Shown: positions 1 to 64,000 of the stretch, piece by piece
Layout of the letters: every line of letters begins with the position of its first letter
How positions within the stretch are numbered: position 1 is the first letter of the stretch
Virus record (IMG/VR): IMGVR_UViG_3300032770_000001
Coordinates: 248,001-312,000 of that record
DNA: 64,000 nt
Reading direction: 5' to 3' (one strand)
Program-made: the position numbers and the translations under genes
Notes under the pieces: generated by a model
What the model was told of the DNA's origin: nothing
The model's input: only the letters and a program-made list of their open reading frames with translations
The model's database searches: none

Positions 1-184
1 ATTTCGCGGCTCGTCATGCGGCTTTCTTAGCACAGGAACGCCTGAGCAAGGCCGAGCGTGCCATGAACGGGCAGGACAAGAAAGACCCCGAAATGCCGTC
101 CACTCGTGCAGCCGTAGAGCCCGAAGTGGATATGGACGCTTTCGTAGTTGTAAAAACACCCGACAACGAACCCAAGGTCAGCGC

Positions 185-1126
185 ATGAAAATCGAAAGCA
201 AGTTGATTCTCGCAAGCAAATCAGCGGTGACAGGCGTGAACCTGTACACCTTCGTTCTCACCTATCCCCGCGTCATCCTTGCGGAAGTCAACACGCATCG
301 TATGCTGAGCCGCAACACTGCGTCTTCGCGTGCGATTCCTTCAAAGAAACAGAGAGAGCGGGTCTTACAAGACCCGTTTCTCCCTGTCACCATCGGGCAA
401 AACCAGAAGGGGATGCAGGCCGGGGCGGAACTTTCCGGCTGGCGTCGTACTGCCGCCTACAAGACGTGGGAGTACACCCGTTATGTTAACGTCTTCGCCT
501 CCTACTTGCTCGACAAGCTGGGAGCCCACAAGCAGGTGGTCAATCGCATCGTCGAGCCGTGGACGTACACCCAGCAGGTAGTCACCGCGACCGACCTGAA
601 GAATGTATTCAAGCTCCGCAACCACAAGGATGCTGAGCCCCACTTCCAGATCATCGCTAAGCAGATGCAAGAGCAGGTTGAGTACGTCGAGCTTCTGTTT
701 GAAAAAGCTTTGCCGCCTGAGATGTGGAAAGATGACAAGCTGTACCGCCGCCGTCTGGAACTGTATGGGATGCCGAAGGGTATCGGTGTGATCCAAGTGC
801 TTCGCCCCGGTGAGTGGCATCTACCATTCGTCGATGACGATGAACTCTGGCCCGGCCACAACTACGATTTGGCGATCAACTGGGAAGAACTCAAGCAGGT
901 CTCAACCGCCCGTGACGCCCGTGTCAGCTACTTCCTGCCGGAGAACGGGCAACGTTCCGACTACAGCCGTGATCTCGAACTATGCGGTCGCCTGTCCACA
1001 TCCGGGCACATGAGCCCGTTCGAGCACATTGCCACGCCTCTTGAAACTGCCACATATATGGGCAATTTCAAGGGCTGGAAGCAGTACCGCAAAGAATTTG
1101 AGCAGGAGGCTGGCGGCGACCGCTGA
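185..1126 (+). CDS. thyX: FAD-dependent thymidylate synthase (phage type)
   Basis: AEVNTHRMLSRNTASSRAIP resembles the ThyX RHRx7S motif; C-terminal HMSPFEH. Confidence 0.9.
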   Translation: MKIESKLILASKSAVTGVNLYTFVLTYPRVILAEVNTHRMLSRNTASSRAIPSKKQRERVLQDPFLPVTIGQNQKGMQAGAELSGWRRTAAYKTWEYTRYVNVFASYLLDKLGAHKQVVNRIVEPWTYTQQVVTATDLKNVFKLRNHKDAEPHFQIIAKQMQEQVEYVELLFEKALPPEMWKDDKLYRRRLELYGMPKGIGVIQVLRPGEWHLPFVDDDELWPGHNYDLAINWEELKQVSTARDARVSYFLPENGQRSDYSRDLELCGRLSTSGHMSPFEHIATPLETATYMGNFKGWKQYRKEFEQEAGGDR

Positions 1127-1144
1127 GTCGCAGTATTACTCCGT

Positions 1145-1657
1145 ATGGCAACCTTGTTTGTACCGGGGCTTTACCCCACAAAAGACGTTACACCTTCACG
1201 GTGGGATATCTTCTACCTCAAGATGTCCCATCTGGTCTCTCAAATGTCGAAAGACCCCTCGACTCAAACTGGGGCGGTTATTGTCCGCCCGAACAAGTCC
1301 GTGGTGTCGGTCGGCTTCAACGGCTTCCCCAAGGACATGCCGGATAAGCCGGAATACTACGCCGACCGCGAACAAAAATACTCTCGCATCGTGCATTGCG
1401 AGATGAACGCCCTGCTGTTTACGAAAGAGTCGGTGCTGGGTTACACTCTCTACACGTGGCCGTTTGCTTCCTGTGACCGTTGCTGCGTATCCATGCTTCA
1501 GGCTGGGATTACACGTTTCGTCTTTCCGGAACTGCCGGAAGACAAGAAAGAACGCTGGCAGAAGCCCTTGGATTTGACCAAGAAGTACATTGAGGAATGC
1601 AACCACCAGTGGCTTGAGATTGGGCTGAAGGAAATCTATCCTGATGGCACGGTGTAA
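1145..1657 (+). CDS. dCMP deaminase
   Basis: SKDPSTQTGAVIV, GFNG, HCEMNAL and PxxxCxxC zinc motifs; adjacent to thyX. Confidence 0.92.
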   Translation: MATLFVPGLYPTKDVTPSRWDIFYLKMSHLVSQMSKDPSTQTGAVIVRPNKSVVSVGFNGFPKDMPDKPEYYADREQKYSRIVHCEMNALLFTKESVLGYTLYTWPFASCDRCCVSMLQAGITRFVFPELPEDKKERWQKPLDLTKKYIEECNHQWLEIGLKEIYPDGTV

Positions 1658-1753
1658 ACGGCATCGCTTCGACACGTTGATTCGCAGCGCAACACGCCCG
1701 TGGATGTGCGGCAAGTGCGGATACTGGCCCCCAGCCAATAAACAGCCGAAGAA

Positions 1754-2206
1754 ATGATTAAGAACTACCCCAACCACCGCTGGCAGGATGTCTACCGCCA
1801 TGGACGCATCTACAGGGAATGGTACCGCTTAAAGCCGGAATACGGCGAGAAATTGCACCTGACGCGGGCGGACGTTTCCAAGGGGCGGGCATTCTTCGAC
1901 ACCTTCCAGTTCTGGATTAACCTCAAGCCTTGGAATGGGTTCCGCAATAAAGCAGGAGAACGGCACGCCAATACTATGGTCGCTCTGCCGTTATGGTACC
2001 GTTCTAAGTACGATTACCACGATTTCGGACAGCACCGCTGGGAGATTGAAATTTGCTTCCTGAATGTGCTATATATACAGTGGCACCGAAATCGGGATTT
2101 AGATACCAAGGTCGCCCTGCGATTCAAGAAAATTTTTGGAAGGGATGTACACCCGTATGCCAGAGTCCAAACCGAAGCGGAAGCAAGACAAGCAGCGTCC
2201 GTATAG
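1754..2206 (+). CDS. hypothetical protein
   Basis: 150-aa ORF in gene orientation. Confidence 0.6.
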   Translation: MIKNYPNHRWQDVYRHGRIYREWYRLKPEYGEKLHLTRADVSKGRAFFDTFQFWINLKPWNGFRNKAGERHANTMVALPLWYRSKYDYHDFGQHRWEIEICFLNVLYIQWHRNRDLDTKVALRFKKIFGRDVHPYARVQTEAEARQAASV

Positions 2207-3224
2207 AATCGACTACTTCATTCACGATGAGATGTTGAAGGATCGGGCGCTCGTCCGTTCTATTGTCATCCGCGATGTTACTGCCGATGACGCGGAGCAG
2301 AAGTTGGCTCAGCATCTCGGTTTCGACCGCACGTTCACCGTCATCCGCTCCTACCGCTTCTACAAGAAGCTGACAGCCGAACCCAAGAAGAAAGTCTACA
2401 AAGCAGTTGATGAACTGCTGTCGGCGAAGAAGGCCATTGAAGTCATGACGGAGATCGAGAATCGCAAGGCTCCAATTGTCATTCGCCCCGAAGACCTGCA
2501 AAAGGAAGAGCGCGTTGCCAAAGTCATGGACGCAATCGCTGCTGTTGATCCAACCACGCTGCCTCCCGATCATCCGGAACATGTCTGCTCTGACGAGTGT
2601 TACGACATCGTGGAAGTCGCACCCAAGGACGTGAAACTGCCTGCTGAATATTTTGACACGTCCGATTGTTCTGCTGGTCGTCCGGCACCCATGCCAACGG
2701 CTCCAACGGGAACTTGTGAGGCAACTGCCGCCGCGATCAAGCTGCTATCCACGCTGAACGCCTGCAAGTGGCATGGCGAAAAGTACGTCGATCAGGATAC
2801 GGGTCGATGCACCGCTCTCGACTCCGGTTCTGAGTACCTGAAAACCCTGTACAGTGCGAACTTCTATCCGACGAAGGCGTTGCCGAAAGAGACGGAAGTC
2901 CGCACGGCATTCGGCGGCCCGGTTGAACATTACGCGGCAGCCGAAGCCGCCGCACTGTCTTTTCCAGATAAACCAGTGGTGCCGACGCAGCCTGCTGTGT
3001 TCGATGACAACGATCTGGCTGCCAAGCTGGACGAACTTGCGCCAATTATCCATCCTCCGGCAAAGACGGAATCGCCGTTCGAGGTTGGTTCCGAGTTTCC
3101 GGCTGAGGAAGTTGTGCAAGAAGTTTTGACGGGTCACAAGAAGGGTGCCCTGTTTGCGGCTGGGGCGGCGATCATCGCGATCCTCGGCTGCGTGTACGTT
3201 TACCTTCACTATTTCGCGAGGTAG
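2136..3224 (+). CDS. hypothetical protein with C-terminal membrane anchor (start uncertain)
   Basis: long ORF, Pro/Ala-rich middle, terminal hydrophobic helix ALFAAGAAIIAILGCVYVYL. Confidence 0.7.
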   Translation: MEGMYTRMPESKPKRKQDKQRPYRIDYFIHDEMLKDRALVRSIVIRDVTADDAEQKLAQHLGFDRTFTVIRSYRFYKKLTAEPKKKVYKAVDELLSAKKAIEVMTEIENRKAPIVIRPEDLQKEERVAKVMDAIAAVDPTTLPPDHPEHVCSDECYDIVEVAPKDVKLPAEYFDTSDCSAGRPAPMPTAPTGTCEATAAAIKLLSTLNACKWHGEKYVDQDTGRCTALDSGSEYLKTLYSANFYPTKALPKETEVRTAFGGPVEHYAAAEAAALSFPDKPVVPTQPAVFDDNDLAAKLDELAPIIHPPAKTESPFEVGSEFPAEEVVQEVLTGHKKGALFAAGAAIIAILGCVYVYLHYFAR

Positions 3225-3301
3225 GCATGTTGGGTGACGATTGCAAGAACCCGCAAGGCCGACACGGGCGAAGTTACTAGCCAAAAGGTCCTAGTCGGCA
3301 A

Positions 3302-3514
3302 ATGATCTACCCACCAGCCAACGCAGAATTGCGTGACTGTCCAAAGTGTCGCGGCAAAGAAACCGTCTGGGCTCGGACAGTCACGATCTGTGGCATGGCG
3401 TTCAGTTACAAAGCGTGGTGCTGCTCCGAACTGGACTGTGATTATGAAGAGCCCTTGAAGCACACCCATCTACCCGGTACTCGCGACGATTCTTGTCCAG
3501 CTTGTGATCTTTAG
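3302..3514 (+). CDS. small Cys-rich (zinc-ribbon-like) protein
   Basis: CPKC, CCxxxxC and CPAC. Confidence 0.5.
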   Translation: MIYPPANAELRDCPKCRGKETVWARTVTICGMAFSYKAWCCSELDCDYEEPLKHTHLPGTRDDSCPACDL

Positions 3515-3532
3515 ACTATTCGCCCCTCTTAG

Positions 3533-4081
3533 GTGAGGGGTGATGTGAATTACTACATCGTCGAAGCGTCCCACCTATTCCGGGCTGGGGACAAATTCCA
3601 AACACAATTTTTCGTTGTGGACGTTGTTGGCTTTCTGAACCGAGAGTATTTCGATTCCAGAGAGTCTAAAACAATTGTTCTCCACGGCTCCGTAAAAGCG
3701 GAGCAGGCGGACCGTTACGCCGCCGCGTTAGAGCGCCATGATGTGCGGGTCATCCGCATGAAACCGATTGCCAGTATGACGGGCAACGGTAAGTGGTATT
3801 TCAAACCGACTTGGTACTGCCACAGGATGATGGGTACCGATATTCCGAAAGGAAATCGGGTTGTACTTGTGGGTTTTCATAACCCGCGCTACAAAACCTT
3901 CATCGAAAAGTACGTGAAGGATTTTGAAATTTCAATGGCTGCGTTCAAAACCCCGTCGAAAAAGCAGGGCTGGATGTCCATTCCGGAAGATTTCAAGCCT
4001 CTTCTCAAGCACGCCATCGATCTCGACGAATGCGCTGCCAAAATCAAGGCGGAATTCCGCCGCAATCGCAGTAGTAAATAG
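3533..4081 (+). CDS. hypothetical protein, possibly a degenerate NYN/LabA-like fold
   Basis: alternating alpha/beta pattern; catalytic acidic residues not clearly present. Confidence 0.45.
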   Translation: MRGDVNYYIVEASHLFRAGDKFQTQFFVVDVVGFLNREYFDSRESKTIVLHGSVKAEQADRYAAALERHDVRVIRMKPIASMTGNGKWYFKPTWYCHRMMGTDIPKGNRVVLVGFHNPRYKTFIEKYVKDFEISMAAFKTPSKKQGWMSIPEDFKPLLKHAIDLDECAAKIKAEFRRNRSSK

Positions 4082-4199
4082 TGGGGCGGCTCCGAGCCTA
4101 AAGTCTCGATAGGAGCTAGTGACTCCCCTGACTGTTGATGTCTGGCTCATCGATTGGTCGGGAGAGAATGCAACTCGGAGCCGTTCTACTGAGGATTGA

Positions 4200-4592
4200 A
4201 TGCCACTTACACGCAAAGAAATGTTAGAGAAGTTCCCGCTGCTGGACATGTACCAGAGCCTCTCTGGTGAAACTGCCGTCTATGACGGTCAAGGTGAATT
4301 CCAAGGTTTGTGCTACTGCCTGTTCAAACTGGGCGGCGAGGCTGGCGAAGTCTTGGAGAAAATGGGCAAGTTGCTCCGTGATCGTGGTGTCCGCTGGAAC
4401 TCCGATCCAAAAAGCTGGCCTGACGATGTCCAAGAGGCGCTCAAGAAAGAACTGGGTGACGTGCTTTGGTATGTTGCCGGGGTCGCCCGTGAACTTGGTT
4501 TCTCACTGCAATCGGTCGCCGAATGCAATCTGGAAAAACTTGAAGACCGTGAGAAACGTGGTAAGATTCACGGTAGCGGGGACAATCGTTGA
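4200..4592 (+). CDS. MazG-like NTP pyrophosphohydrolase
   Basis: LGGEAGEVLEK...KELGDVLWYVA...NLEKLEDR. Confidence 0.9.
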   Translation: MPLTRKEMLEKFPLLDMYQSLSGETAVYDGQGEFQGLCYCLFKLGGEAGEVLEKMGKLLRDRGVRWNSDPKSWPDDVQEALKKELGDVLWYVAGVARELGFSLQSVAECNLEKLEDREKRGKIHGSGDNR

Positions 4593-5113
4593 TAACCTGC
4601 GTCACAGCGCCGAGCCGGAGCGGAACTAGCCTGACCATGCAGATGTTGCTGGCGGCTGGCTATCCTTTGGCTTGGAACGGACTTCCGAATCGCAATAAAT
4701 GGAATGAGCGCGGTTTCTACGAAATGGATTGGAATAAGGGCACACTCGCCGAGTGCGAGGGTAAAGCGGTGAAAGTCATGCCGTTCGATCTCTACCGCCT
4801 GACGCCGGATCACGAGTATCGGTTCATCACGATTCTGCGGAATATCGCCTGTATTGAGGCGTCGATGGAGCACACGGTGCAGTGGCGCGGTAAGGAAATG
4901 TTCGACGCTCATCATGCCTCGGACTGGCAGGCACGCACGCTGGACTTTATCAAGGATTATTCGCGTGTCATCGTCGAATTCAGTGACCTTTTCAACGGCA
5001 AAGCGCAGCAGCAGATTGGAGAATTCTTGGGGTTCGATGAATTACAGATTGCGAAAATGAACGACTGCGTGGACCCAAGTATGTGGCACTTCAAGCCGGG
5101 GGAAAACCAATGA
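4589..5113 (+). CDS. sulfotransferase-family P-loop protein
   Basis: N-terminal SRSGTSLTMQML PAPS-binding-like loop and NxRGFYE. Confidence 0.75.
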   Translation: MITCVTAPSRSGTSLTMQMLLAAGYPLAWNGLPNRNKWNERGFYEMDWNKGTLAECEGKAVKVMPFDLYRLTPDHEYRFITILRNIACIEASMEHTVQWRGKEMFDAHHASDWQARTLDFIKDYSRVIVEFSDLFNGKAQQQIGEFLGFDELQIAKMNDCVDPSMWHFKPGENQ

Positions 5114-5363
5114 GATGCCTGCGCTGCGTTCGCGAGAATTTGAAGAATCAGCAGATCACCCTCAGCGTTGTTCAGATGGCGGTTGATGGGGCCAGAACGG
5201 GCGTGGTTGTCCGTAACGGAGAGTCCATCTGCACCGAGCATTTGTACAACATCGTCATCGAAGAGGCGATTCCGGTACAGTTCAAATAATTCCATTTTTC
5301 ATGGGATTTTCGACTGCTACCGCAAATTTCATCTCTCCGACTCTTAATTAGAGGGCATCGATA

Positions 5364-6005
5364 GTGAACACGGAATACATCGAAACTACCGAGGAACAAC
5401 TACTCGGACTTCGCGACAGCCTTGACTTGCTGGGGCAGCTTAATCGCGACAAGATCAGAGAATTGGACATCTATCTGTATGGCACGACCACGGATCGTGG
5501 TCTAGTCGATGCCGCCAAGGAAGCCATTGCCGACAGTTCCTATGAAGTCGAAATCACCGAAGAAGACGTAAACCTGACTGAGATTGCGGTCGCCATTCCG
5601 ATCTCCGGTGACACCATCTACGCCCTGACTGGGTCTGGTTTTCGTGTAGATCGCCACATCAGTTTTGCTTACCAAAGCGAGGGTGAAGGACCGAGAGACT
5701 TGAACTACGGTGCCTCATCCTATCGTCCGAATATTAGTTTTTCAGTCCTCAAAAATCCTGCTCTCGCCGATTCAGACTTGAATCTCGGCGAGTACCTGAA
5801 GCAGTACGGAACCGGGGGAGCCGCGCAAATCAAACCAAAGGTCAGACGGACAGAAGAAGCCACGCAACCGGGCATACCCGCCCCTGCGCAGGCTCCGGAG
5901 ACTCCGGCACAGGCTCCCCCAGCAACTCCCGCCCCGGCACCGCAGGGGCAGCCGAAGCGAACCTCGGTGAACATCCCCTACTTGGTAGAGAAGTTCCTTG
6001 GTTAA
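5364..6005 (+). CDS. hypothetical protein with Pro/Ala/Gln-rich tail
   Basis: 213-aa ORF with GAGGG upstream. Confidence 0.65.
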   Translation: MNTEYIETTEEQLLGLRDSLDLLGQLNRDKIRELDIYLYGTTTDRGLVDAAKEAIADSSYEVEITEEDVNLTEIAVAIPISGDTIYALTGSGFRVDRHISFAYQSEGEGPRDLNYGASSYRPNISFSVLKNPALADSDLNLGEYLKQYGTGGAAQIKPKVRRTEEATQPGIPAPAQAPETPAQAPPATPAPAPQGQPKRTSVNIPYLVEKFLG

Positions 6006-6354
6006 AACCGAGCCCAAACCCGAAACGGTACGTAAGGAAAAGCTGGTCGCACCGCCGCTCACCGCCGCCAAGAAAGCGAACTACCTAAAAGTGCGGCTCT
6101 CCTATCTGACACCGGAACCAAAACACATCCGTTCGGTCGCACTGGAGCAGCAATGCCGTATCAAGCCGCCGTTTCTTGAGGACGTGTGCGTTTTGATGCC
6201 ACGGCTGAAAGTCTTCACGATCCTCGAAACCTATATGCCGATTTTCGAGAAATTGCAGGCTGCTGGAATTGTCTCAAATCAGGCTAACCTACAGAGTTTT
6301 AAGGTTTTAGAGGAAGATACCACCACCCTCGCCTACATCTTCAAAAAATCCTAG
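5998..6354 (+). CDS. hypothetical protein
   Basis: ORF overlapping the upstream stop. Confidence 0.55.
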   Translation: MVKTEPKPETVRKEKLVAPPLTAAKKANYLKVRLSYLTPEPKHIRSVALEQQCRIKPPFLEDVCVLMPRLKVFTILETYMPIFEKLQAAGIVSNQANLQSFKVLEEDTTTLAYIFKKS

Positions 6355-6381
6355 CCAAACCACCGCTCGTTGTTGTAGAAT
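6352..6381 (+). promoter_or_regulatory. phage promoter class TAnCCA-N18-TAGAAT
   Basis: TAGCCA 6352-6357 and TAGAAT 6376-6381; same spacing at five other sites. Confidence 0.65.
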
Positions 6382-6416
6382 AGCCCCTGATTCGCATTTT
6401 CGCGATTGGGGGAAAC

Positions 6417-6851
6417 ATGAAACGAACCGCGTTGATTTTCCTGATTGTGGGGTTATTCGCAGCCGCCGCGCACGCCGCGACTGTTCACGTGCTCATTCCG
6501 AACTACGACAGCTACAGCCAAGGCATGATCTGCGTCGTCGATCAAGAGTACAACTCCCAGTTCGAGAACCTAATCCATGCCAGCGATTTCAGCGTCAGTC
6601 GCACCAACAAGAACTCTGCGCTCACCTTGATGGGCTTTTTCAAAGATGTCGATTTGAATGCCTGCTATGTTCCGAAGGGAACCTCGCAGCATGTCGATGT
6701 GCCGAACGCTGAGACGGTCTATGTCGTGACTATCGTGATGAAGGTCGCAAACGGAGCGGCGACTAACGTGTACTGGAACATCACCAACCTGAACACTGTC
6801 GGCATTGTCGGCGATAATCAGTACGTGACCGTGGACGCCCCGGCGCTATAG
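6417..6851 (+). CDS. secreted hypothetical protein
   Basis: Sec signal MKRTALIFLIVGLFAAAAHA. Confidence 0.75.
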   Translation: MKRTALIFLIVGLFAAAAHAATVHVLIPNYDSYSQGMICVVDQEYNSQFENLIHASDFSVSRTNKNSALTLMGFFKDVDLNACYVPKGTSQHVDVPNAETVYVVTIVMKVANGAATNVYWNITNLNTVGIVGDNQYVTVDAPAL

Positions 6852-6858
6852 GAGCCTT

Positions 6859-7314
6859 ATGAAATCGTTTTCGGTACTCACCCTGATGTTCGTTTTGTCC
6901 TTGGCGGCTGTGGCGCAGATGCCTCAGCTACTCCCCCCGCCTCCCCCCGTGGTGCCTTCGGCTCCGGTAGTGACGCCTCCTCCCGCAATGATTCCAGCAT
7001 CGCCCAACAACCCGGCTGCCGTTTATCCCCCGGACAACGTCATCGTGGTCACCGTGAAGCTGTTTGACTCGGATAACTACTGGTACGGTTCACAGTTCGA
7101 GTTGACGAGCACGGTGAATACGGACATCTGCGTGATGCCGTATGTGGTGCCCGGTTCTGCAAGCAACGTCATCGGTTCTGTGGTCCAGATGATGCCGATG
7201 AAGGCATTCGAGAAAAACGTAAACATCGGGCAGTACAAGACGGCTGATGAAAATCAACCGTGGAGAGTCATCGTGAAAGCGAAATGGCGCAAAGGCAACT
7301 GCGCCGACAAATAG
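6859..7314 (+). CDS. secreted Pro-rich hypothetical protein
   Basis: signal peptide ending AVA-Q; poly-Pro linker; AGGAG RBS. Confidence 0.75.
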   Translation: MKSFSVLTLMFVLSLAAVAQMPQLLPPPPPVVPSAPVVTPPPAMIPASPNNPAAVYPPDNVIVVTVKLFDSDNYWYGSQFELTSTVNTDICVMPYVVPGSASNVIGSVVQMMPMKAFEKNVNIGQYKTADENQPWRVIVKAKWRKGNCADK

Positions 7315-7322
7315 GAGAATTC

Positions 7323-7961
7323 ATGAAACGCACATTGATTATTGTTCTGCTCCTGCTGACTGCCAGCATTGCATGGGGTCAGACCATCGGCGATCAAATC
7401 AACGATCTGACCAAGCAACTCCAAGATGCTCAAGCCGCGTCAGAAAGCAACGGCGCAAAGATCAAGAAGCAAGCCGCCAAGCTGGACGACATCAAATTCG
7501 CTGCTGAGGCATACAAGAAGCAGAGCGCCCGTTTGCAGAACGACATCAACGATCTCAACATGCGAATTCAGCAGCACAATAACAACCGCTGCACCGAAAC
7601 CTGCGATCAAAATGGCGGCAACTGCACGCACAACTGTGGTGCGTACAACGCGGAATCGGCGTCCCTCAACAACGAAGCGGCCTCGTTGCAGCAACAAGGG
7701 CAGCAACTCGATCAGATTCAGCAGACCGTTACTCAGCAATCACAGGAGTGGGTTGCGGAGACGAAAGAATTGCTGGCGGAAAATGATCGCCTGAACGCGC
7801 TCATCGCCAACATCCAATCGCGACTCGCTGACCTACGCGGTCAGTACGATCAGTGTCGGGGTTCCATTCCGGTGACGTGTGACGCTCCGAACGATCCAAT
7901 CCTCAACGAGAAGTGTGAGAAAATGCACGCTTCTTGTGGTCGGCTGTTCGACGGAAACTAA
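7323..7961 (+). CDS. secreted coiled-coil, Cys-containing protein
   Basis: AGGAG RBS before ATG 7323; signal MKRTLIIVLLLLTASIAWG; Gln/Asn-rich coiled coil with Cys clusters. Confidence 0.75.
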   Translation: MKRTLIIVLLLLTASIAWGQTIGDQINDLTKQLQDAQAASESNGAKIKKQAAKLDDIKFAAEAYKKQSARLQNDINDLNMRIQQHNNNRCTETCDQNGGNCTHNCGAYNAESASLNNEAASLQQQGQQLDQIQQTVTQQSQEWVAETKELLAENDRLNALIANIQSRLADLRGQYDQCRGSIPVTCDAPNDPILNEKCEKMHASCGRLFDGN

Positions 7962-8085
7962 TGCGAAAACTCGACAACAATTTTACGGCAGCGGTACGGC
8001 GACTATGGCCTATTGGGATCGTTTTCGCCATCGTCCTTGGCGTGATAGTATCGTTTGCAGTGGCTTGGAGCCGCTAGGAGAAAAC

Positions 8086-8259
8086 ATGAAATTCATTCGC
8101 AACGTCGGATGGTGTATGTTCTTCATCGGGATCGGCTGGTCGATTCGCAGCTTTTCCGATCCTAGCTACAACCTCGGTGCGGCAGTGATGGGCGGTCTTT
8201 TCGGCTTGGCTATCGCTCTCGGCTCCAACTACGTTATCAACAAACGAGCGGCAAAATAA
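8086..8259 (+). CDS. small two-TM membrane protein
   Basis: AGGAG RBS and two hydrophobic segments. Confidence 0.6.
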   Translation: MKFIRNVGWCMFFIGIGWSIRSFSDPSYNLGAAVMGGLFGLAIALGSNYVINKRAAK

Positions 8260-9080
8260 TGTCTAACAGGCCAAAGAACGATGCTCTCGGCGACCGGATG
8301 AAGCGGTACGAAGACGTTTATCGTTTCCGTCTCCCCCGTCGCACTTACACCATTGTTCGAGTTGATGGTCGTGCGTTCCACACGTGGACGAAAAGATTGC
8401 AGCGCCCATACGATCTCGAACTGATCGATTGCATGAACGCAGCCGCCCTTGCCCTCTGCGAAGAAGTTGCCGGAGCCCGGTTCGCCTATGTGCAGTCCGA
8501 TGAGATCAGTCTGCTGGCGACCGACTTCGACCTCACGACCACACAGCCGTGGTTTGATGGTATCGTGCAGAAGTGGTGCAGCGTAGCGGCATCTATCGCG
8601 ACGATGGCATTCAACGAAAAGGTGAGACACTACCGTAACTGCGTTGATGGTTCGATGCTCATTAGCAAAAAAGAACCCAACGCAACGTTTGATGCTCGTG
8701 TGTTCACCATTCCTGACCACGTGGAAGTGGCGAACTATTTCGTCTGGCGGCAGCAGGACGCTGAGCGCAATTCGGTCGCGATGTTGGCGCAGCATTATGC
8801 CAGCCATAAAGAACTGCATGGCAAGGGCCGGGAAGAGCAGCATGAGGTCATCTATAAATACGGCGATAACTGGGCAAAGCACCCCGTTCGTTTTAAGCAC
8901 GGTGCAGTTGTACGTCGTCATGTTGAATCTCTCTACTCAACGACCGCTTTCTCAGGTGGGTGGGCGGTTGATGATGCAACGCCGAAGTTTACGCGCAAGC
9001 GTGCGTACCTTGAGAACCTGATCCCTATTGCATGGGAAGGCGATTTGATTGAGCGCAAAGCCAAAGCGGAGGGTGTATGA
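8259..9080 (+). CDS. Thg1-like protein (tRNA-His guanylyltransferase / 3'-5' polymerase)
   Basis: VRVDGRAFH, YVQSDEISL, FDARVF, YFVWRQQDAERNS. Confidence 0.93.
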   Translation: MSNRPKNDALGDRMKRYEDVYRFRLPRRTYTIVRVDGRAFHTWTKRLQRPYDLELIDCMNAAALALCEEVAGARFAYVQSDEISLLATDFDLTTTQPWFDGIVQKWCSVAASIATMAFNEKVRHYRNCVDGSMLISKKEPNATFDARVFTIPDHVEVANYFVWRQQDAERNSVAMLAQHYASHKELHGKGREEQHEVIYKYGDNWAKHPVRFKHGAVVRRHVESLYSTTAFSGGWAVDDATPKFTRKRAYLENLIPIAWEGDLIERKAKAEGV

Positions 9081-9397
9081 AGAACGGAACACTTCGTCAG
9101 GTGAAAGTCAACGACCGTACCTACAAGTACCGCGTCGTCAGCGAACTGTCTACCGAAGTCACTATGCCGGATGGCAAGACCATCACCGCAACCAATTGGG
9201 ATGTCAAAGGGGTGCGGGAAGCGTTCTATCGCGACGAGTACCTCAACCCGGAGATTCATTACAATCTGCCGAAGGGGGATGAAGTCGTGGAGTTCGGCAT
9301 TCGTCCGGCAGACGTGACGCGGTTCATCACCGATGGCATCGAACGCAACCCGGATTTGTTCGATCCTATCGAAATCGCCGAGGGAGCCAATGCTTAA
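9077..9397 (+). CDS. hypothetical protein
   Basis: GGAGG RBS; ATGA overlap. Confidence 0.65.
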   Translation: MKNGTLRQVKVNDRTYKYRVVSELSTEVTMPDGKTITATNWDVKGVREAFYRDEYLNPEIHYNLPKGDEVVEFGIRPADVTRFITDGIERNPDLFDPIEIAEGANA

Positions 9398-10535
9398 TTT
9401 TCTCTTGCTCATGATCGTGCCAGTGCTGATCGCTCTGGCTACCCTGCTGGTCTTCAAGGGCAAGATTCTGCTTTGGGAATTCGGAGCGCAGGTCGGCGTT
9501 GTCGCCCTTGTGATCGGTATCGCTCTTGCTGCGGCGTATGAGGGACGGACCGAGGATGTCGAGGTTTGGAATGGGCAGGTCACCAGCCGCCAACGGCATG
9601 AAGTTTCTTGTTCCCACTCCTATTCCTGTAACTGCACCCCGGAGTACGACAGCAAGGGCAACTATACGGGAGAACACTGCGACACGTGCTATGAACACAA
9701 CTACGACGTGGATTGGACAGTGTACGCTTCGACCGGAGAGTCCGTTGATATCGAACGCGAAGATCGACAGGGTTTGATCGAACCGAAGCGGTGGGACGCC
9801 GCGTACCCCGGTGAACCGTGGGCATCGGAACATTCGTTCACGAATTACATCAAGGCAAACCCTGATTCCGTATTACTCGGTACCAAAGGCGACATGCAGA
9901 AGTGGGGCAAGCTGGTGCCGAAATACCCGGCAGATATCTACAACTATTACTACAACAACCCGGTCATCAACATGGGCGTCCCCGGCGTCAAGGTTGAGGA
10001 GTGGAACTGGCTGGTTCGTGAGATCAACAAGACTCTCGGACCGAAGAAGCAGGTTCACATCATCGTGATTCTGGTGCCGACTAACGACCGCAGTTACCTG
10101 TATGCCCTCAAAGATGCGTGGCTCGGCGGCAAGAAGAACGATGTGGACGTGGTCATCGGTTCACAGGACGGACAGACAATCGACTTCGCCGACGTGATGT
10201 CATGGAGCACGAACAAAGCTTTGACGGTGGAACTCCGTGACGACATCCAAGGCATCGGCAACCTGCTTCGCAAGGACGATATCGTTGCAGCCATCAATAC
10301 GCGAGTCAGTGCTGACTTCGTCCGGATGCACATGAAAGACATGAAATGGATCATGCGTTCGTACCAGCCCTCCTCGTCCACAATGATGTGGATTTTCATC
10401 GTTGGTACGATCCTGTCCGTTGGAATTTCAGTGTGGGCAGTCTACGCGGATTTAGGCGAAGATGATGTTGACCACGATTGGGGTCACCGTCGCTACGCCG
10501 CACGTTTCAAATTTGGGAACAGCTACTTCAATTAA
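9390..10535 (+). CDS. membrane protein (2 N-terminal TM, 1 C-terminal TM, extracytoplasmic domain)
   Basis: hydrophobic termini; CSHSYSCNC...CDTCYEH; WLGGKKNDV; adjacent to the LemA-like gene. Confidence 0.75.
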   Translation: MLNFLLLMIVPVLIALATLLVFKGKILLWEFGAQVGVVALVIGIALAAAYEGRTEDVEVWNGQVTSRQRHEVSCSHSYSCNCTPEYDSKGNYTGEHCDTCYEHNYDVDWTVYASTGESVDIEREDRQGLIEPKRWDAAYPGEPWASEHSFTNYIKANPDSVLLGTKGDMQKWGKLVPKYPADIYNYYYNNPVINMGVPGVKVEEWNWLVREINKTLGPKKQVHIIVILVPTNDRSYLYALKDAWLGGKKNDVDVVIGSQDGQTIDFADVMSWSTNKALTVELRDDIQGIGNLLRKDDIVAAINTRVSADFVRMHMKDMKWIMRSYQPSSSTMMWIFIVGTILSVGISVWAVYADLGEDDVDHDWGHRRYAARFKFGNSYFN

Positions 10536-10556
10536 ATCGAGTTCAGGAGAAAACAC

Positions 10557-11153
10557 ATGAAATACGCTCTGATCGTAATCGGGATTCTCGCGACACTTCT
10601 CGTCGTCGCCGGGATGGGTCTCGCCGTGGGTTACTGGAACTGGTCAAACGACTGCCGTACCGCCGAGCAGGAGATTCCGGGGCAGTACACCGAAATGCAG
10701 AATGCTTACGACAACGGCTGGAAGAAGGTCACTGAGATCGCTCAGGTGCCGCAGCAGCAGATGGACAACTACAAGACCATCTACGACGGCGTCATGAAGG
10801 GTCGCTACGGTGCTGACGGTTCCAAGGCGCTGCTCCAGTTCATCAAAGAACAGAACCCGACGCTTGACCCGGTTCTGTACACGAAGGTTCAGCAGACCAT
10901 CGAAATCTTCCACGACAGCTTTCAGGCGGCTCAGACAAAGTTGATCGCCGAGAAGGTCGCCTACAAGCAGTTGATGGACGTGGGCGCAGGTCGCGTTTAC
11001 AACATCTTCGGCAGCTATCCGCGTATCAAGATCGGCTACCCGGCTGGAACGCAGGATGACTTCCAGATTGTGACGAGCGACAAGACGCAGACCGACTTCC
11101 AGAATCACAAGTCGGCCCCACTAGACATCCGTCACCCTGAGAACAACAAGTAA
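10557..11153 (+). CDS. LemA-like membrane-anchored protein
   Basis: N-terminal TM followed by a helical domain; AGGAG RBS. Confidence 0.55.
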   Translation: MKYALIVIGILATLLVVAGMGLAVGYWNWSNDCRTAEQEIPGQYTEMQNAYDNGWKKVTEIAQVPQQQMDNYKTIYDGVMKGRYGADGSKALLQFIKEQNPTLDPVLYTKVQQTIEIFHDSFQAAQTKLIAEKVAYKQLMDVGAGRVYNIFGSYPRIKIGYPAGTQDDFQIVTSDKTQTDFQNHKSAPLDIRHPENNK

Positions 11154-11405
11154 TGCCTACCGTTAAGACGCCTGCCAAGGTCAAAGTTTTCACGGGCGGT
11201 GAGGATATCGTCCTCGATGGCACAGTTGAACCCCTTCTAATCGAAGGGGTTCAACCCATCTATGACGGTGCGAAAGTCCAACTCTTTCACGCCGGACGTG
11301 TTTGGTGGTTACACTACGGGTTCGACCACAACACTGGCGGCTTCAAATCAAAAAAAGCTGCGATTCATTGGTTTGAGCACGGCGGCAGATAGTATTAGTC
11401 AGTGT

Positions 11406-12056
11406 ATGAGCACTGACGTTGGATTCAAGAAAACCGCAGAAGCAGAACACCACTACAGCACAGGGATGCAACGCGACAATCGCGTCGGTAAGGGTGCCCT
11501 CCATTGGCTCCCGTGGGACGCCGTCCGGTTGGTATCCACCATCTACGAGCACGGCAACAAAGGTCGCAGCAACGTAAACCTCCGTCCTAACAAGGACGGC
11601 AAGGACCGCAATTGGGAGAACGGCGGCGACATCGATGACTTCTACCAGTCAGCCCTGAACCACATTTCAGCCTTTCTCGCAGGTGATCGAAGCGAAGCGC
11701 ATATCCCGCAGGCGATATGGAACCTGCTCAACGGGCTCCAAATGTCGATTTGGGTGTATCTGGGATACCGTTCTCAAGAGCACAACACTTTGACGGATGC
11801 ACGCCACGGCTGGAAGCCCGGTGACCCATACGTCTCTGTGTTGGCACCCATTGAGATCGAACGCCTCAAGTTTTTCGGCGTAATCCCAAAGGACTATGAA
11901 CCCGCTCCGAGTGTCAATGAACCTGAATCTCAGCCGGAGGAACCAACCCCGGCACCAGAGCCGACACCCGCACTCAAGGAATTGATGCAGGAACCTGCTC
12001 CGACCGTGGTCAAGAAGAACATCAAGAAGTTCGAGGAAGGTGAGGACGAACTGTAA
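11406..12056 (+). CDS. DUF5664 / dATP-dGTP diphosphohydrolase-like protein
   Basis: GMQRD..GKGALHWLP, RNWENG, SALNH, EAHIPQAIWN. Confidence 0.75.
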   Translation: MSTDVGFKKTAEAEHHYSTGMQRDNRVGKGALHWLPWDAVRLVSTIYEHGNKGRSNVNLRPNKDGKDRNWENGGDIDDFYQSALNHISAFLAGDRSEAHIPQAIWNLLNGLQMSIWVYLGYRSQEHNTLTDARHGWKPGDPYVSVLAPIEIERLKFFGVIPKDYEPAPSVNEPESQPEEPTPAPEPTPALKELMQEPAPTVVKKNIKKFEEGEDEL

Positions 12057-12477
12057 TGGACGGCATCGAACTCACGCAACCAGCAGCAACTTACTGGGTT
12101 GTCGCTCTCTACAATGAGAAGTCGGAGATGATCTTCGGTGTCAAACTGGATGGTTCAGTTGAGTTCGGACCGGGGTTCACAACCAAGGACGAGGCGGCTC
12201 GTGAGTTCTGGAAGCTTTTAGGACGGCATTATCCGATCTACGTCAACGAGACATACATCAAGGCAGGCGCATAAATGATAGAAAATGAAAACTTACTGGA
12301 TGCTCAACGTTACCGATGGTTGCGAACCCATTTAGAGTTCATCAACTTTGCAGGAGGTCATGTTTTTGACGAGATTAAAGGTTCAGTTCATTCGGGCTTC
12401 TTAACTTGTGACACCTGTGATGTGGGGCTTGATTATGCGATTGACAAACGAATTGCAGCCGAGAAAGGAAATGCATA

Positions 12478-12876
12478 ATGGGATTCTCTTTTGAAGAAGC
12501 ATTCAAACATCTGGACGGCACCAAGCTGACCTACAGCACCCTCATGGACGAGGTTATCGCTGTGCGTCGGAAATATCTTGGCGACCTCGCTCCGGAGATC
12601 AATTCTCATGACATGTTTTTCCAGCTTATGCAAATGGGCTGGATCAGCTTCCCGGACGACGGAAGTTCGGGCGGCAATGAGACTTGTATCTTCGCAATCT
12701 GTGAAGATGTCCGTAAGGTTCGGGAGCGCATCGAGACCTACAAGCGGGACTTCATCACTGAACAGGCGAAACGATTCCTCCAAGAGGAGGAAGAGGACGG
12801 GCAGTTTTACCCCCACGATGTCAAGGTGGAGGAATACCGCACGGCAGTCCAAGAAGTCGCGGCTGGAAATTTCTAG
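12478..12876 (+). CDS. hypothetical protein
   Basis: 132-aa ORF coupled to the upstream stop. Confidence 0.6.
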   Translation: MGFSFEEAFKHLDGTKLTYSTLMDEVIAVRRKYLGDLAPEINSHDMFFQLMQMGWISFPDDGSSGGNETCIFAICEDVRKVRERIETYKRDFITEQAKRFLQEEEEDGQFYPHDVKVEEYRTAVQEVAAGNF

Positions 12877-13366
12877 CTTCTGGAGCCTTTATTGAGGGCT
12901 CTCATGGGCAATCCCCTACTCGATAAACAAGCAAATCCCGCAGCTACCGCTGTCAACAACGCTGGGACCGGACACGAAGAGATCGAAGGCAATCCCCTGT
13001 TCGATCACCGGGTGGGTGTGGTTGATGGTGGGTTGGGTCGCCGTCCTGATTACGGCGAGAAATCGGCTTGCGGCAACCGGGGCGGCTATACGGGCTGGTT
13101 CGAGATCGAAGCTGAAAAGGAAGCCTCCGATATCAAAGCAGAGTATGGAATAGCGGTACAGGCGGACGCCAAAGTCGCCTCGATCCAAACCCAGATGTTC
13201 GTCTCCGGAGCCGACTGGGACGGTCTAAAGCTTAAGCAAGCCCACCTGACAGCCGACCTGACCAAGGCCGTTTATCTGCCGTGGTTTACTGCTCGTCAAA
13301 TCGCCCGTGAACTGCCCAAAATGAACTCCGGGCTCCGTACATCGTTGATTTCTAAGGCATAAAACC

Positions 13367-13396
13367 TAGACTTTTACCCGGCGAAGCTGGTAGAAT
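13367..13396 (+). promoter_or_regulatory. phage promoter (probably leaderless transcript)
   Basis: TAGACT-N18-TAGAAT with CTGG extension; ATG 8 nt downstream. Confidence 0.65.
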
Positions 13397-13404
13397 ATAG
13401 GTAC

Positions 13405-14094
13405 ATGACACGTTTAGAGAGAGCTATCCTCTTCGCTACCACCGCTTTTGACACCAAAGGCGGAACCATCAAGAAATACATCGATGAAGATGGGATGCCG
13501 AAGATCGTCCACTGCCTCGAAGTGATGTTCGCGGTGAAGCAACTCATTGAGCGCGATCCTTCCATAATCCCTGACGGCTGTACAGCCGACGACCTTCTCG
13601 TCGCTGCCGTCCTGCACGACGTTGTCGAGGACACCAAGTTCACGAAGGAAGATATCGCACGCGAGTTCGGCGACGTGGTTGCGGAACTGGTTGATGGTGT
13701 CAGCCGCCGTGAGCACTCTCATTCCACTTGCAAGGTTGCGAAGTGCTCCGAGCACAAGGAATTCTATCGCGATTTCATCTATCGCGCCGGGGAGAAGGTC
13801 GGGACGACCATTATCAAAATCGCCGACCTGACAGTGAACCGTAAGCGCACGCACAAGATCAAGGACTTGAAGTGGCGCGACAAACTGGAGTTCAAATACG
13901 ACACCGCCCTGAAAGTTCTCACTGAGGAAATTTCGTGGGAAGAGGCATCGTGGGGCTGGCACTGCGGTGATTTCGGTGGTAAGATCGGTTCCGAAGGCGG
14001 TTACTTCACCGTAGCAGACCCGAATGGGAAGAAGCTGCGGCTGACTACGGAAGAGTTCGAGAAGTACACCGGACGAAAGGTCACAACATTATGA
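13405..14094 (+). CDS. HD-domain hydrolase, RelA/SpoT (Mesh1-like) (p)ppGpp hydrolase family
   Basis: HCLEV, AAVLHDVVEDT, FGDVVAELVDGVS, IKIAD. Confidence 0.85.
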   Translation: MTRLERAILFATTAFDTKGGTIKKYIDEDGMPKIVHCLEVMFAVKQLIERDPSIIPDGCTADDLLVAAVLHDVVEDTKFTKEDIAREFGDVVAELVDGVSRREHSHSTCKVAKCSEHKEFYRDFIYRAGEKVGTTIIKIADLTVNRKRTHKIKDLKWRDKLEFKYDTALKVLTEEISWEEASWGWHCGDFGGKIGSEGGYFTVADPNGKKLRLTTEEFEKYTGRKVTTL

Positions 14095-15537
14095 GAGTCG
14101 TACAGCTTGGCGGTCTCACAGTCGTCGGCATGAGCGAAGAGCAAGAAGTTTTCATGCGCAAGCGTGAAGCTTTCGTCGAACGCTGGATGAAGGAACACGG
14201 TCTGACAAAAGAGACCGCGACCATCAAACAGATTCTTGAAATGCGCCAAGAAGAAGGGTGGAAGAATCCCCAATGAAAACCCTGAGCGTCAACCGCTTCA
14301 TCTGTCAACGTACCGGGCGTATCTTCGATACCGAAGCGGCCTGCCGCGTGTCTGAAAACAAATTCCCCGCCAAGAAAATCAAACAGTTGTTCGACCGCAT
14401 CATGCGAGGCAAGTATTGGGTGCCGAAAGTCGGCGATCTTGTCTATGTGCCGACGATGATGTCCATCGATCATGGCGAGGATGACGTGCAGGGTGGACGT
14501 GCAATGGTCACCCGCGTTTACAAAAACATGAGCGGCGGCGACAAGGACTGCATCTTTATCGAAATCGCGCAGCATGATCGCGGCGGCAATTGGACGCAGT
14601 TCCTTTTCCCGGAACAGAAGCAACTGATGCATCGCTTCAAGGACATGGTCGCCCGTCCCGATCCTGATTACGGTCCGAGCGATCCCAACGGAGGATGGAG
14701 CTAATGGAAACTCGTGAACAACATTTGAACTGGTGCAAAGAACGTGCGCTGGCGATTCTGAACACTGGTGATATCGCCGGAGCCTATGCTTCAATGGCAT
14801 CCGATCTCCGCAAACACCCGGAAACCGAGGATCACATCGCTATCGGTCTAGGGATGTCGCTTTTGTTCGGTGGACACCTGAACACAACCAACGAGATGCG
14901 CAAATTCATCGAAGGCTTCAACTGAGCCTGCACTGGCAGAAAGACCTGCCGCACAAGTTCGTCTGGCGATGGGCGACTTGGATGCGCCGGGAATACAAAC
15001 GACAGCAGAGAATGCGAAATGAGTCGAGGCAGCAAGGTTCATCCGAAGGGCGAATTCGATATCCGCTATCCGGCTGTCGAGAAATTTGAGCAGTTCTGCG
15101 CTAACCTGCGGTCGCACATGAGGGCGCACGATAAGGGCGATCTCAAGAATGCACAGATCATTTATCGCCGAGCCGTGGGATACGCTTACGAGCGAACCAA
15201 GTCGGCGGTAGAGGCAATGAACCCGAACGATTTTACAGACGTGATGACTCCGGCGTGGAGGCAGTTCCGATTTAATCACGGCGAGTTATCCCGGCTGATT
15301 AGCAAGTACAGATTCATCAAGCAAGAGGACATCAAGATATGAGCCATCTCGCCGATCCCGAAACACAGCCACTCTGGAACAAGGTCATCGACATGTGCGG
15401 CGGTGACTATGACCAAGCCGTGACGTTCATTTGCCGCCTGCGGGAGTTGGTATGTGTTGTCGATCCGTCACGTGGCGAAGATGTCACCAATGCGATTCGC
15501 CGTGCGCAGTACGAAGAGGCTCTTGAGGAGGCTCTGT

Positions 15538-17652
15538 TTGACTAACTCAATCGACAACCCGGCAGTCATTGCGCGTATTCGGCAGCTTAATACCGAACTG
15601 GAACTGGCACGCGAGGCTTATTACAAGTCGGCTACGCCGATCATGTCGGACGCTGAATACGACAAGAAGGAAAAGAACCTTCGCGATATCGTGAAATCAA
15701 GCCCGTGGCTGGCCGAATTTGCTCCGGTATTGACTACGGTCGGTAACGATCTGATGCCTGCCGCAGGGCGTATTCGTCATAGCCGCCCCATGCTCTCCAT
15801 CGAGAACAAATACGAGAAGTCCGAGATCGATGATTTCCAGAAGAACGTATTGCATGGCGAAGCAATGCTTCTGGAGCCGAAACGTGACGGCATTTCCTGC
15901 GAACTTCGCTACCGCGAGGGCAAGCTGCAACTGGCATTGACACGTGGTTCCGGCTCCGAGGGCGAGGATATCACGGCTCAGATTCGTGTGCTGAGAGACA
16001 TCCCGAAAGAGATCAAGTATAGTGACGCATTCCCGCATAGCCTTGATGTGCGCGGTGAACTGGTCATGCGCAAGTCCGAACTGGAGCGCCTGAACAAGAT
16101 CGCCCGTGAGAAGGGCGGCAAGGAATATCAGTCCACTCGCAATTTGGTTGCTGGCACCGTCAAGTTGAAGGACATGAACGAAGTTGCCAAGCGTGAGATT
16201 CTGTTTATCCCGTGGGAGATGACCGGGGATGGGCAACTGTCGGATAGTGGCTATGTCCGTATGACCATGTTGGCAAGTGCAGGCTTCGCCAAGTACGAGG
16301 GCTATCTGGTCGATCCAGCCGACAGCACCGACGTTATTAAGGTGCTCGATCACATCCTGAAAGAGAACGAGCAATCACAGATCGTGGCTGATGGCGTAGT
16401 CGCCAAAGCTGACAGCATGAAGCTGCGCAAGGAACTCGGCGGCGGCACCAAGTTCGCTAACTATCAAGTTTGTTACAAACCGCAGACCGACTTCGCTACG
16501 ACCTACTTGCGCAAGATCGTGTGGCAGACCGGGCGCTCCGGCAAACTGACCCCGGTCGGCGAGTGCGACCCGGTTCCTTTGGCGGGGGCGGTGGTGACCC
16601 GTGCAACCCTCAATAATCTCAGTTTTATTGAGGAAATGGGACTCAAATTGAACGCCAAAGTGAAGATGCTTCGCTCTGGCGGCGTAATCCCGGAGATCGA
16701 CGGAGTCATCGAAGAGGGCGACACCGCAATTAAAGCACCCGGACATTGTCCGGAGTGCGGCAGCATTATCGTTGCCGAGACAGATGAGCGCAGCGGCATC
16801 CTGACGCACTGGTGTCAGAACGTCGAGTGCCCCGGTCGCGTCTCCGATCTGTTCTATTTCATCGGCGGACGAGGCGTGCTGGAGATTGACGGACTCGGCC
16901 CGGAAATGGCTTTGAAGATCGTCAAGGATGGCTACGCCCGAAATATCGGCGAACTTTTCGAATTCCAGACTGAGGCAATGGAAGGCATCAAGACACACGG
17001 CGAAGAGAACTTCGACCGCCGTATGGCGAAACGCGGCTTCTCTGTCGTGTTCCGTAAGATGGTGCAGTCGATGGAACTCGCCAAAAAGAAAGATTGGGAT
17101 CGCTGGATTATGGCTCTCGGTATCCCCATGATCGGTGGGTCGCTTTCCAAGGTTCTGGCGACGAAGTTGGAATTGATGCCGGAGTCGATGAAGTACCTGA
17201 CCGCCCGATTGCTCGATGTTGAGGGCATGGAGATCGAAGGCATCGGTTTCCACAAAAAGCAGATGATTCTGGATTGGGCGAAGGATAGTCAGAATCGCAA
17301 GATTTGCGAGGCTCTGTATAACGCCGGGGTTGCTCCCAAGGCTCCTGAGAAAGTACAGGTGGTTGCCGGGGAGCCGCTTAAGAACGTGGTGTTCGTCATC
17401 ACTGGCGAGTTCAGTGAGGATCGTGAGAAAATCACGGCAAAACTGGTAAAACTTGGTGCTACATCAAAGTCTGGTGTATCATCGAAGGTGAACCTGTTGA
17501 TCGTCGGGGAAGCCCCCGGCAAGACCAAGACAACCAAGGCGAAAGAACTTGGGATTCAACAGGTCGGCAAGGACTGGCTGGTCAACGTGCTTCGCGAGAA
17601 CGGCATGGAATTGTCCGGCTCCGGGCTCGATTTTGAAATGGACGAGGCGTAA
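15538..17652 (+). CDS. ligA: NAD-dependent DNA ligase
   Basis: MSDAEYD, RPMLSI, EPKRDG (KxDG), TRG, VRGE, GRSGKLTPV, zinc finger, C-terminal BRCT; TTG start after GAGGAG. Confidence 0.95.
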   Translation: MTNSIDNPAVIARIRQLNTELELAREAYYKSATPIMSDAEYDKKEKNLRDIVKSSPWLAEFAPVLTTVGNDLMPAAGRIRHSRPMLSIENKYEKSEIDDFQKNVLHGEAMLLEPKRDGISCELRYREGKLQLALTRGSGSEGEDITAQIRVLRDIPKEIKYSDAFPHSLDVRGELVMRKSELERLNKIAREKGGKEYQSTRNLVAGTVKLKDMNEVAKREILFIPWEMTGDGQLSDSGYVRMTMLASAGFAKYEGYLVDPADSTDVIKVLDHILKENEQSQIVADGVVAKADSMKLRKELGGGTKFANYQVCYKPQTDFATTYLRKIVWQTGRSGKLTPVGECDPVPLAGAVVTRATLNNLSFIEEMGLKLNAKVKMLRSGGVIPEIDGVIEEGDTAIKAPGHCPECGSIIVAETDERSGILTHWCQNVECPGRVSDLFYFIGGRGVLEIDGLGPEMALKIVKDGYARNIGELFEFQTEAMEGIKTHGEENFDRRMAKRGFSVVFRKMVQSMELAKKKDWDRWIMALGIPMIGGSLSKVLATKLELMPESMKYLTARLLDVEGMEIEGIGFHKKQMILDWAKDSQNRKICEALYNAGVAPKAPEKVQVVAGEPLKNVVFVITGEFSEDREKITAKLVKLGATSKSGVSSKVNLLIVGEAPGKTKTTKAKELGIQQVGKDWLVNVLRENGMELSGSGLDFEMDEA

Positions 17653-17653
17653 C

Positions 17654-17995
17654 ATGAAGAGCGAAAGCACATACGTTGTCGGCACGACGGACTACTACGG
17701 TGAGTACCAAGCGGTGATGAAGCAATCCGCCGTGGGGAAAAGTTTCCATGAGTTCACAAAAGAGGACACGATCCCTATCAAGAGCGGTGACAAACTGATC
17801 GTCCGTTGGCCTGACGGCAAGTTCACGACCGAAACGATTCGTGTGCGCGACTATCGTAGTTCGGCGAAAGTGGATATGTTCGCCCCACCGGATCAATTTA
17901 CCGCCCGTGTGTTGGAGGTTGTCCGCAATATCCATGGGCAAGACGTGTTCATTCCTTTGAAGAAAGGGCAGAAAGTTCGCCTTTCCCGGAGCTAA
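17654..17995 (+). CDS. hypothetical protein
   Basis: GAGG RBS; in operon. Confidence 0.6.
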   Translation: MKSESTYVVGTTDYYGEYQAVMKQSAVGKSFHEFTKEDTIPIKSGDKLIVRWPDGKFTTETIRVRDYRSSAKVDMFAPPDQFTARVLEVVRNIHGQDVFIPLKKGQKVRLSRS

Positions 17996-17996
17996 T

Positions 17997-18791
17997 ATGG
18001 CAGAAACCGCCACATACCCGCTCACCGCTAAACTCCAGAAAGAGGGGGCCGAGTGGTATTCCATGAGGGGCTTTAGCAAGTTCGATGACGCCCGTGATTT
18101 TATCCTCAAAGAACTCCGCGAGGGCCGAGCAGATAAAGGCATCATGTTGGCTGAGGTTCCCGGCGATCCCACTCCCACCGAACTCCACTACCGGGCGTTC
18201 ACCGATCCCATGCGTGGACGCACCGTGCTTGGCGGTGTATGCACGGCTGAGGACGCCGATCAATACATGGCGGAAGTCAAAGCGGCTTACGTCCGTCCGG
18301 TGTTCTCTCCTCGCGAACTCTTCGAAATGAAGGGCATCGACAAGTACCCGGCTGGCAGCCTACTTGGGTTGGAAAAATACCTCTGCGAGGACGGCATTGA
18401 CCTGCCTTACGACGCATGGGAAAAGATTGAGACTGAGGGTCGCATCGATATGCGTTTTCTCGTCTCCGAGGACATGGGCAGCGATGAAACGCTGGAGATC
18501 GCCACGGTTCGGTTTATCCCGGAGGAAATCAGCCGTATTCCGGTGATGATTTGCACTCATTGCGGAGAAGATGAAGCAGACCGCTACATCGTCAATGCGG
18601 ACGCTTTTGCCCGTATGGTCTCCTACCTGCGCTCGTTCATGGAACGGGAGGAAGATCAAAAACCTTATGTGACCGACATGGACAAGAAACTCCCGGTCTT
18701 AACAGAGTTTGGCGGCTACACTATCCACGACTGGTACGACACCGAAAAGCAACAACGAAAAGAGACGAATCCCCACTCAAGACTCCGTTGA
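17997..18791 (+). CDS. hypothetical protein
   Basis: 264-aa ORF with GGAG RBS. Confidence 0.7.
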   Translation: MAETATYPLTAKLQKEGAEWYSMRGFSKFDDARDFILKELREGRADKGIMLAEVPGDPTPTELHYRAFTDPMRGRTVLGGVCTAEDADQYMAEVKAAYVRPVFSPRELFEMKGIDKYPAGSLLGLEKYLCEDGIDLPYDAWEKIETEGRIDMRFLVSEDMGSDETLEIATVRFIPEEISRIPVMICTHCGEDEADRYIVNADAFARMVSYLRSFMEREEDQKPYVTDMDKKLPVLTEFGGYTIHDWYDTEKQQRKETNPHSRLR

Positions 18792-18835
18792 CGAAACCAC
18801 CCCTACGACGTTAAAGTGGGGTATGGGAGCCTATA

Positions 18836-19492
18836 ATGTTCAAAGTCAGCTATCACTCTTGGCACTCGGAACTCTACCACTGGTGGTATGAGAAAAAATA
18901 CGGGCATCCGAAAGCGCAGCCCGTCAGCAACCTCTGTCCGTACATGCGTGTCGTTCTGTTCTGGGCACCGCTGCGTATCCTGTTCTGGGATTGGGTCGAA
19001 GTGTTTGGCATTCCGACTTACCTGATCTCTTTCCCGACAATTCTTGCTGCGATCCCGATCATTGGGTACCTGCGAGGTCACCACAAATTTGCTGCCCGCA
19101 TGTGGGAAATCTACGGGCTCAGTATCGCCATAATTTTGGCGTTTATTCTGCTCATTTACATCATCGCTTCCATCGAACGTTGGGCGAAGCGCCGTAAGGC
19201 TAATCGCGTAGAGAAGCCGCCGAAACCGCCCGGAGTTTTCTGGCCGATGGTGGGTGCTTACATGAAGTCCGGGCACGACCGTATCTGCCCGGAGATTTGC
19301 TTTATCGGTGCACCTGAACCCCCATGTCCCGATCCCGGCCCGGAGCCATATTGCGACTACGGCGACGAACCGCCCCATGAAGGTTGTGGCTGTCCGCTCT
19401 GCCTTGAACAGGAAAAGAACAAAGCCATCGACGAGATTCTCAACGACAAGGATAAACCGCAAAACTGCGGCGGTGAGGGGAACATCGATTAA
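18836..19492 (+). CDS. membrane protein with Pro/Cys-rich tail
   Basis: two TM segments; GGAG RBS. Confidence 0.65.
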   Translation: MFKVSYHSWHSELYHWWYEKKYGHPKAQPVSNLCPYMRVVLFWAPLRILFWDWVEVFGIPTYLISFPTILAAIPIIGYLRGHHKFAARMWEIYGLSIAIILAFILLIYIIASIERWAKRRKANRVEKPPKPPGVFWPMVGAYMKSGHDRICPEICFIGAPEPPCPDPGPEPYCDYGDEPPHEGCGCPLCLEQEKNKAIDEILNDKDKPQNCGGEGNID

Positions 19493-19921
19493 ATGGCGAA
19501 CTACACCGTAGGATACAAAGCGTTCCGTGTGGGAGAAGATGGGCAGCTTCGTTTCCTATTCCACAGCTACCGGGAGCCCGGTGCCGACAAGGGTTCCAGC
19601 ATCGTTCCGCTTGATCGTTGGATCACGACCAAACGTCCGTGGGGGCGTGAGGCTCAGGGCAAGAAATATCGCCTTGCCTTCCACTTTCTGCGATACGAGA
19701 GGGACATCGCCGCGTTTCAAAAGCTGACAAAGCACAAGTATCTAGTGCTTCCCGTGCACGTCCGTAAGATCGAGCCGAAGCCGCGTACCAGCGTAGGATC
19801 GTGGTTAGCGGTCGAGATTCGCGTGCCATCCGCCCACGTTGCCAAGGCGAAAGCCGAATGGCACCTGACGCATACGCCTCGTCCCGGTAAGCGGGTGAAG
19901 GCGATAGGAGCAGCAGCATGA
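19493..19921 (+). CDS. hypothetical basic protein
   Basis: in-operon ORF. Confidence 0.6.
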   Translation: MANYTVGYKAFRVGEDGQLRFLFHSYREPGADKGSSIVPLDRWITTKRPWGREAQGKKYRLAFHFLRYERDIAAFQKLTKHKYLVLPVHVRKIEPKPRTSVGSWLAVEIRVPSAHVAKAKAEWHLTHTPRPGKRVKAIGAAA

Positions 19922-20233
19922 ACACTGAAGCGACGAAAATTCCTGAATTCAACGAAAGCGTCGTCATGAAGTACGCCGGGGATTTCATGCATCTCGGCGA
20001 TGTGGCACAATACTACGATCCGACAGTCTGTCCGGAGTTTTTCGCACTGTCCGCCCAACTCAAGTTTTTCGCAGGTCTCATGCCTGCGGATATCACGGCG
20101 GCAGACTTACACAACCGTCTGACGGAACTGCGTCAAAAGGTGTTGGTTGCACAGGATCGTCTGAATGCGATTCTCGATGCGGTCGATACCGCACGTACAC
20201 AAGTTCGCAAGGAAATCCAACACTGAGGTTACT

Positions 20234-20770
20234 ATGCCAGACCTACGTCCACGGGTAGACGACCAAGAGTTGTCGCCCAAAGCAAAACGCAATCTCCTCA
20301 TCACCATCGCTATTCTGTTCGTAGCGGTTGTGGGGTTCTGCCTGTTCTTAAATAAGGACACGCGCATCATCGGTCAGGGTACACCGGAAACTCTAATTAT
20401 GAAGCCGATTCAAAGTGCAACTATCGGAGCGAATGGTCTCGTCTGTGTTGAGATGCTTCCCGACCGCACTTTTTATGACCCGACCGCAGAAAAAGGGATT
20501 GAACAGCACTGCACACCCATCGAAAATGCATGGGTCTTGGTCAACAAGAAACCTGAGGTCGATGGTACTGTCGCCACGATTCAATTGCTCCATGACGCCC
20601 CGAATCCTTACGGCATGGATCATTACACTGCGACCAAGAGCATCCTGATTCTGGTGCGTACTGAGAAAGAACGCGAACAGTATCAGGACGTTTTGGACGC
20701 GGTTCAAACTCGTCTGTTTAAGGAACGGGATGTTGCTTTGACAGACCTGACCCAACAGTCAGCGAACTAA
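20234..20770 (+). CDS. single-TM hypothetical protein
   Basis: GAGGT RBS; TM helix LLITIAILFVAVVGFCLFL. Confidence 0.65.
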   Translation: MPDLRPRVDDQELSPKAKRNLLITIAILFVAVVGFCLFLNKDTRIIGQGTPETLIMKPIQSATIGANGLVCVEMLPDRTFYDPTAEKGIEQHCTPIENAWVLVNKKPEVDGTVATIQLLHDAPNPYGMDHYTATKSILILVRTEKEREQYQDVLDAVQTRLFKERDVALTDLTQQSAN

Positions 20771-21150
20771 TGTCCAAAGAGACCAAAAAGAAGGCGCAAT
20801 GCCCGTCCTGCCGGAATGAGAGCAAGGGCGAGAGAAGGTACTATTGCCACGCGGTGAACTGCACGTGGTGTGGCGGCAGCAACTTTCACATTTGCTACGA
20901 TCCTTGGCACGGAGACGTGAGTGTCGTGGTAGAGTCCTCGGCTCCGAAATCGGCCCCGAAGAAAAAGGTTAAAACAGAAGCGGAAGCCGTTTTGGATATG
21001 GACGTAGACTACTTCTTAGATTCGGTGATCTGATGCGTGGGTTCTTTCGACAAGTCGCAATCCTGATCCGGGAACTCCGCTCCCGAACCCGCTGCATCAT
21101 CTGCGGCGAGAAGTACGAGGGACTGGCTCAGGACTGTAGGTGTACAAACT

Positions 21151-21357
21151 ATGAACGAAATTAAGCCATGTCCGTTCTGCGGCGGTGTCGGGTCAGTGAG
21201 TAACGACTATGACGCCAACTCCAAGCTCCCCGACGATGAGCAATTTTTTGTTCGCTGTTTGAGTTGTGCCTGCGAGGGTCCGTGGGCTCGACTCGCAAGC
21301 AATGCAATTACCCTCTGGAATATGAGACATGAGAACGTTCAAGCTGCTGCGCATTAG
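21151..21357 (+). CDS. Lar-family restriction-alleviation-like zinc ribbon protein
   Basis: IKPCPFCGG...CLSC...GP...AITLWNMR. Confidence 0.75.
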   Translation: MNEIKPCPFCGGVGSVSNDYDANSKLPDDEQFFVRCLSCACEGPWARLASNAITLWNMRHENVQAAAH

Positions 21358-21529
21358 AGACGTGTCGGGAATCAGCGGCACTGGGTATGTTGCGGAAGGT
21401 GTCGTGTTCAGCGATAATCAGGTTGTGCTTCGTTGGTTCAACACCGGAGCCATCACTGTGTTTGAAAATCTGGATGTGCTTGAGCGTATCCATTGCGGCG
21501 GCGGGAATTCCCGCGTGGAGTTCGTGTAA
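21329..21529 (+). CDS. conserved phage hypothetical protein
   Basis: RDVSGISGTGYVAEGVVFSD motif, recalled from phage proteins. Confidence 0.6.
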   Translation: MRTFKLLRIRDVSGISGTGYVAEGVVFSDNQVVLRWFNTGAITVFENLDVLERIHCGGGNSRVEFV

Positions 21530-22364
21530 TGGCAAATTACATCCATGTAGAAGCGAAGGGCGGGGGCACCGAGGACATCGATTTCGGTTTCACGACCGAA
21601 GAAGACCCCATCGATGTAATCAAGAAGTGGCGTGCCGAAGGTGGGATTGACACCGGAACCTCTCAATCAGGCAGGACACTCCAGACGGGGTCATTCATCC
21701 CGTGGCATAGGATTCGCGATATAAAGTTTGAGCGAAATTGGAAGAACACGTATCAGGGGGACGGCTTCTCATGAGGATGATTACTGGCTACATTGTTGCC
21801 GATCCGAGCAAGCTCCCACCGGGCACCTGTCAACGCTGCGGTGGTTGGTCACCGGGCTACGGGCCGTGCCATGATGGTGTCACCGGGATCGAGATGCATC
21901 ACGCAGGCGGCGAAGTCCGTTGCGCGATCTGCGGTCGTTGCGGCGGCACCGGGAAAGAGCTATACTGGAAACGCATTCCACAATGGCGTTGGTACAAACC
22001 ACAGACATGGGGCAAAGGTTGGTACGTGGACAACACAGGCACCGTCCAGAATCCACGATTCGGGCAGGAGTATTATCCATGAAAGAACGCACCTGTTTTT
22101 GTGAACTCATCAACAGCGGTATGGTGGATGGCAGGAATCCTCCCCTAGTATGTCCGGAGCATCCAAGAAATTTCAGCATTCCGCCTGAGGGATACGAGCC
22201 GCCCAAACTCCACAAGTGGCAGTTCTGGTTTAGCAAGCACGCACTGTGTTGGGGCGACCGGAAAAGCGGAACTACCTACCACGAGATCGGATACCTGTGG
22301 GTCTTCGTGATCGTGTGGGGCATCGGACATTTCGTCGTCCTGCCGCTCCTCCCAAAATAAATTG

Positions 22365-22396
22365 TTGACAGTTTTCCGACTTTCTGGTATTAGTAT
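22365..22396 (+). promoter_or_regulatory. sigma70-like promoter of tRNA array 1
   Basis: TTGACA 22365-22370, then TGGTATTAGTAT; nearly the same element precedes array 2. Confidence 0.75.
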
Positions 22397-22418
22397 AGTA
22401 GTAGGAACACAAACTCGA

Positions 22419-22496
22419 ATGGTTCGCATACACGCATTATCGTCGTCCTCAAGTAGCTCCCGTAGCGGGAGCGGCGGCGTTGGTGTGTGCTTGTAA
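22419..22496 (+). CDS. attenuator leader peptide 1 (MVRIHALSSSSSSSRSGSGGVGVCL)
   Basis: 25-codon ORF with ATA, TTA and the run TCG TCG TCC TCA AGT AGC TCC; overlaps alternative hairpins; matches downstream tRNAs. Confidence 0.85.
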   Translation: MVRIHALSSSSSSSRSGSGGVGVCL

Positions 22497-22532
22497 ACAC
22501 TTGAAAACAAGCAAGTAAGAAACACCGATGAA

Positions 22533-22566
22533 GCCGCCTAGAAACTTGGGCGGCATTTGTGTTTTT
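22533..22566 (+). terminator. attenuator terminator of tRNA array 1
   Basis: GCCGCCTAG-AAAC-TTGGGCGGC followed by ATTTGTGTTTTT. Confidence 0.8.
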
Positions 22567-22602
22567 AGGGTAGTTTAATGGTATAGCTGGTATTGATATA
22601 CC

Positions 22603-22965
22603 ATGGAGTGCCAATATCACAGATGCGGTAAGGAACTCATCGGCAGGCAGACGAAGTTCTGCTCTCCGAACTGTAAGAACAAAAACAATGTTCACCTTAG
22701 CCGTAGGCGGATGAAGCGTCGAGCAGTCGATTATCTCGGCGGAAAGTGTGTTGGGTGTGGGTATTCCAGATGTCTGGATGCCTTGGAATTCCACCACAAC
22801 TGTGATGAAAAAGAGACTGAAGTTTCAAAGATGATCGCCAATAACAGACCTTGGGAGGTCATCTTACAAGAATTGAAAAAGTGTGAGCTTAGGTGCGCCA
22901 ATTGCCACGCTGAGTATCATACATTAGGTGAGTTGGGAGAGAGGCTTATCCCGCTCGGTTGCTAA
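22603..22965 (+). CDS. HNH endonuclease (free-standing homing type)
   Basis: GGKCVGCGYSRCLDALEFHH...ELKKCELRCANCHAEYH; stop lies in the tRNA-Ser(GCT) anticodon loop. Confidence 0.85.
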   Translation: MECQYHRCGKELIGRQTKFCSPNCKNKNNVHLSRRRMKRRAVDYLGGKCVGCGYSRCLDALEFHHNCDEKETEVSKMIANNRPWEVILQELKKCELRCANCHAEYHTLGELGERLIPLGC

Positions 22966-23018
22966 CCGAGAGTCCCCCGCGAGGGGGACCGCAAGTTCGA
23001 ATCTTGCACTCACCGCCA
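22927..23018 (+). tRNA. tRNA-Ser(GCT)
   Basis: GGTGAGT/ACTCACC-G-CCA; CTCGG-TTGCTAA-CCGAG; long V arm. Confidence 0.95.
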
Positions 23019-23031
23019 AGTTTTGAAGTTT

Positions 23032-23121
23032 GGTGAGTTGGGAGAGTGGTTTAATCCGCCACGTTGGAAGCGTGGAGCACCCGTAAGGGTGCCGCAAGTT
23101 CGAATCTTGCACTCACCGCCA
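23032..23121 (+). tRNA. tRNA-Ser(GGA)
   Basis: CCACG-TTGGAAG-CGTGG; long V arm; GCCA end. Confidence 0.95.
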
Positions 23122-23135
23122 AATTTTTGAAGTAC

Positions 23136-23232
23136 GGTGGGGTTGGTACATGTGGCTTAGGTCCGCTCGTCTTGAAAACGAGTATACTTCAGAGATGGAG
23201 TATTGCCAGTTCAACTCTGGCTCCCACCGCCA
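23136..23232 (+). tRNA. tRNA-Ser(TGA)
   Basis: CTCGT-CTTGAAA-ACGAG; long V arm; atypical D arm. Confidence 0.9.
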
Positions 23233-23237
23233 AGTTT

Positions 23238-23333
23238 GGAGAGGTTGGTACATGTGGCAAGTCCGCTCGCCTCGAAAGCGAGTCACGGGGTTAATCACCC
23301 CGTGTGCAGGTTCGACTCCTGTCCTCTCCGCCA
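23238..23333 (+). tRNA. tRNA-Ser(CGA)
   Basis: CTCGC-CTCGAAA-GCGAG; long V arm; GCCA end. Confidence 0.92.
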
Positions 23334-23341
23334 TTTTACGT

Positions 23342-23419
23342 GCGCACGTGAAGGGAATTGGCATACCTTTCCCACTTAAAACGGGAAGCTTGTGGGTTCA
23401 ACTCCCACCGTGCGCACCA
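23342..23419 (+). tRNA. tRNA-Leu(TAA), short variable loop
   Basis: GCGCACG/CGTGCGC-A-CCA; loop CTTAAAA. Confidence 0.85.
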
Positions 23420-23424
23420 AGTTT

Positions 23425-23519
23425 GGGGGAGAGCACTGGCTGTGCGGCTGGGCCTTATAAACCCGGAGTAGCTCCTGATTAGAGCAGACGGTGGGGTTCG
23501 AATCCCTACTCCCCTACCA
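23425..23519 (+). tRNA. atypical tRNA-Ile(TAT)
   Basis: GGGGGAG/CTCCCCT-A-CCA; loop CTTATAA; 5-nt D loop; long V arm. Confidence 0.75.
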
Positions 23520-23549
23520 ATTTCTTCCTTCCTGTAGTATCATTCCAGC

Positions 23550-24056
23550 ATGGAACTCACCGACCGCGAATACTATCGAGCGCACATGGCGGAATATGCC
23601 AAAGACACGATGGTTCTGTCTTTCACGAAAACCAATCATCCCAGTTATCAGGCGATTCTTTCAATGGGCTCCCTTGCAGTTCCATTCTTACTTGAAGACG
23701 TGCAGTCACAGCACCCAGATGGATCATGGACGCCGGGAGAGCGGCAGTTCTCTTACTGGGGCGCAACTTCGTTGCTCTGGCAAATCACGGCAAAGTCAAT
23801 TAACACACCGCCTGCTCCAATTCTGCCGGAGAAGGATCGTGGTCGGCTGGCTCCGATTCGCAAGTTGTGGGTGGACTGGGGGATCGCGAATGGCTACCTA
23901 ACGCCGAATGACCCCAAGATTCCTCTTCGTTTCAATCAGGTTCACCGCTTTGTGCCGAAGCGGTTCTTCGGGCTCCGCAATTACATCTGGCGTCTGACCA
24001 CGCTGCCGAACAAGCATCGCATGAAACATTCATGGGACTACTGGAGAGCGATTTAA
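23550..24056 (+). CDS. hypothetical protein
   Basis: 168-aa ORF directly after a TG-TAGTAT element. Confidence 0.65.
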   Translation: MELTDREYYRAHMAEYAKDTMVLSFTKTNHPSYQAILSMGSLAVPFLLEDVQSQHPDGSWTPGERQFSYWGATSLLWQITAKSINTPPAPILPEKDRGRLAPIRKLWVDWGIANGYLTPNDPKIPLRFNQVHRFVPKRFFGLRNYIWRLTTLPNKHRMKHSWDYWRAI

Positions 24057-25186
24057 TGGGTAACTTCAAGCCGTTCAAGATTCTTTTCTCCGGGATGGGT
24101 ATCATTTTTCTTCTCATCCTTGGCTACCTCTTCCTGCACTGGGTCGGCGTACACGTCAGCTTCGTTGAGAGGCCGATTTCCGACAGCGACTTCAAGCAGT
24201 GGGTAATAGTCCTCCTCGTCGTCATCGCCTGCAAGAGCGGCGGCGATTGTAACTGCAACTGCAAGAAGGGCTGATATGGCGCTCCATCTATACGAGACCA
24301 ACGAGGGTTACATCTGCGACCACGGCAAGCCGGGATCGATGATGCTGGCTTCGGTCCCATTCATTGCTCACTGCGAAGAGTGCATCCGCAAGGCATTTGC
24401 TGAAGCTTTAGAGCGGACGTTGCGGGAAAACGGCTTCTCAACCCCTTAACTATAGGGGGTACTTTTCATGATCGCTGCTCTTTTGCTCTACTTTATCTCG
24501 CTGGCAATGCTCGGATTCACCGTGGGCTGTGGTGTTTATGCCTACAAAAAGTCCACCACCTACAACCAGTTCATGAATGAACATCCGATTTTGGGTTGGA
24601 CGGCTACGATCACGACAGCCGGACTGATTCTGTATGGAGAATTCCTGTTCCTTCTCTTGACGGTCGCCACGATCCTCGTTATGCTTGGACTAACCAATCT
24701 CGCAGTTCAGTAATAGGAGATCGAATGCCAGCAGCAACGAAGGATCACCGTAGCAAGAAGAACGCTCAGTCCCACGAGTCGCACCTTCGTCGGAAGCGTG
24801 AACTCAATGCCGCCAATACTACGGCGATTCAGTTCCAGCGCATCTATCGCATCAACTGTCTCAAGCAGCGCAAGGCAGAAGGTCGCCTGACCGAGAAGAA
24901 CGAAAAAGAGATCGTCTCCCTCGGCATCACTACGGAAGTGCATCTCAAGAATGGCATCTGAACTGGCAGTAATGCGGTTGGATCGCCTCCTCGATACTGA
25001 GGAGGGACGGCGGCTCCTGACTGATGCCGTGATGGAAATCATGCGGACACGCGCAACAGTCGATGTCGGGGCGGTTGCGGCGGATTTAGCTCCGATGCTG
25101 GATGCGCAGAAACTATCCTTCCTCGTGGAAGTGTTGCAGGAAGCCGCTCAACGTTCCGGAATCGCCATTACCCTCCCGAATCAAGC

Positions 25187-25501
25187 ATGACCACCGTCGT
25201 CCACGTCCGAAAATGCGATCCGCCTTTCGTCCAATTTACGTCCAATTTCGTCTACATCGGACGAGACTTTGACGGGTTCAAAGATGAGGGTTTTGGAAAT
25301 CCTTTCCATTTGGGTAAAGACGGGAACCGAAAAGAGGTATTAAGCAAATATAGGGCGTATGCCATTCACCGAATGCAGCACGACCCGGAGTTCTGGGCGC
25401 GAGTCAAGAACCTCAAGGACAAGACCCTCGGTTGCTGGTGTAAGCCTTATGATTGTCATGGAGATATTTTAGCGGAGTTGGCCTATGCGCTTTGGGTGTG
25501 A
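25187..25501 (+). CDS. DUF4326 family protein
   Basis: VYIGR...FGNPF...LKDKTLGCWCKPYDCHGDILAELA. Confidence 0.88.
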   Translation: MTTVVHVRKCDPPFVQFTSNFVYIGRDFDGFKDEGFGNPFHLGKDGNRKEVLSKYRAYAIHRMQHDPEFWARVKNLKDKTLGCWCKPYDCHGDILAELAYALWV

Positions 25502-25650
25502 ACCGGGTGATGGAAGCATTCATATTATCCTAGAAAATGGGGAAAAACTCCCCCCTCAGTGGAACGTTCCCGGCGTCTCCGTCATGGAAGAAGTCGCCCC
25601 GATTTGCGGCGGCACGCAATACCGGATGATTAAGCAGGAGGACGAAATCC

Positions 25651-26748
25651 TTGCAACGACGTAATTTTCTTCGCGGTCTACTTCTCGCTCCGCTTGCCGG
25701 ACTCTTCCCCACGTTCACGTGGGCTGAGGTCTGGAGCAAGTTCACTAACTGGGTTCCGGTACGATCACTTTCCAAAACTGAGCAACAATCTGAAATGCTC
25801 GGTAAGCTACTCAAGACCGCTGGAGGTCGGCAATTGCTTGCCGCATCTATCGGACCATCGATCCGCCGTCGTCGCGATTACACCAGTCTTATCCGCAAAG
25901 CGTTTCACACCCAAAATGATCCTGTCATTCGCAATGTGACAGAACAGGATTTGTACGTTGTTGGTGAAGAGGGCGGCGATATTATCCGGGTGAGCAACCC
26001 CAAGATAATCAATTTCCCGACGTTCCGCATCGTAAGCAACCCGATGATCCCGTACAGCGATGTCACCGGCAAGCGGTTCGACCTCGTCGCTCGTTGCCTC
26101 AACCTGTCCAAAGCAGAGATAGGTGCTTGCGAAGAGGGGTACATGTTCGCCTTAATGAACGCTGCCGCCGAGGGAGCAAACGCCGGGGGTGCGGGGAATC
26201 CCGATCTCCAGTATGAAGAGAGTCTCGAATTCCTCGAACCGATGAAAGCGCAATTCGCCAAACAGGGCGTCAAAGAGATCAACTTTGCGTTTGTCCATCC
26301 TCGCGATTTCGTCACCTTACTCAAGAACCAGACGTTTATGAATCACTTTGACCGGGAGACCAAACGTAGTTTCCTCAAAGCTGGCGTGATGGGTTACTAC
26401 CAGTTGGCAGATAAAGGCGCAGTCACTTTCATTCAGAACCGTAAGGTCACATACGGATACATCTACATCACAGGCAACACTCCGGCGACCGAAACAGAAC
26501 CAGCCGTTCACACTGGTTATGTCGTCGATCACGTTCCTCTGACCGTGCAATCGACAGATCGTCTTGATCTTGAACAGATCGGTTTCACGATCAGCGAAAA
26601 GGTCGGTTTCGCTTTGAATCCCATCGCCGTTCAACGTGTGAAGATTGCAACAGACAAACCTGTTGTTGAGCCCGTGGATGAAGGTGATGATTTAGACAAG
26701 ATTATCGACAAAACGGGCATCTACCCGTGGGCTGAAGTCAAAGCTTAA
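25651..26748 (+). CDS. major-capsid-protein-like paralogue with twin-arginine signal
   Basis: AGGAGG RBS; MQRRNFLRGLLLAPLAG...TWA; body (GRQLLAASI..RRRRDYTSLIRKAF, YVVGEEG, FRIVSNP, RFDLVAR) resembles large-phage HK97-fold capsid proteins, from recall. Confidence 0.65.
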   Translation: MQRRNFLRGLLLAPLAGLFPTFTWAEVWSKFTNWVPVRSLSKTEQQSEMLGKLLKTAGGRQLLAASIGPSIRRRRDYTSLIRKAFHTQNDPVIRNVTEQDLYVVGEEGGDIIRVSNPKIINFPTFRIVSNPMIPYSDVTGKRFDLVARCLNLSKAEIGACEEGYMFALMNAAAEGANAGGAGNPDLQYEESLEFLEPMKAQFAKQGVKEINFAFVHPRDFVTLLKNQTFMNHFDRETKRSFLKAGVMGYYQLADKGAVTFIQNRKVTYGYIYITGNTPATETEPAVHTGYVVDHVPLTVQSTDRLDLEQIGFTISEKVGFALNPIAVQRVKIATDKPVVEPVDEGDDLDKIIDKTGIYPWAEVKA

Positions 26749-26766
26749 CGGCTACCTGTATCTCTG

Positions 26767-26979
26767 ATGAGGGGGTACAGGACCGTGTCAATCATTCGTA
26801 TCGACAATCCAAAAATCTTCATCGGGCTCAGTCCCGATGAAGCCTCTAGCCAGATCAAATCGTGCGAGTACGACGTTCGCATAATCAACAAACTGGTGCC
26901 CTATAAGCCGGACTACGATCCGCTGCGTATCTGCCTCATTGTGGAGAAAGATAAGGTGATCGATGCTTTTGTCGGCTAA
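26767..26979 (+). CDS. peptidase inhibitor I78/potato-inhibitor-I-like small protein
   Basis: FIGLSPDEA...VRII...DYDPLRICLIVEKDKVIDAFVG. Confidence 0.55.
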   Translation: MRGYRTVSIIRIDNPKIFIGLSPDEASSQIKSCEYDVRIINKLVPYKPDYDPLRICLIVEKDKVIDAFVG

Positions 26980-27006
26980 ACTGTTGATTTTTAAGCCATA
27001 AAATCC

Positions 27007-27036
27007 TAACCAAAATCGTCTCCAAGCTGGTAGGAT
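27007..27036 (+). promoter_or_regulatory. phage promoter (probably leaderless)
   Basis: TAACCA-N18-TAGGAT with CTGG extension. Confidence 0.65.
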
Positions 27037-27698
27037 ATGGGCATGAATGCTTATGTTCTCACCCAGATGGAGATGACGGGCGATGGTGAACAAGCTCACG
27101 TCGTCACGCGCAACCGCAGCGTTACGTTTGATGTCGAGAAGGCTCAGGCATGGGCGAATCAAGGTGTCGATTTCGATTACGAAACCTTCGACATCACCAC
27201 CGAGTCTATCGTCGCCGACGCGACCGGGCAACTCTCTCAAGCCATCGGTGAGGTCAAACAGCAAGCCATCGACTTGGGACAGGCATTCGATGAGGTAAAT
27301 CGTTTGATCCGGGAGTTGAAATGAGAACTGCGTGGGCAATCCTCTTCACCTTCGGAATTTTCCTCGCCGTCGCTGCCGTCCTGTTCATGATGGGCTTCGG
27401 CGCTTCCCGGTTGCCGGGCCCAGTCGGTGACCCCTTCTATTTCCGGCGTCGTAAAGCCGGGAATATTCTCTTCGGCATCGGCCTCATCTGCATCACGATC
27501 TCAGCGGCAATCATTTCTTTCGGGGTGCCGCGATGAGTTTCGCACGCCAAAAACTTCTTGAAGTCAAGAAAGAGTTCGGCGAACTCGTGAAGGTACTTCA
27601 CGACGATTGCGTATGCGTGCGTCCAGAATGCGGATGCGAAACATCTCGTCCGATTAACCGTATCCATGATCTGATCCAAGAACTTGAGGGAGAAATCC

Positions 27699-28442
27699 AT
27701 GAGTAAACGCAAAGGAAACGTCCACCCGATTCTCGATCAGTTCGGTGAGAAACTTTCGCCGTTCTCATTCGACCGCCTGTACGGTGAGGAGAAGTATCGC
27801 CTCCAGAACATGGTGCTCAACATGGCGGATTTCCCGGCTGAGTACGAAGAGGGTGTCGATCAGGTGTTCTCGATCTATGCCGACCGTGCGCACACACAAT
27901 GGTGGGCTGCCGCAAGTCTGGTGGAAAGTACGTCATCCGGCGATGCGTGGTTTAACGGCGTCTCGCATGACGACTTCCTGAAATTCGCAGGCAAGCTGTT
28001 CGGCGCTCTGAACAACCACCGCAAGTGCACCGGGGACGCTCTCACCTACAAAGCGTACCAGTACGCAAACGAATACGAACTCCGCTACAAGGAACTCTAC
28101 GGCTCCATCGCCCTATCGGGTATGTGGCGTGGGCGCGAGGACGAGTTTGAAGGTGATGAGTACCGCCGTTTCCTCGACCTGAGCATTGCGACTGACAAGT
28201 GGGCACAGAAGCAGGCGATGGAGGAAGTCGTACCATTGCCCATCACCGGGGCACTGATGATCCGCATGACCAACGTATCGAGCGGCTATCCCTGCCCGGT
28301 GCTCATCGGCGTGATCCAGAAATCGAAGCTGCCGCGATACAATGGCGGCGGGCCGCTGATCGAATACCCGAAGATGCGCTACGGTATGGACATCTACGGT
28401 GGGCATCTGGACGAGTTAGAAGGTTTCTACCGGAGGGGTTAA
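27699..28442 (+). CDS. hypothetical protein
   Basis: GAGGGAG RBS; 247-aa ORF. Confidence 0.7.
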   Translation: MSKRKGNVHPILDQFGEKLSPFSFDRLYGEEKYRLQNMVLNMADFPAEYEEGVDQVFSIYADRAHTQWWAAASLVESTSSGDAWFNGVSHDDFLKFAGKLFGALNNHRKCTGDALTYKAYQYANEYELRYKELYGSIALSGMWRGREDEFEGDEYRRFLDLSIATDKWAQKQAMEEVVPLPITGALMIRMTNVSSGYPCPVLIGVIQKSKLPRYNGGGPLIEYPKMRYGMDIYGGHLDELEGFYRRG

Positions 28443-29925
28443 ATTGTTCCGATTCTTCGCTCTTTCGCTGATCTATCTGATTTTGATTTTCATCGCCCTC
28501 CCCCTGTGGTTGGAGGCGTTGCTGACACACAACCATCAGGAGTTGTGGTGGGCGAGTGTCGTAATCATCGCCGGACTTTTATCGTTGCCGTTCGAGTGGC
28601 AGCGTGCGAAAAAGGTCGGAATTATTGGCTGGCGTCCTCGGTAGGGATGGTATAATCTGGCTGGAGGAAACGTATGGAGATAGCCGAAGCATACCGCGAC
28701 ACCCGCGAGTTGACGCCGGAACTTCTGCTTGAACTCACGCAGTCGTATGAGTACCATGAAACCGACATGCACACCGGGTATCACACCGATTTGTGCGTAA
28801 CCGAACGGGATATCGAGGTCATGGCTGAGTCGATGAAGAGCATCCTGTTCTTCGTGACGCCTGCATGTATGAGAGCGGCGATGGAACTGGCGCGGGATCG
28901 AGGTAAGCTGATCGGCAGCCGCCGTTGGCTTAAGGAATAACATGGCAAACATCAGCGAGGTCGGTCGCGACATCGGCTCCATGCTGTTCGGTCTGGGTGT
29001 GGCGATGGCCGTTGGCACCATAGCGGGGCTGCTTTTCTATCGGGCATACCCGGCGTTCGGGTCTGGCAATGCGGTAGGAATCGGTTTTGTGCTCGGCGGC
29101 GGTGCGGGGCTGGCTCTCGGTTCCCTGACATGGATGTTCATTCAATGGTCGAACAAGGAATAGCGATGGCTCAGATGCGAGTAGCGAGGAACGGCTGGAT
29201 CGACGATCAGGGGCGCGTTCTTGCTCTGTTCGGCAATCCGGATGCCTCCCAGTTTCTTTTCGACCTTCTAACCGACGAACAGGCACAAAAGTTTCTGGAG
29301 TTCATGAAAGAAAACGCCTTCGTCCGGCAACAGGTTTGCTCTGAATGCCAGACCGAACTGTTCGCCGGAAACAACATCTGCCCCAAGTGTGGGCTCGACA
29401 ACGAGGACAAGTAATGGCGATGGAAGGCTGGAACTGGATACACGGCTCCCCAAAGTGGCACTATTTCTTGGAAGATGGTCGAGCGATTTGTCGTAAGTGG
29501 ATGACGTTTGGTGATAACTCCGACGCTCAGCAGGGCAACGATACCAGCCCGGACAATTGCAAAGCGTGCCGGAAGGCTCTGGAGAAGAGGGCGGCAAAGG
29601 CGGCGAAATGAAGCAGACGCAAATTCAGGAAATGTCGCGGATGCGAAAAGCAGTCGAACTTGCCGAGCAGAACTTGGCTCGGAAGCGCACGTCTCTCATT
29701 ATCCTGCGGAACAAATGCGATCACCGCTTCTCCAATCGCCGGAGCGCAATGAAAGTCATGTCCACGCACAACGACCGCACTTGCGGGGGCTGGAAAGAGT
29801 GTGCTGTCTGTGCCGGAGAACTACCGGAGACCTTCGTCGAGGTCTGTCGCATCTGTCAACATCATGGCGAAGAATTCAGGGAACAACCGCCGCTGGCAAA
29901 ACCAATCAGGCTGTAAGGGGGATTT

Positions 29926-30870
29926 ATGGGAACAAGGGCGAAAATCGCGGCAACCGCGAAGCTGGCGAAAAAGGGCAATACTCTGGTCTATGAGAACCGG
30001 AAGCAAGACCCGATTCGTTGGGATATTTCTACGCCGGAACTTCGGGCGAAAGGTTTTCTCGAACTGTTCGAGTTCCTCAAGCGAACATGGAAGGTTTATA
30101 CCTGCGGCTTCTGGGGAACGTCCGACCGCGAGAAGATCGTGCAGAAAGATTTGTATCAGCAGGCGTGCGCAGGAGACGCCAAAGCAGCCGAGAAGTTGCT
30201 GACCATGCGCATCGACTATGAGTACGAAAACTGGTACATCCTCGACGCTCCGGCTGCCGCCAAGGGTGAACCCAAGAAGGTGCTGGCACGCCGTTCAAAC
30301 CCGGTCTACGTAAAAGACATTCGCCGTCAGGATTCCTCCGGACGCTACTCGTTCGAGTTGAGCAATGGGGAAGAGATCGAGATGATGTATGTCCCGGTCA
30401 ACACGACCCGTCAGAATTGGGAGAACGGTTGGCTGATCCATCACTTCCTGATCGACAGTTTCTACGAGAAGCTTGGTCGTGACAAGGACAACGAGAAACT
30501 GGTTGAGGAACTCCTGTCGCACATGAACTACATGCGCATGACCCTCTACTACACTCTGCATCCGGAGCAGATGCCTCTCGGCAAGTCGCTTCCGATCTGG
30601 CAGAACCGTTCCATCTCGGCGGCTGAGGGACTGATCGAGCGTCATGGCGGCAACCCGGTCGAGAAGTTGAAGGACAAAAAGGTTCGCCCGACCGATCTCC
30701 AGAAGGCGCAGAACGCCGTCAGCGGCTTAATTCTCCAATTGGAGAGCCTGATTGGTTGCGTAAAGCGCATCAAGCAGGGCAAGTATGATCTGGACACCTT
30801 CCACGATCACGATCTGAGCCGTTACGAGGAGAAGATCGAGGAAATCAAGAAGGGCATGATCGAGGACTAA
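29926..30870 (+). CDS. hypothetical protein
   Basis: 314-aa ORF with GGGGGA upstream. Confidence 0.72.
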   Translation: MGTRAKIAATAKLAKKGNTLVYENRKQDPIRWDISTPELRAKGFLELFEFLKRTWKVYTCGFWGTSDREKIVQKDLYQQACAGDAKAAEKLLTMRIDYEYENWYILDAPAAAKGEPKKVLARRSNPVYVKDIRRQDSSGRYSFELSNGEEIEMMYVPVNTTRQNWENGWLIHHFLIDSFYEKLGRDKDNEKLVEELLSHMNYMRMTLYYTLHPEQMPLGKSLPIWQNRSISAAEGLIERHGGNPVEKLKDKKVRPTDLQKAQNAVSGLILQLESLIGCVKRIKQGKYDLDTFHDHDLSRYEEKIEEIKKGMIED

Positions 30871-31041
30871 TGCCGGACCGGAAGTACGAGCCTCGCGATT
30901 TCGTGATTGTCCGTGTCTCCAAGAAGCGGTGGAGAATTGCAGTCCTCCGGCTATCCGGGGAGAAGCTGCAAGCGGACTACATCACCGGGAAGTTCAAGTC
31001 GCAGGCCCGTGCTGCCGAAGCACTGAAAACGTGGAACAACA

Positions 31042-31650
31042 GTGCGTATGGCATTCAATACGGAGAATACGCGGAGGCATGATATGGGTCTTTTTCCGAG
31101 CAACATGATCGCAGAAGAAGTTAATGGCGGCGTCAAGGTGTTCGCCAACGTCGCACGTCGCATCGCACGCGACAACCCGGAGTATCCCTACAAGTCTGTC
31201 CTCCTGCCTGAGGCTCCGCAGATCGTCGAGGAAGTCAAGAAGATCATCATTGGAGAATTGATTGAGGCTGGCATTCCGCACAAAATGAATGGCGAAGGCG
31301 TATGCGGGATGTTCGACATGTCTTTTGACGACGTAGAAAGTCTCCGTATGTCCAACGGCTACTTCCCGGAAGTTCCGTCGAAGCTGATCGGTTTTTACAA
31401 CAAGTGGAAATTTGAGCGACGTTGGTATTACTATGTAGCAGAGGGTGCCGGAATCCCTCCGGAATTCGCCATCCCGTTCGACAAAGAATGGGGTCGTCAG
31501 GTCAGAGTTCACGGTGACTGCGGTTGCCGTGGGGCGGAATTTTGGGGAGAAGGCTTCGGGATCGACATGTATCACATCGATACTCCCGCAGGTTTGAAAG
31601 CATTCATCGGGCTCCTCGATAAGGTTTACAAACCACATCCGCGAGAGTAA
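31042..31650 (+). CDS. hypothetical protein (start probably later)
   Basis: WKFERRWYYYVAEG...YHIDTPAGL. Confidence 0.65.
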   Translation: MRMAFNTENTRRHDMGLFPSNMIAEEVNGGVKVFANVARRIARDNPEYPYKSVLLPEAPQIVEEVKKIIIGELIEAGIPHKMNGEGVCGMFDMSFDDVESLRMSNGYFPEVPSKLIGFYNKWKFERRWYYYVAEGAGIPPEFAIPFDKEWGRQVRVHGDCGCRGAEFWGEGFGIDMYHIDTPAGLKAFIGLLDKVYKPHPRE

Positions 31651-32980
31651 CGTGAAGCTGTCTAAGATCGGTATAGGTGCAATGATCGTCGCCGCTGGCG
31701 GCGGTGTCCTCTGGTTAATCTCCCACTGCAATCACAAATTCACCCGCCCGTTCAGCAACACCCCGTGGCGTCGAAAGCAGACCTACGTGGTATGCATCAA
31801 ATGCGGCGGGGAGTACGAGTACGACGCTGAACTCATGGAAGTCGGCAAACGGCTACCGAATATCGTTGACTCGGCTCCGAAACATACCGTAATCTAGGGA
31901 CATGTTTCCCACAATCAACATCCCCCAAGCACTCAGCGTCTATGACGATCTGGTTAAGGCGTACTACGGAGACAACCGCTACGGCGGTAACGTTGCTGAA
32001 ATCTATGCCAGCCGTTGCACGGAGTACAGCGCCTCGATCTACTGTGCAGTCGGAGCCGCTGACCTTCACAAAGATGGGTTTCTTTACGACGCTCTGTTAG
32101 AGTTCACCAAGAGCGCCGGGGACAACCTGTTCTCGATCATCGAACTGTTTAAGCAGCACTACCCGGACGCCAAAGTCCATATTCAAGGGTGGGTGGGGCC
32201 GAAGAGTCGCGAAGTCTGGCGCATTCCCCGTATCGGATTACGGGGCGGATTCAACCATCGAGTTCATGTCCGGGTCACGCATCCGGGTCAGAAAATCCAC
32301 GGCGAATGATCTGGCTGGCAAATGTTGCTCTCTTTCTCGCGCTCTGGCTGATCGGGAGAAAAACCTTCCGAACGGGCTATACTTTGGGCGTAATCGGGAG
32401 TATCCTGTACGCAGTGGTTTCGATTCAGATTCATCGTTGGGATTTTGCGTCATTCAACATAGCGATGACCCTGCTTAATGGGTGGAATTTATGTCAGAAC
32501 TGGAACAAGACTGGAAAGACCGCTGTGACAAAATCGGAGTTGATCCCTTGACGACATCAGGAACCCCGCAAGATCAAATGATGTTCCCGGAGAAGGCGAC
32601 CTATGAGGTAATGCCTTCGCGAGAGCCGCAGAAAGAACCTCGCAAGCTAGAATTTCTATTCGCTGACGTTATGGGCGTCTGGTATTCCGCCCCGGAGACG
32701 TGGGTGCGCATGGATGGCTCCGAGAAAAAGCATGTAGAGCCGGGTCAGATCGGACTGCACATCAAGTGGGGAGCCAAGAACTACGGCTTCGGCGAGTACA
32801 TCGTGCGGTTCATGACGGACGGTACGATCAAGGTGCATGACGAGTATGGCGGGCCGAATTTCTCGCAACAGCTTTTCGCATTCATCGGTGAACAGATTGC
32901 CAAAGGCGAACACGACCGCGAGAGAGACGCGAAGGAAACAAAATCGCTGGCAGAACTAGCGAAGGAAGTCGAAGAATCGA

Positions 32981-33919
32981 ATGAAGGTTCTGGAACAACT
33001 CAAGGCGAATAAGTTCCCCTACGCGGGGAACCTGATCCACCTGTTCAAGGCTGGCTCCGAACTCCACGGTGCCAAGGTCGAGGGCAAGCAGGATGAGGAT
33101 TGGATGGGTGTGTACGTCGAGAGCCCCAACATGGTGATTGGGCTGGACGAATACCCCCACTACGTTTGGTCATCGGCTGGCGACCACGACAAGAACAAGC
33201 CGGGGGACATGGACATCACTCTTTACAGCCTGCGCAAGTGGGTCAAGCTGGCGTGCACGGGGAATCCTACGATCCTCGGCTGCCTGTTCGCTCCCAATGT
33301 GCTGGATAACGCGCATTGGAGCAAGGTTGTGGCGAAGAAGGATTTGTTCCTCGCCAAGTCCGTGGCTGAGCCGTTCCATGGTTTCGCCGATCAGCAGCTT
33401 AAGCGGGTGCTCGGCGAGAAGGGCAAGGGCAAGCATGGTCAGCGTCCCGAACTGGAGCAGAAGTTTGGGTACGACACTAAGGCTGCCATGCACGTGCTGC
33501 GGCTCCTCGGTGAGGGCGTGGAATTGTTGATGGCGGGTAAGATCACCTATCCTCGTCCCAACACCAAGATTCTGATTGACTGTCGGCAGGGCAAGTTTGA
33601 TTTGCCGTCTGTCAAGGGAATGGCGGATATTCTCTTTGCCGATCTCGAACGGGCTCGACGCGAATCCGGACTGCCGGAGGAGTGCGACCGTGCGGGAGCT
33701 TCTCAGTTCTTGACGGATTTCTACCTTGACTACTGGCAGCAACAGGAATCGCAGATGAACCGCGTTCTAGCGAAGGGAGTAAATCTTGCTTCCCGCTGGA
33801 TCGCGGGACACCTGCGCGTGTGCCCTCTGACTGACGGTCATCCGGCGTGGGAAGAGTGGAAGGAAGAAGATGTCGTGAAGATCGCCATGATCGATTTGGC
33901 GATGCGGAGCAGTGAATGA
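32981..33919 (+). CDS. Pol-beta superfamily nucleotidyltransferase (RNA-repair/YcgL-like)
   Basis: GSELHG...DEDWMGVY, GNPTIL, YDTKAAMHVLRLL. Confidence 0.85.
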   Translation: MKVLEQLKANKFPYAGNLIHLFKAGSELHGAKVEGKQDEDWMGVYVESPNMVIGLDEYPHYVWSSAGDHDKNKPGDMDITLYSLRKWVKLACTGNPTILGCLFAPNVLDNAHWSKVVAKKDLFLAKSVAEPFHGFADQQLKRVLGEKGKGKHGQRPELEQKFGYDTKAAMHVLRLLGEGVELLMAGKITYPRPNTKILIDCRQGKFDLPSVKGMADILFADLERARRESGLPEECDRAGASQFLTDFYLDYWQQQESQMNRVLAKGVNLASRWIAGHLRVCPLTDGHPAWEEWKEEDVVKIAMIDLAMRSSE

Positions 33920-34474
33920 ACAACGTCTACATCCCCGTATCCAGCGACACCATCGTGAAGATGGACGAACGCGGACTGCCGATGATAACGACCATCAGTC
34001 GGTTCAAAGCACCGTGCGAAGGGCCGGATTGCTGGATGTGCAAATCACTCAAGGAAAATAAAGATGGCGGCGATTCAAGGTAATACGGTTTGGAACAACC
34101 GGGGAAGTAGCTGGGACTTCGAGAACAATTCCGACGCATGGCAGGCTTACGGTTTGATCTGCGACTATGAAGCCTACATCAACGATCTGATTGCTGCTGG
34201 TATCGTCGAGGTTCATCGTGGTGAGGCTATCTCGACCGAGATCAAACATCATCCCTTCGAGCGGCGAGAATCTGATGTACGAGTGTGACGGCGGCGAAGT
34301 AGTCGTTAAGGACTGCAATGAGGGGCGCTTCCGCCTCGGAGGTCTGCTCGACTTCCATACATGGCGATGCGAGGACGTGTACGTTTGGCCGAACTCATGG
34401 GGTGATCGCACAATTACCGAACGTTGCCGGGTCTGCGGAGCCGAGCGTCAGTATGATCTTCCCGGAGGGCCGTA

Positions 34475-34753
34475 GTGAGTCACGGCACCTGCTGCCTCTG
34501 CGACCGGGAACGAGGCGACATCACCCGGCACCATCTGATTCCTCGCACCATGCACAGCAAGAAATGGGTGAAGGAACGTTTCCTCATCACGACCCTGCGG
34601 ATCACGGTGCCCATGTGTAAGCCCTGTCACAAGCAGATTCACGAGTTGATTACTGAAAAAGACATGGCACGGGAGTACAATACTGTGGAAGACCTCAAGG
34701 CTCACCCGGAGGTCGCTACTTGGGTCGAGTGGGTGAGAGACAAGGCATTCTAA
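34475..34753 (+). CDS. small HNH-family protein
   Basis: CCLC...TRHHLIPR...CKPCHKQIH. Confidence 0.8.
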   Translation: MSHGTCCLCDRERGDITRHHLIPRTMHSKKWVKERFLITTLRITVPMCKPCHKQIHELITEKDMAREYNTVEDLKAHPEVATWVEWVRDKAF

Positions 34754-35520
34754 TGTGCTTTTTCGCGATGAAGCCGGAACCGAAGGGCGATGATCCCATC
34801 CCCTACACCTATTGTCCGCACATCATGACTGAGTTTGAAGGACGGCCTGTGCTCTGGTCGCGGACTGGCACCATCGGCATGTGCTCGTGCTGCTGGCATT
34901 ACATGTGCGGCAAGTGCTACAGCCATCACCCGAAGCCGGAGAACGCGCCTCACGGGATTCTCCCTTGCCATTGGGATACGCGACAGTTTATATTCATGGT
35001 TGAACGCTTCGGTGATCTACCTCAGAGCGAACAAAGCAGAATTTGGCGAGACCCAGTTGCACGGGCAAAGTTTTACCACGAGACGCCGATAAGGGGCTGA
35101 TTATGAATTCTTTTGGTCTTAGATTCATTGCTTTTGTGTTCGTGTTAGCCGTGCTGTTCGGTGCCATCAACGCCAATCGACTTTATGAGTCGCACGTTAC
35201 GACGACAGCGACGGGACGTGAACCCGTCCAGCCAGAGCCATACAAAGCGGTGTCCTCGATCTACGTTTGGCATCAACCCCTGAAGGACATGCCCGTGGGC
35301 GCACAGGGCTGTTACGAGGTTTTCTACACGTCAAGCGGAGAGCCGTTTGTTTGGGCGTGGGAAGATTCAGACCCGATCTGCCACACTATCGTCCGGCGTG
35401 ATAAGGACGGCTGGCACGCCACACAGCAGGGACCGACAGACCATGAGCAAATCACCGGGTATGTGTCGGTCAGACAGGCTGAGGGCATCCCGATCTCGTA
35501 AAAAATTTTTTCGATAGTTG

Positions 35521-35553
35521 TTGACAAACCGACTACCGATATGGTATTAGTAG
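35521..35553 (+). promoter_or_regulatory. sigma70-like promoter of tRNA array 2
   Basis: TTGACA 35521-35526, then TGGTATTAGTAG; AT-rich sequence upstream. Confidence 0.75.
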
Positions 35554-35572
35554 TAGTGAGCTTGAGAAATTC

Positions 35573-35668
35573 ATGACCTTCATGACAGCCAAATCGAGCC
35601 GAAAGCATCAGCGCCGGAATAATCGCTGGTTCGGCACGGGTCTGTTCTCTGAAGGGTGGGGCGCTTAA
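35573..35668 (+). CDS. attenuator leader peptide 2 (MTFMTAKSSRKHQRRNNRWFGTGLFSEGWGA)
   Basis: control run AAA..CGA AAG CAT CAG CGC CGG AAT AAT CGC TGG matches downstream Lys/Arg/His/Gln/Asn/Trp tRNAs; alternative start at ATG 35582. Confidence 0.82.
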   Translation: MTFMTAKSSRKHQRRNNRWFGTGLFSEGWGA

Positions 35669-35695
35669 AGCCTAGAAACCCAAGAGATTAACGAG

Positions 35696-35729
35696 ACCCG
35701 GAGCCAAAAGGCTTCGGGTTTTTTGTTTT
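35696..35729 (+). terminator. attenuator terminator of tRNA array 2
   Basis: ACCCGGAGCC-AAAA-GGCTTCGGGT followed by TTTTTGTTTT. Confidence 0.9.
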
Positions 35730-35746
35730 GGTCTTTGAAAATTTAT

Positions 35747-35825
35747 AGGGGCGTAAGACTATCTGGCGTCGTCGGCTGGTCTCCAAAACCATGCAGTGGG
35801 GGTTCAAATCCCCCCGCCCCTGCCA
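35747..35825 (+). tRNA. tRNA-Trp(CCA)
   Basis: AGGGGCG/CGCCCCT-G-CCA; loop CTCCAAA. Confidence 0.9.
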
Positions 35826-35826
35826 T

Positions 35827-35914
35827 TGGGCGATGGTGTAATTGGCAACACACTTGGCTCTGAACCAAGGGACTGATAAAGCTTGTGGAGGTTCGAGTCC
35901 TCCTCGCCCAGCCA
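35827..35914 (+). tRNA. tRNA-Gln(CTG) with extended variable region
   Basis: TGGGCGA/TCGCCCA-G-CCA; CTTGG-CTCTGAA-CCAAG. Confidence 0.88.
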
Positions 35915-36028
35915 ATATTGCAATAGGACTGGATACTTGCCGAGAAAGGGTACGGCGTTCGCGTCGGAGAGTATTTCGGGTGTCGAGAAGCCAGCCTTAC
36001 GGCTACAATCCGTGAAAGCCGTTTCGAT

Positions 36029-36105
36029 GGTGGGCGTAGTTCAACTGGTAGAACGCAGGATTGTGGCTCCTGTAGTTGCGGGTTCGAATCCCGTCGCCCA
36101 CCCCA
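36029..36105 (+). tRNA. tRNA-His(GTG), encoded G-1
   Basis: CAGGA-TTGTGGC-TCCTG; G-1:C73. Confidence 0.95.
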
Positions 36106-36116
36106 AGTTTAGATGT

Positions 36117-36192
36117 GGTGTCATTAGCCAAGAGGTAAGGCAAGAGGTTGTGGCCCTCTCATGCGTCGGTTCGATCCCGACATGACACCCCA
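36117..36192 (+). tRNA. tRNA-His(GTG) second copy, encoded G-1
   Basis: AGAGG-TTGTGGC-CCTCT; G-1:C73. Confidence 0.92.
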
Positions 36193-36230
36193 AGTTTTGA
36201 GGAGATAGCAGATTGGATCGACATAGTAAC

Positions 36231-36306
36231 GGGCTTATAGCTCAGAAGGAAGAGCACTGGAATCCGAATCCAGAGGTCGGCGGTTCGAGTCCGCCTAAGC
36301 CCTCCA
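36231..36306 (+). tRNA. tRNA-Arg(CCG)
   Basis: CTGGA-ATCCGAA-TCCAG; GGGCTTA/TAAGCCC. Confidence 0.92.
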
Positions 36307-36317
36307 GAGTTTTGCAA

Positions 36318-36464
36318 GTGATCGCTGGCAGTCCGATTGATTTTGACTGCCCTCTTTGCGGCAAGCCGAAAGGCGTACCCTGCAAAGTCAGGATCGTGGA
36401 AGAGCAGATCGTAGAGATCGACTTCCATCTTGACCGCAAAAAGTTGACAAGATTGTCCGCATAG
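36318..36464 (+). CDS. small zinc-finger protein ending inside tRNA-Arg(ACG)
   Basis: CPLC..PC..H; the TAG stop is tRNA positions 8-10. Confidence 0.5.
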   Translation: MIAGSPIDFDCPLCGKPKGVPCKVRIVEEQIVEIDFHLDRKKLTRLSA

Positions 36465-36531
36465 CTCAACTGGATAGAGCGCGTGCCTACGAAGCATGAG
36501 GTTGGGGGTTCGAGTCCCTCTGTGGACACCA
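36455..36531 (+). tRNA. tRNA-Arg(ACG)
   Basis: CGTGC-CTACGAA-GCATG; canonical D and T arms. Confidence 0.95.
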
Positions 36532-36536
36532 TATCA

Positions 36537-36611
36537 GGGGTGTATTGTCGGTTCGAATCCGGCTGGTCGTGGGTTTCACGATCATAGGCTCAAATGGTCA
36601 ACCAACGCCCC
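36537..36611 (+). ncRNA. circularly permuted tRNA-like RNA (YrlA/Y-RNA-like module)
   Basis: closing stem GGGGTGT/ACGCCCC; T arm GTCGG-TTCGAAT-CCGGC; loop-closed acceptor stem TGGTCGT/ACGATCA; D-like arm. Confidence 0.7.
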
Positions 36612-36622
36612 GTCGTTTTTAT

Positions 36623-36709
36623 GCCTCCGTGTCGGCAACTGGATGCCACCCTCGCTACGAACGAGGAGCCCGAAAGGGAATGCAGGTTCGAGTCCTGTCG
36701 GGGGTTCCA
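36623..36709 (+). tRNA. atypical tRNA-Arg(ACG) with long variable arm
   Basis: CCTCG-CTACGAA-CGAGG; V arm CCC-GAAA-GGG; TCCA end. Confidence 0.82.
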
Positions 36710-36920
36710 TTTTGAAGTATTGAAGAGTATGAGCAGACTTGAAGAGTTGTACGCGCAGTTGGAAAAGACGGAGCCCGGATCGCCGGAATCGAAAACAATA
36801 GCGGAAAAGATTCTGGAAGAGGTCTTCGGCGGCGTCCCGGAAGGGAAAGAAGGCGCGACTGTTCATGCTCCGGGTTGTAAGTGTGGTTGGTGTTTGATGG
36901 GAGATACAAAGTTTTAACAC

Positions 36921-37007
36921 TGGGATGTAGACCGTAATTGGTAGCGGGCGTGGCTGTTAACCACGTGCAGAAATGCCTTGTAGGTTCGAGCCCTACCGTC
37001 CCAGCCA
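36921..37007 (+). tRNA. tRNA-Asn(GTT) with long variable arm
   Basis: CGTGG-CTGTTAA-CCACG; V arm GCA-GAAA-TGC. Confidence 0.88.
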
Positions 37008-37013
37008 GATTTT

Positions 37014-37089
37014 TCCGGGGTAGCTCAGCGGTAGTAGCGTCCGGCTGTTAACCGGATGGTCGCAGGTTCGATCCCTGCCCCCGGAGCCA
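37014..37089 (+). tRNA. tRNA-Asn(GTT)
   Basis: TCCGG-CTGTTAA-CCGGA; canonical. Confidence 0.95.
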
Positions 37090-37346
37090 AGATGTAAACG
37101 TGCGGTTGGGGAGCGGAGCCCTCGGCGAGGGTGGAAAGCCTAAACTCCGCTCCCCGCTGTGGGGGCTGGGTCGCCTGTATAGCGCCACTCCTCATGCTTA
37201 GGGCACGGGATGTCGTTTTCGAAGACTTCTAGGATTGGAATTGGGATGTGGCACTCGCAAAGCAGGATCGCAAAGTAGCGTTCCTCACCGTCTTCGGTTT
37301 TTGCGTAGGCACCACAGACCTGCATACTTAAAGAATACCAAAGTTT

Positions 37347-37423
37347 GGGTGCGTCGTATAGCGGCTGATTATATTCCCCTCTTAAGGGACTTGACGTTGG
37401 TTCAAATCCAACCGCACCCACCA
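37347..37423 (+). tRNA. tRNA-Lys(CTT)
   Basis: GGGTGCG/CGCACCC-A-CCA; loop CTCTTAA. Confidence 0.9.
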
Positions 37424-37443
37424 AGTTTGTGGTATTGTGTAGT

Positions 37444-37605
37444 ATGGCTTTTACCAAGGAACAACTCGAAGCACTGGCTGCTCCATTGCGGCATGTGATT
37501 TTCGACAAGGACACCATCGCGTACCTTGAATGGGTTAGAGATAACCCAAACGAGTGGGCACAGATGATGCAGCAGCGCGATAAAGAACGACAATTGGGGG
37601 GTTAG
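37444..37605 (+). CDS. 53-aa hypothetical protein ending inside tRNA-Lys(CTT)
   Basis: MAFTKEQLEALAAPLRH...QLGG; the TAG stop is tRNA positions 8-10; TGG-TATTGT element just upstream. Confidence 0.55.
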   Translation: MAFTKEQLEALAAPLRHVIFDKDTIAYLEWVRDNPNEWAQMMQQRDKERQLGG

Positions 37606-37671
37606 CTCAACTGGCAGAGCAGGGGCCTCTTAAGCCTCAGGTTGCGGGTTCGACTCCCGTGCCCCTCACCA
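37596..37671 (+). tRNA. tRNA-Lys(CTT) second copy
   Basis: GGGGC-CTCTTAA-GCCTC; canonical D and T arms. Confidence 0.93.
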
Positions 37672-37941
37672 AATCTAGTTAGGAGTTTGCTATGTTCGGT
37701 CCAGCGGAAGATGTACCGGGCGAATGCAATGCTCGGTTGGAGATCGGCGACGATTATGGCGACAATGTCGCCACGATGCGTTGCCAGCGGGAGCCGGGTC
37801 ATCCGGATCGGCACCGCGAAGAATACGTGGACGTGGACAAAGGTGTTGTCACCGTCCAGTGGGGCAATCAGCCCGAATAAGATTGGAACGTGTACACGTT
37901 CCATCGTCCTCGGCTCGGCGACGGTCGGGTAGCGGGGACAG

Positions 37942-38012
37942 CGTACCGTAGCTTAGTTGGCAGAGCGTCCGCCTTGGAAGCGGAAGACGCAGGTTCGAAT
38001 CCTGTCGGCTTT
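37942..38012 (+). pseudogene. tRNA-Pro(TGG) pseudogene
   Basis: intact D, anticodon (TCCGC-CTTGGAA-GCGGA) and T arms, but the acceptor stem pairs only 3 bp and there is no CCA. Confidence 0.7.
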
Positions 38013-38320
38013 GTGTTGGCTCCGGCAGTACCTCGACGGAGGGAATAGTCCGGAGCCGCTTACGTTTATGATACCAGCGTGTGTGACATGCACCGATTGC
38101 GGGTTCGCACCATACGGGATGTACATGGTGACGAACGAGCTTTGGGCAGCGGCGGGACTGAAGCGTGACGATAACGTTTGTCCTCTCTGTCTGGAGAAGC
38201 GTATCGGGCGACCGCTGACACAAGAGGATTTTACGCCGTTCCCGTGCAATAGGATCATCCGAGCCCACGGGGTTCAGGCGCACATTGATTTTTGGAAGCC
38301 TTTAATAGAGGAAGATTATC

Positions 38321-38866
38321 GTGAACGACACATTGGTACTTGACATGAACTGGCAGCCTGTCGGCTTCTGCTCTTGGCAGAACGCCGTGAAGCTCTGGTA
38401 CGAAGGGCGTGCTCAGGTCATCAAGGAAGACGAGGCGGGCCGCGTGCTGCGTTCTCCATCTTTCACGATGGGTATGCCGCGAGTCATTGTCGTTCGTAAC
38501 GCTTGGACTCGTCGTCGCCGTCAGGCTGTGCCGTTCAGCCGTCGCAACATTGCTGTTCGTGACGACTCGACGTGCCAGTATTGCGGCAAGATACTGCACA
38601 CCCACCAGTACACGCTGGATCACGTACTGCCGCGTTCGCAGGGTGGTGTGTCGTCTTGGACGAACCTTGTTCTGGCTTGCATCCGTTGCAACAAGTACAA
38701 GGCCGGACAGACGCCGGAGCAGGCAGGCATGACTCTGTTGAAGAAGCCTGTCGAACCGAAGTCCGATGATCCGAAGTACAACTTCAAGCTGCACATCCGC
38801 CACGTCCGTGCCGAGTGGAAGGAATGGTCAAGCTGGCTCTACTGGAACATCGAATTGGATCGTTAA
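38321..38866 (+). CDS. HNH endonuclease (McrA-like)
   Basis: SRRNIAVRDDSTCQYCG...TLDHVLPRSQGG..SWTNLVLACIRCNKYK. Confidence 0.92.
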   Translation: MNDTLVLDMNWQPVGFCSWQNAVKLWYEGRAQVIKEDEAGRVLRSPSFTMGMPRVIVVRNAWTRRRRQAVPFSRRNIAVRDDSTCQYCGKILHTHQYTLDHVLPRSQGGVSSWTNLVLACIRCNKYKAGQTPEQAGMTLLKKPVEPKSDDPKYNFKLHIRHVRAEWKEWSSWLYWNIELDR

Positions 38867-39474
38867 TGCTGCACACCGTCTACAAAACGGTTTGCCTGCT
38901 AAACGGCAAATTCTATGTTGGGTATCACAAAACTAAAGACCCGTCCGATGGATACCTCGGCTCCGGCACGTACATCCGCCGAGCAGTTCGTAAACACGGA
39001 CGGGTAAATTTTAGAAAAGAAGTGCTTTTCATCTTTCCGGATGTTGAATCCGCGATGGAGAAGGAAAAAGAACTGGTTGAGTTGCATCGCACTAACCCGC
39101 TTTGCATGAATCTGAAAGACGGTGGGCTCAACGGGAAGATGCCGCCTCATGTCGGGCAAGCAGTAGCGGCAGCCAACCGAAAACGGGTTGGATGGCATCA
39201 TACAGAGGATGCCCGAAACCGGATGCGAGCGTCCGGCAAAAAGGTGAAGACGCCACGAGGCGGTTGGAACAAAGGACGAGCGTGGTCGGCTGACGTGCGG
39301 GAAAAAATCAGTGAGGCGACTGGTGATCGTTCCGGTACAAGGAATCCGAATTTCGGAAATAAAGGCTTGAAGAACCCGCTGTTTGGGACGATCCGGTCGC
39401 AGGAAACACGAGATCGCATAGCCGCTGCGCAGCGTGCGCGGTGGGCGCGGAGGAAAAATGGAATTAACGGGTAA
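38866..39474 (+). CDS. GIY-YIG (Seg-like) homing endonuclease with NUMOD3-like repeats
   Basis: TVYKTVCLLNGKFYVGYHKT...DGYLGSG; HHTEDARNRM and RSQETRDRIA repeats. Confidence 0.88.
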   Translation: MLHTVYKTVCLLNGKFYVGYHKTKDPSDGYLGSGTYIRRAVRKHGRVNFRKEVLFIFPDVESAMEKEKELVELHRTNPLCMNLKDGGLNGKMPPHVGQAVAAANRKRVGWHHTEDARNRMRASGKKVKTPRGGWNKGRAWSADVREKISEATGDRSGTRNPNFGNKGLKNPLFGTIRSQETRDRIAAAQRARWARRKNGING

Positions 39475-39812
39475 GTATCGCATAATTCGAGAGAATGCCG
39501 TGGTAGGTGAGGCTGAGGTAGGACCTGATGGTTCAATCACTGCAATCTACCGACCTTCTGAGAAGTGTGTGTATCATGGGAAGGGCAGCGTTCAATACGG
39601 CGGCGTACAACCCGGTCCTGTAAATGGTACGGTGAATTTCGCCATCCAATTCGGAAGTCAACTTCCTGTGGGCGGTCCGGGAACAAAATTCGGATTCTCG
39701 TTTAACGGCAACAAAGCGGCTGATGGGTCGCTGGCGTTGCAGGGGCACCTGAGCCCGGTTGCCCCCGCGTTCCGGCAAGTTTATAAGTTTTCGGCTGAAA
39801 AAGAGGCGACCG

Positions 39813-40220
39813 ATGGGTAACGATTTCATTTGGGCACCGAAAACCGGACTTAGCAGTCTGTTCACCTTAGAGTGTTTCTATTGCGGCATCGAGCTTAAAA
39901 CTGATGATTTGAGCAAGAAATACGCAAATGATGGGGCTACGGTGGACCACAAAGACCCCGTGAGCAAATTCGGGTCTGAGTTGCCAAGCAATAAAGTGGA
40001 TGCCTGTCGAAAATGTAACTCGGAGAAGAATGATCGTAGTCTCGAAGACTACCGTCAATGGCTCATTGTTCAAAATGAATTGAACACGGAAAAACCCGCA
40101 ATGATTATGGGGCTTCTGGGTTGCTGGACTAGCGGTCAGTTGCGTCGTAATCCAAGCCCAATGGCTGTTCTATTCGGGATGGAGTGGTTGTTCCCCGGAG
40201 AACTGAAAGGGAAAGTATGA
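39813..40220 (+). CDS. HNH endonuclease
   Basis: CFYCG...ATVDHKDPVSKFG...NKVDACRKCNSEK. Confidence 0.85.
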   Translation: MGNDFIWAPKTGLSSLFTLECFYCGIELKTDDLSKKYANDGATVDHKDPVSKFGSELPSNKVDACRKCNSEKNDRSLEDYRQWLIVQNELNTEKPAMIMGLLGCWTSGQLRRNPSPMAVLFGMEWLFPGELKGKV

Positions 40221-41047
40221 ACGTCAAGCGTTGTTGTGGGTGTGGGCTTGTAACATCTCGGATCGGACCGAACAGCTTTCGAACAACGATCAACCCACTT
40301 CAGCTTGTGGGAATTACCGACGAGCATTGGGCTTCGGGCACCTGTCCTGTTTGTTATACCCCCACATTGAAAGACGGAGCAGGAATAACGATTCGTTTGG
40401 TCGGCAACTCCCTTTATGAGGTTGTGGGACAAAATAAAACTCTTGATCGAAATGAACTCGTTACGTACCTGTGGGAGCAAGGTCTGAGTGCGCGAGAAAC
40501 GGCTACCGTTTCTGGTATGATCCACGGGTATCACGAAGCAACGTTTTAACGGTATTCCCGCACGGTAACATTCACCGTGTGATCGTGCGGGAAACCTGAT
40601 TTGTTACCGGACGGGAATATGCCACACGTGCAGGGTTGCTTGTTTTGTTTGCTGGAAAAGCTAACTGTGATCTTCGGCTTCGCGGCAATAGGGCTGGTGT
40701 GCATCTTCGGGATGCTGGTGGACGCGGTTCATTTTCGCTTCCTGATGGCAGCCAAGGATTTGATCGGTTATTTCATCGCTATAGTAGGGATCAGCGTGGT
40801 ACCGAAAATGATAGATCGGTTTCACGGTTTACTGGATCAGTGGGGATTATGAAGGTCAACCATCAACGCGGGTATCGGGACGAGCGGGATTACAATGCAA
40901 TCCTGCGTGGTGGTTGCTGGACATGCGGAAAGCATGGAGCCGCGAGAAACAGACGCGGTCGCAAGAAGTTTTTCAACTCTCGTGAGCGATTCCGGACGCA
41001 CATGGAAACTCGGAAGCTTGCGAAAGATGGTGTGGTAGAGTAGGATT

Positions 41048-41123
41048 GACCCCGTAGCTCAGATGGAAGAGCGGTGCGGTCCTAACGCACAGGTCGAGAG
41101 TTCGAATCTCTCCGGGGTCTCCA
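41048..41123 (+). tRNA. tRNA-Arg(CCT)
   Basis: GTGCG-GTCCTAA-CGCAC; GACCCCG/CGGGGTC. Confidence 0.92.
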
Positions 41124-41290
41124 AGTTATGAACTGGATGTGGCTTTGCAGGATTGGTTTTCACGATTGGGTGTATTCAGTGTTTCGTCCTGTTGCACCTG
41201 AATGTGGTGGTGCCGTACCTTGCTACTACGAGAAACGCTGTGAGCGTTGCGGTCTCGAAGAGAAGGGCGAGGGTTGGTTTTAGGGGGCGT

Positions 41291-41509
41291 ATGCCTACTT
41301 TGGTGATTGAGTTCAATCGCAAGATGAATGACATCCTCCAGCAGATGGCGGATGAGAAGGGCACGACCAAGGTAGATATCATCCGGCGTGCCGTGGCGTT
41401 GTACAAGTACCTGACTAACGAACTAGCCTGTCGCCGTAAGGGTGACACGCCGAAGAAGTTGGTCATTCGCCGGGGCGATCTGATCTTGAAAGAAGTCGTA
41501 TTGCCGTGA
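41291..41509 (+). CDS. ribbon-helix-helix (CopG-like) DNA-binding protein
   Basis: LVIEF...LQQMADEKGTTKVDIIRRAVALY. Confidence 0.75.
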   Translation: MPTLVIEFNRKMNDILQQMADEKGTTKVDIIRRAVALYKYLTNELACRRKGDTPKKLVIRRGDLILKEVVLP

Positions 41510-42025
41510 GTCTTGAGTGCAGTGAGTGCGAACGCGATCTGCGCGGTCCTCATGCTGAGGATTGCTCAAGATACACGCCGCCAAGGGCTTGCAAGTGGTG
41601 CCCTCATGATGAATACGACCATGATGAGGAAGATTGGTGCTGGAAATGCGGCACCTTCGGCCCGTGTAGATTCTTTGAACCAGCTTCCTGAACCCTTAAA
41701 TAGGGGGCATGATGAAGCTGACGGAGTACGTGATTATCGCGGAACCGTTCGATACCTCAGACCTGACCTCGACGTTCTATGAGTCGGGCATAGACGAGGA
41801 AGACGCTCTGAAACAGTTCCGCAAGAAGCACCCAACGATGCGGGTGCAGGAAGTTCGGGAGCGGTAAATGGGCAAAAGGAAGCCGCAACCAAAGATCAAG
41901 TTTGTGTGCAAGTTGTGCGGTAAAGATGCGCCGAAGGATGAAGCTCAGTCCAATGAAAATTGGACAGTAGTTAGTACGACCTGTCCATGCGGCGGCACCA
42001 TGAAGATTGTTGTAGAATAAAGTTT

Positions 42026-42099
42026 AGCCCTGTCGTTCAACGGTAGGACATCTGCCTCTGGAGCAGAGTATCGGGGTTCGAATCCCTGTGGGGCTGCCA
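42026..42099 (+). tRNA. tRNA-Gln(CTG)
   Basis: TCTGC-CTCTGGA-GCAGA; GCCA end. Confidence 0.9.
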
Positions 42100-42100
42100 A

Positions 42101-42221
42101 GTGTACTCATGGGGGAAGCGAGTCGCCCCGTCCTCATGGGCATTAGAGGCGGCAGTTATCGCTCACTGTCGGAGCGGCAAAACGTCAGGATGTAAACGTG
42201 ACAGCCCGGAGAGACGGGCAC
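42101..42221 (+). ncRNA. structured RNA, possibly c4-antisense-like
   Basis: several hairpins ending GTGACAGCCCGGAGAGACGGGCAC, which resembles the c4 RNA 3' end as I recall it. Confidence 0.35.
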
Positions 42222-42344
42222 TTAAAGAGACCATGAACACTGCAATCAATCTCGTCGCAATGGCCTGCTTCGTAGCGGGTATGGTCGTATTCTATCTTGC
42301 ACTGACCTCCCTTCCCCTCAGACGAAAACGTTAACCACAAACGT

Positions 42345-42428
42345 GGGGGCGTAGTCGGGGGGCTCTTCTAAAGCCTTAGCCGTAAACCGGAACTGCGAAT
42401 GCGAGTTCGAATCTCGCCGCCCCTTCCA
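42345..42428 (+). tRNA. D-armless tRNA-Arg(TCT)-like RNA
   Basis: GGGGGCG/CGCCCCT-T-CCA; GGGCT-CTTCTAA-AGCCT; canonical T arm; only 7-8 nt in place of the D arm. Confidence 0.7.
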
Positions 42429-42439
42429 TATTTTTCTTT

Positions 42440-42514
42440 GGGAGTATCGTCTAATGTCAAGACCCCCGCCTTTTAAGCGGGCCGATCTCGGTTCGAATCC
42501 GGGTGCTCCCACCA
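42440..42514 (+). tRNA. tRNA-Lys(TTT)
   Basis: CCCGC-CTTTTAA-GCGGG; ACCA end. Confidence 0.92.
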
Positions 42515-42516
42515 AT

Positions 42517-42590
42517 GGGGGCGTAGCTCAGCGTAGAGCAGCGGGCTTTTAACCCGAAGCGCGTGGAATCAATCCCCACCGCCCCCACCA
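42517..42590 (+). tRNA. tRNA-Lys(TTT) with non-canonical T loop
   Basis: loop CTTTTAA; T loop reads ATCAATC; GGGGGCG/CGCCCCC-A-CCA. Confidence 0.78.
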
Positions 42591-42611
42591 AATCTCTGCT
42601 ATAATCCTTCC

Positions 42612-43010
42612 GTGACAATCTATCATCTCAGCGTCATGACATGGTGGGGCATGTGCCCCGGTGCCATCCATTATTTCGGCACTATCGACTCTCGCGATAT
42701 GGAAATGAAGACCGTCCACATCGACGGCGACCACGATCTCTACTCCGAAGAAGCCGTCATCAAGGAAGCTCGCCGCTGGTTCCGCAAGAACGCCAAGCGT
42801 GGCGACATCATGCTGCTCGGCGGTGCTGCCTATCGCGATCCGCAGAAGGTTCTGTGCGGCCCGGCAGAGTTCAAGAAGAAAGGCAATGCCTTGTACGCCA
42901 AGGCTGAGGCGATTGATTTCTGGGAGAAAGATGAAGCCCGGATGCAGAAGCTTTCCGATCAATGGGACGTACTCATCGAAAAGTATGGGACAAGTCACAA
43001 GGCAAAATAG
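42612..43010 (+). CDS. hypothetical protein
   Basis: GTG start just after TGC-TATAAT. Confidence 0.6.
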   Translation: MTIYHLSVMTWWGMCPGAIHYFGTIDSRDMEMKTVHIDGDHDLYSEEAVIKEARRWFRKNAKRGDIMLLGGAAYRDPQKVLCGPAEFKKKGNALYAKAEAIDFWEKDEARMQKLSDQWDVLIEKYGTSHKAK

Positions 43011-43360
43011 AATATGGCTGTTCGGCTACTGTTGGAAGTATGCGGTCGCTCTGAACATGCTCAAAGGCTGGCGGATTTGGATGTGCTCGGAGACGCCCGA
43101 CCCGGATGACGGATTCTACCATGCAGTCGTGGAGCGCGACGACGGGATGCTGTATGACGCGAGCGGTGTAGTTACGACCGAGGAATTGATGAAGCGTTAC
43201 AAACGTCGGGAATGCTTCCTGTGCTACCCGCAGCAACACCACTACTACCACACCGACATGGGAGCCGCGATCAACGATGCAGCACAGCAGTTGCAAAAGG
43301 TCGGTTTGTATTGACACTTTTTTACCGCTACCGGGTTATATAGTCAGGAGGGTCTACCTC

Positions 43361-43813
43361 ATGAAGAAGTTAGCGTTGATTTTCGCAGTATTGATGGCAT
43401 TTTCACTCCCCGCTCTGGCACAGCATCGCGGCAGTGGGGGTGGTGGGCACTGGGGCGGCGGACGTGAACCACACGAGCACACGCAGGCGATCCGTCAGAA
43501 TCACCAAGCCTATCGCGGACATGGCAGCCCGGAAATTCGCGATCACTGGGATGGTCGCCGCTTCGACCGCGCCTATTTCGGAGCCCACTGGGGCTACGGT
43601 CACCAGTTCTACTGGTATCACTGCCGCTGGTGGGGACCGCGTTTCGTGGTCGGCAGCCGCTTCTACTATGGCGGTGCGTGGTTTATGATCGTCGATCCGA
43701 TTCCGGATTACTGGGGTGATGAGTATGTCTACATCGACGAGATCGACGGTATCTACTACCTTGTCAATCCGCTGTATCCCGGCACTCACATTGTAGTCAA
43801 CGTCGTGTTCTAA
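43361..43813 (+). CDS. secreted Gly/His/Arg/aromatic-rich protein
   Basis: AGGAGG RBS; signal MKKLALIFAVLMAFSLPALA. Confidence 0.78.
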   Translation: MKKLALIFAVLMAFSLPALAQHRGSGGGGHWGGGREPHEHTQAIRQNHQAYRGHGSPEIRDHWDGRRFDRAYFGAHWGYGHQFYWYHCRWWGPRFVVGSRFYYGGAWFMIVDPIPDYWGDEYVYIDEIDGIYYLVNPLYPGTHIVVNVVF

Positions 43814-46687
43814 AATGAGGGGGAGAAATCCCCCTCTTCTCTTCCCAAAACGACGGCGGTCGAGGTATTATTCCAATATGACTCGTCACCCTTCCGTCAT
43901 CGATGTCCGCATCAAAAACTCCGAGAACAACACGTTCTACTATTTCGCCGCACGCGAAGATCGCTTGAAGGCGTTTTACCAATTCATCGTCGCCGACCGT
44001 AAGACCGTTCCCGGCCCATTCATTCCCGGCATCTCCGGGATGGCACTGGAAGGAAGCAAGTGTCTTTTCACTAGCCAGTTCAACAAATTTCCATCCATGG
44101 ACGTGTTGGCATGGCTTCGCGATCAGCAGAAGACTTACCTCGGCGAATACCCGAATCCGAAAATCGAAATCCCGGAGATCGAGAACGCACTGGAACGTTT
44201 CGGTCTGGTAACACCACAGTTGCATCAAGACGGCAGCGGGGAAGAGATCGTAGTGGAGCCTGCATCGAATGCTGAATGAGTTGTTGCAGAAGCTTCGACA
44301 GTTGAAGCGAGATTACATCGCTGGTAAGCTGTCCAAGCAGGAAGTCGTCGATCAGATGGGGCTGTTGCTGCGTCAACGCGGCATGATGGCTCCGGATGCC
44401 ACGATGCATATCGAAGACTTGCCGGAGGAATTCTGGCTACCGTGCGACTGTATCCTGTGTCGTGCTGAGCGTGGCGAAGTGCCGCTGCCAGTAGACGCTG
44501 TCATGGAAGTCGAGGCTCTGCGTACCGCCTACCAGTTCGGGATGATGAGTAAGGTGGAAGCCTTGATGAAGATTCAAGTCGTATTCCGGCGTCACGGTGT
44601 GAGTGAAGCCGATGCGACAGCTTATTGGAAAAATCCAATGAACAAGAGGACGCCACACGACGTTGAAATCAAGCCCATGTCCGACAGTGAGAAGGATTTC
44701 TTCGCCGGGTTGGAAAAACAGATGAAGGACGTTCCAAAGGATGAAAAATGACTAAAGGTGCTTTAGAAGTTCTCCGTGTAGCCTTACGAAATATCTGTGC
44801 TCTCCCACAACCGGATGGACACGACTGTGATGACGACATGGTAATCGACACCCTGTCCAAGATGATCGGGGGCGAAATGTTTGGTTTTGAGGTTTGGGCT
44901 ACCCAAGGTCAGGGTGGGGTTTTGGATGAGACCTACCCAACGTTCGAAGAAGCTTTGGCTCACGTGGAGCAGCACAAGGGTGATGCTTCCTTCGGTATTA
45001 AATACCCCAACGGCAACTGGCATAAATGGGCATGAGAATCGCCAAGATCAAGTTCAGCGAAGAGCAGGTTCGAATGATGGTCGATGGTAAGACCGTCGTT
45101 GTGCGTACCACCGAGGGCGAGATGCATCTGACCATGGATCAGACTCGTGTTGAACTTCGCCGTGCCGCCGACAAGCTGAAGGACATCGGCAAAACCAAGA
45201 CCGGGTTCGAAGACCTGTTCGGTGACGGTTTCGATTTTAACGGCAAGAGTGGCGGATTCAAAGACATCTTCAACGACATCATGGGTAAGAAGAAATGAAT
45301 CTCGGTTACGGACTAATCGAACGCAAGAAACGATACACGCTGGAGGAAGTTCTTGCGTGGAAATATCCGGGCTTCAAGATCAAAAAGACCTACAGCGAAC
45401 GAGAAGTGCTGCGGATGAAGGGGATGCTGGGTGGAACCGGACTATATGCTGGTGCCCTCATGATCTATGATGACTGCCCTACTGAAGTGGGACACATCAT
45501 CGACCGTCAGCTTCGCAAGCACAACATGTCATTCAGTTTCCGGAAAGGTCAGCGTTCCAAGGTGGTTCAGCTTGATGACGCCAAGCCCTTGCCGACGAAT
45601 TACTTTTTCATAGCAGAGAAGATCATCGGAGAGGCATACGATGAATATTTACGACGAGAAGAACAACGGTCCGGTAACGGAAATCGCTGATCCCGGTTTC
45701 CGCGATCAGGACATCGAGGTCGGCGACGTAGTCACGATTGTGGCTCCCCCCATTCGACGCATGGGCGGCTGGTTTGCGCACCCGCATGTGGGGCGCTCCG
45801 GCAGGGTCGTGGATTACCAGCGACGTGCGAATGGCGATCCCTACGGTCGTGTGGTAGAATTGGCTGGGGGCGATCTCCGCAACGTTCGCGTCTGCGTATT
45901 TGATGACCGCGAACTTCGCAAGGGGCGGATGTAAAGGAAAAGAAAAAATGAGCGTTTCTCTGTACCGACGAATACGTCAAGCGGAAAGTCTGCGAAGCAG
46001 GTTGATTGGCAGGGTGAAGCGTCGTTGCGTGTACGAACCTCACACCATTCGGTGCTACTATCCCGCGAAACGCGGCTTCATTTACTGCCCACTGCACATC
46101 AAGGAAAATTTACAAGTGGCGCTCATATCGAGTACCATGAAACAAGCCCTTGATGCCCTCAGGGTGAAAAACAATCCTTGGGCCGTAAAGCGGCTCACCG
46201 AACGGGAGTAATCTATGTACGGAGCATTTCTCGAAACTCTAGCGGACATGGGCTTTCGCAGTTCTCTGGAAAAGATGGGAGCTATCCCCAAAGGTCCGAA
46301 ATCCAAGCCCCCGGCGTTGCCGCCCGATCCGATTCTTGAAGCCCTCGGCACTCTTCATATCTGCCCTGACTGCAAAGGCAACACGTTCATCATGGGACCG
46401 CAGGGCGGCATGAGTCAGAACATCAAGTGTGAGAACCGTGAGTGCGGCTCTGAGTTTTCCGTCGCTCCGTTCGAAGATGGGCAATGGCTTGATGTGCCCA
46501 TGATGGCGAAGCGCACCAACCGCAGTGAAGCGGATAGCATATCACTATACGGTTTTGGCTATGGACGATTTCATTCAAATTCCACTTCAACCTCTGCGAC
46601 TGTCTGAGTTGGACAGGCGGATGGAAGAAAGCCGACTGGCGCTGATACGCGACATCGTCAACGCTCTCGGAATACCACCGGAGTATT

Positions 46688-47386
46688 TTGATGGAAAAAA
46701 CAAAACTTCAAACCGTTATTGACATGATCGCGGCGTCAGTCCGCGAAGGTATCACCACGATGGAACTGGAGCAACAGGCGGTGCGTGCTTTCAACCTCCT
46801 GAACGTCCAGCCAGCGTTTTTAGGCTATCAGCCGCGAGGCGCAAAGGGCGGCTACCCGTTCGTCACCTGCATCTCGATCAATAACGAAGCCATCCACGGG
46901 TTGCCATCCGAACGAAAGATCGAGGAAGGTGACATGGTGAAGATCGATACGGGACTTATCGACAATGGACAGTACGATGATGGAGCCACGACTGTATTGG
47001 TCGGCAAATGCTCAGCCGTTGCCCGTCGCTTGTTTTGGGCTACGCAGGCGGCACTGGAAGCCGGGGTCGATCAAGCGAAGGCTGGCAAGACCAATCACGA
47101 TATCGCTCGTGCGATTCAAGAGGTCGCCGAAGACAACGAGTTCGGCATTGTCGAAGGTTTTGCTGGTCACGGCATCGGCGAGAAACTGCATCTGGAGCCG
47201 ACCATTCCGAACCGTGTCGAAGGTCCGGAAGTCAAGCTAGAGTCCGGAATGCGCATCTGCATCGAGCCCATGTTCACGTCCAAGAAGGGAAACGGTCGCG
47301 TGTATACGGACGCTAACGGCTGGACAGTCAAGCTGGTCGGCGGCGGTCTGGCGGCACATTTTGAACGTTCGATCACAATCGCATGA
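46688..47386 (+). CDS. map: methionine aminopeptidase type I
   Basis: CISINNEAIHGLP, DTG...DDGATT, GHGIG, IEPM, AHFE. Confidence 0.93.
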   Translation: MMEKTKLQTVIDMIAASVREGITTMELEQQAVRAFNLLNVQPAFLGYQPRGAKGGYPFVTCISINNEAIHGLPSERKIEEGDMVKIDTGLIDNGQYDDGATTVLVGKCSAVARRLFWATQAALEAGVDQAKAGKTNHDIARAIQEVAEDNEFGIVEGFAGHGIGEKLHLEPTIPNRVEGPEVKLESGMRICIEPMFTSKKGNGRVYTDANGWTVKLVGGGLAAHFERSITIA

Positions 47387-48929
47387 ATAACTACTGGTGC
47401 CATTGCGGGTGGGGAACATTCGTTGCGGACGGCATAGCGATGGCCGATCCGCCGCAGTGTCCGCTGTGTGAGTGCTATACTTTCTGCGAAAGGGAGAAAG
47501 GAACGTTCTGGGATTCGGACAAGCACTGTGTCGTGAAAAAGCAGAAAGAACGCTATCCGTATCTTGAAAGCGTGGTGTCGTACATAGAGTCGCTCCCGCA
47601 TCGGCACATAGATTTCTACGTCAGGCATAAAGTCGGGAAACAATTCAACCTCACCCCGGAAGAAGTTTGCGGCGTGCTGGATGAAATTGAAGAAATGAAG
47701 GAATATGCGAAACGCTAAGAGATTTCTCGAATTGCTGACAAAGGCATTTCCGATTGACGTGAACCACCGCCACAACCTCACTGTGAATAACAACGGTTTG
47801 CTCACAATCACTATTTGGCTTCCATTCCATGGCGGGTTCGCAGCCCAACCCTTCACGCTTAACGACGCCGATTTGGAAAAACCTTTGGAACAGATCGTTG
47901 AAGAGACCATGAACTGCGCACCAAAATTACTATGAAACTGATTCGACAAGGCACCAAGCACGAACGCACTTTCCGGGGAACCTGTCACCACTGCGGTTCT
48001 GAATGGGAAGCTATGGAGCAAGAGCTTCAGGGCAAGATCACGGACGATCAACGGGACGGTGAGTTTGCTCGCACTAAATGCACCGCTCGCAACTGCGGCC
48101 ATGAACTAATTTTGTATCCGGTGAAGGAAGAAGCTCCCGGCAGTCCGAGTTGGATGCAACGATGAAGTGCCCCTACCACACTTGGAGTTGCCCGATTTGC
48201 TGGACACTTCGTGCCGCCGTTGTCTTGTTCATCTTGGCGGTCGTTGTCGCTACTTGCAGAGCGGATATCCCGCGTGATCCCTTCATCAAGCCTCGCACTC
48301 CAACTTTCAAAGAGGCAAAGCACAAAAACGGCGGTCGCTGGTACATGGCGGCGGACGGCCATGCAGTCTACTGTTACGGTCCGAAAATGCTTGTGCGCAA
48401 TGCGGTGGGTGACATCGAGCCCGTCGCAACATTTTGTCGCGATGGTCGTTCCATCGTCCCTTTGAAACAATAGCGAAACATGGTATTAAACATCAGGAGC
48501 CTTTTCCTGATGCGAAAGAAGATTCAGAAACTCACCGAAGAAGACCTCGAACGGTACGAACGCGCTCTTCAACTTTGGGAAGTTGCACTTCAAAGACAAG
48601 AAGACGAACTGGAACAACGGGAAGACAACCTCCTGATGGAACTGACGGGCAAGTCACTCATCCGAACAGCCGAGATCAATCAACTCGAAGCACTCTACAA
48701 ACTGGAAGACACCCGGAAACACGAAGACCCGCCACAAGGTGGGACGGGTCTTTGATCGTGCTAGATTTTAAGATCACCCCCTCTCAGAATTGGACTTTTG
48801 TTGAGATGTAACCTCCGGATGGTTGAAGCTGCGTTGAGTCGGAAAGATTCATCGGCAAGTCCTCCTGAGGGGAGTATTGAATTGTATACCGGGCAGAGCC
48901 CTCAGTAAGGGGTTCGGTAGCGGCGAAAC

Positions 48930-49973
48930 ATGGAACGTAGATCAAAAGTTTTCGGAGCGGTCTTCGGGCAAGCAATTGGCGATGCTCTCGGACATCCTCG
49001 CGAATTCGCTAACTCCCGTATGGTCAAAGGGGTATGGTCGCCCGTAGTTATCGAAGACCTTCCAGAAAAGAACAAATTCACCGACGATACGCAGATGTTC
49101 TGCTGCATCGGTGAGGCTCTCATATCCGACCCCCCACACGTTGATGAGAACAAGTTCATGGAGGCGGTCAGCCGGAATTTCGTGGTGTGGAAAGACAAGC
49201 CATTAGGCGGTGACCACCGGGCACCGGGCGGCTCCTGTATGGCGGGAGTTCGGAAATTGAGTGCCGGAGTGCCGTGGCTTGAATCCGGAGGGCTACAAGC
49301 GAAGGGAAACGGCACTGCCATGCGTTCTGGCGTGGTGGGTGCCTATTACTGGAGCACCCCGGACTATGCGTTCAGGATCGGGGCACTGACTGCCGTCAAC
49401 ACGCATTACAACTTGGAACCCATCATCGGAGCCGGGATAGTCAGCTACCTAGTTGCGGCGTCGATTAAGGGAATCGAATTTTCGACTGCGGTCGGCTGCG
49501 CCTTCAAGCTGGCAAGCGAATTCGATGACTTGACGGTCGTGGCTCATTATCCCCAGCAAGTGCGCCTCGGACCGGGGGAGGCGAATCAAAATCCATGGTA
49601 CGCCATTGGGCATATCGCAGCCAGTTTTGCCTTCGGAAATGGGAAATCGGTCAATATCAAAGCCTTTAATAAGTGGAATGGGGATGACTTCGCGGTCATT
49701 CCAGCGGTTGCCGCAGCCGTGTTTTACAACGCACGGTACAGTACCTACCGAGACATCGTCCTGAACTGCGTGAACAACACCGGGGACTGCGACACCACCA
49801 CTGCCATCGCTGGCACCATTGCCGGAGCCCGATTTGGGACGCCGGGAATAGATCAAGAGTGGATCATGCGGGTGGAACTCAGCGAGTATTTAGCGACACT
49901 GGCGGATCAGATTTATCAGGGCAGTATTACGTTAGTAGGACAGGAGAAAGAAACGCATGGATCGCATTCGTAG
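48930..49973 (+). CDS. ADP-ribosylglycohydrolase (DraG/ARH family)
   Basis: AIGDALG, TDDTQM, GNGTAMR, GDCDTTTAIAG. Confidence 0.93.
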   Translation: MERRSKVFGAVFGQAIGDALGHPREFANSRMVKGVWSPVVIEDLPEKNKFTDDTQMFCCIGEALISDPPHVDENKFMEAVSRNFVVWKDKPLGGDHRAPGGSCMAGVRKLSAGVPWLESGGLQAKGNGTAMRSGVVGAYYWSTPDYAFRIGALTAVNTHYNLEPIIGAGIVSYLVAASIKGIEFSTAVGCAFKLASEFDDLTVVAHYPQQVRLGPGEANQNPWYAIGHIAASFAFGNGKSVNIKAFNKWNGDDFAVIPAVAAAVFYNARYSTYRDIVLNCVNNTGDCDTTTAIAGTIAGARFGTPGIDQEWIMRVELSEYLATLADQIYQGSITLVGQEKETHGSHS

Positions 49974-51486
49974 CATCCTCGGCATGTTGGACGAGGGCAA
50001 ACGTATTTACCGCGTGCAGGAAGGTGAAGTGCAACGCGAGGAGTTCGAGTATTGTCAGGTCATCGACCAACTCGTCTTCGGACCGAAGGGCTATGTGGAG
50101 ACGCTCGGTCCGACATGGAACATGATCCATGACCCGCGCTTCGTCAAGATCGAGAACGCATTCATCATCGACCGCAAGTCCATCTTTGGCGGCGATGCCC
50201 GTGTGGGCAAGCAATACATCTCTTCGGACGGTACCTTCTCATCTACGGTAGCCGATCTGGAACAGTACGCTGAAATCCTCGGCGAAGGCCGTCACTTCCA
50301 CAACGTGCTTCAGCACCCGGATGTGAAGTGTCCGGTGCGTGCATGGCTGGAGCGCACCTTCAAAAAGACCGAGGTCAAGCCGGATGAGACGCTGGCGTGC
50401 ACCTGTCCGGAAGGAATGAAAATTGATCCCAAGAAGCTGACTCTCTGGACGGACACACAGCTTTGGGGTTTGATCCGCACCGAGTGTCCGAACTATTTCA
50501 CGCAGAAGGGTAAGCCCAACAAGCTGGCTGTCCGCCTGTTCGATTTGTTCCGTGCCGATCTTGTGGGATTGGTTGCTGACTACTGCGAGACCCCGCTGAT
50601 CGATGAGTGGCAAATGCTCGACACTGGCGACGTGGTGGAGACCACCAACGCCGAAAACGTTCTGGATGTGCAGCCGCAAGTCTTCATGGAAGTCGATATC
50701 CTCGAAAAGGCTCTGACCTACCGTGCGACCCTGCGTGCGACCGCAGCCAAGATTCTCAAGCAGTGCGGCTTCGCAAGTTATCTGAAGAACATCACAAAAG
50801 ACCTGCCGGATGGGACGCCTATCCTCACCGATACGGAGACCGACACGTTGCTCCGCACCATCTATCAATCGGATTGGCCGAACGACAAGCCTTTGTTGAT
50901 TACCAAGCTCACCACAATCGTCACAGAGGCTCTCAAGGCTCCGTATGAACAACGTTTGGCTGAGCAGACTGCTCGTGCTTCAGAGGAGTCGAAGAAGGTC
51001 GTACAGGAACTCAAGACTGGAAAGACTCTCTGCATCAACCAGTACACTGAGCCTGCCGCTGAAGTCGATCAAGACGCCTACGCCGCGTTGGTGGATGCGA
51101 TCATTAAGAACCCACTCAAGCAGGGACTATTCTTGATTTACGCCGCCGCCGAAAAAGAAATGATGCACAAAGGCATCTCCGGCGAAGGGCTGCTGGCTAC
51201 CTCCGCTCTCGCGGTCGAGGAAGCCATCGGTGAAGAGTCGATCTGCAAGGATAAAGAATGCACGGAGTGTGCGCTGGCCCGCAAGGTCGTGGACATTCTG
51301 GCTCCGATCTTCTCTGCACCGGATTTCCCGTTGTCTGAGGAAGGCTACGAGAAGTTCATGAAGGACGTGCAGGCTACGGGTTGGTTCAAGAAGAACCCAC
51401 TCACTTTCGAAGGTGAGTTCCATTCCGACGAAAGTGGCGAACGCGGCTGGGAGCGTCCTATTGACCCGGATGCACCGACGCAGTAA
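49957..51486 (+). CDS. hypothetical protein
   Basis: 509-aa ORF with AGGAG RBS. Confidence 0.75.
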   Translation: MDRIRSILGMLDEGKRIYRVQEGEVQREEFEYCQVIDQLVFGPKGYVETLGPTWNMIHDPRFVKIENAFIIDRKSIFGGDARVGKQYISSDGTFSSTVADLEQYAEILGEGRHFHNVLQHPDVKCPVRAWLERTFKKTEVKPDETLACTCPEGMKIDPKKLTLWTDTQLWGLIRTECPNYFTQKGKPNKLAVRLFDLFRADLVGLVADYCETPLIDEWQMLDTGDVVETTNAENVLDVQPQVFMEVDILEKALTYRATLRATAAKILKQCGFASYLKNITKDLPDGTPILTDTETDTLLRTIYQSDWPNDKPLLITKLTTIVTEALKAPYEQRLAEQTARASEESKKVVQELKTGKTLCINQYTEPAAEVDQDAYAALVDAIIKNPLKQGLFLIYAAAEKEMMHKGISGEGLLATSALAVEEAIGEESICKDKECTECALARKVVDILAPIFSAPDFPLSEEGYEKFMKDVQATGWFKKNPLTFEGEFHSDESGERGWERPIDPDAPTQ

Positions 51487-52895
51487 GCTAAGACAGTGCC
51501 GCAGCTAGTCAAAACCGAAACGGGCAGCCTCTACCTGATTGACCAAAAGAAAGGTACATGGAAGAGGGTGTCCGCCACTGAAAATTCCGGCGATTTGCGT
51601 ACCGATGAGGGCACGTTTTACGAAATATCATTGAAGGTGGGCGAAGGCATGGCGATGCTCGGTCCGCCGCTCAGCGATGACGTTGATGGTCGATTCCTGT
51701 ACACCAGTGACGTAGTCGAAATCGAAGAGGTTCCCGAAGCCTAATGGCATACGTCACCTACAACGTCAATCATACGACAGGCGAGATTCGAGAACGGAAG
51801 TACCGATGGAGTACGGAGGACGATCTAATCGGTGTCTGTCCTGCTGGAGAAGACCCGATTCAATTCTGCCTTAAGCTCGCACATGAGGAACTTATCCGGA
51901 GACATAAAGAAGAATGCCGCTAGTATTCAGCAACGCTACATTCACCCACGGCACATATATCATCTTCCTCAACAAGGGAATTATTCCCGGAGGGAAGACC
52001 AACGTGTACGAGGTCTGGTCGAAAGGTGCTGAGGATGAGCTAGGCGATTTGCTCGGCGAGATCAGATGGTTCGGTCGTTGGCGTAAGTATTCGTTTTTTC
52101 CGAAAGGCGACACGATCTACGAGGAAGTCTGCCTGCAAGAGATCACGGACTTTCTCAAGGCAGCGAACATAGCACACCGAGAGGCGAAAAAACATGCTGC
52201 AAACGTTTAGATATTTCGACGTGCAGGGTGACTGTCGCGGTATTGCGGTCGGCACCCATAAACGCACCGAGACCGAAGAAGATGGCACCACGACAGTGTT
52301 CATTCTGAATGGTGATGCTGAAACATTTGTCGCCTGTTTTTTGCTTCTCCCCGGCGAGTTCGTTTCTGCCAATGCACCCGATTTGGAACTCACCACAGCC
52401 TGACTTTCGTATCCCTAAACAGGGGGTACGAATGGACAAGGACTGCCCACATCTCATCCCTGATGAGAACTGGAAGTGCGAAGACTGCGGAGCCGACTAC
52501 CCGCAGCCAGACCTACCACCCGACTGGAATCCTGACATCGGCGATGTAAAAGGCATCTGCACTCATCTAAAGCAGACCTGCAAGGAATTCTCCCTCATAA
52601 TCAAGGCCAATACCGACGCGGATGGCAAGCCCAAAATGCGCATTATCGGCGGTCAACTCTTCCGTCTTCCGCACGACATGATTATCCGGGCGATGATCGG
52701 TCCGTCATTCCTGAAAGCTCGAACCCTCGGCTATCGCGGCAGCGAAAGCAAATGGCGGGAGATGGTGATTGAGGAAATCTCCAATCCGAGCAAAAATTGT
52801 CAGCCTGCAAAATAGGGGCTAATCTACAGAAACCGAAAGATTTAACTTCAAAACCACCCGAAAAATTGCAAATTCAAAAAATATTTTTGGAAAGT

Positions 52896-52925
52896 TAACC
52901 AAATCACCGATTTTGCTGGTAGTAT
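52896..52925 (+). promoter_or_regulatory. phage promoter of rIIA (leaderless)
   Basis: TAACCA-N18-TAGTAT; AT-rich upstream; ATG 6 nt downstream. Confidence 0.7.
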
Positions 52926-52931
52926 ATCGGC

Positions 52932-55574
52932 ATGAAGCTAAACACCCGTGGGAACGACAAGGCGACAGTCGTCGGCGGCAAGAGCCTCGGCACCTATCGC
53001 ATCAACGCCAACAAAGCCGCTTTTGAAACCCTCTCCAGCCGCCTCTACTCCGATAAGATTCGGGCCGTCATTCGTGAACTGGCGTGCAACGCATACGACG
53101 CCCATGTCGCCGCTGACAAAGAGAACGTGCCCTTTGAGGTTCACCTTCCCACGACGTTTGAGCCCCATTTCGAAATGAAGGATTTCGGTACCGGACTGGC
53201 TCACATCGACATCGTCGATCTGTTCTGCACTTATTTCGGCACCAACAAATCCGACAGTGACAAGTTCATCGGAGCCCTCGGTCTCGGATCGAAGTCGCCG
53301 TTCTGTTTGACCATGCGCAACGAGACCACTGGTCGGGAAGAAGCGCAGGGCTTCTCGATTACCAACCGCTTCAAGGGTGACTCCGGTGAGTGCCCGGTCT
53401 GCGGCAAGTTGGTGCTCCTCGTCGATGAATGGATGCGCGATCAGCAGCGAGGTATCCGTTTCACCCGCAAGCCAATCGAACACGAAGTCGGTCGTATCAG
53501 TGAGAAGTCGGCGTTCGACCGGGTCGATACTGACGAAGAAGATTCGCATGTGAACTGCGAAGGCGTCGGGCTCCTGCCGAAGCACGGGGAGTATGAGGGT
53601 TGGGAAGCCAAGCAACCGCTGGTCGTGCGCATGTACGACGCGATGATCGAGGACGGCGAACCGAAACTGATGCTGATGGCTGAGCGCATCGTGCCGGAAG
53701 AGCCCCTCGGAATTACCGTAAAGTTCGATGTCCAGCAGAGCCAGATTTGGGAGTTCGAAAACAAGGCGAAAGTTGCATTCGAATTCTTCGCCCCACGTCC
53801 GATCTTCAACATCGAAGATTTTTCCATTCCTCAGGTCGAATACAGCGTCAAGACGGCTCTGTGGGGAATGCGCAAGGTCGCCGCCACGCCACAGACAAAC
53901 ACCGTGCGTGCGATTCAGGGCAAGGTGCAATACAGCGTCGGCAACATCGACGTGAGCCGCACGACCGACTGGCAGAAGAAACTGCTGGCGATGCCGCTCG
54001 ACCTGTTCTTCCCGATTGGGCAACTCGATCCGGCTGTCAGCCGCGAGACTCTGGAACTGAATGAGCGCACCATCAAGAACATCTTGGGGATGCTCGACAG
54101 CGTCTACGAGGAAATGCTTGCCGAGATCAAGAAAAAGATCGACGCCTGCTCACAGCCGTATGAAGCCCGGTTGCTGGCATGGGAACTGGTGCACTCGGAA
54201 GGCATCGGCAAGATCGTCAACGACGCATGGAACAAGGGCGACCTGTTCGGCAAGTACCAGAATTTCGTTCTGTCCGACAAGAAGCCCTTCCTGAATGATC
54301 TGGACATGGAGCAGACCATTCTCGTTCGATTCTCGAAGAACGGCGAGAAGAAGCGTGCCAAGAAAGAAGTTCTTACCAAAGTCTGCGAGAAGTGGAACAA
54401 GCAAACCGTCATGAGCGATGTCATGGCGGGCCGTGCGAAAAAGGAAGAGTACAACCGTGAGATCGATGTCGAGCCGAAGGTTGCGTTCCTCATCAACGAT
54501 CTGAAACAGGGCGGCGACAAGTACGTCCACTTCCTGATTCAGGAGTGGACGGAACAGGATCACAAAGATTTTGGCTTGAACTGCGAGAAGTCCGTGGTCT
54601 ACATGCTCAACCGTGTGGACAAGTTCGCTGATCCGAAGGAAGTGGCTAAGGAAGCCCGAAAGATGTTGAAGCGCATCGGCAATCCGCCCTTCATTCTCAT
54701 GAGTGAACTCAAGGCGAAGTTGAAGCCGATCCTCGATGTGGAGAACGACAATCCGCGCATGTCGCGTGAGCGGCGTACCATCATCGAACTGAATCTGAAC
54801 CTCGGCAGCCGTCGCCATCAACGTGGTAAAGGCTGGCAGGAAGCTTGGGATAAATCGGAAGAGCAGCCGGAGGGGATCAAGTATTACATCCCGGTTGAGC
54901 GCCTCAAGGCGACCGAATCCGGATTCAACCGCTCTTATGATCTGGTCGATTTCATCAACACGATCATCAAGACTGGTATGTTCGGAATCGATAACACTAC
55001 GGTGATCTACGGTCTGCGCAAGAACAGCAAGCTGCGACAGAAGGCGGAATGGGTTGATCTGATTCCGCACTTGAAGCGTATGATTCCGACCGTCCTGAAC
55101 ACGGACATCGAAATGCGCCTGTCGTATCTTTTGTCGCCGTTCCAGTCCGATCACAGTTCGCTGTTGAGCCGCATCGCAGATAAAAAGCTGCTTTATGCTA
55201 AGAGCCCGTTGCAGAAATTCTGCAACCAGCTTAGAGCGGCACAGAATTCGCAAACGCCGGAGCAGGATCGCGCCCTGCACGAGATCATTCGTCAGGCGCG
55301 TATCTGGGGCATCTATCACGTCACCAACACAGTCACGTTCGATGCGACGTGGAAGGAATTGAAAGAACGGTACCCACTGCTCAAGCTGAGTTGGTATGGT
55401 GCCTATGATGCGAACAAGGATGATCGTCTGATCGTGGATTATCTTCTGATGATCGATGAGCGGGACGGCATCACCGCTCCGGTCCGGGTTCAAGCGGCTG
55501 CGGCGTCCGGCGATGGTATCGTCACCGCCCCATCCGAACTAACAGTTTCCGAGACGGAGGTCTCAAATGTCTAA
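52932..55574 (+). CDS. rIIA: rIIA-like protein (N-terminal GHKL ATPase)
   Basis: LYSDKIRAVIRELACNAYDAH, DFGTGL, IGALGLGSKSPF; followed by rIIB. Confidence 0.9.
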   Translation: MKLNTRGNDKATVVGGKSLGTYRINANKAAFETLSSRLYSDKIRAVIRELACNAYDAHVAADKENVPFEVHLPTTFEPHFEMKDFGTGLAHIDIVDLFCTYFGTNKSDSDKFIGALGLGSKSPFCLTMRNETTGREEAQGFSITNRFKGDSGECPVCGKLVLLVDEWMRDQQRGIRFTRKPIEHEVGRISEKSAFDRVDTDEEDSHVNCEGVGLLPKHGEYEGWEAKQPLVVRMYDAMIEDGEPKLMLMAERIVPEEPLGITVKFDVQQSQIWEFENKAKVAFEFFAPRPIFNIEDFSIPQVEYSVKTALWGMRKVAATPQTNTVRAIQGKVQYSVGNIDVSRTTDWQKKLLAMPLDLFFPIGQLDPAVSRETLELNERTIKNILGMLDSVYEEMLAEIKKKIDACSQPYEARLLAWELVHSEGIGKIVNDAWNKGDLFGKYQNFVLSDKKPFLNDLDMEQTILVRFSKNGEKKRAKKEVLTKVCEKWNKQTVMSDVMAGRAKKEEYNREIDVEPKVAFLINDLKQGGDKYVHFLIQEWTEQDHKDFGLNCEKSVVYMLNRVDKFADPKEVAKEARKMLKRIGNPPFILMSELKAKLKPILDVENDNPRMSRERRTIIELNLNLGSRRHQRGKGWQEAWDKSEEQPEGIKYYIPVERLKATESGFNRSYDLVDFINTIIKTGMFGIDNTTVIYGLRKNSKLRQKAEWVDLIPHLKRMIPTVLNTDIEMRLSYLLSPFQSDHSSLLSRIADKKLLYAKSPLQKFCNQLRAAQNSQTPEQDRALHEIIRQARIWGIYHVTNTVTFDATWKELKERYPLLKLSWYGAYDANKDDRLIVDYLLMIDERDGITAPVRVQAAAASGDGIVTAPSELTVSETEVSNV

Positions 55575-56919
55575 GTGCTCAGTTGTTTCATACGTGTCGA
55601 AGCCCTCATTCGTTTCACTCTACGTGGATCGCGGCAAGGGTGTTGAGAATTTCCGCCTCAACGATACGCACCCGACTTTCAAGAGCCTGTTGCGTGCGTT
55701 GAAGCGTGGCGAAGATCGTCGCGTTCCCAAGCTGCTTTCGGCGGCTGAGAGCATTTCCAACGTCACCCACGGCAACGTGACGGTGATGAAAGACGGCGTG
55801 TACTTCAAGGGGCGCAAGGTGGAAGCCGCTCTGACTCGCCGCATCTACGAACTGGCGTCCCAGAAGGCATCGACTCAGGCTCTCCTGAAATTCATGGACA
55901 ACCTGTTCCAGAATCCTTCCGAGGAAGCGCAGAACGAGTTGTACGAATGGCTCGTGAACTTCAATGACGGCAAGTTCGTGCCGACCGATGATGGCTGTTT
56001 CGTCGCCTACAAGGTCGTCAACCCGGACTACACCGACTGCCGTACTGGTACGGTACTGAACAAGCCCGGTGAGCGTCCGTGGATGCCCCGCAAGGATGTC
56101 GATCCGGACCGCCGCAACGAATGCAGCCGTGGGTTCCACTTCTGCTCACGTCAGTATGTCGGCGTGTTCAATGGTTGGCAGCGTGGCTCCGGCAGCAACC
56201 GCGTGGTCGTGGTGAAAGTCAACCCGAAGGACGTGGTTGCGATCCCGAAGGACTACAGCTTCAACAAGGGGCGCACGTGGACGTATGAAGTGCTTCGCGA
56301 ACTGGAAGAGTTCAACTTCAAGAACGAGCAGGAGCACCCGTACTTCCAGCAGTTGTTCGTGCCTGAGATGAAGGAAAAGGCCGACATTCTCAAGGCTCTG
56401 TACGAACTGCCGAACGTGAAGCGCATCCTCAAGAAGCGCAAGCTGACCAAGACTTCGCTGCGCAAGGCGTCGAAAGAACGTCTCCGCAACTGGTACGGTC
56501 AGTTGCACGCGATGCTGAATCCGCCTGATATGAGCAAGCTGTTCGAGAACCCGTTGAAGGCGACTCTGACGGCGACCAAGGGCGGCATCACCATCGGCAT
56601 GGTCGCAGCCGAACTCGATGTGCCGTACAAGACGATCTACAACGCGGTGAACGGTAAGCCGCCGCAGGAAATGATTGATCTGATCGGCGAAGCCATTGCC
56701 AAGTTGCGTGGCACCAAGGGCAACACGTCGAACAACTCGTATCCGACGCCTGTTTCTGAAAAGCGCACCTACGCGGCGGCAGCCTCGCTGTCCGGCTCGA
56801 CGGTGAATCAGGAAGGCGAAGAGTCCGAGTTCGATGGGCTGTACGACGAATACGGCTACGGAACCATCGATGACGGGTCGGAATTCGACGAGACGGAAGA
56901 AGAACAGGATCAGGACTAA
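55567..56919 (+). CDS. rIIB: rIIB-like protein
   Basis: FMDNLFQNPS, TDDGCFVAYKVV, CSRGFHFCS, VKVNPKDVVAIP. Confidence 0.9.
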   Translation: MSKCSVVSYVSKPSFVSLYVDRGKGVENFRLNDTHPTFKSLLRALKRGEDRRVPKLLSAAESISNVTHGNVTVMKDGVYFKGRKVEAALTRRIYELASQKASTQALLKFMDNLFQNPSEEAQNELYEWLVNFNDGKFVPTDDGCFVAYKVVNPDYTDCRTGTVLNKPGERPWMPRKDVDPDRRNECSRGFHFCSRQYVGVFNGWQRGSGSNRVVVVKVNPKDVVAIPKDYSFNKGRTWTYEVLRELEEFNFKNEQEHPYFQQLFVPEMKEKADILKALYELPNVKRILKKRKLTKTSLRKASKERLRNWYGQLHAMLNPPDMSKLFENPLKATLTATKGGITIGMVAAELDVPYKTIYNAVNGKPPQEMIDLIGEAIAKLRGTKGNTSNNSYPTPVSEKRTYAAAASLSGSTVNQEGEESEFDGLYDEYGYGTIDDGSEFDETEEEQDQD

Positions 56920-57275
56920 CCGTCTCTTAAGTTAGAGGCGAAGCCCGATCTGTTAATCTCTCGACCAACTGACTAAACACACGGGTGGAGTCTCTAAGGG
57001 GAGCACTGGATATGGAAATCCAATCGCTCCCCTTCTCTTTTTTGGTATTAACCGGGTATGAACACCATATTCCGGTGCGCAGAGCACAAACGATTCGAGA
57101 CACAACGAGAAGCCGAAGAGGAACTCCCCAAGATCGCCCTGCACGGCATGAGAAAGGGCGGCGGATCGTGGCGTTTACTTAAGGCATTCCAGTGCGGTGA
57201 CCACTGGCATGTGGGCCGAGATTGGAAGAGCCGCAAAAAACCCTCGTAAGTAGCTGAAAACACGCCAATAAAAAC

Positions 57276-57305
57276 TACCCAAAATCCCTTCCCCGCTGGT
57301 AGAAT
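57276..57305 (+). promoter_or_regulatory. phage promoter of Ku gene
   Basis: TACCCA-N18-TAGAAT. Confidence 0.65.
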
Positions 57306-57325
57306 GTAGGCATCGGAGGGATTTT

Positions 57326-58336
57326 ATGGCGAAATCCAAGAAAGCTGCTCCAGCCGTTGCCGTTGCAGAAGCACCGATCACCAAGGAATCGGCTATGAGC
57401 AAGCTGGCAGCAATGCTGAGCCAGCCCGGTATCACCCCGGTCGTCGCTCCTACTCCTGAAAAGAAAACCACCAAGAGTTCGGTATTCACTGGCGAACTGG
57501 TCATCCTCGAAGGCCGCGCCACTCTCGACATCAAGTGCTATAACGCTGCCGAAGCCGACAGCATCGAGCGCAACAACCTGCACGCCCATACCACCAAGCA
57601 GAAGAACGAGAAGGGCGAGGACGTTGAAGTCACCACCTACAGCAAGGTGAAGAACGGCACGCAGTTCTGCTCCGGCTGCAACAAGACGATCTCGAAAGAC
57701 GAGATCGTGAAGGGCGTCGAAGTCGGCAAGGACAAATACGTCACCTTGACCGATCAGGAAATTCAGGAAGTCGCACCGCTCAAGGCGAATCAGATGTTCG
57801 TTACCGCCTACGTCAAGCCGGAAGATGTCAACCTGACCTACATCGAAGATTCCGAGTACGTCTGCATCGACCCGGACAGCAAGAACCCTCGCAAGGAAGT
57901 TTTCGACACGTTCGTCGATGCGATGTTCAAGCACGGTCGTTACGGCAAGGGTGTGCGTGTGAAAGGCAATCGTGAGCAGTATTTCATCATTCGCCCGGTC
58001 ATGAACAAGCTGGCGGATGGCTCCATCGCCTACGGCATGATGCTGCACCACCTGTTCGCGGAATACGAAGTCCGCGAGTGCAACAAGTTCCAGAAGGCTG
58101 AGCCGAACTCGGAATTGTCGGCAGTCATCGGTCAGTACATGGAAGAGACGACCGAGGGTTTCGTCCCGGCAAAGTACGACAGCTTCCTCGGCAACACGCG
58201 CAATCTGGTGTTGGCGAAGTCGAACGGTGCCGTTGCGTCGATCAAGCAGTCGCACATGGCGCAGGCTCCTGCGACCGATCTGATCGGTGCTTTGAAAGAC
58301 GCTCTCAAGACGAAGAGCGCCAAGGCTGGCAAATAA
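57326..58336 (+). CDS. Ku-like DNA end-binding protein
   Basis: DEIVKGVEVGKDKYVTLTDQEI, LFAEYEVR, DLIGALKDAL. Confidence 0.85.
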   Translation: MAKSKKAAPAVAVAEAPITKESAMSKLAAMLSQPGITPVVAPTPEKKTTKSSVFTGELVILEGRATLDIKCYNAAEADSIERNNLHAHTTKQKNEKGEDVEVTTYSKVKNGTQFCSGCNKTISKDEIVKGVEVGKDKYVTLTDQEIQEVAPLKANQMFVTAYVKPEDVNLTYIEDSEYVCIDPDSKNPRKEVFDTFVDAMFKHGRYGKGVRVKGNREQYFIIRPVMNKLADGSIAYGMMLHHLFAEYEVRECNKFQKAEPNSELSAVIGQYMEETTEGFVPAKYDSFLGNTRNLVLAKSNGAVASIKQSHMAQAPATDLIGALKDALKTKSAKAGK

Positions 58337-58340
58337 GTTC

Positions 58341-58693
58341 GTGCCGTGCGTAGTCGAAAGGCTTACACCAAGTCCGCTGTAGTCGGCAGCCAGTGCCCAC
58401 ACGGATTCAGGTAGCGCACGGCACATAGATTTCAACCCGGTGTAAACGGGAAGGGGTGTAAACGGTTCGCCGGAATGAAGCCCCCGGAACATCGCCGGAC
58501 GAAGCCGGGTTGAGAGGAAAGAGACCACGCCCTATATAGGCGTGGCGGTGAGGCGGGTTCCGTAAAAGAGCGGCCCACGATGTACCTGACAGCATAGGGA
58601 GGGCTTAGCGACAAACACTGGTGTCCGGCAGTAAGCTACGCCCGGAGAAACAAAACGGACGCCGGAAGGAATGGTTGAGACCGAACCGCCTCA
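58341..58693 (+). ncRNA. tandem structured RNA modules of unknown family
   Basis: three closing stems of 10, 9 and 8+ bp, each enclosing internal hairpins. Confidence 0.5.
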
Positions 58694-61094
58694 TGCAGAT
58701 TTAGGAGGGAAGCAATGGCGAAACGATATCTTGGCAGGCCATACATCATCGGCCTTGATCGGCGGCATGGCACGGCTGGTCTGTTGGATGAACTACGAAG
58801 GGTCGCACGAGCGACTCAGAAGGCCGATAAAAAAGCTGACGTGGTCACGAGGGGGCGACATCCGAAAAGTTCTCCGAATGCGCTCAGAAAGGCTCTCGAC
58901 GAACTGGCATGAGATACTTCAAACTGGTAGCTGGTGGACGCGGTGACTCAGCCTACGGCGAGTATCAGGAAATCTCCGAAGGCGAGTACAAGTTCACCCT
59001 TGAGAAGTGCATGAAGCCTGCCTATCACGAGAAGCTGTTGCAGCACATGAACGGTTTCGTCTACATGGGTATGGCGTTTATCGCTCTGGAATACGTGAGC
59101 GATGAGACTGACATCGACCGCAAGGCGGAAGCTGAGGATCGAGATCGTGGACGATAAACAGCGCAGGGTCGCGGAACTGGTCGGACTGATCGAAGTTTCG
59201 CGATTGACAATCGCAGGGCACAAGCGCAATCTTAAGATTGCCGAAAGCCTCATCCTGCAATGCACCGGGCGACTGGCGGCTGAGGAAGCAACGCTGGAAC
59301 GCCTGATGAAAGAGATCAAGGCACTTGGGTTTCACGATAGTGGACACGCCAAGGGAGAGATGAAGAAATGGACTTCTTAGTCGGACAACTCGTAAGATGG
59401 TCGAGTCAGTCTCGTGGCTACCAGACAACCAAAGAAGGCATCATCTGCTGCGCCGTGCCTGCTGGTGAGAAGCCGAGCAAAGAATACAAAAACCTGCACA
59501 CGGGCGCGGGATGCGGCTCCAGCCGTAAAGAAATTTCGTATGTGGTCTGCGTGGACGGCAAGTTTTATTGGCCTCGTGTCGGCAGTCTATGCGCGGTGGT
59601 GCATGACCCCAACCGCAGTATTCCTGCGGAGAACTTCGTGCAAACTGTGGCGGCGAACGTCCACAATCCGAGCCTGACGGACAAAGGCTTCCGGGAATTC
59701 GTGAAGAGCACGTTGCCGATAGTGAGGTATTGATGGAATACGAAGTCACATTCAAGAAGCGGTTCAAGGTCCGCGAAGATCAGAACCCGGCTGACATCGG
59801 CAAGAACTACATCGAGACGATGGGTTTTGAAGTCGTGTCCACCGAACTGGTTTACGATCCGACCTACGGTGACGATGTTCTGTGCGAATGCGGTCATGCC
59901 TATTACCGCCACTTCGACACTTACGAGGACATGCGTCCGGTCGGCTGCAAGTATTGCGGCATGTATGTCGAGGGCATATCGCATCGCCGGGAGATTCCTG
60001 TTCCCCCCGATGCGGATGTCTCGAAGTTCACTTTCGAGGACTGGCAGAAATACGCTAGTATTTGCACGGGCTTCAAGAGGGCAAAATGAGAATCGATCAA
60101 TTACAACCCGGTCAGCGAGTTTACAACGTCATCCGCCGCAGGATGGGCAACACGACCCTCCGCGATACCGCCGTGTTTAGCATCGTGGTCAAGGAAATCG
60201 ACCCCGCTGGTCGGTGGGTGCTGGCGTCGTGGAACTCGAATCCGCCTGAGAAGTTCCATGCCACTCAAGTTAGCAAATGGAAAAAGGACAAACCCGTCAC
60301 GGTTGCTATCGGGTTCGGAGCCAGCCGTCTGGCGACACGCGAGGAACTGAAACTCATCAAGGCGCAGAAAGAGATCGACGCCGTCCAGCCTGAGGGCGAC
60401 AATTGCGGAACGCATTTCACTCGTTACCGCACGCTCAAAGTTGATGGTGGACTCACGATCAAGTATTGCAACGTATGCCGACAGGAGCAGGGGTTCAAAG
60501 AGATATGAGAAACCGGGAAGCAGTCCTCAGGGAACTGGCTCCACTGGTGCGAACGATCTATCAACGCGACGACAACGGCTGCTGCTTGCACGCGATGCTG
60601 GATGACGGGAATTGGGAACTGATCTACGAGGATGACCTGTTGGAGCACGATGACTGCCGGAAGGCTCATGAGTTGCTACAGGAACTCGCTCTGGAAGATC
60701 GGCTCCTGCTGGAACACGACGGCGGCAGGGGGCTGCATTTCGGTGAACTGCCGCAGTTCGATGACGAGTACGACCCGAACGAATACGGAGAATGGGGCGA
60801 TGAGGAAGAGACTGAAACCAATTCGACTGGCGACTAAGGACGGCGGCGTGCTGAAAGTGGTCGGACAGGGCAAGGACGCCTGCCTGAATTTCCATGCCGG
60901 GAATGCGCCCTACGCCCTGATCGACAACAGCCTCACTGTGCGCAACTTCCTCCGGGATGCTCTGGAGCGGATGCGCATTCCAATCCACTGCATGACCTGT
61001 TCGGATGATCGCAAGGTACTGCAAGGTACGGGTGACCCTGAGCATCCGCTCAAAGCAGTACCATGCCCGGATTGCACAAAGCGGAGTCAGAAAC

Positions 61095-61697
61095 ATGGCA
61101 AATGAAAAAATGGAAGCATTCTGGAAAGCCAACCCGAAGCTGGCTGCTGAGGTTGAGGAGTTGAGAAAGAAGCCGGACAACGAGATCGATTTGTCCGACA
61201 TTCCGGAGATCACGGACTGGTCGGGTGCCGTGGTCGGCAAGTTCTATCGCCCGAAGCGGAAACTCTTCGTCTCGTTCACCGCCCTGCTCCGTCACTTGAA
61301 AGACGGCAACGTCATTCAGAACGACCTGAATCGTGGGCTGTTCTATTTCGGCTGCACGCGCAGCTACGTGTTTGACGACATCCAGCCGAAGGAAGTCGAA
61401 TGGTTCTTCCGCGACGACATGGAGGCGGGAGCCGCCGCCCTAGCTCAGGTGCGGGGTGCCATCGTCTTGGCTGAGGCTGAGGGTCGCTGCATCTGGCGTG
61501 AAGCACATGAGATGAATAGCTACGAGGCTCTGAACGACCTGCTGGTCAAGAGCGGCTATTCGTACAACCGTCACGGCGGTCCGGCGATTGTGTTCGAGAA
61601 CGATAACCGCACCGAAAACCCGTCGTATGCGTATTGCTATCCCGGCGTCCGCGACCGCATCGCGGAAGCGGCAATCCCGCTGGAAGTGGTGATGTGA
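61095..61697 (+). CDS. hypothetical protein with BrnA-antitoxin-like N-terminus
   Basis: DNEIDLSDIPEITDWSGAVVGKFYRP. Confidence 0.55.
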   Translation: MANEKMEAFWKANPKLAAEVEELRKKPDNEIDLSDIPEITDWSGAVVGKFYRPKRKLFVSFTALLRHLKDGNVIQNDLNRGLFYFGCTRSYVFDDIQPKEVEWFFRDDMEAGAAALAQVRGAIVLAEAEGRCIWREAHEMNSYEALNDLLVKSGYSYNRHGGPAIVFENDNRTENPSYAYCYPGVRDRIAEAAIPLEVVM

Positions 61698-62880
61698 TGC
61701 CGCCGCTCATGCGCAGGTTCATAGATCGTCTGAGGCTTTCGTTCAGCAACAACCAGCTTCCCCCGGCTCAACCGGATTTCGTGGGAACTCCCGGCGATGT
61801 GTTAAAATCGAGGCTGCTGGAGATAGGAGCGATATGCGAGAAGCAGGAGACGAAATAATCGGACGTGTAGTTCGAGTCGAACGATGTTCAGCACGAGAGC
61901 ACGGCGATCACGATGCCTGCGTGTGCAAATTCATCGGCGAAAATGTTCTTGTCGGTAGGAAGATCGAAAGTGCGTTCATCGGCCTGCCGAGCTACTACAT
62001 TCAGGGCACCAGCTTCCGAATTCGCCGCAATGAAGTGAAGTTGCTCAAGAACCAGAAAACCAAGACCGCTTTCGAACAACCACGTCTCGGTCAGAAGGTG
62101 TATTTCAGCAGCATTGCGCACGGCAAGGGCGCACGCCGCGACACCATCTATGCATTGGTAAATGAGGCCGACACCGGGGAATTGACTTTGAGCGCCACGC
62201 TGGACGATTGCCTGTTGAGAATCAATGAGCGTGGTTGGGTGATCGTAGATCGCCCGAAAAGTTTGTCGTAGCGTTCTTGCCAAGAACGTTCCCTCCGAAC
62301 CAATGTGATTTTGAGCGATAACGTTTCGCCACGTTGGACTACGACAAGGGGCAGGTTGCCAAACCTGCCCCAACAGTTTAGGATAAAGTCATGTTGAAGA
62401 AGCTATCGGTAGCAGCGCAGGAATCGCAGTTCGAACAAACCCTCACCGACTACTGGAGGAAATTCGGTATCGGCACGGACACGATGGGCATTGGACATTG
62501 CTCGTTTTGCGGCAACCGGGGCATCATCGATTCACGCAGCATCACGACACCAGCCGGACAAGTTTGCGGTCGTCTGAACTGGTGCATCTGCCCCAACGGA
62601 CAGACCATGCGGCGTCAGACCAAGCAGATGTTCCCGGACGAAGCACAGTGGGATCGAGCGAGGTAGCATGGGTTGGCCTACAGGCTTTCAGTTTTCGATG
62701 GCACCGTGGGGATACACGATCATCATCGACCGGGTGCCGGACACGTCAATGGGAAGTGTGCGATACAAGTGCCACTACGACCGCTGCACTCAGGATTTCA
62801 TTTTCCCGTTGGATAGCTCTCAAGAGTCGGCGCAGCAAGTCATGCGGAAACACGTAGACGAGAAACACTGAGGAGGCTCC

Positions 62881-63393
62881 ATGCAGGGTGAAGAGAAGCG
62901 CATCTACGTAGTCGTAGCCAACACGGTCCAGCATCCCCTATTCGAGGGACGCCGAGGCGAGGACACGCGCACTATTGTGCAGGTTCCCGGTCGGCAGATT
63001 GCTCAGGCGTGCCACGCCGTTCGCCGCATGGGGCACTACATGGTCATCCGTGCGGTTCTCGGTCTGTTCGAGGATATTCGGGGCGGCAAGTTCCGCAACT
63101 TGAAGAATCGTCTTGACACCATCCGGGCGACCATCGCCCATGAATTGCATTACGAGCCCATCACGACTATCGTGCTCTCATGCCGCGACAGTTTCGAACT
63201 GGAGCACGTCTACGATCTGCTTCGGATCGCGGGTGTGGACGTTTTCATGTTCTTCGACACCAACCCGGCTGTTTACGGCGAGGGCGAGGTTCGCACCGCG
63301 TTCGCCACAGACCCGATTGATCCCTCCAAGACGGTGGGAGTCATCGATTATCTCCCTCTATGGAGCCCGGAAGTGACTGGAAACAAAGGGTAA
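62881..63393 (+). CDS. peptidyl-tRNA hydrolase PTH2-like protein
   Basis: IYVVV...GRQIAQACHA...TIVL...FFD...TAFATDP...YLPL. Confidence 0.7.
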   Translation: MQGEEKRIYVVVANTVQHPLFEGRRGEDTRTIVQVPGRQIAQACHAVRRMGHYMVIRAVLGLFEDIRGGKFRNLKNRLDTIRATIAHELHYEPITTIVLSCRDSFELEHVYDLLRIAGVDVFMFFDTNPAVYGEGEVRTAFATDPIDPSKTVGVIDYLPLWSPEVTGNKG

Positions 63394-63409
63394 ACAGGCT
63401 CAAAAATCC

Positions 63410-63439
63410 TACCTTTTTCGACTCGTTGACTGGTAGAAT
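63410..63439 (+). promoter_or_regulatory. phage promoter (leaderless)
   Basis: TACCTT-N18-TAGAAT; ATG 6 nt downstream. Confidence 0.65.
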
Positions 63440-63445
63440 GTAGGC

Positions 63446-63766
63446 ATGGACAACAGCGTACCGCAAACGATTCTCCAGCAGTTAGGCGGCAGCCGCTTTC
63501 GCACCATGACCGGGGCGCACAGCTTCACCGCTGACGGCAACAGCTTGATCTTCAAACTGCCCCGCACGTCCAACAAAAAGCGCATCGCTGGCGTCAAGAT
63601 CACCCTGACGCCGCAAGACGAGTACGACATGGAGTTCTTCGCGTTCCGTGGTTCGCTGTCGAAGGGCAACTACCGCTGCGAGACAGTCGCCAAGCACGAT
63701 GGTATCTATTGCGACATGTTGCAGGACATCTTCACGCAGGAGACCGGGCTGGACACCCACCTATAA
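63446..63766 (+). CDS. conserved phage hypothetical protein
   Basis: TILQQLGGSRFRTMTGA...DEYDMEF...IYCDMLQDIFTQETGL. Confidence 0.75.
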   Translation: MDNSVPQTILQQLGGSRFRTMTGAHSFTADGNSLIFKLPRTSNKKRIAGVKITLTPQDEYDMEFFAFRGSLSKGNYRCETVAKHDGIYCDMLQDIFTQETGLDTHL

Positions 63767-64000
63767 ACATGACTGGACGACTCCAACTCGAATTAGATCG
63801 CGAGACACAGCGGCACGAGAAAAAGGTCGCTGAACTGGCAAACCGTTGCCTGCAAGACTTCAAGGACGAATGGAAGCAGGGCAGCAAGGTGCGGCTGACC
63901 TTCGGCATGGGCGACGTGCTGGTCGAGGTCAACAACCTTCCGGTAGACGAAGAGGACTATCCGGAGATCGAGCAAGTCATCATGGACGTGTGCGAGATCA

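What the first reader, a model, noticed from the sequence alone, without database searches (positions are those of the whole stretch)
35573..37671. Attenuator 2: RKHQRRNNRW leader ahead of Trp, Gln, His, Arg, Asn and Lys tRNAs
Ten consecutive codons (CGA AAG CAT CAG CGC CGG AAT AAT CGC TGG) use only the six amino acids whose intact tRNAs follow. They are readable by the encoded anticodons ACG (assuming I34 editing), CTT, GTG, CTG, CCG, GTT and CCA. Protector: GCCGAA/TTCGGC and CAGCG/CGCTG over the control codons. Antiterminator: CGGGTCT 35637-43 with AGACCCG 35694-700, plus TCTCT/AGAGA and GGGT/ACCC. Terminator: 35696-35729. Six inputs is more than classical multivalent attenuators such as ilvGMEDA use. 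AGA and AGG codons are absent from the leader, and the Arg(CCT) and Arg(TCT) genes lie more than 5 kb away near their own -10-like boxes.
Basis: partly seen in the sequence, partly recalled or inferred. Interest (0 to 1): 0.94.

Follow-up and report, generated by a model that had tools for sequence, protein, structure and literature searches.

The report
Codon-sensing attenuator ahead of phage tRNAs
A huge phage places a short translated leader, made of exactly the codons that its downstream tRNA genes read, in front of a switchable terminator, so it probably makes these tRNAs only when ribosomes run short of them; unrelated jumbo phages have the same design.

Summary
The window is part of a 455-kb T4-like megaphage. 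It contains a sigma-70-like promoter (35521-35550) and a 31-codon ORF (35573-35668). Codons 10-19 of that ORF (35600-35629) are all readable by the tRNAs that follow: Trp, Gln, His, Arg-CCG, Arg-ACG, Asn, Lys-CTT. A strong intrinsic terminator (35693-35729) ends 17 nt before tRNA-Trp. This 10-codon run is the longest of its kind in all six frames of the window. A stable hairpin (35633-35705, z about -3.6) competes with the terminator's 5' arm. In ribosome-masked folding it forms when a ribosome sits on the first eight control codons. Two diverged relatives keep the ORF, with in-frame indels only. They also keep the control codons, the antiterminator and the terminator, with compensatory changes. 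A second leader in the window (22365-22566, Leu/Ser codons) precedes the Ser/Leu tRNA array and has the same promoter type. A blind screen found non-homologous analogues in Caulobacter phages CcrBL9/CcrSC and Tunturiibacter phage Tunturi_5. It found none in T5, RSP15 or V45v66. I read this as classical leader-peptide attenuation applied to viral tRNA arrays. I found no published description. All evidence is computational.

The parts
35521..35550 (+). Sigma-70-like promoter: TTGACA, 18-nt spacer, TG-extended -10 (TGGTATTAG)
   Evidence: It is the best promoter match in 35000-38600, at 10 of 12 plus the TG extension. The same TTGACA...TGGTATTAGTA..GTAGTAG pattern occurs only twice in the 455-kb phage, both times ahead of a leader. 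The extended -10 is conserved in L008 and L029.
35573..35668 (+). Leader ORF of 31 codons plus a TAA stop
   Evidence: Translation is. Homologous ORFs occur in L008 (29 aa) and L029 (30 aa, P0004). All indels inside the ORF are multiples of three; those outside are not. The SD match is weak here at -2.8 kcal/mol. L029 has GGAG 7 nt before the ATG.
35600..35629 (+). Ten control codons (R K H Q R R N N R W), each readable by a tRNA of the downstream array
   Evidence: It is the longest such run in six frames of the window. It is 90% identical to L008, more than tRNA-Trp at 64%. RKHQR(R)NNRW is kept in all three lineages, with one synonymous AAT-to-AAC change.
35584..35646 (+). Anti-antiterminator ('protector'): a hairpin over the control codons, plus pairing of 35584-96 with 35637-46
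   Evidence: It appears in the MFE of the full leader and in co-transcriptional prefixes; dG is -21.8. It is not conserved pair by pair. In L008 and L029 the same region-2 bases pair instead with the 5'UTR/SD region.
35633..35705 (+). Antiterminator hairpin: GGC/GCC, CGGGTCT/AGACCCG, GT/AC, TCTCT/AGAGA, GGGT/ACCC and an apical stem with the TAA stop in its loop
   Evidence: dG is -32.9 and z is -3.55, with 0 of 200 shuffles as stable. The L008 homologue has dG -28.1 and z -3.87. It covers 10 of 12 nt of the terminator's 5' arm, and only 3 of 500 shuffled upstream sequences stabilise that arm as much. It forms with the ribosome A site on CGA through the second AAT (8 of 10 control codons), weakens at CGC (5 of its 7 core pairs remain), and its pairing with the terminator arm is gone at TGG.
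35693..35729 (+). Intrinsic terminator: 13-bp stem, AAAA loop, TTTTTTGTTTT
   Evidence: Supported. dG is -21.5 and z is -5.8. Compensatory changes: G.U to C-G in L008 and L029, and A-U to G-C in L029. It is one of very few strong terminators on the coding strand of the window.
35747..35822 (+). tRNA-Trp(CCA), the first gene after the terminator
   Evidence: Rfam tRNA, 41.3 bits. ARAGORN calls the homologues in L008 and L029.
35827..37671 (+). tRNA array interleaved with small ORFs: Gln CTG, His GTG x2, Arg CCG, Arg ACG x2, Asn GTT x2, Lys CTT x2
   Evidence: The order is the same in L008.
22365..22566 (+). Sister element, 'leader 1'. It has the same promoter type and a 25-codon ORF at 22419-22496 containing ATA, TTA and TCG TCG TCC TCA AGT AGC TCC. 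Its antiterminator is GGCGGC/GCCGCC and its terminator is 22533-22566. It lies ahead of Ser GCT, GGA, TGA, CGA and Leu TAA tRNAs.
   Evidence: z is -5.6. The close strain L014 has a 100% identical leader directly abutting its Ser tRNAs, while the upstream gene carries 38 mismatches.

Best explanation
This is a ribosome-mediated (leader-peptide) transcription attenuator that controls a phage tRNA operon.

**Proposed mechanism.**
1. Transcription starts about 16 nt before the leader ATG.
2. A ribosome translates the 31-codon leader while RNA polymerase moves on.
3. If charged Arg(ACG/CCG), Lys(CTT), His, Gln(CTG), Asn or Trp tRNA is scarce, the ribosome stalls inside 35600-35629. This keeps the upstream protector unwound and leaves 35633-35650 free.
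4. That segment pairs with 35683-35705 as it emerges and forms the antiterminator. The terminator cannot form, and polymerase reads into Trp, Gln, His, Arg, Asn and Lys tRNAs.
5. If these tRNAs are plentiful, the ribosome runs through region 2 to the stop codon, which lies in the apical loop of the antiterminator. This blocks the antiterminator, so the 35693-35722 hairpin plus T run ends the transcript at about 170 nt.

The net effect is negative feedback: the array is made on demand for exactly the codons it decodes.

**Shown by sequence and computation:** the ORF, the codon/anticodon match, the alternative structures, their conservation, and recurrence in other phages.

**Inferred:** the transcription start, translation of the leader, kinetic coupling, and the physiological trigger.
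For: 1. **Codon match.** All 10 control codons are cognate to the array. It is the longest such run in six frames of the window. Fixed-window screens give p of about 3e-5 in the window (Trp not counted) and 3.5e-6 in L008.
2. **Specificity.** The second leader, with the same promoter type, carries Leu/Ser (and ATA) codons and precedes the Ser/Leu array. This promoter pattern occurs only at these two sites in the 455-kb genome.
3. **Conservation.** L008 is about 74% identical in nucleotides and L029 has a different upstream neighbour. Both keep the ORF frame, the RKHQR(R)NNRW codons, region 2, the stop codon in the apical loop, and a terminator directly before tRNA-Trp. Terminator pairs covary, and the A-to-G change at 35696 is compatible with both the antiterminator and the terminator.
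4. **Structure.** Antiterminator z is -3.55 and -3.87, and terminator z is -5.8. Ribosome-masked folding shows the antiterminator only while the A site is on the control codons in the window, L008 and L029. The same holds for leader 1.
5. **Convergence.** A blind screen finds non-homologous leaders with a terminator and antiterminator in three other phages. CcrBL9 has RQFVRQIQ.VRVN ahead of Val, Ile, Gln, Asn, Arg and Phe tRNAs. CcrSC scores 12 of 12. Tunturi_5 has LCLSSYCLSSS ahead of Leu, Cys, Tyr and Ser tRNAs. T5, RSP15 and V45v66 give no hit.
6. **No competing promoter.** No comparable promoter lies between the terminator and the tRNAs.
Against: - There is no transcript, ribosome or reporter data.
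- The Shine-Dalgarno match in the window is no better than random (-2.8 kcal/mol).
- At equilibrium on the full transcript the terminator stays competitive even with a stalled ribosome: P(terminator) is 0.4-0.8. The switch therefore has to be kinetic.
- Stalls at the last two control codons (CGC, TGG) would partly cover region 2 in the window.
- The protector is not conserved pair by pair.
- Only three homologous sequences are available, so covariation rests on a few pairs.
- A weak extended -10 box at about 37430 could feed the last tRNA-Lys independently.
- Several array tRNAs have atypical long variable arms, and one of them (Arg ACG, 36623-36709) is not recognised by the Rfam tRNA model.
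Confidence: 0.8

Rival explanations
1. The leader does sense codons, but its output is not intrinsic termination. Ribosome stalling or passage could instead control processing or stability of the tRNA precursor, or Rho access, with the hairpins acting as RNase or Rho-blocking structures.
For: The conserved AU-rich spacer TCTTTGAAAATTTA between the T run and tRNA-Trp could be an RNase E-type site. The long hairpin could be an RNase III substrate. At equilibrium the terminator is hard to beat.
Against: The hairpin plus T run is a textbook intrinsic terminator in all three homologues and in leader 1, CcrBL9 and Tunturi_5. The competing helix always includes part of the terminator's 5' arm, even where the terminator sequence has changed.
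Confidence: 0.1
2. The element is an independent small gene, either a basic peptide or a small RNA, with its own promoter and terminator. The terminator is constitutive, and the tRNAs are expressed from other promoters or by leak-through.
For: The unit is self-contained, with promoter, ORF and terminator. The RKHQRRNNRW peptide resembles arginine-rich RNA-binding motifs. A weak internal -10-like box exists at about 37430.
Against: This reading does not explain why the codons match the anticodons at the synonymous level (AAG not AAA, CAG not CAA, no AGA/AGG). It does not explain why leader 1, CcrBL9, CcrSC and Tunturi_5 have quite different peptides that each match their own array. The N- and C-terminal residues vary freely while the control codons do not. 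There is no room for a promoter between the T run and tRNA-Trp (17 nt).
Confidence: 0.06
3. It is a chance ORF and chance complementarity lying in the 3' region of the upstream gene.
For: Short ORFs and hairpins are common.
Against: The run is the window-wide maximum, with about 0.008 expected (my arithmetic). An unbiased fixed-window screen recovers it and its analogues while three other phages give nothing. It is conserved with in-frame indels and compensatory pairs. Only 3 of 500 shuffles match the antiterminator statistic.
Confidence: 0.02

Closest known systems
Leader-peptide transcription attenuators of amino-acid operons (trpL, hisL, pheL, thrL, ilvL/ivbL of enterobacteria)
   Same: Both have a promoter-proximal short ORF with a run of regulatory codons. 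Both have mutually exclusive protector, antiterminator and terminator hairpins, an intrinsic terminator before the regulated genes, and a stalled ribosome that selects the antiterminator (established textbook model; features tested).
   Different: The regulated genes here are tRNAs, not biosynthetic enzymes, so the sensed molecule is the operon's own product. Six amino acids and seven anticodons are sampled, against one to three in the classical cases. The setting is a phage. The stop codon lies in the antiterminator's apical loop. There is no sequence homology, and no Rfam leader family matches.
pheM leader of the pheST operon (an aminoacyl-tRNA synthetase gene under leader-peptide attenuation)
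   Same: Attenuation by cognate codons is used to control a component of the translation apparatus rather than a biosynthetic pathway (from my own knowledge of the E. coli literature).
   Different: The product there is a synthetase, not tRNAs, and a single amino acid is sensed. I checked E. coli pheU and pheV: these tRNA genes have a promoter directly upstream and no leader.
T-box riboswitches
   Same: Both sense tRNA status to control read-through of an intrinsic terminator through an antiterminator.
   Different: A T-box binds one uncharged tRNA directly through a specifier codon and the T-box sequence, without a ribosome. There is no T-box match here. Here there is a conserved translated ORF that samples many codons.
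Analogous leaders found here in Caulobacter phages CcrBL9/CcrSC and Tunturiibacter phage Tunturi_5
   Same: Each has a short ORF whose codon run matches the amino acids of the tRNA array that follows. Each is followed by a strong terminator whose 5' arm can pair with a segment just after the run.
   Different: The peptides and RNA sequences are unrelated, the tRNA sets differ, and the CcrBL9 leader is probably leaderless mRNA. The deposited annotation shows no such feature there, and the Tunturi_5 paper has no occurrence of 'attenuat' or 'leader'.

Membership tests
Leader-peptide (ribosome-mediated) transcription attenuator | Short ORF with a start codon close to the transcription start, under selection as a reading frame | tested here: met
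   The ATG is conserved in the window, L008 and L029. Indels inside the ORF are 3 nt, while those outside are 1, 4 or 5 nt. SD is weak in the window, and GGAG is present in L029.
Leader-peptide (ribosome-mediated) transcription attenuator | Cluster of regulatory codons that correspond to the regulated function | tested here: met
   10 of 10 codons are cognate to the downstream anticodons. It is the window-wide maximum run and is conserved in the relatives.
Leader-peptide (ribosome-mediated) transcription attenuator | Intrinsic terminator between the leader ORF and the regulated genes | tested here: met
   A 13-bp GC-rich stem plus T run at 35693-35729, ending 17 nt before tRNA-Trp.
Leader-peptide (ribosome-mediated) transcription attenuator | Antiterminator that is mutually exclusive with the terminator and is favoured when a ribosome occupies the control codons | tested here: met
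   The hairpin at 35633-35705 has z -3.55 and overlaps the terminator's 5' arm.
Leader-peptide (ribosome-mediated) transcription attenuator | Anti-antiterminator (1:2) pairing that gives termination when the leader is not stalled | tested here: inconclusive
   A protector exists in each sequence, but with different partners: the ORF 5' part in the window, and the 5'UTR/SD in L008 and L029.
Leader-peptide (ribosome-mediated) transcription attenuator | Read-through responds to the supply of the cognate charged tRNAs | not testable with these tools
   This needs reporter, Term-seq or in vitro coupled assays.
Leader-peptide (ribosome-mediated) transcription attenuator | Regulated genes are amino-acid biosynthesis or synthetase genes, as in all described members known to me | tested here: not met
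   The downstream genes are 11 tRNAs plus small ORFs. I therefore file this as a new variant, not an ordinary member.
T-box riboswitch | Match to the T-box leader model, with stem I, specifier loop and T-box sequence | tested here: not met
   No Rfam family other than tRNA matches in 35480-35840, even at E up to 10.

The most novel reading that the evidence does not exclude
Leader-peptide attenuators that sample exactly the codons decoded by the downstream genes may be a general, convergently evolved way for large phages to run their tRNA arrays on demand. They could act as sensors of host tRNA shortage. Such shortage could come from rare host codons, host shut-off, or anticodon-nuclease defences that cut tRNAs such as Lys, Arg, His and Asn. 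The replacement tRNAs would then be switched on only when ribosomes actually stall.
Probability: 0.45. Interest if true: 0.92.

Novelty: new variant of a known kind. Interest (0 to 1): 0.88.

Why it matters
Phage tRNA genes are usually discussed only in terms of codon usage or escape from tRNA-cleaving defences. How their expression is controlled is largely unknown. If this reading holds, phages use the oldest known RNA switch, leader-peptide attenuation, in a new role: the leader measures decoding speed at the very codons the operon's tRNAs serve, closing a feedback loop on tRNA supply.

- It would be the first attenuator whose product is the sensed molecule.
- It would have the highest known number of inputs, at six amino acids and seven anticodons.
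- It offers a simple bioinformatic signature for predicting which tRNAs are co-transcribed and which codons limit translation during infection.
- Because cultured phages (CcrBL9/CcrSC on Caulobacter vibrioides CB15, Tunturi_5) carry analogues, the idea can be tested directly.

Tried and rejected
- **Rfam.** Gathering and permissive scans found no family for the leader, only tRNAs.
- **Searches for relatives.** IMG/VR and JGI metagenome scans by neighbour proteins, the promoter pattern, the tRNA-Trp 3' half and the antiterminator pattern returned only the source phage. L005, a distant nucleotidyltransferase relative, has no tRNAs. A GTDB scan with the tRNA-Trp anticodon arm gave only bacterial MAG contigs from lineages unrelated to this phage, and I did not pursue them. 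blastn and tblastn against GenBank phages found no close relative; there were only tRNA-level hits and 28-33% rIIA matches.
- **Recalled precedent.** I remembered that E. coli tRNA-Phe genes pheU/pheV have a Phe-rich leader. The sequences show a promoter directly upstream and no leader, so I dropped this.
- **Literature.** Eight full-text searches found no description of leader-peptide control of tRNA genes. The Tunturi_5 paper does not mention it.
- **Failed or weak computations.** The antiterminator-stabilisation statistic is not significant for L008 (114 of 500) because its protector is strong; the hairpin z-score is significant. MAFFT alignments are not structure-aware in the apical region, so the apparent 'broken' pairs there are alignment artefacts. 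I compared independent folds instead.
- **Self-correction.** I first misread the tRNA at 42345 as an amber suppressor; it is Arg(UCU).
Full report
**Context.** The window is identical to part of IMGVR_UViG_3300032770_000001, a 455,708-bp phage contig. All long ORFs are on the + strand and GC is about 54%. PHROG matches include rIIA, rIIB, NAD-dependent DNA ligase, a nucleotidyltransferase and a major head protein. It is therefore a T4-like megaphage with no close cultured relative; rIIA is at most 28-33% identical to known phages. ARAGORN finds 19 tRNAs in three clusters, and Rfam adds several that ARAGORN misses.

**The observation.** The region contains these features:
- TTGACA (35521), an 18-nt spacer and a TG-extended -10 box, TGGTATTAG.
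- A 31-codon ORF at 35573-35668.
- A 13-bp GC-rich hairpin with a T run at 35693-35729.
- tRNA-Trp(CCA) at 35747-35822, starting 17 nt after the T run. ARAGORN misses it, but Rfam scores it at 41 bits.
- Then Gln CTG, His GTG x2, Arg CCG, Arg ACG x2, Asn GTT x2 and Lys CTT x2.

Codons 10-19 of the ORF (35600-35629) are CGA AAG CAT CAG CGC CGG AAT AAT CGC TGG. With standard wobble and A34-to-I34 for the ACG anticodon, the array reads 11 codons, and all ten leader codons are among them. This 10-codon run is the longest in all six frames of the window; the next longest is 7. The codon set has a frequency of 0.19-0.21, so about 0.008 such runs are expected window-wide (my arithmetic). Synonymous choices also fit: AAG is used rather than AAA, CAG rather than CAA, and there is no AGA or AGG. 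The tRNAs for those excluded codons lie 5-7 kb away: Lys TTT at 42440 and 42517, Arg CCT at 41048, and Arg TCT at 42345. Several control codons are the rarer synonyms in this phage (CGA, CGG, CAT, AAT).

**Structures.** The full leader folds into a protector plus the terminator, at -62.3 kcal/mol. The segment 35633-35705 forms a long hairpin on its own. Its helices are GGC/GCC, CGGGTCT/AGACCCG, GT/AC, TCTCT/AGAGA, GGGT/ACCC and an apical stem with the TAA stop in its loop.
- Hairpin stability: dG is -32.9 and z is -3.55, with 0 of 200 shuffles as stable.
- Overlap: it uses 10 of the 12 nt of the terminator's 5' arm. Only 3 of 500 dinucleotide shuffles of the upstream RNA stabilise that arm as much.
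- Balance: forcing the antiterminator on the full transcript costs only 2.9 kcal/mol.
- Folding order: prefix folding shows region 2 first pairing upstream, then switching to the antiterminator once 35694-35705 is made, then switching to protector plus terminator once the 3' arm is made.
- Stalled ribosome: I masked a 30-nt footprint at each codon. On the transcript that ends at the terminator's 5' arm, the antiterminator forms when the A site is on CGA through the second AAT. It weakens at CGC and is lost at TGG.
- Equilibrium: on the complete transcript the terminator stays competitive, with P 0.4-0.8. The switch must therefore be kinetic, as in classical attenuators.

**Relatives.** The upstream 130-aa protein led to L008 and L009 (ENA and Logan contigs; 67% protein identity, about 74% nucleotide identity). 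An exhaustive HMMER search with the 31-aa peptide found one further called ORF, P0004, whose contig is L029. L029 has a different upstream neighbour, and its leader is followed by tRNA-Trp and tRNA-His. The three leaders compare as follows:
- **Reading frame.** All three start with ATG. They vary freely at the N- and C-termini and keep R K H Q R (R) N N R W. The differences within the run are loss of one Arg codon and one synonymous AAT-to-AAC change.
- **Indels.** Inside the ORF they are multiples of three. Outside it they are 1, 4 or 5 nt.
- **Conservation by segment.** The control codons and region 2 are the best conserved, at 90% against L008. tRNA-Trp itself is 64%.
- **Terminator.** All alignable pairs are kept. 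G.U becomes C-G in L008 and L029, A-U becomes G-C in L029, and there are one-sided changes. In L029 the terminator is shortened and largely different in sequence, yet its 5' arm still contains a stretch complementary to the conserved region 2 (GGTCTGTTC with GAACAGGCC). The A-to-G change at the position equivalent to 35696 fits both helices: U.G in the antiterminator and G-C in the terminator.
- **Independent folds.** L008 gives the same hairpin architecture, with different apical stem sequences and the stop codon again in the loop (z -3.87).
- **Ribosome masking.** L029 shows the antiterminator for every A-site position up to TGG, and none beyond it.
- **Protector.** It is not conserved pair by pair. 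In L008 and L029, region 2 pairs with the 5'UTR/SD segment instead.

**A second leader in the same window.** At 22365-22566 the same promoter type precedes a 25-codon ORF (22419-22496). The pattern TTGACA...TGGTATTAGTA..GTAGTAG occurs only twice in the whole 455-kb genome. The ORF contains ATA, TTA, TCG TCG TCC TCA AGT AGC TCC, AGC and AGC. A hairpin plus T run follows at 22533-22566. Downstream lie Ser GCT, Ser GGA, Ser TGA, Ser CGA and Leu TAA, plus a weak tRNA-like element with a TAT anticodon loop. The 8-codon run is again the window-wide maximum for that codon set. Here the Ser codons themselves (TCGTCGTCC) pair with GGCGGCG, which can alternatively pair with the terminator's GCCGCC arm. 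In masked folds the antiterminator forms for every A-site position up to the last codon of the Ser run and disappears immediately after it. In the close strain L014 the leader is 100% identical while the preceding gene has 38 mismatches. There the Ser tRNAs follow the terminator directly, so the HNH endonuclease ORF at 22594-22925 in the window is an insertion. The two leaders are specific to their own arrays (my count from the sequences):

| Leader | Codons cognate to its own array | Codons cognate to the other array |
|---|---|---|
| Leader 1 (25 codons) | 11 of 25 | 3 of 25 |
| Leader 2 (31 codons) | 11 of 31 | 3 of 31 |

**Generality.** I wrote a blind screen. For any fetched locus it takes 12-codon windows lying at most 450 nt upstream of a tRNA and scores them against the codons read by the tRNAs in the next 2.5 kb (earlier variants). 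It recovers both leaders here and the L008 leader. It also finds the following:
- **Caulobacter phage CcrBL9.** TTGACA-17-TATAAG is followed 7 nt later by an ATG, so this is probably a leaderless mRNA. The ORF contains R Q F V R Q I Q S V R V N R, and a strong terminator follows. Its 5' arm is complementary to a segment just after the run. The array is Val GAC, Ile GAT, Val CAC, Gln TTG, Asn GTT, Arg ACG and Phe GAA.
- **Caulobacter phage CcrSC.** The single non-cognate Ser codon of CcrBL9 is a cognate Phe codon here, giving 12 of 12.
- **CcrBL9 gp149.** This annotated 39-aa ORF is rich in P, T, K, L, H, A, S and W and lies ahead of exactly those tRNAs.
- **Tunturiibacter phage Tunturi_5.** An ORF contains L C L S S Y C L S S S L S L S. 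It is followed by a GCCCCAGC/GCTGGGGC terminator 12 nt before Leu CAA, Cys, Leu GAG, Leu CAG, Tyr, Leu TAA and three Ser tRNAs. A second candidate, PATAGNPAGQQGT, lies ahead of Asn, Gln, Gly, Thr, Pro, His and Ala tRNAs.
- **Negatives.** Phages T5, RSP15 and V45v66 gave nothing above expectation. The screen does not produce hits automatically.

These analogues share no sequence with the element studied here. That argues for convergence on one design.

**Mechanism.** The best reading is classical ribosome-mediated attenuation, with the tRNA array as the regulated product.
- **Shown by sequence and computation:** the ORF and its conservation as a frame, the codon/anticodon match, the mutually exclusive helices and their conservation, the position of the terminator, and the recurrence.
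- **Inferred:** the transcription start (about 35557), translation of the leader, polymerase-ribosome coupling, and the physiological signal.

The logic is a negative feedback. Slow decoding of the array's own codons opens the gate, and fast decoding closes it. Whether the relevant shortage is rare host tRNAs, host shut-off or tRNA-cleaving defence cannot be decided here.

**Weaknesses.**
- There are no expression data.
- The SD match in the window is weak.
- Equilibrium favours the terminator.
- The last two control codons sit close to region 2.
- The protector partners vary.
- Only three homologues are available.
- A weak TGGTATTGT box at about 37430 might drive the last tRNA-Lys separately.
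- Several tRNAs have unusual long variable arms.

**Comparison and novelty.** The element works like the trp, his, phe and ilv leaders and meets their structural criteria. Its regulated genes are tRNAs, it samples six amino acids, and it is viral. It matches no Rfam leader or T-box model. E. coli tRNA-Phe genes, which I had recalled as a precedent, have no leader. Eight full-text literature searches and the Tunturi_5 genome paper gave no description of such control. Subscription-only papers could not be searched. I rate it a new variant of a known kind, with high interest.

Noticed in passing
window 22365-22566: A second attenuator-like leader. It has the same promoter type, an ORF with ATA, TTA and seven consecutive Ser codons that use five different Ser codons, a GGCGGC/GCCGCC antiterminator and a terminator. 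It lies ahead of the Ser x4/Leu TAA tRNA array.
   Followed up: yes
window 22594-22925; L014:740-760: An HNH endonuclease ORF sits between leader 1's terminator and the Ser tRNAs. In the close strain L014 it is absent and the tRNAs abut the terminator, so it looks like a homing-endonuclease insertion inside the operon.
   Followed up: partly
window 35827-35914, 36623-36709, 36921-37007, 42345-42425: tRNAs for Gln(CTG), Arg(ACG), Asn(GTT) and Arg(TCT) carry long variable arms of the class II type, which is normal only for Leu, Ser and Tyr in bacteria. Most have a normal-length twin nearby. From reading the Asn copy against its L008 homologue, the anticodon stem and variable arm appear to change in a compensatory way. 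I did not align this formally, and their charging identity is unknown.
   Followed up: partly
window 23424-23516: A tRNA-like element with a long arm and the anticodon loop CU-UAU-AA (it would read ATA, a codon present in leader 1). It scores only 20 bits against the tRNA-Sec model and ARAGORN does not call it.
   Followed up: partly
window 37946-38008; L008:5322-5418: A strong partial tRNA match (55 bits, model positions 5-66) without a convincing acceptor stem. By my reading the anticodon loop gives UGG here and UUG in L008.
   Followed up: no
L023:17860-18060 (CcrBL9), L028:13175-13375 (CcrSC), L023:10403-10522, L024:3682-3838 and L024:11697-11861 (Tunturi_5): Non-homologous short ORFs whose codon runs match the tRNA arrays that follow them. 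Most have a terminator and a competing helix. None is annotated as regulatory in the records.
   Followed up: partly
window 37430-37438: TGGTATTGT, an extended -10-like box resembling the leader promoters. It lies ahead of the small ORF 37443-37605 and the last tRNA-Lys, and is conserved in L008. It may be an internal promoter.
   Followed up: no
window 57000-57050: A strong terminator-like hairpin (about -21.5 kcal/mol) is followed immediately by another TGGTATTA box. It may be another transcription-unit boundary of the same promoter class.
   Followed up: no
window 36313-36450, 36730-36917, 37443-37605, 37692-37880: Small ORFs, several with Cys pairs, are interleaved with the tRNAs and conserved in L008. 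Any read-through transcript would therefore be a mixed mRNA-tRNA precursor.
   Followed up: no
L026 (phage T5, 28-41 kb of the record): The T5 tRNA region is annotated with several 'stable RNAs with unknown functions' and many promoters directly ahead of tRNAs. My screen found no cognate-codon leader there.
   Followed up: partly

Follow-up and report, generated by a model that had tools for sequence, protein, structure and literature searches.

A putative arginine tRNA class of phages with a re-threaded D arm and a conserved, non-cloverleaf core

An RNA that resembles a tRNA in every part but its D arm raises the question of how such a molecule would fold, and whether it could still serve as a tRNA. 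The window analyzed here, a stretch of 64,000 nucleotides, corresponds to bases 248001–312000 of a 455,708-bp IMG/VR virus record (100% complete by CheckV, G+C 53.7%), and at positions 42345–42428 its plus strand carries a tRNA-Arg(UCU)-type gene with a 7-bp acceptor stem, an anticodon arm, a T arm and a CCA end (all features below lie on the same strand unless stated). A sequence-only reading had described the element as lacking its D arm and possessing a variable region of some 23 nt that compensates by pairing with the strand left at the D-arm site; it had further suggested that the accompanying loss of A20 might make the RNA a decoy.

The anatomy of the element agrees with much of this description. 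The 5′ acceptor strand GGGGGCG (42345–42351) pairs at 7/7 positions with 42418–42424 (one G-U), and the 3′ end of the element (42418–42428) is completed by discriminator T (42425) and an encoded CCA (42426–42428). The anticodon arm (42360–42376, reading GGGCT / CTTCTAA / AGCCT) has a 5-bp stem (42360–64 with 42372–76) and a 7-nt loop with U33 and a purine at 37; its anticodon TCT (42367–69) is that of an arginine tRNA reading AGA and contains C35, an identity element of bacterial tRNA-Arg. The T arm (GCGAG / TTCGAAT / CTCGC, 42401–42417) presents a T-Psi-C-type loop. The D arm of the RF00005 model (a stem of positions 10–13 with 22–25, placed 5′ of the anticodon arm) is absent, its site holding only 8 nt, TAGTCGGG (42352–59), too short for any hairpin. 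The distance from anticodon arm to T arm measures 24 nt (42377–42400), close to the value first given.

Standard tRNA finders miss this type of RNA: neither ARAGORN nor Rfam at default filters reported anything at 42345–42428. The lowered-threshold, mitochondrial and intron outputs of ARAGORN were spurious or poor (a tRNA-Stop(tta), a reverse-strand Arg(ccg), a 49-nt “D-loop mtRNA” and an intron-bearing Leu). With permissive filters only, Rfam RF00005 aligns to the element end to end at 32.5 bits (E = 2e-5, gathering score 29), reducing 15 D-arm model positions to 5 nt and inserting 21 nt in the variable region. Folding of the single sequence yielded a minimum free energy of −28.9 kcal/mol (z = −0.2, i.e., no better than shuffled), and the energies of the structure proposed below (−24.2), of that drawn in the sequence-only reading (−25.1) and of the three arms alone (−23.8) permit no choice between them. 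RNAalifold, run on 128 homologous sequences, returned the three classical arms, with no hairpin between the anticodon and T arms and neither of two helices, H2 and H3, that we describe below; with the energies indecisive as well, the case for H2 and H3 is therefore a comparative one. The unremarkable z score and low Rfam score would both be in keeping with a decaying pseudogene, that is, a once canonical tRNA-Arg in which the D arm is newly lost and the variable region has taken up junk, a reading on which the homologues bear directly.

A neighboring 509-aa protein led to three other phage contigs, two of which carry a syntenic homologue of the element (protein identity 62% and 41%). Both homologues sit between tRNA-Gln(CUG) and tRNA-Lys(UUU), one of them in a 463-kb genome, and both lack a D arm, carry UCU as their anticodon and show stem changes that are compensatory. 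A first search motif, built from three sequences with the anticodon left unconstrained, matched at least 118 viral contigs and, among the cellular genomes (185,579 bacterial and archaeal species, one genome each), 9 contigs, mostly metagenome bins. A second motif left the “CUG” segment unconstrained, and the two motifs together gave 128 distinct sequences, all with Arg anticodons (UCU 99, ACG 19, UCG 8, CCU 3, as tallied before a few misparsed rows were dropped). Overall, more than 130 distinct homologues were gathered from very different phages, the G+C content of the element ranging from 36 to 66%; CCA is encoded in 46/87 of the members first parsed. Adjacent members with differing Arg anticodons occur at some loci, and the 478-kb phage G004 has two members (UCU and UCG).

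Bases fixed by the search patterns (UAA, GGA, the UG of CUG, AAU and the T loop in most sequences) owe part of their conservation to the search itself; some 38 members found with a covariance model of the class, R1, are free of this bias, their recovery not being forced by the motifs. The window element scores 81.5 bits with R1 against at most 33.3 bits for the other 42 matches in its genome, which places it far beyond chance relative to the other tRNAs there, the score being partly a product of construction because the window sequence is in the R1 training set. Two further training-set members, from Caulobacter phage Ccr10 and Vibrio phage D419, score 79 and 85.7 bits; outside the training set, the copy in Microbacterium phage Pumpernickel scores 67.6 and the second copy in G004 61.7. 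Across the class, members fall at 62–97 bits (62–86 in other complete phages) and canonical tRNAs at no more than 37, such that by R1 score the class is discrete and clearly apart from canonical tRNAs. R1 also recovers the same architecture with Ile anticodons (GAU and UAU; n = 13) and with a Lys anticodon (CUU; n = 1), the diverged Arg, Ile and Lys forms scoring 41–63 bits. Three 91-nt Arg-ACG members (e.g., L081:1952–2042) carry an extra, true variable hairpin.

To examine the stems, pairs were counted in a MAFFT alignment of the 128 sequences (A2) on a structure specified beforehand. Standard pairs occupy 95.4% of cells, compared with 61.5% in shuffled alignments and 40–46% when partners were slid; the corresponding covariation scores are 0.911 observed, 0.228 shuffled (0/500 shuffles reach the observed value) and 0.11–0.16 slid, of which the slid-partner control is the fairer, as the sequences share ancestry and the shuffle statistics thus overstate their independence. 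The acceptor stem is paired in 99.2% of cells over the class, with 7/7 pairs varying on both sides, the anticodon stem in 94.7%, with double changes at all 5 pairs, and the T arm in 98.8%. The TA at 42352–42353, equivalent to U8 and A9, is invariant in 128/128 members; U8 would make its usual U8-A14 contact with the second A of the UAA motif described below, itself invariant.

The remainder of the D-arm site pairs, on this comparative evidence, with two segments beyond the anticodon arm. Helix H2 would join nt 10–11 (GT, 42354–42355) to AC at 42392–42393, the two bases just 3′ of a conserved GGA, and helix H3 would join nt 12–14 (CGG, 42356–42358) to CCG at 42380–42382, the three bases that directly precede a conserved UAA (A2 columns 10 and 12 with 53 and 52 for H2, and 13–15 with 42–40 for H3). 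At position 10 (10:53) all four Watson–Crick combinations are seen (G:C 90, A:U 29, C:G 3, U:A 1, with G:U 1 and other 4), and position 11 (11:52) is C:G in 87, U:A in 14, A:U in 8 and U:G in 4; 8 members have a D-replacement strand shorter by one base, and these have lost nt 11 together with its partner. The first pair of H3 (column 13:42) is C:G in 119 members, and the middle pair (column 14:41) is kept in 125/128 with 6 pair types and 29 double changes. The third (column 15:40) is kept in 75/128 with 5 pair types and is unpaired in 53/128, often as A-C or A-A in the commonest subclass (UAGCCGAG). The pairs unconstrained by the search motifs are those of positions 10, 11, 13 and 14 with their partners, together with R15/Y48 in the model-found set. 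All five H2/H3 pairs can form in the window (G:C, U:A, C:G, G:C, G:C). As judged from the alignment, all stems covary across the 128 sequences, the two new helices included, each of them short.

One subclass has a reduced H2 (the copy in Pumpernickel, L129:1492–1569, and the second G004 copy, L194:1501–1576), with TAC or TAT as 5′ strand and GGA-TG on the 3′ side, the two partner bases being missing.

The proposal that the extra 3′ region compensates for the D arm by pairing with the D-replacement strand is thus borne out by covariation, with one change of partners: the TAGT:ACTG portion of the pairing first drawn stands, as it contains H2, whereas CGG finds its partner in CCG at 42380–82 and not at 42387–89. 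The latter register, CGG with the CCG of CCGGAA, was rejected (in column 14:48 most cells are G-U and there is a single double change, and in 15:47 most cells fail to pair).

These observations leave the pseudogene reading hardly credible. More than 130 distinct homologues retain every stem through compensatory changes and share the same idiosyncratic motifs, the opposite of the recent simple deletion without conserved pairing that the sequence-only reading had named as the finding that would tell against it; both the covariation of the alignment and the R1 score contradict decay. The class also contains what is probably a true decayed copy, and this looks different. The sole match in an isolate bacterium, a class member of Phyllobacterium sp. 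1468 (NZ_JAVDSX010000007.1, L136:121–200, 72.6 bits), has the anticodon loop CTTTTAC and mismatched anticodon and T stems; it could be a copy undergoing decay in the remains of a prophage.

Taken together, H2 and H3 predict that nt 10–14 form one strand of a single helix, the other strand of which is interrupted by a 9-nt bulge. This composite helix would stack on the anticodon stem, the anticodon arm sitting at its tip across a small internal loop composed of G 42359 on the 5′ side and the linker TAG (42377–42379) on the 3′ side; the linker measures 2–4 nt in all members and is mostly UA(N). Because nt 10–14 pair with two segments 3′ of the anticodon arm, the molecule would be a three-way junction and not a cloverleaf, in line with the earlier expectation of some other fold. 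Downstream of H2, the connector TGCGAAT (42394–42400; class consensus UG-NN-AAU) leads to the T stem.

The presence of D-loop-like sequence in the wrong order bears a superficial resemblance to permuted tRNA genes, and so invites the view that the element is a rearranged or intron-like precursor from which processing restores a normal D arm. Permuted and split tRNA genes (Cyanidioschyzon, Nanoarchaeum) are processed into canonical mature tRNA, and share with the phage class an order of elements that departs from the canonical one. They differ in that covariation in the phage class fits the unprocessed order, which explains the covarying H2 and H3; moreover, excising and ligating contiguous pieces in any order never gives the canonical order without trans-joining, ARAGORN in intron mode finds nothing at default and a poor Leu model at lowered threshold, and nothing in the data for the class suggests processing. 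We regard such a precursor as exceedingly improbable.

The 9-nt bulge itself, TAAACCGGA (42383–42391), offers an account of the missing D loop. Its class consensus UAA-N(1-4)-GGA can be read as A14, R15, (16, 17), G18, G19 and A20. In members found with R1, the third base of UAA and the last base before the T stem (the Y48 equivalent, the final T of the connector in the window) are A:U in 29, G:C in 7 and G:G in 2, with no A:C or G:U combination; these bases appear to follow the canonical R15:Y48, or Levitt-type, pattern. We infer that the bulge takes the place of the D loop, with U8-A14, R15:Y48 and G18/G19–T-loop contacts.

The base that follows GG varies with amino acid identity. It is A in 23/24 Arg members outside the search motifs (the 24th, GGGA, being ambiguous) and U in 14/14 Ile and Lys members (GGU), a difference with a nominal Fisher p of ~1e-10, counting GGGA as GGA, for sequences that are not independent; the discriminator is A in all Ile members. 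Arginine identity in E. coli tRNA is read by arginyl-tRNA synthetase (ArgRS) from A20 and C35, A20 being the classical element. The split between GGA (Arg) and GGU (Ile, Lys) speaks for recognition of the bulge as a D loop and for selection of these RNAs for aminoacylation, and an A20 equivalent is probably present in the window at 42391, given the position of this A after GG.

This bears on the suggestion that the RNA is a decoy, which had been derived from the supposed loss of A20 and loses its basis with the probable A20 equivalent after GG in Arg members, within a conserved mimic that also shows Levitt-type covariation. A decoy or sponge, a tRNA-like RNA that titrates a host factor (a tRNA-targeting nuclease, ArgRS or a modification enzyme) and does no decoding, could accommodate the non-canonical core and its rejection by standard tRNA models, and would also fit with documented phage tRNAs that counter tRNA-targeting defenses and with the suggestion that type I-A retrons cut D loops (PMC11555353; PMC12916289). 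We nevertheless consider it unlikely. Anticodons in the class are strictly Arg, or Ile and Lys in sister forms, and identity features agree with them (GG is followed by A in Arg and, together with discriminator A, by U in Ile). The class also retains U33, the 7-nt loop, the acceptor stem and the T loop, in many cases with CCA as well; a decoy would have no need for all these decoding features together.

A further point against a decoy is that the tRNA supplies the one missing Arg isoacceptor in both the window phage and Ccr10. The ARAGORN count for the genome is 61 tRNAs, of which 19 lie within the window, and a tmRNA. The canonical tRNA-Arg genes have the anticodons CCG, ACG (twice) and CCU, and the ARAGORN set of the whole genome contains no other tRNA-Arg(UCU); AGA accounts for 6.9% of Arg codons (461 uses in 413 long ORFs). 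The arrangement in Ccr10 is complementary, its unusual tRNA being Arg-ACG and its only annotated Arg tRNA UCU. In both phages, the odd tRNA fills an isoacceptor gap and does not duplicate a canonical gene.

The same spectrum of anticodons, which fits a decoding need, speaks against a functional tRNA that acts outside ribosomal decoding (as Arg donor for an aminoacyl-transferase, as a primer or as a regulatory RNA). An unusual core might make the tRNA orthogonal and specific to a dedicated partner, and most neighboring genes lack a known function; yet no partner enzyme is conserved alongside, and the elements sit in the ordinary tRNA arrays of unrelated phages. We view a role of this kind as quite improbable.

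Our preferred reading, which we hold to be probable, is that 42345–42428 is a genuine, selected tRNA-Arg(UCU) of a phage class with a re-threaded D arm, charged by the host and decoding AGA. Comparison shows a conserved tRNA-like gene with Arg-specific features and a defined alternative secondary structure, in which the acceptor, anticodon and T arms are canonical, nt 12–14 pair with 42380–82 and nt 10–11 with 42392–93. Such a tRNA would be transcribed with its array and matured, and the UAA-N-GGA bulge would serve as the D loop, bringing U8 to A14, R15 to Y48 and G18/G19 to the T loop. Contacts of this sort would preserve the L shape. A search of the phage genome for the ArgRS core (PF00750) found none, and the host ArgRS would hence be needed for charging, which the A20 equivalent and C35 would allow. 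The charged tRNA would then decode AGA, a codon left unserved by the other tRNAs of this phage.

The candidate class can be placed against known tRNA forms. With canonical tRNA-Arg (RF00005), it shares the 7-bp acceptor stem, the 5-bp anticodon stem, the 7-nt loop with U33 and C35, the T arm with a GTTCGAATC-type loop, the discriminator and CCA, as well as U8, an A14-like A, an R15:Y48-like pair and GG followed by A; it departs from it in having no D hairpin, in that nt 10–14 pair with two segments past the anticodon arm, and in carrying its D-loop-like sequence as a 3′-strand bulge, with no separate variable loop. In type II tRNAs (Leu, Ser, bacterial Tyr) and allo-tRNAs, the anticodon and T arms are likewise over 20 nt apart; these tRNAs retain a D arm and fold the extra region into a self-contained hairpin (PMC5389517), whereas the extra region of the phage class has no hairpin of its own and pairs with nt 10–14.

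The parallel with mitochondrial D-armless tRNAs drawn in the sequence-only reading holds for topology: metazoan examples such as mt-tRNA-Ser(AGY/UCU) also form a three-way junction with a short connector at the D site and are missed by cloverleaf finders. It fails for the elbow. Mitochondrial D-armless tRNAs are organellar, reduced and flexible, lack G18/G19–T-loop contacts and need adapted partner proteins (PMC7609411, PMC9427863), whereas the phage RNAs are ~80 nt long, have a canonical T loop and presumably meet unadapted host enzymes. They have the connector and yet retain a GG-containing mimic and R15:Y48-type covariation, so that D-loop/T-loop contacts appear to be kept.

An engineered counterpart exists in E. 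coli. In a 2024 study (PMC11551756), all known bacterial tRNAs are stated to be canonical cloverleaves, and a tRNA without a D arm is described as working in bacterial translation, an artificial molecule that needed laboratory host evolution; by comparison, the phage class is natural and widespread in phages. Among open-access papers and preprints searched in full text, D-armless tRNAs came up in phage and bacterial literature as mitochondrial cases only, and an earlier report elsewhere is possible. We therefore describe the element as a candidate tRNA with a new, conserved core topology; on present alignments, the class is widespread in phages, previously unannotated and mostly arginine.

With a slight leaning in its favor, we extend this to a more general proposal, namely that a natural, widespread non-cloverleaf fold works in bacterial translation, serving Arg (all anticodons), Ile and Lys in phages whose hosts differ widely, keeping the tertiary core (U8-A14, R15:Y48, G18/G19 to the T loop, A20 identity), invisible to ARAGORN and default Rfam, unannotated in GenBank phage genomes and perhaps favored because its rewired D region evades host tRNA-targeting immunity or other D-arm-dependent enzymes. 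As to why the arm was rewired, our leading guess, in which we place little confidence, is that the tRNA thereby evades nucleases of host or phage, or other enzymes, that recognize a normal D stem-loop; this is a reasonable idea given the documented cases of evasive phage tRNAs and the suggestion that type I-A retrons cut at the D loop (PMC11555353; PMC12916289). Should these RNAs prove to be charged and used, a cloverleaf would not be obligatory with bacterial ribosomes, EF-Tu, RNase P and synthetases, and phage tRNA inventories would be systematically undercounted, an unannotated copy being present in each of the window phage, Ccr10, Pumpernickel and hundreds of Vibrio phage records. The class would further amount to a natural experiment on which core contacts the L shape and ArgRS/IleRS recognition require, a ready scaffold for orthogonal tRNA engineering and a testable link to the phage–host arms race over tRNA cleavage. 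Cultured systems for direct tests are available in Caulobacter crescentus NA1000 with Ccr10, in Vibrio crassostreae phages and in Microbacterium phages.

Cultured copies are found in Caulobacter phages Ccr10, Ccr2 and Ccr29, in Microbacterium phages Pumpernickel and Zooman and in a large series of ~114 kb Vibrio phages; Pseudomonas phage records gave partial BLAST matches only. A BLAST search of the 2-kb neighborhood against cultured phages left the element itself unmatched, and a search with an AT-rich member likewise gave no match. The element lies inside a tRNA cluster in 3/3 records inspected (Ccr10, Vibrio D419, Pumpernickel), and every cultured-phage record listed lacks a tRNA annotation on it, one placing it under “hypothetical protein”. 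In Vibrio phage D419 (OZ195672.1, 65929–66008), the tRNA locus tags run 0007, 0008, 0009, 0011 and 0012; the gap at 0010 coincides exactly with the odd tRNA-Arg(ACG), itself unannotated, as though a predicted gene had been removed. The annotated tRNA-Lys-CTT and tRNA-Lys-TTT of Ccr10 (KY555142.1, 49593–49775) are 87 and 91 nt long, far above normal for Lys, and may be another sign of structurally unusual phage tRNAs.

Several other features of the window phage touch on its tRNA complement. Many of its tRNAs occur in same-anticodon pairs, and in the Gln-CUG, Arg-ACG and Asn-GUU pairs one twin is canonical (42026–42099, 36455–36531 and 37014–37089) and the other is 87–88 nt long (35827–35914, 36623–36709 and 36921–37007), with a D arm and a long anticodon-to-T-arm region that is unusual for these amino acids. 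A tRNA-like sequence at 37946–38008 scores 55.4 bits with Rfam over model positions 5–66 only, ARAGORN remaining silent; the sequence has intact D, anticodon (loop CTTGGAA) and T arms, and its flanks form no acceptor stem. Outside the window, genome positions 25852–26302 and 30867–31271 hold two CUA-anticodon tRNAs, one four-base-anticodon tRNA and the tmRNA. An alternative genetic code was considered and set aside, with TAG ending 62/411 long ORFs, a code 11 coverage of ~85% and no genome-wide recoding evident.

Immediately upstream of the odd tRNA, a small ORF (42233–42334) encodes a 33-aa hydrophobic peptide ending in RRKR (AGA CGA AAA CGT), its stop codon 10 nt before the tRNA and the tRNAs that follow being Arg-UCU and Lys-UUU. 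The RRKR end is kept, in nearly the same DNA, in both diverged relatives (L004 ~461–562; L006 ~595–705); a leader-type or processing signal is conceivable here, as is mere chance. Elsewhere in the window lie genes for an NAD-dependent DNA ligase with adenylation, OB and BRCT domains (15454–17652) and an ADP-ribosylglycohydrolase (48930–49973).
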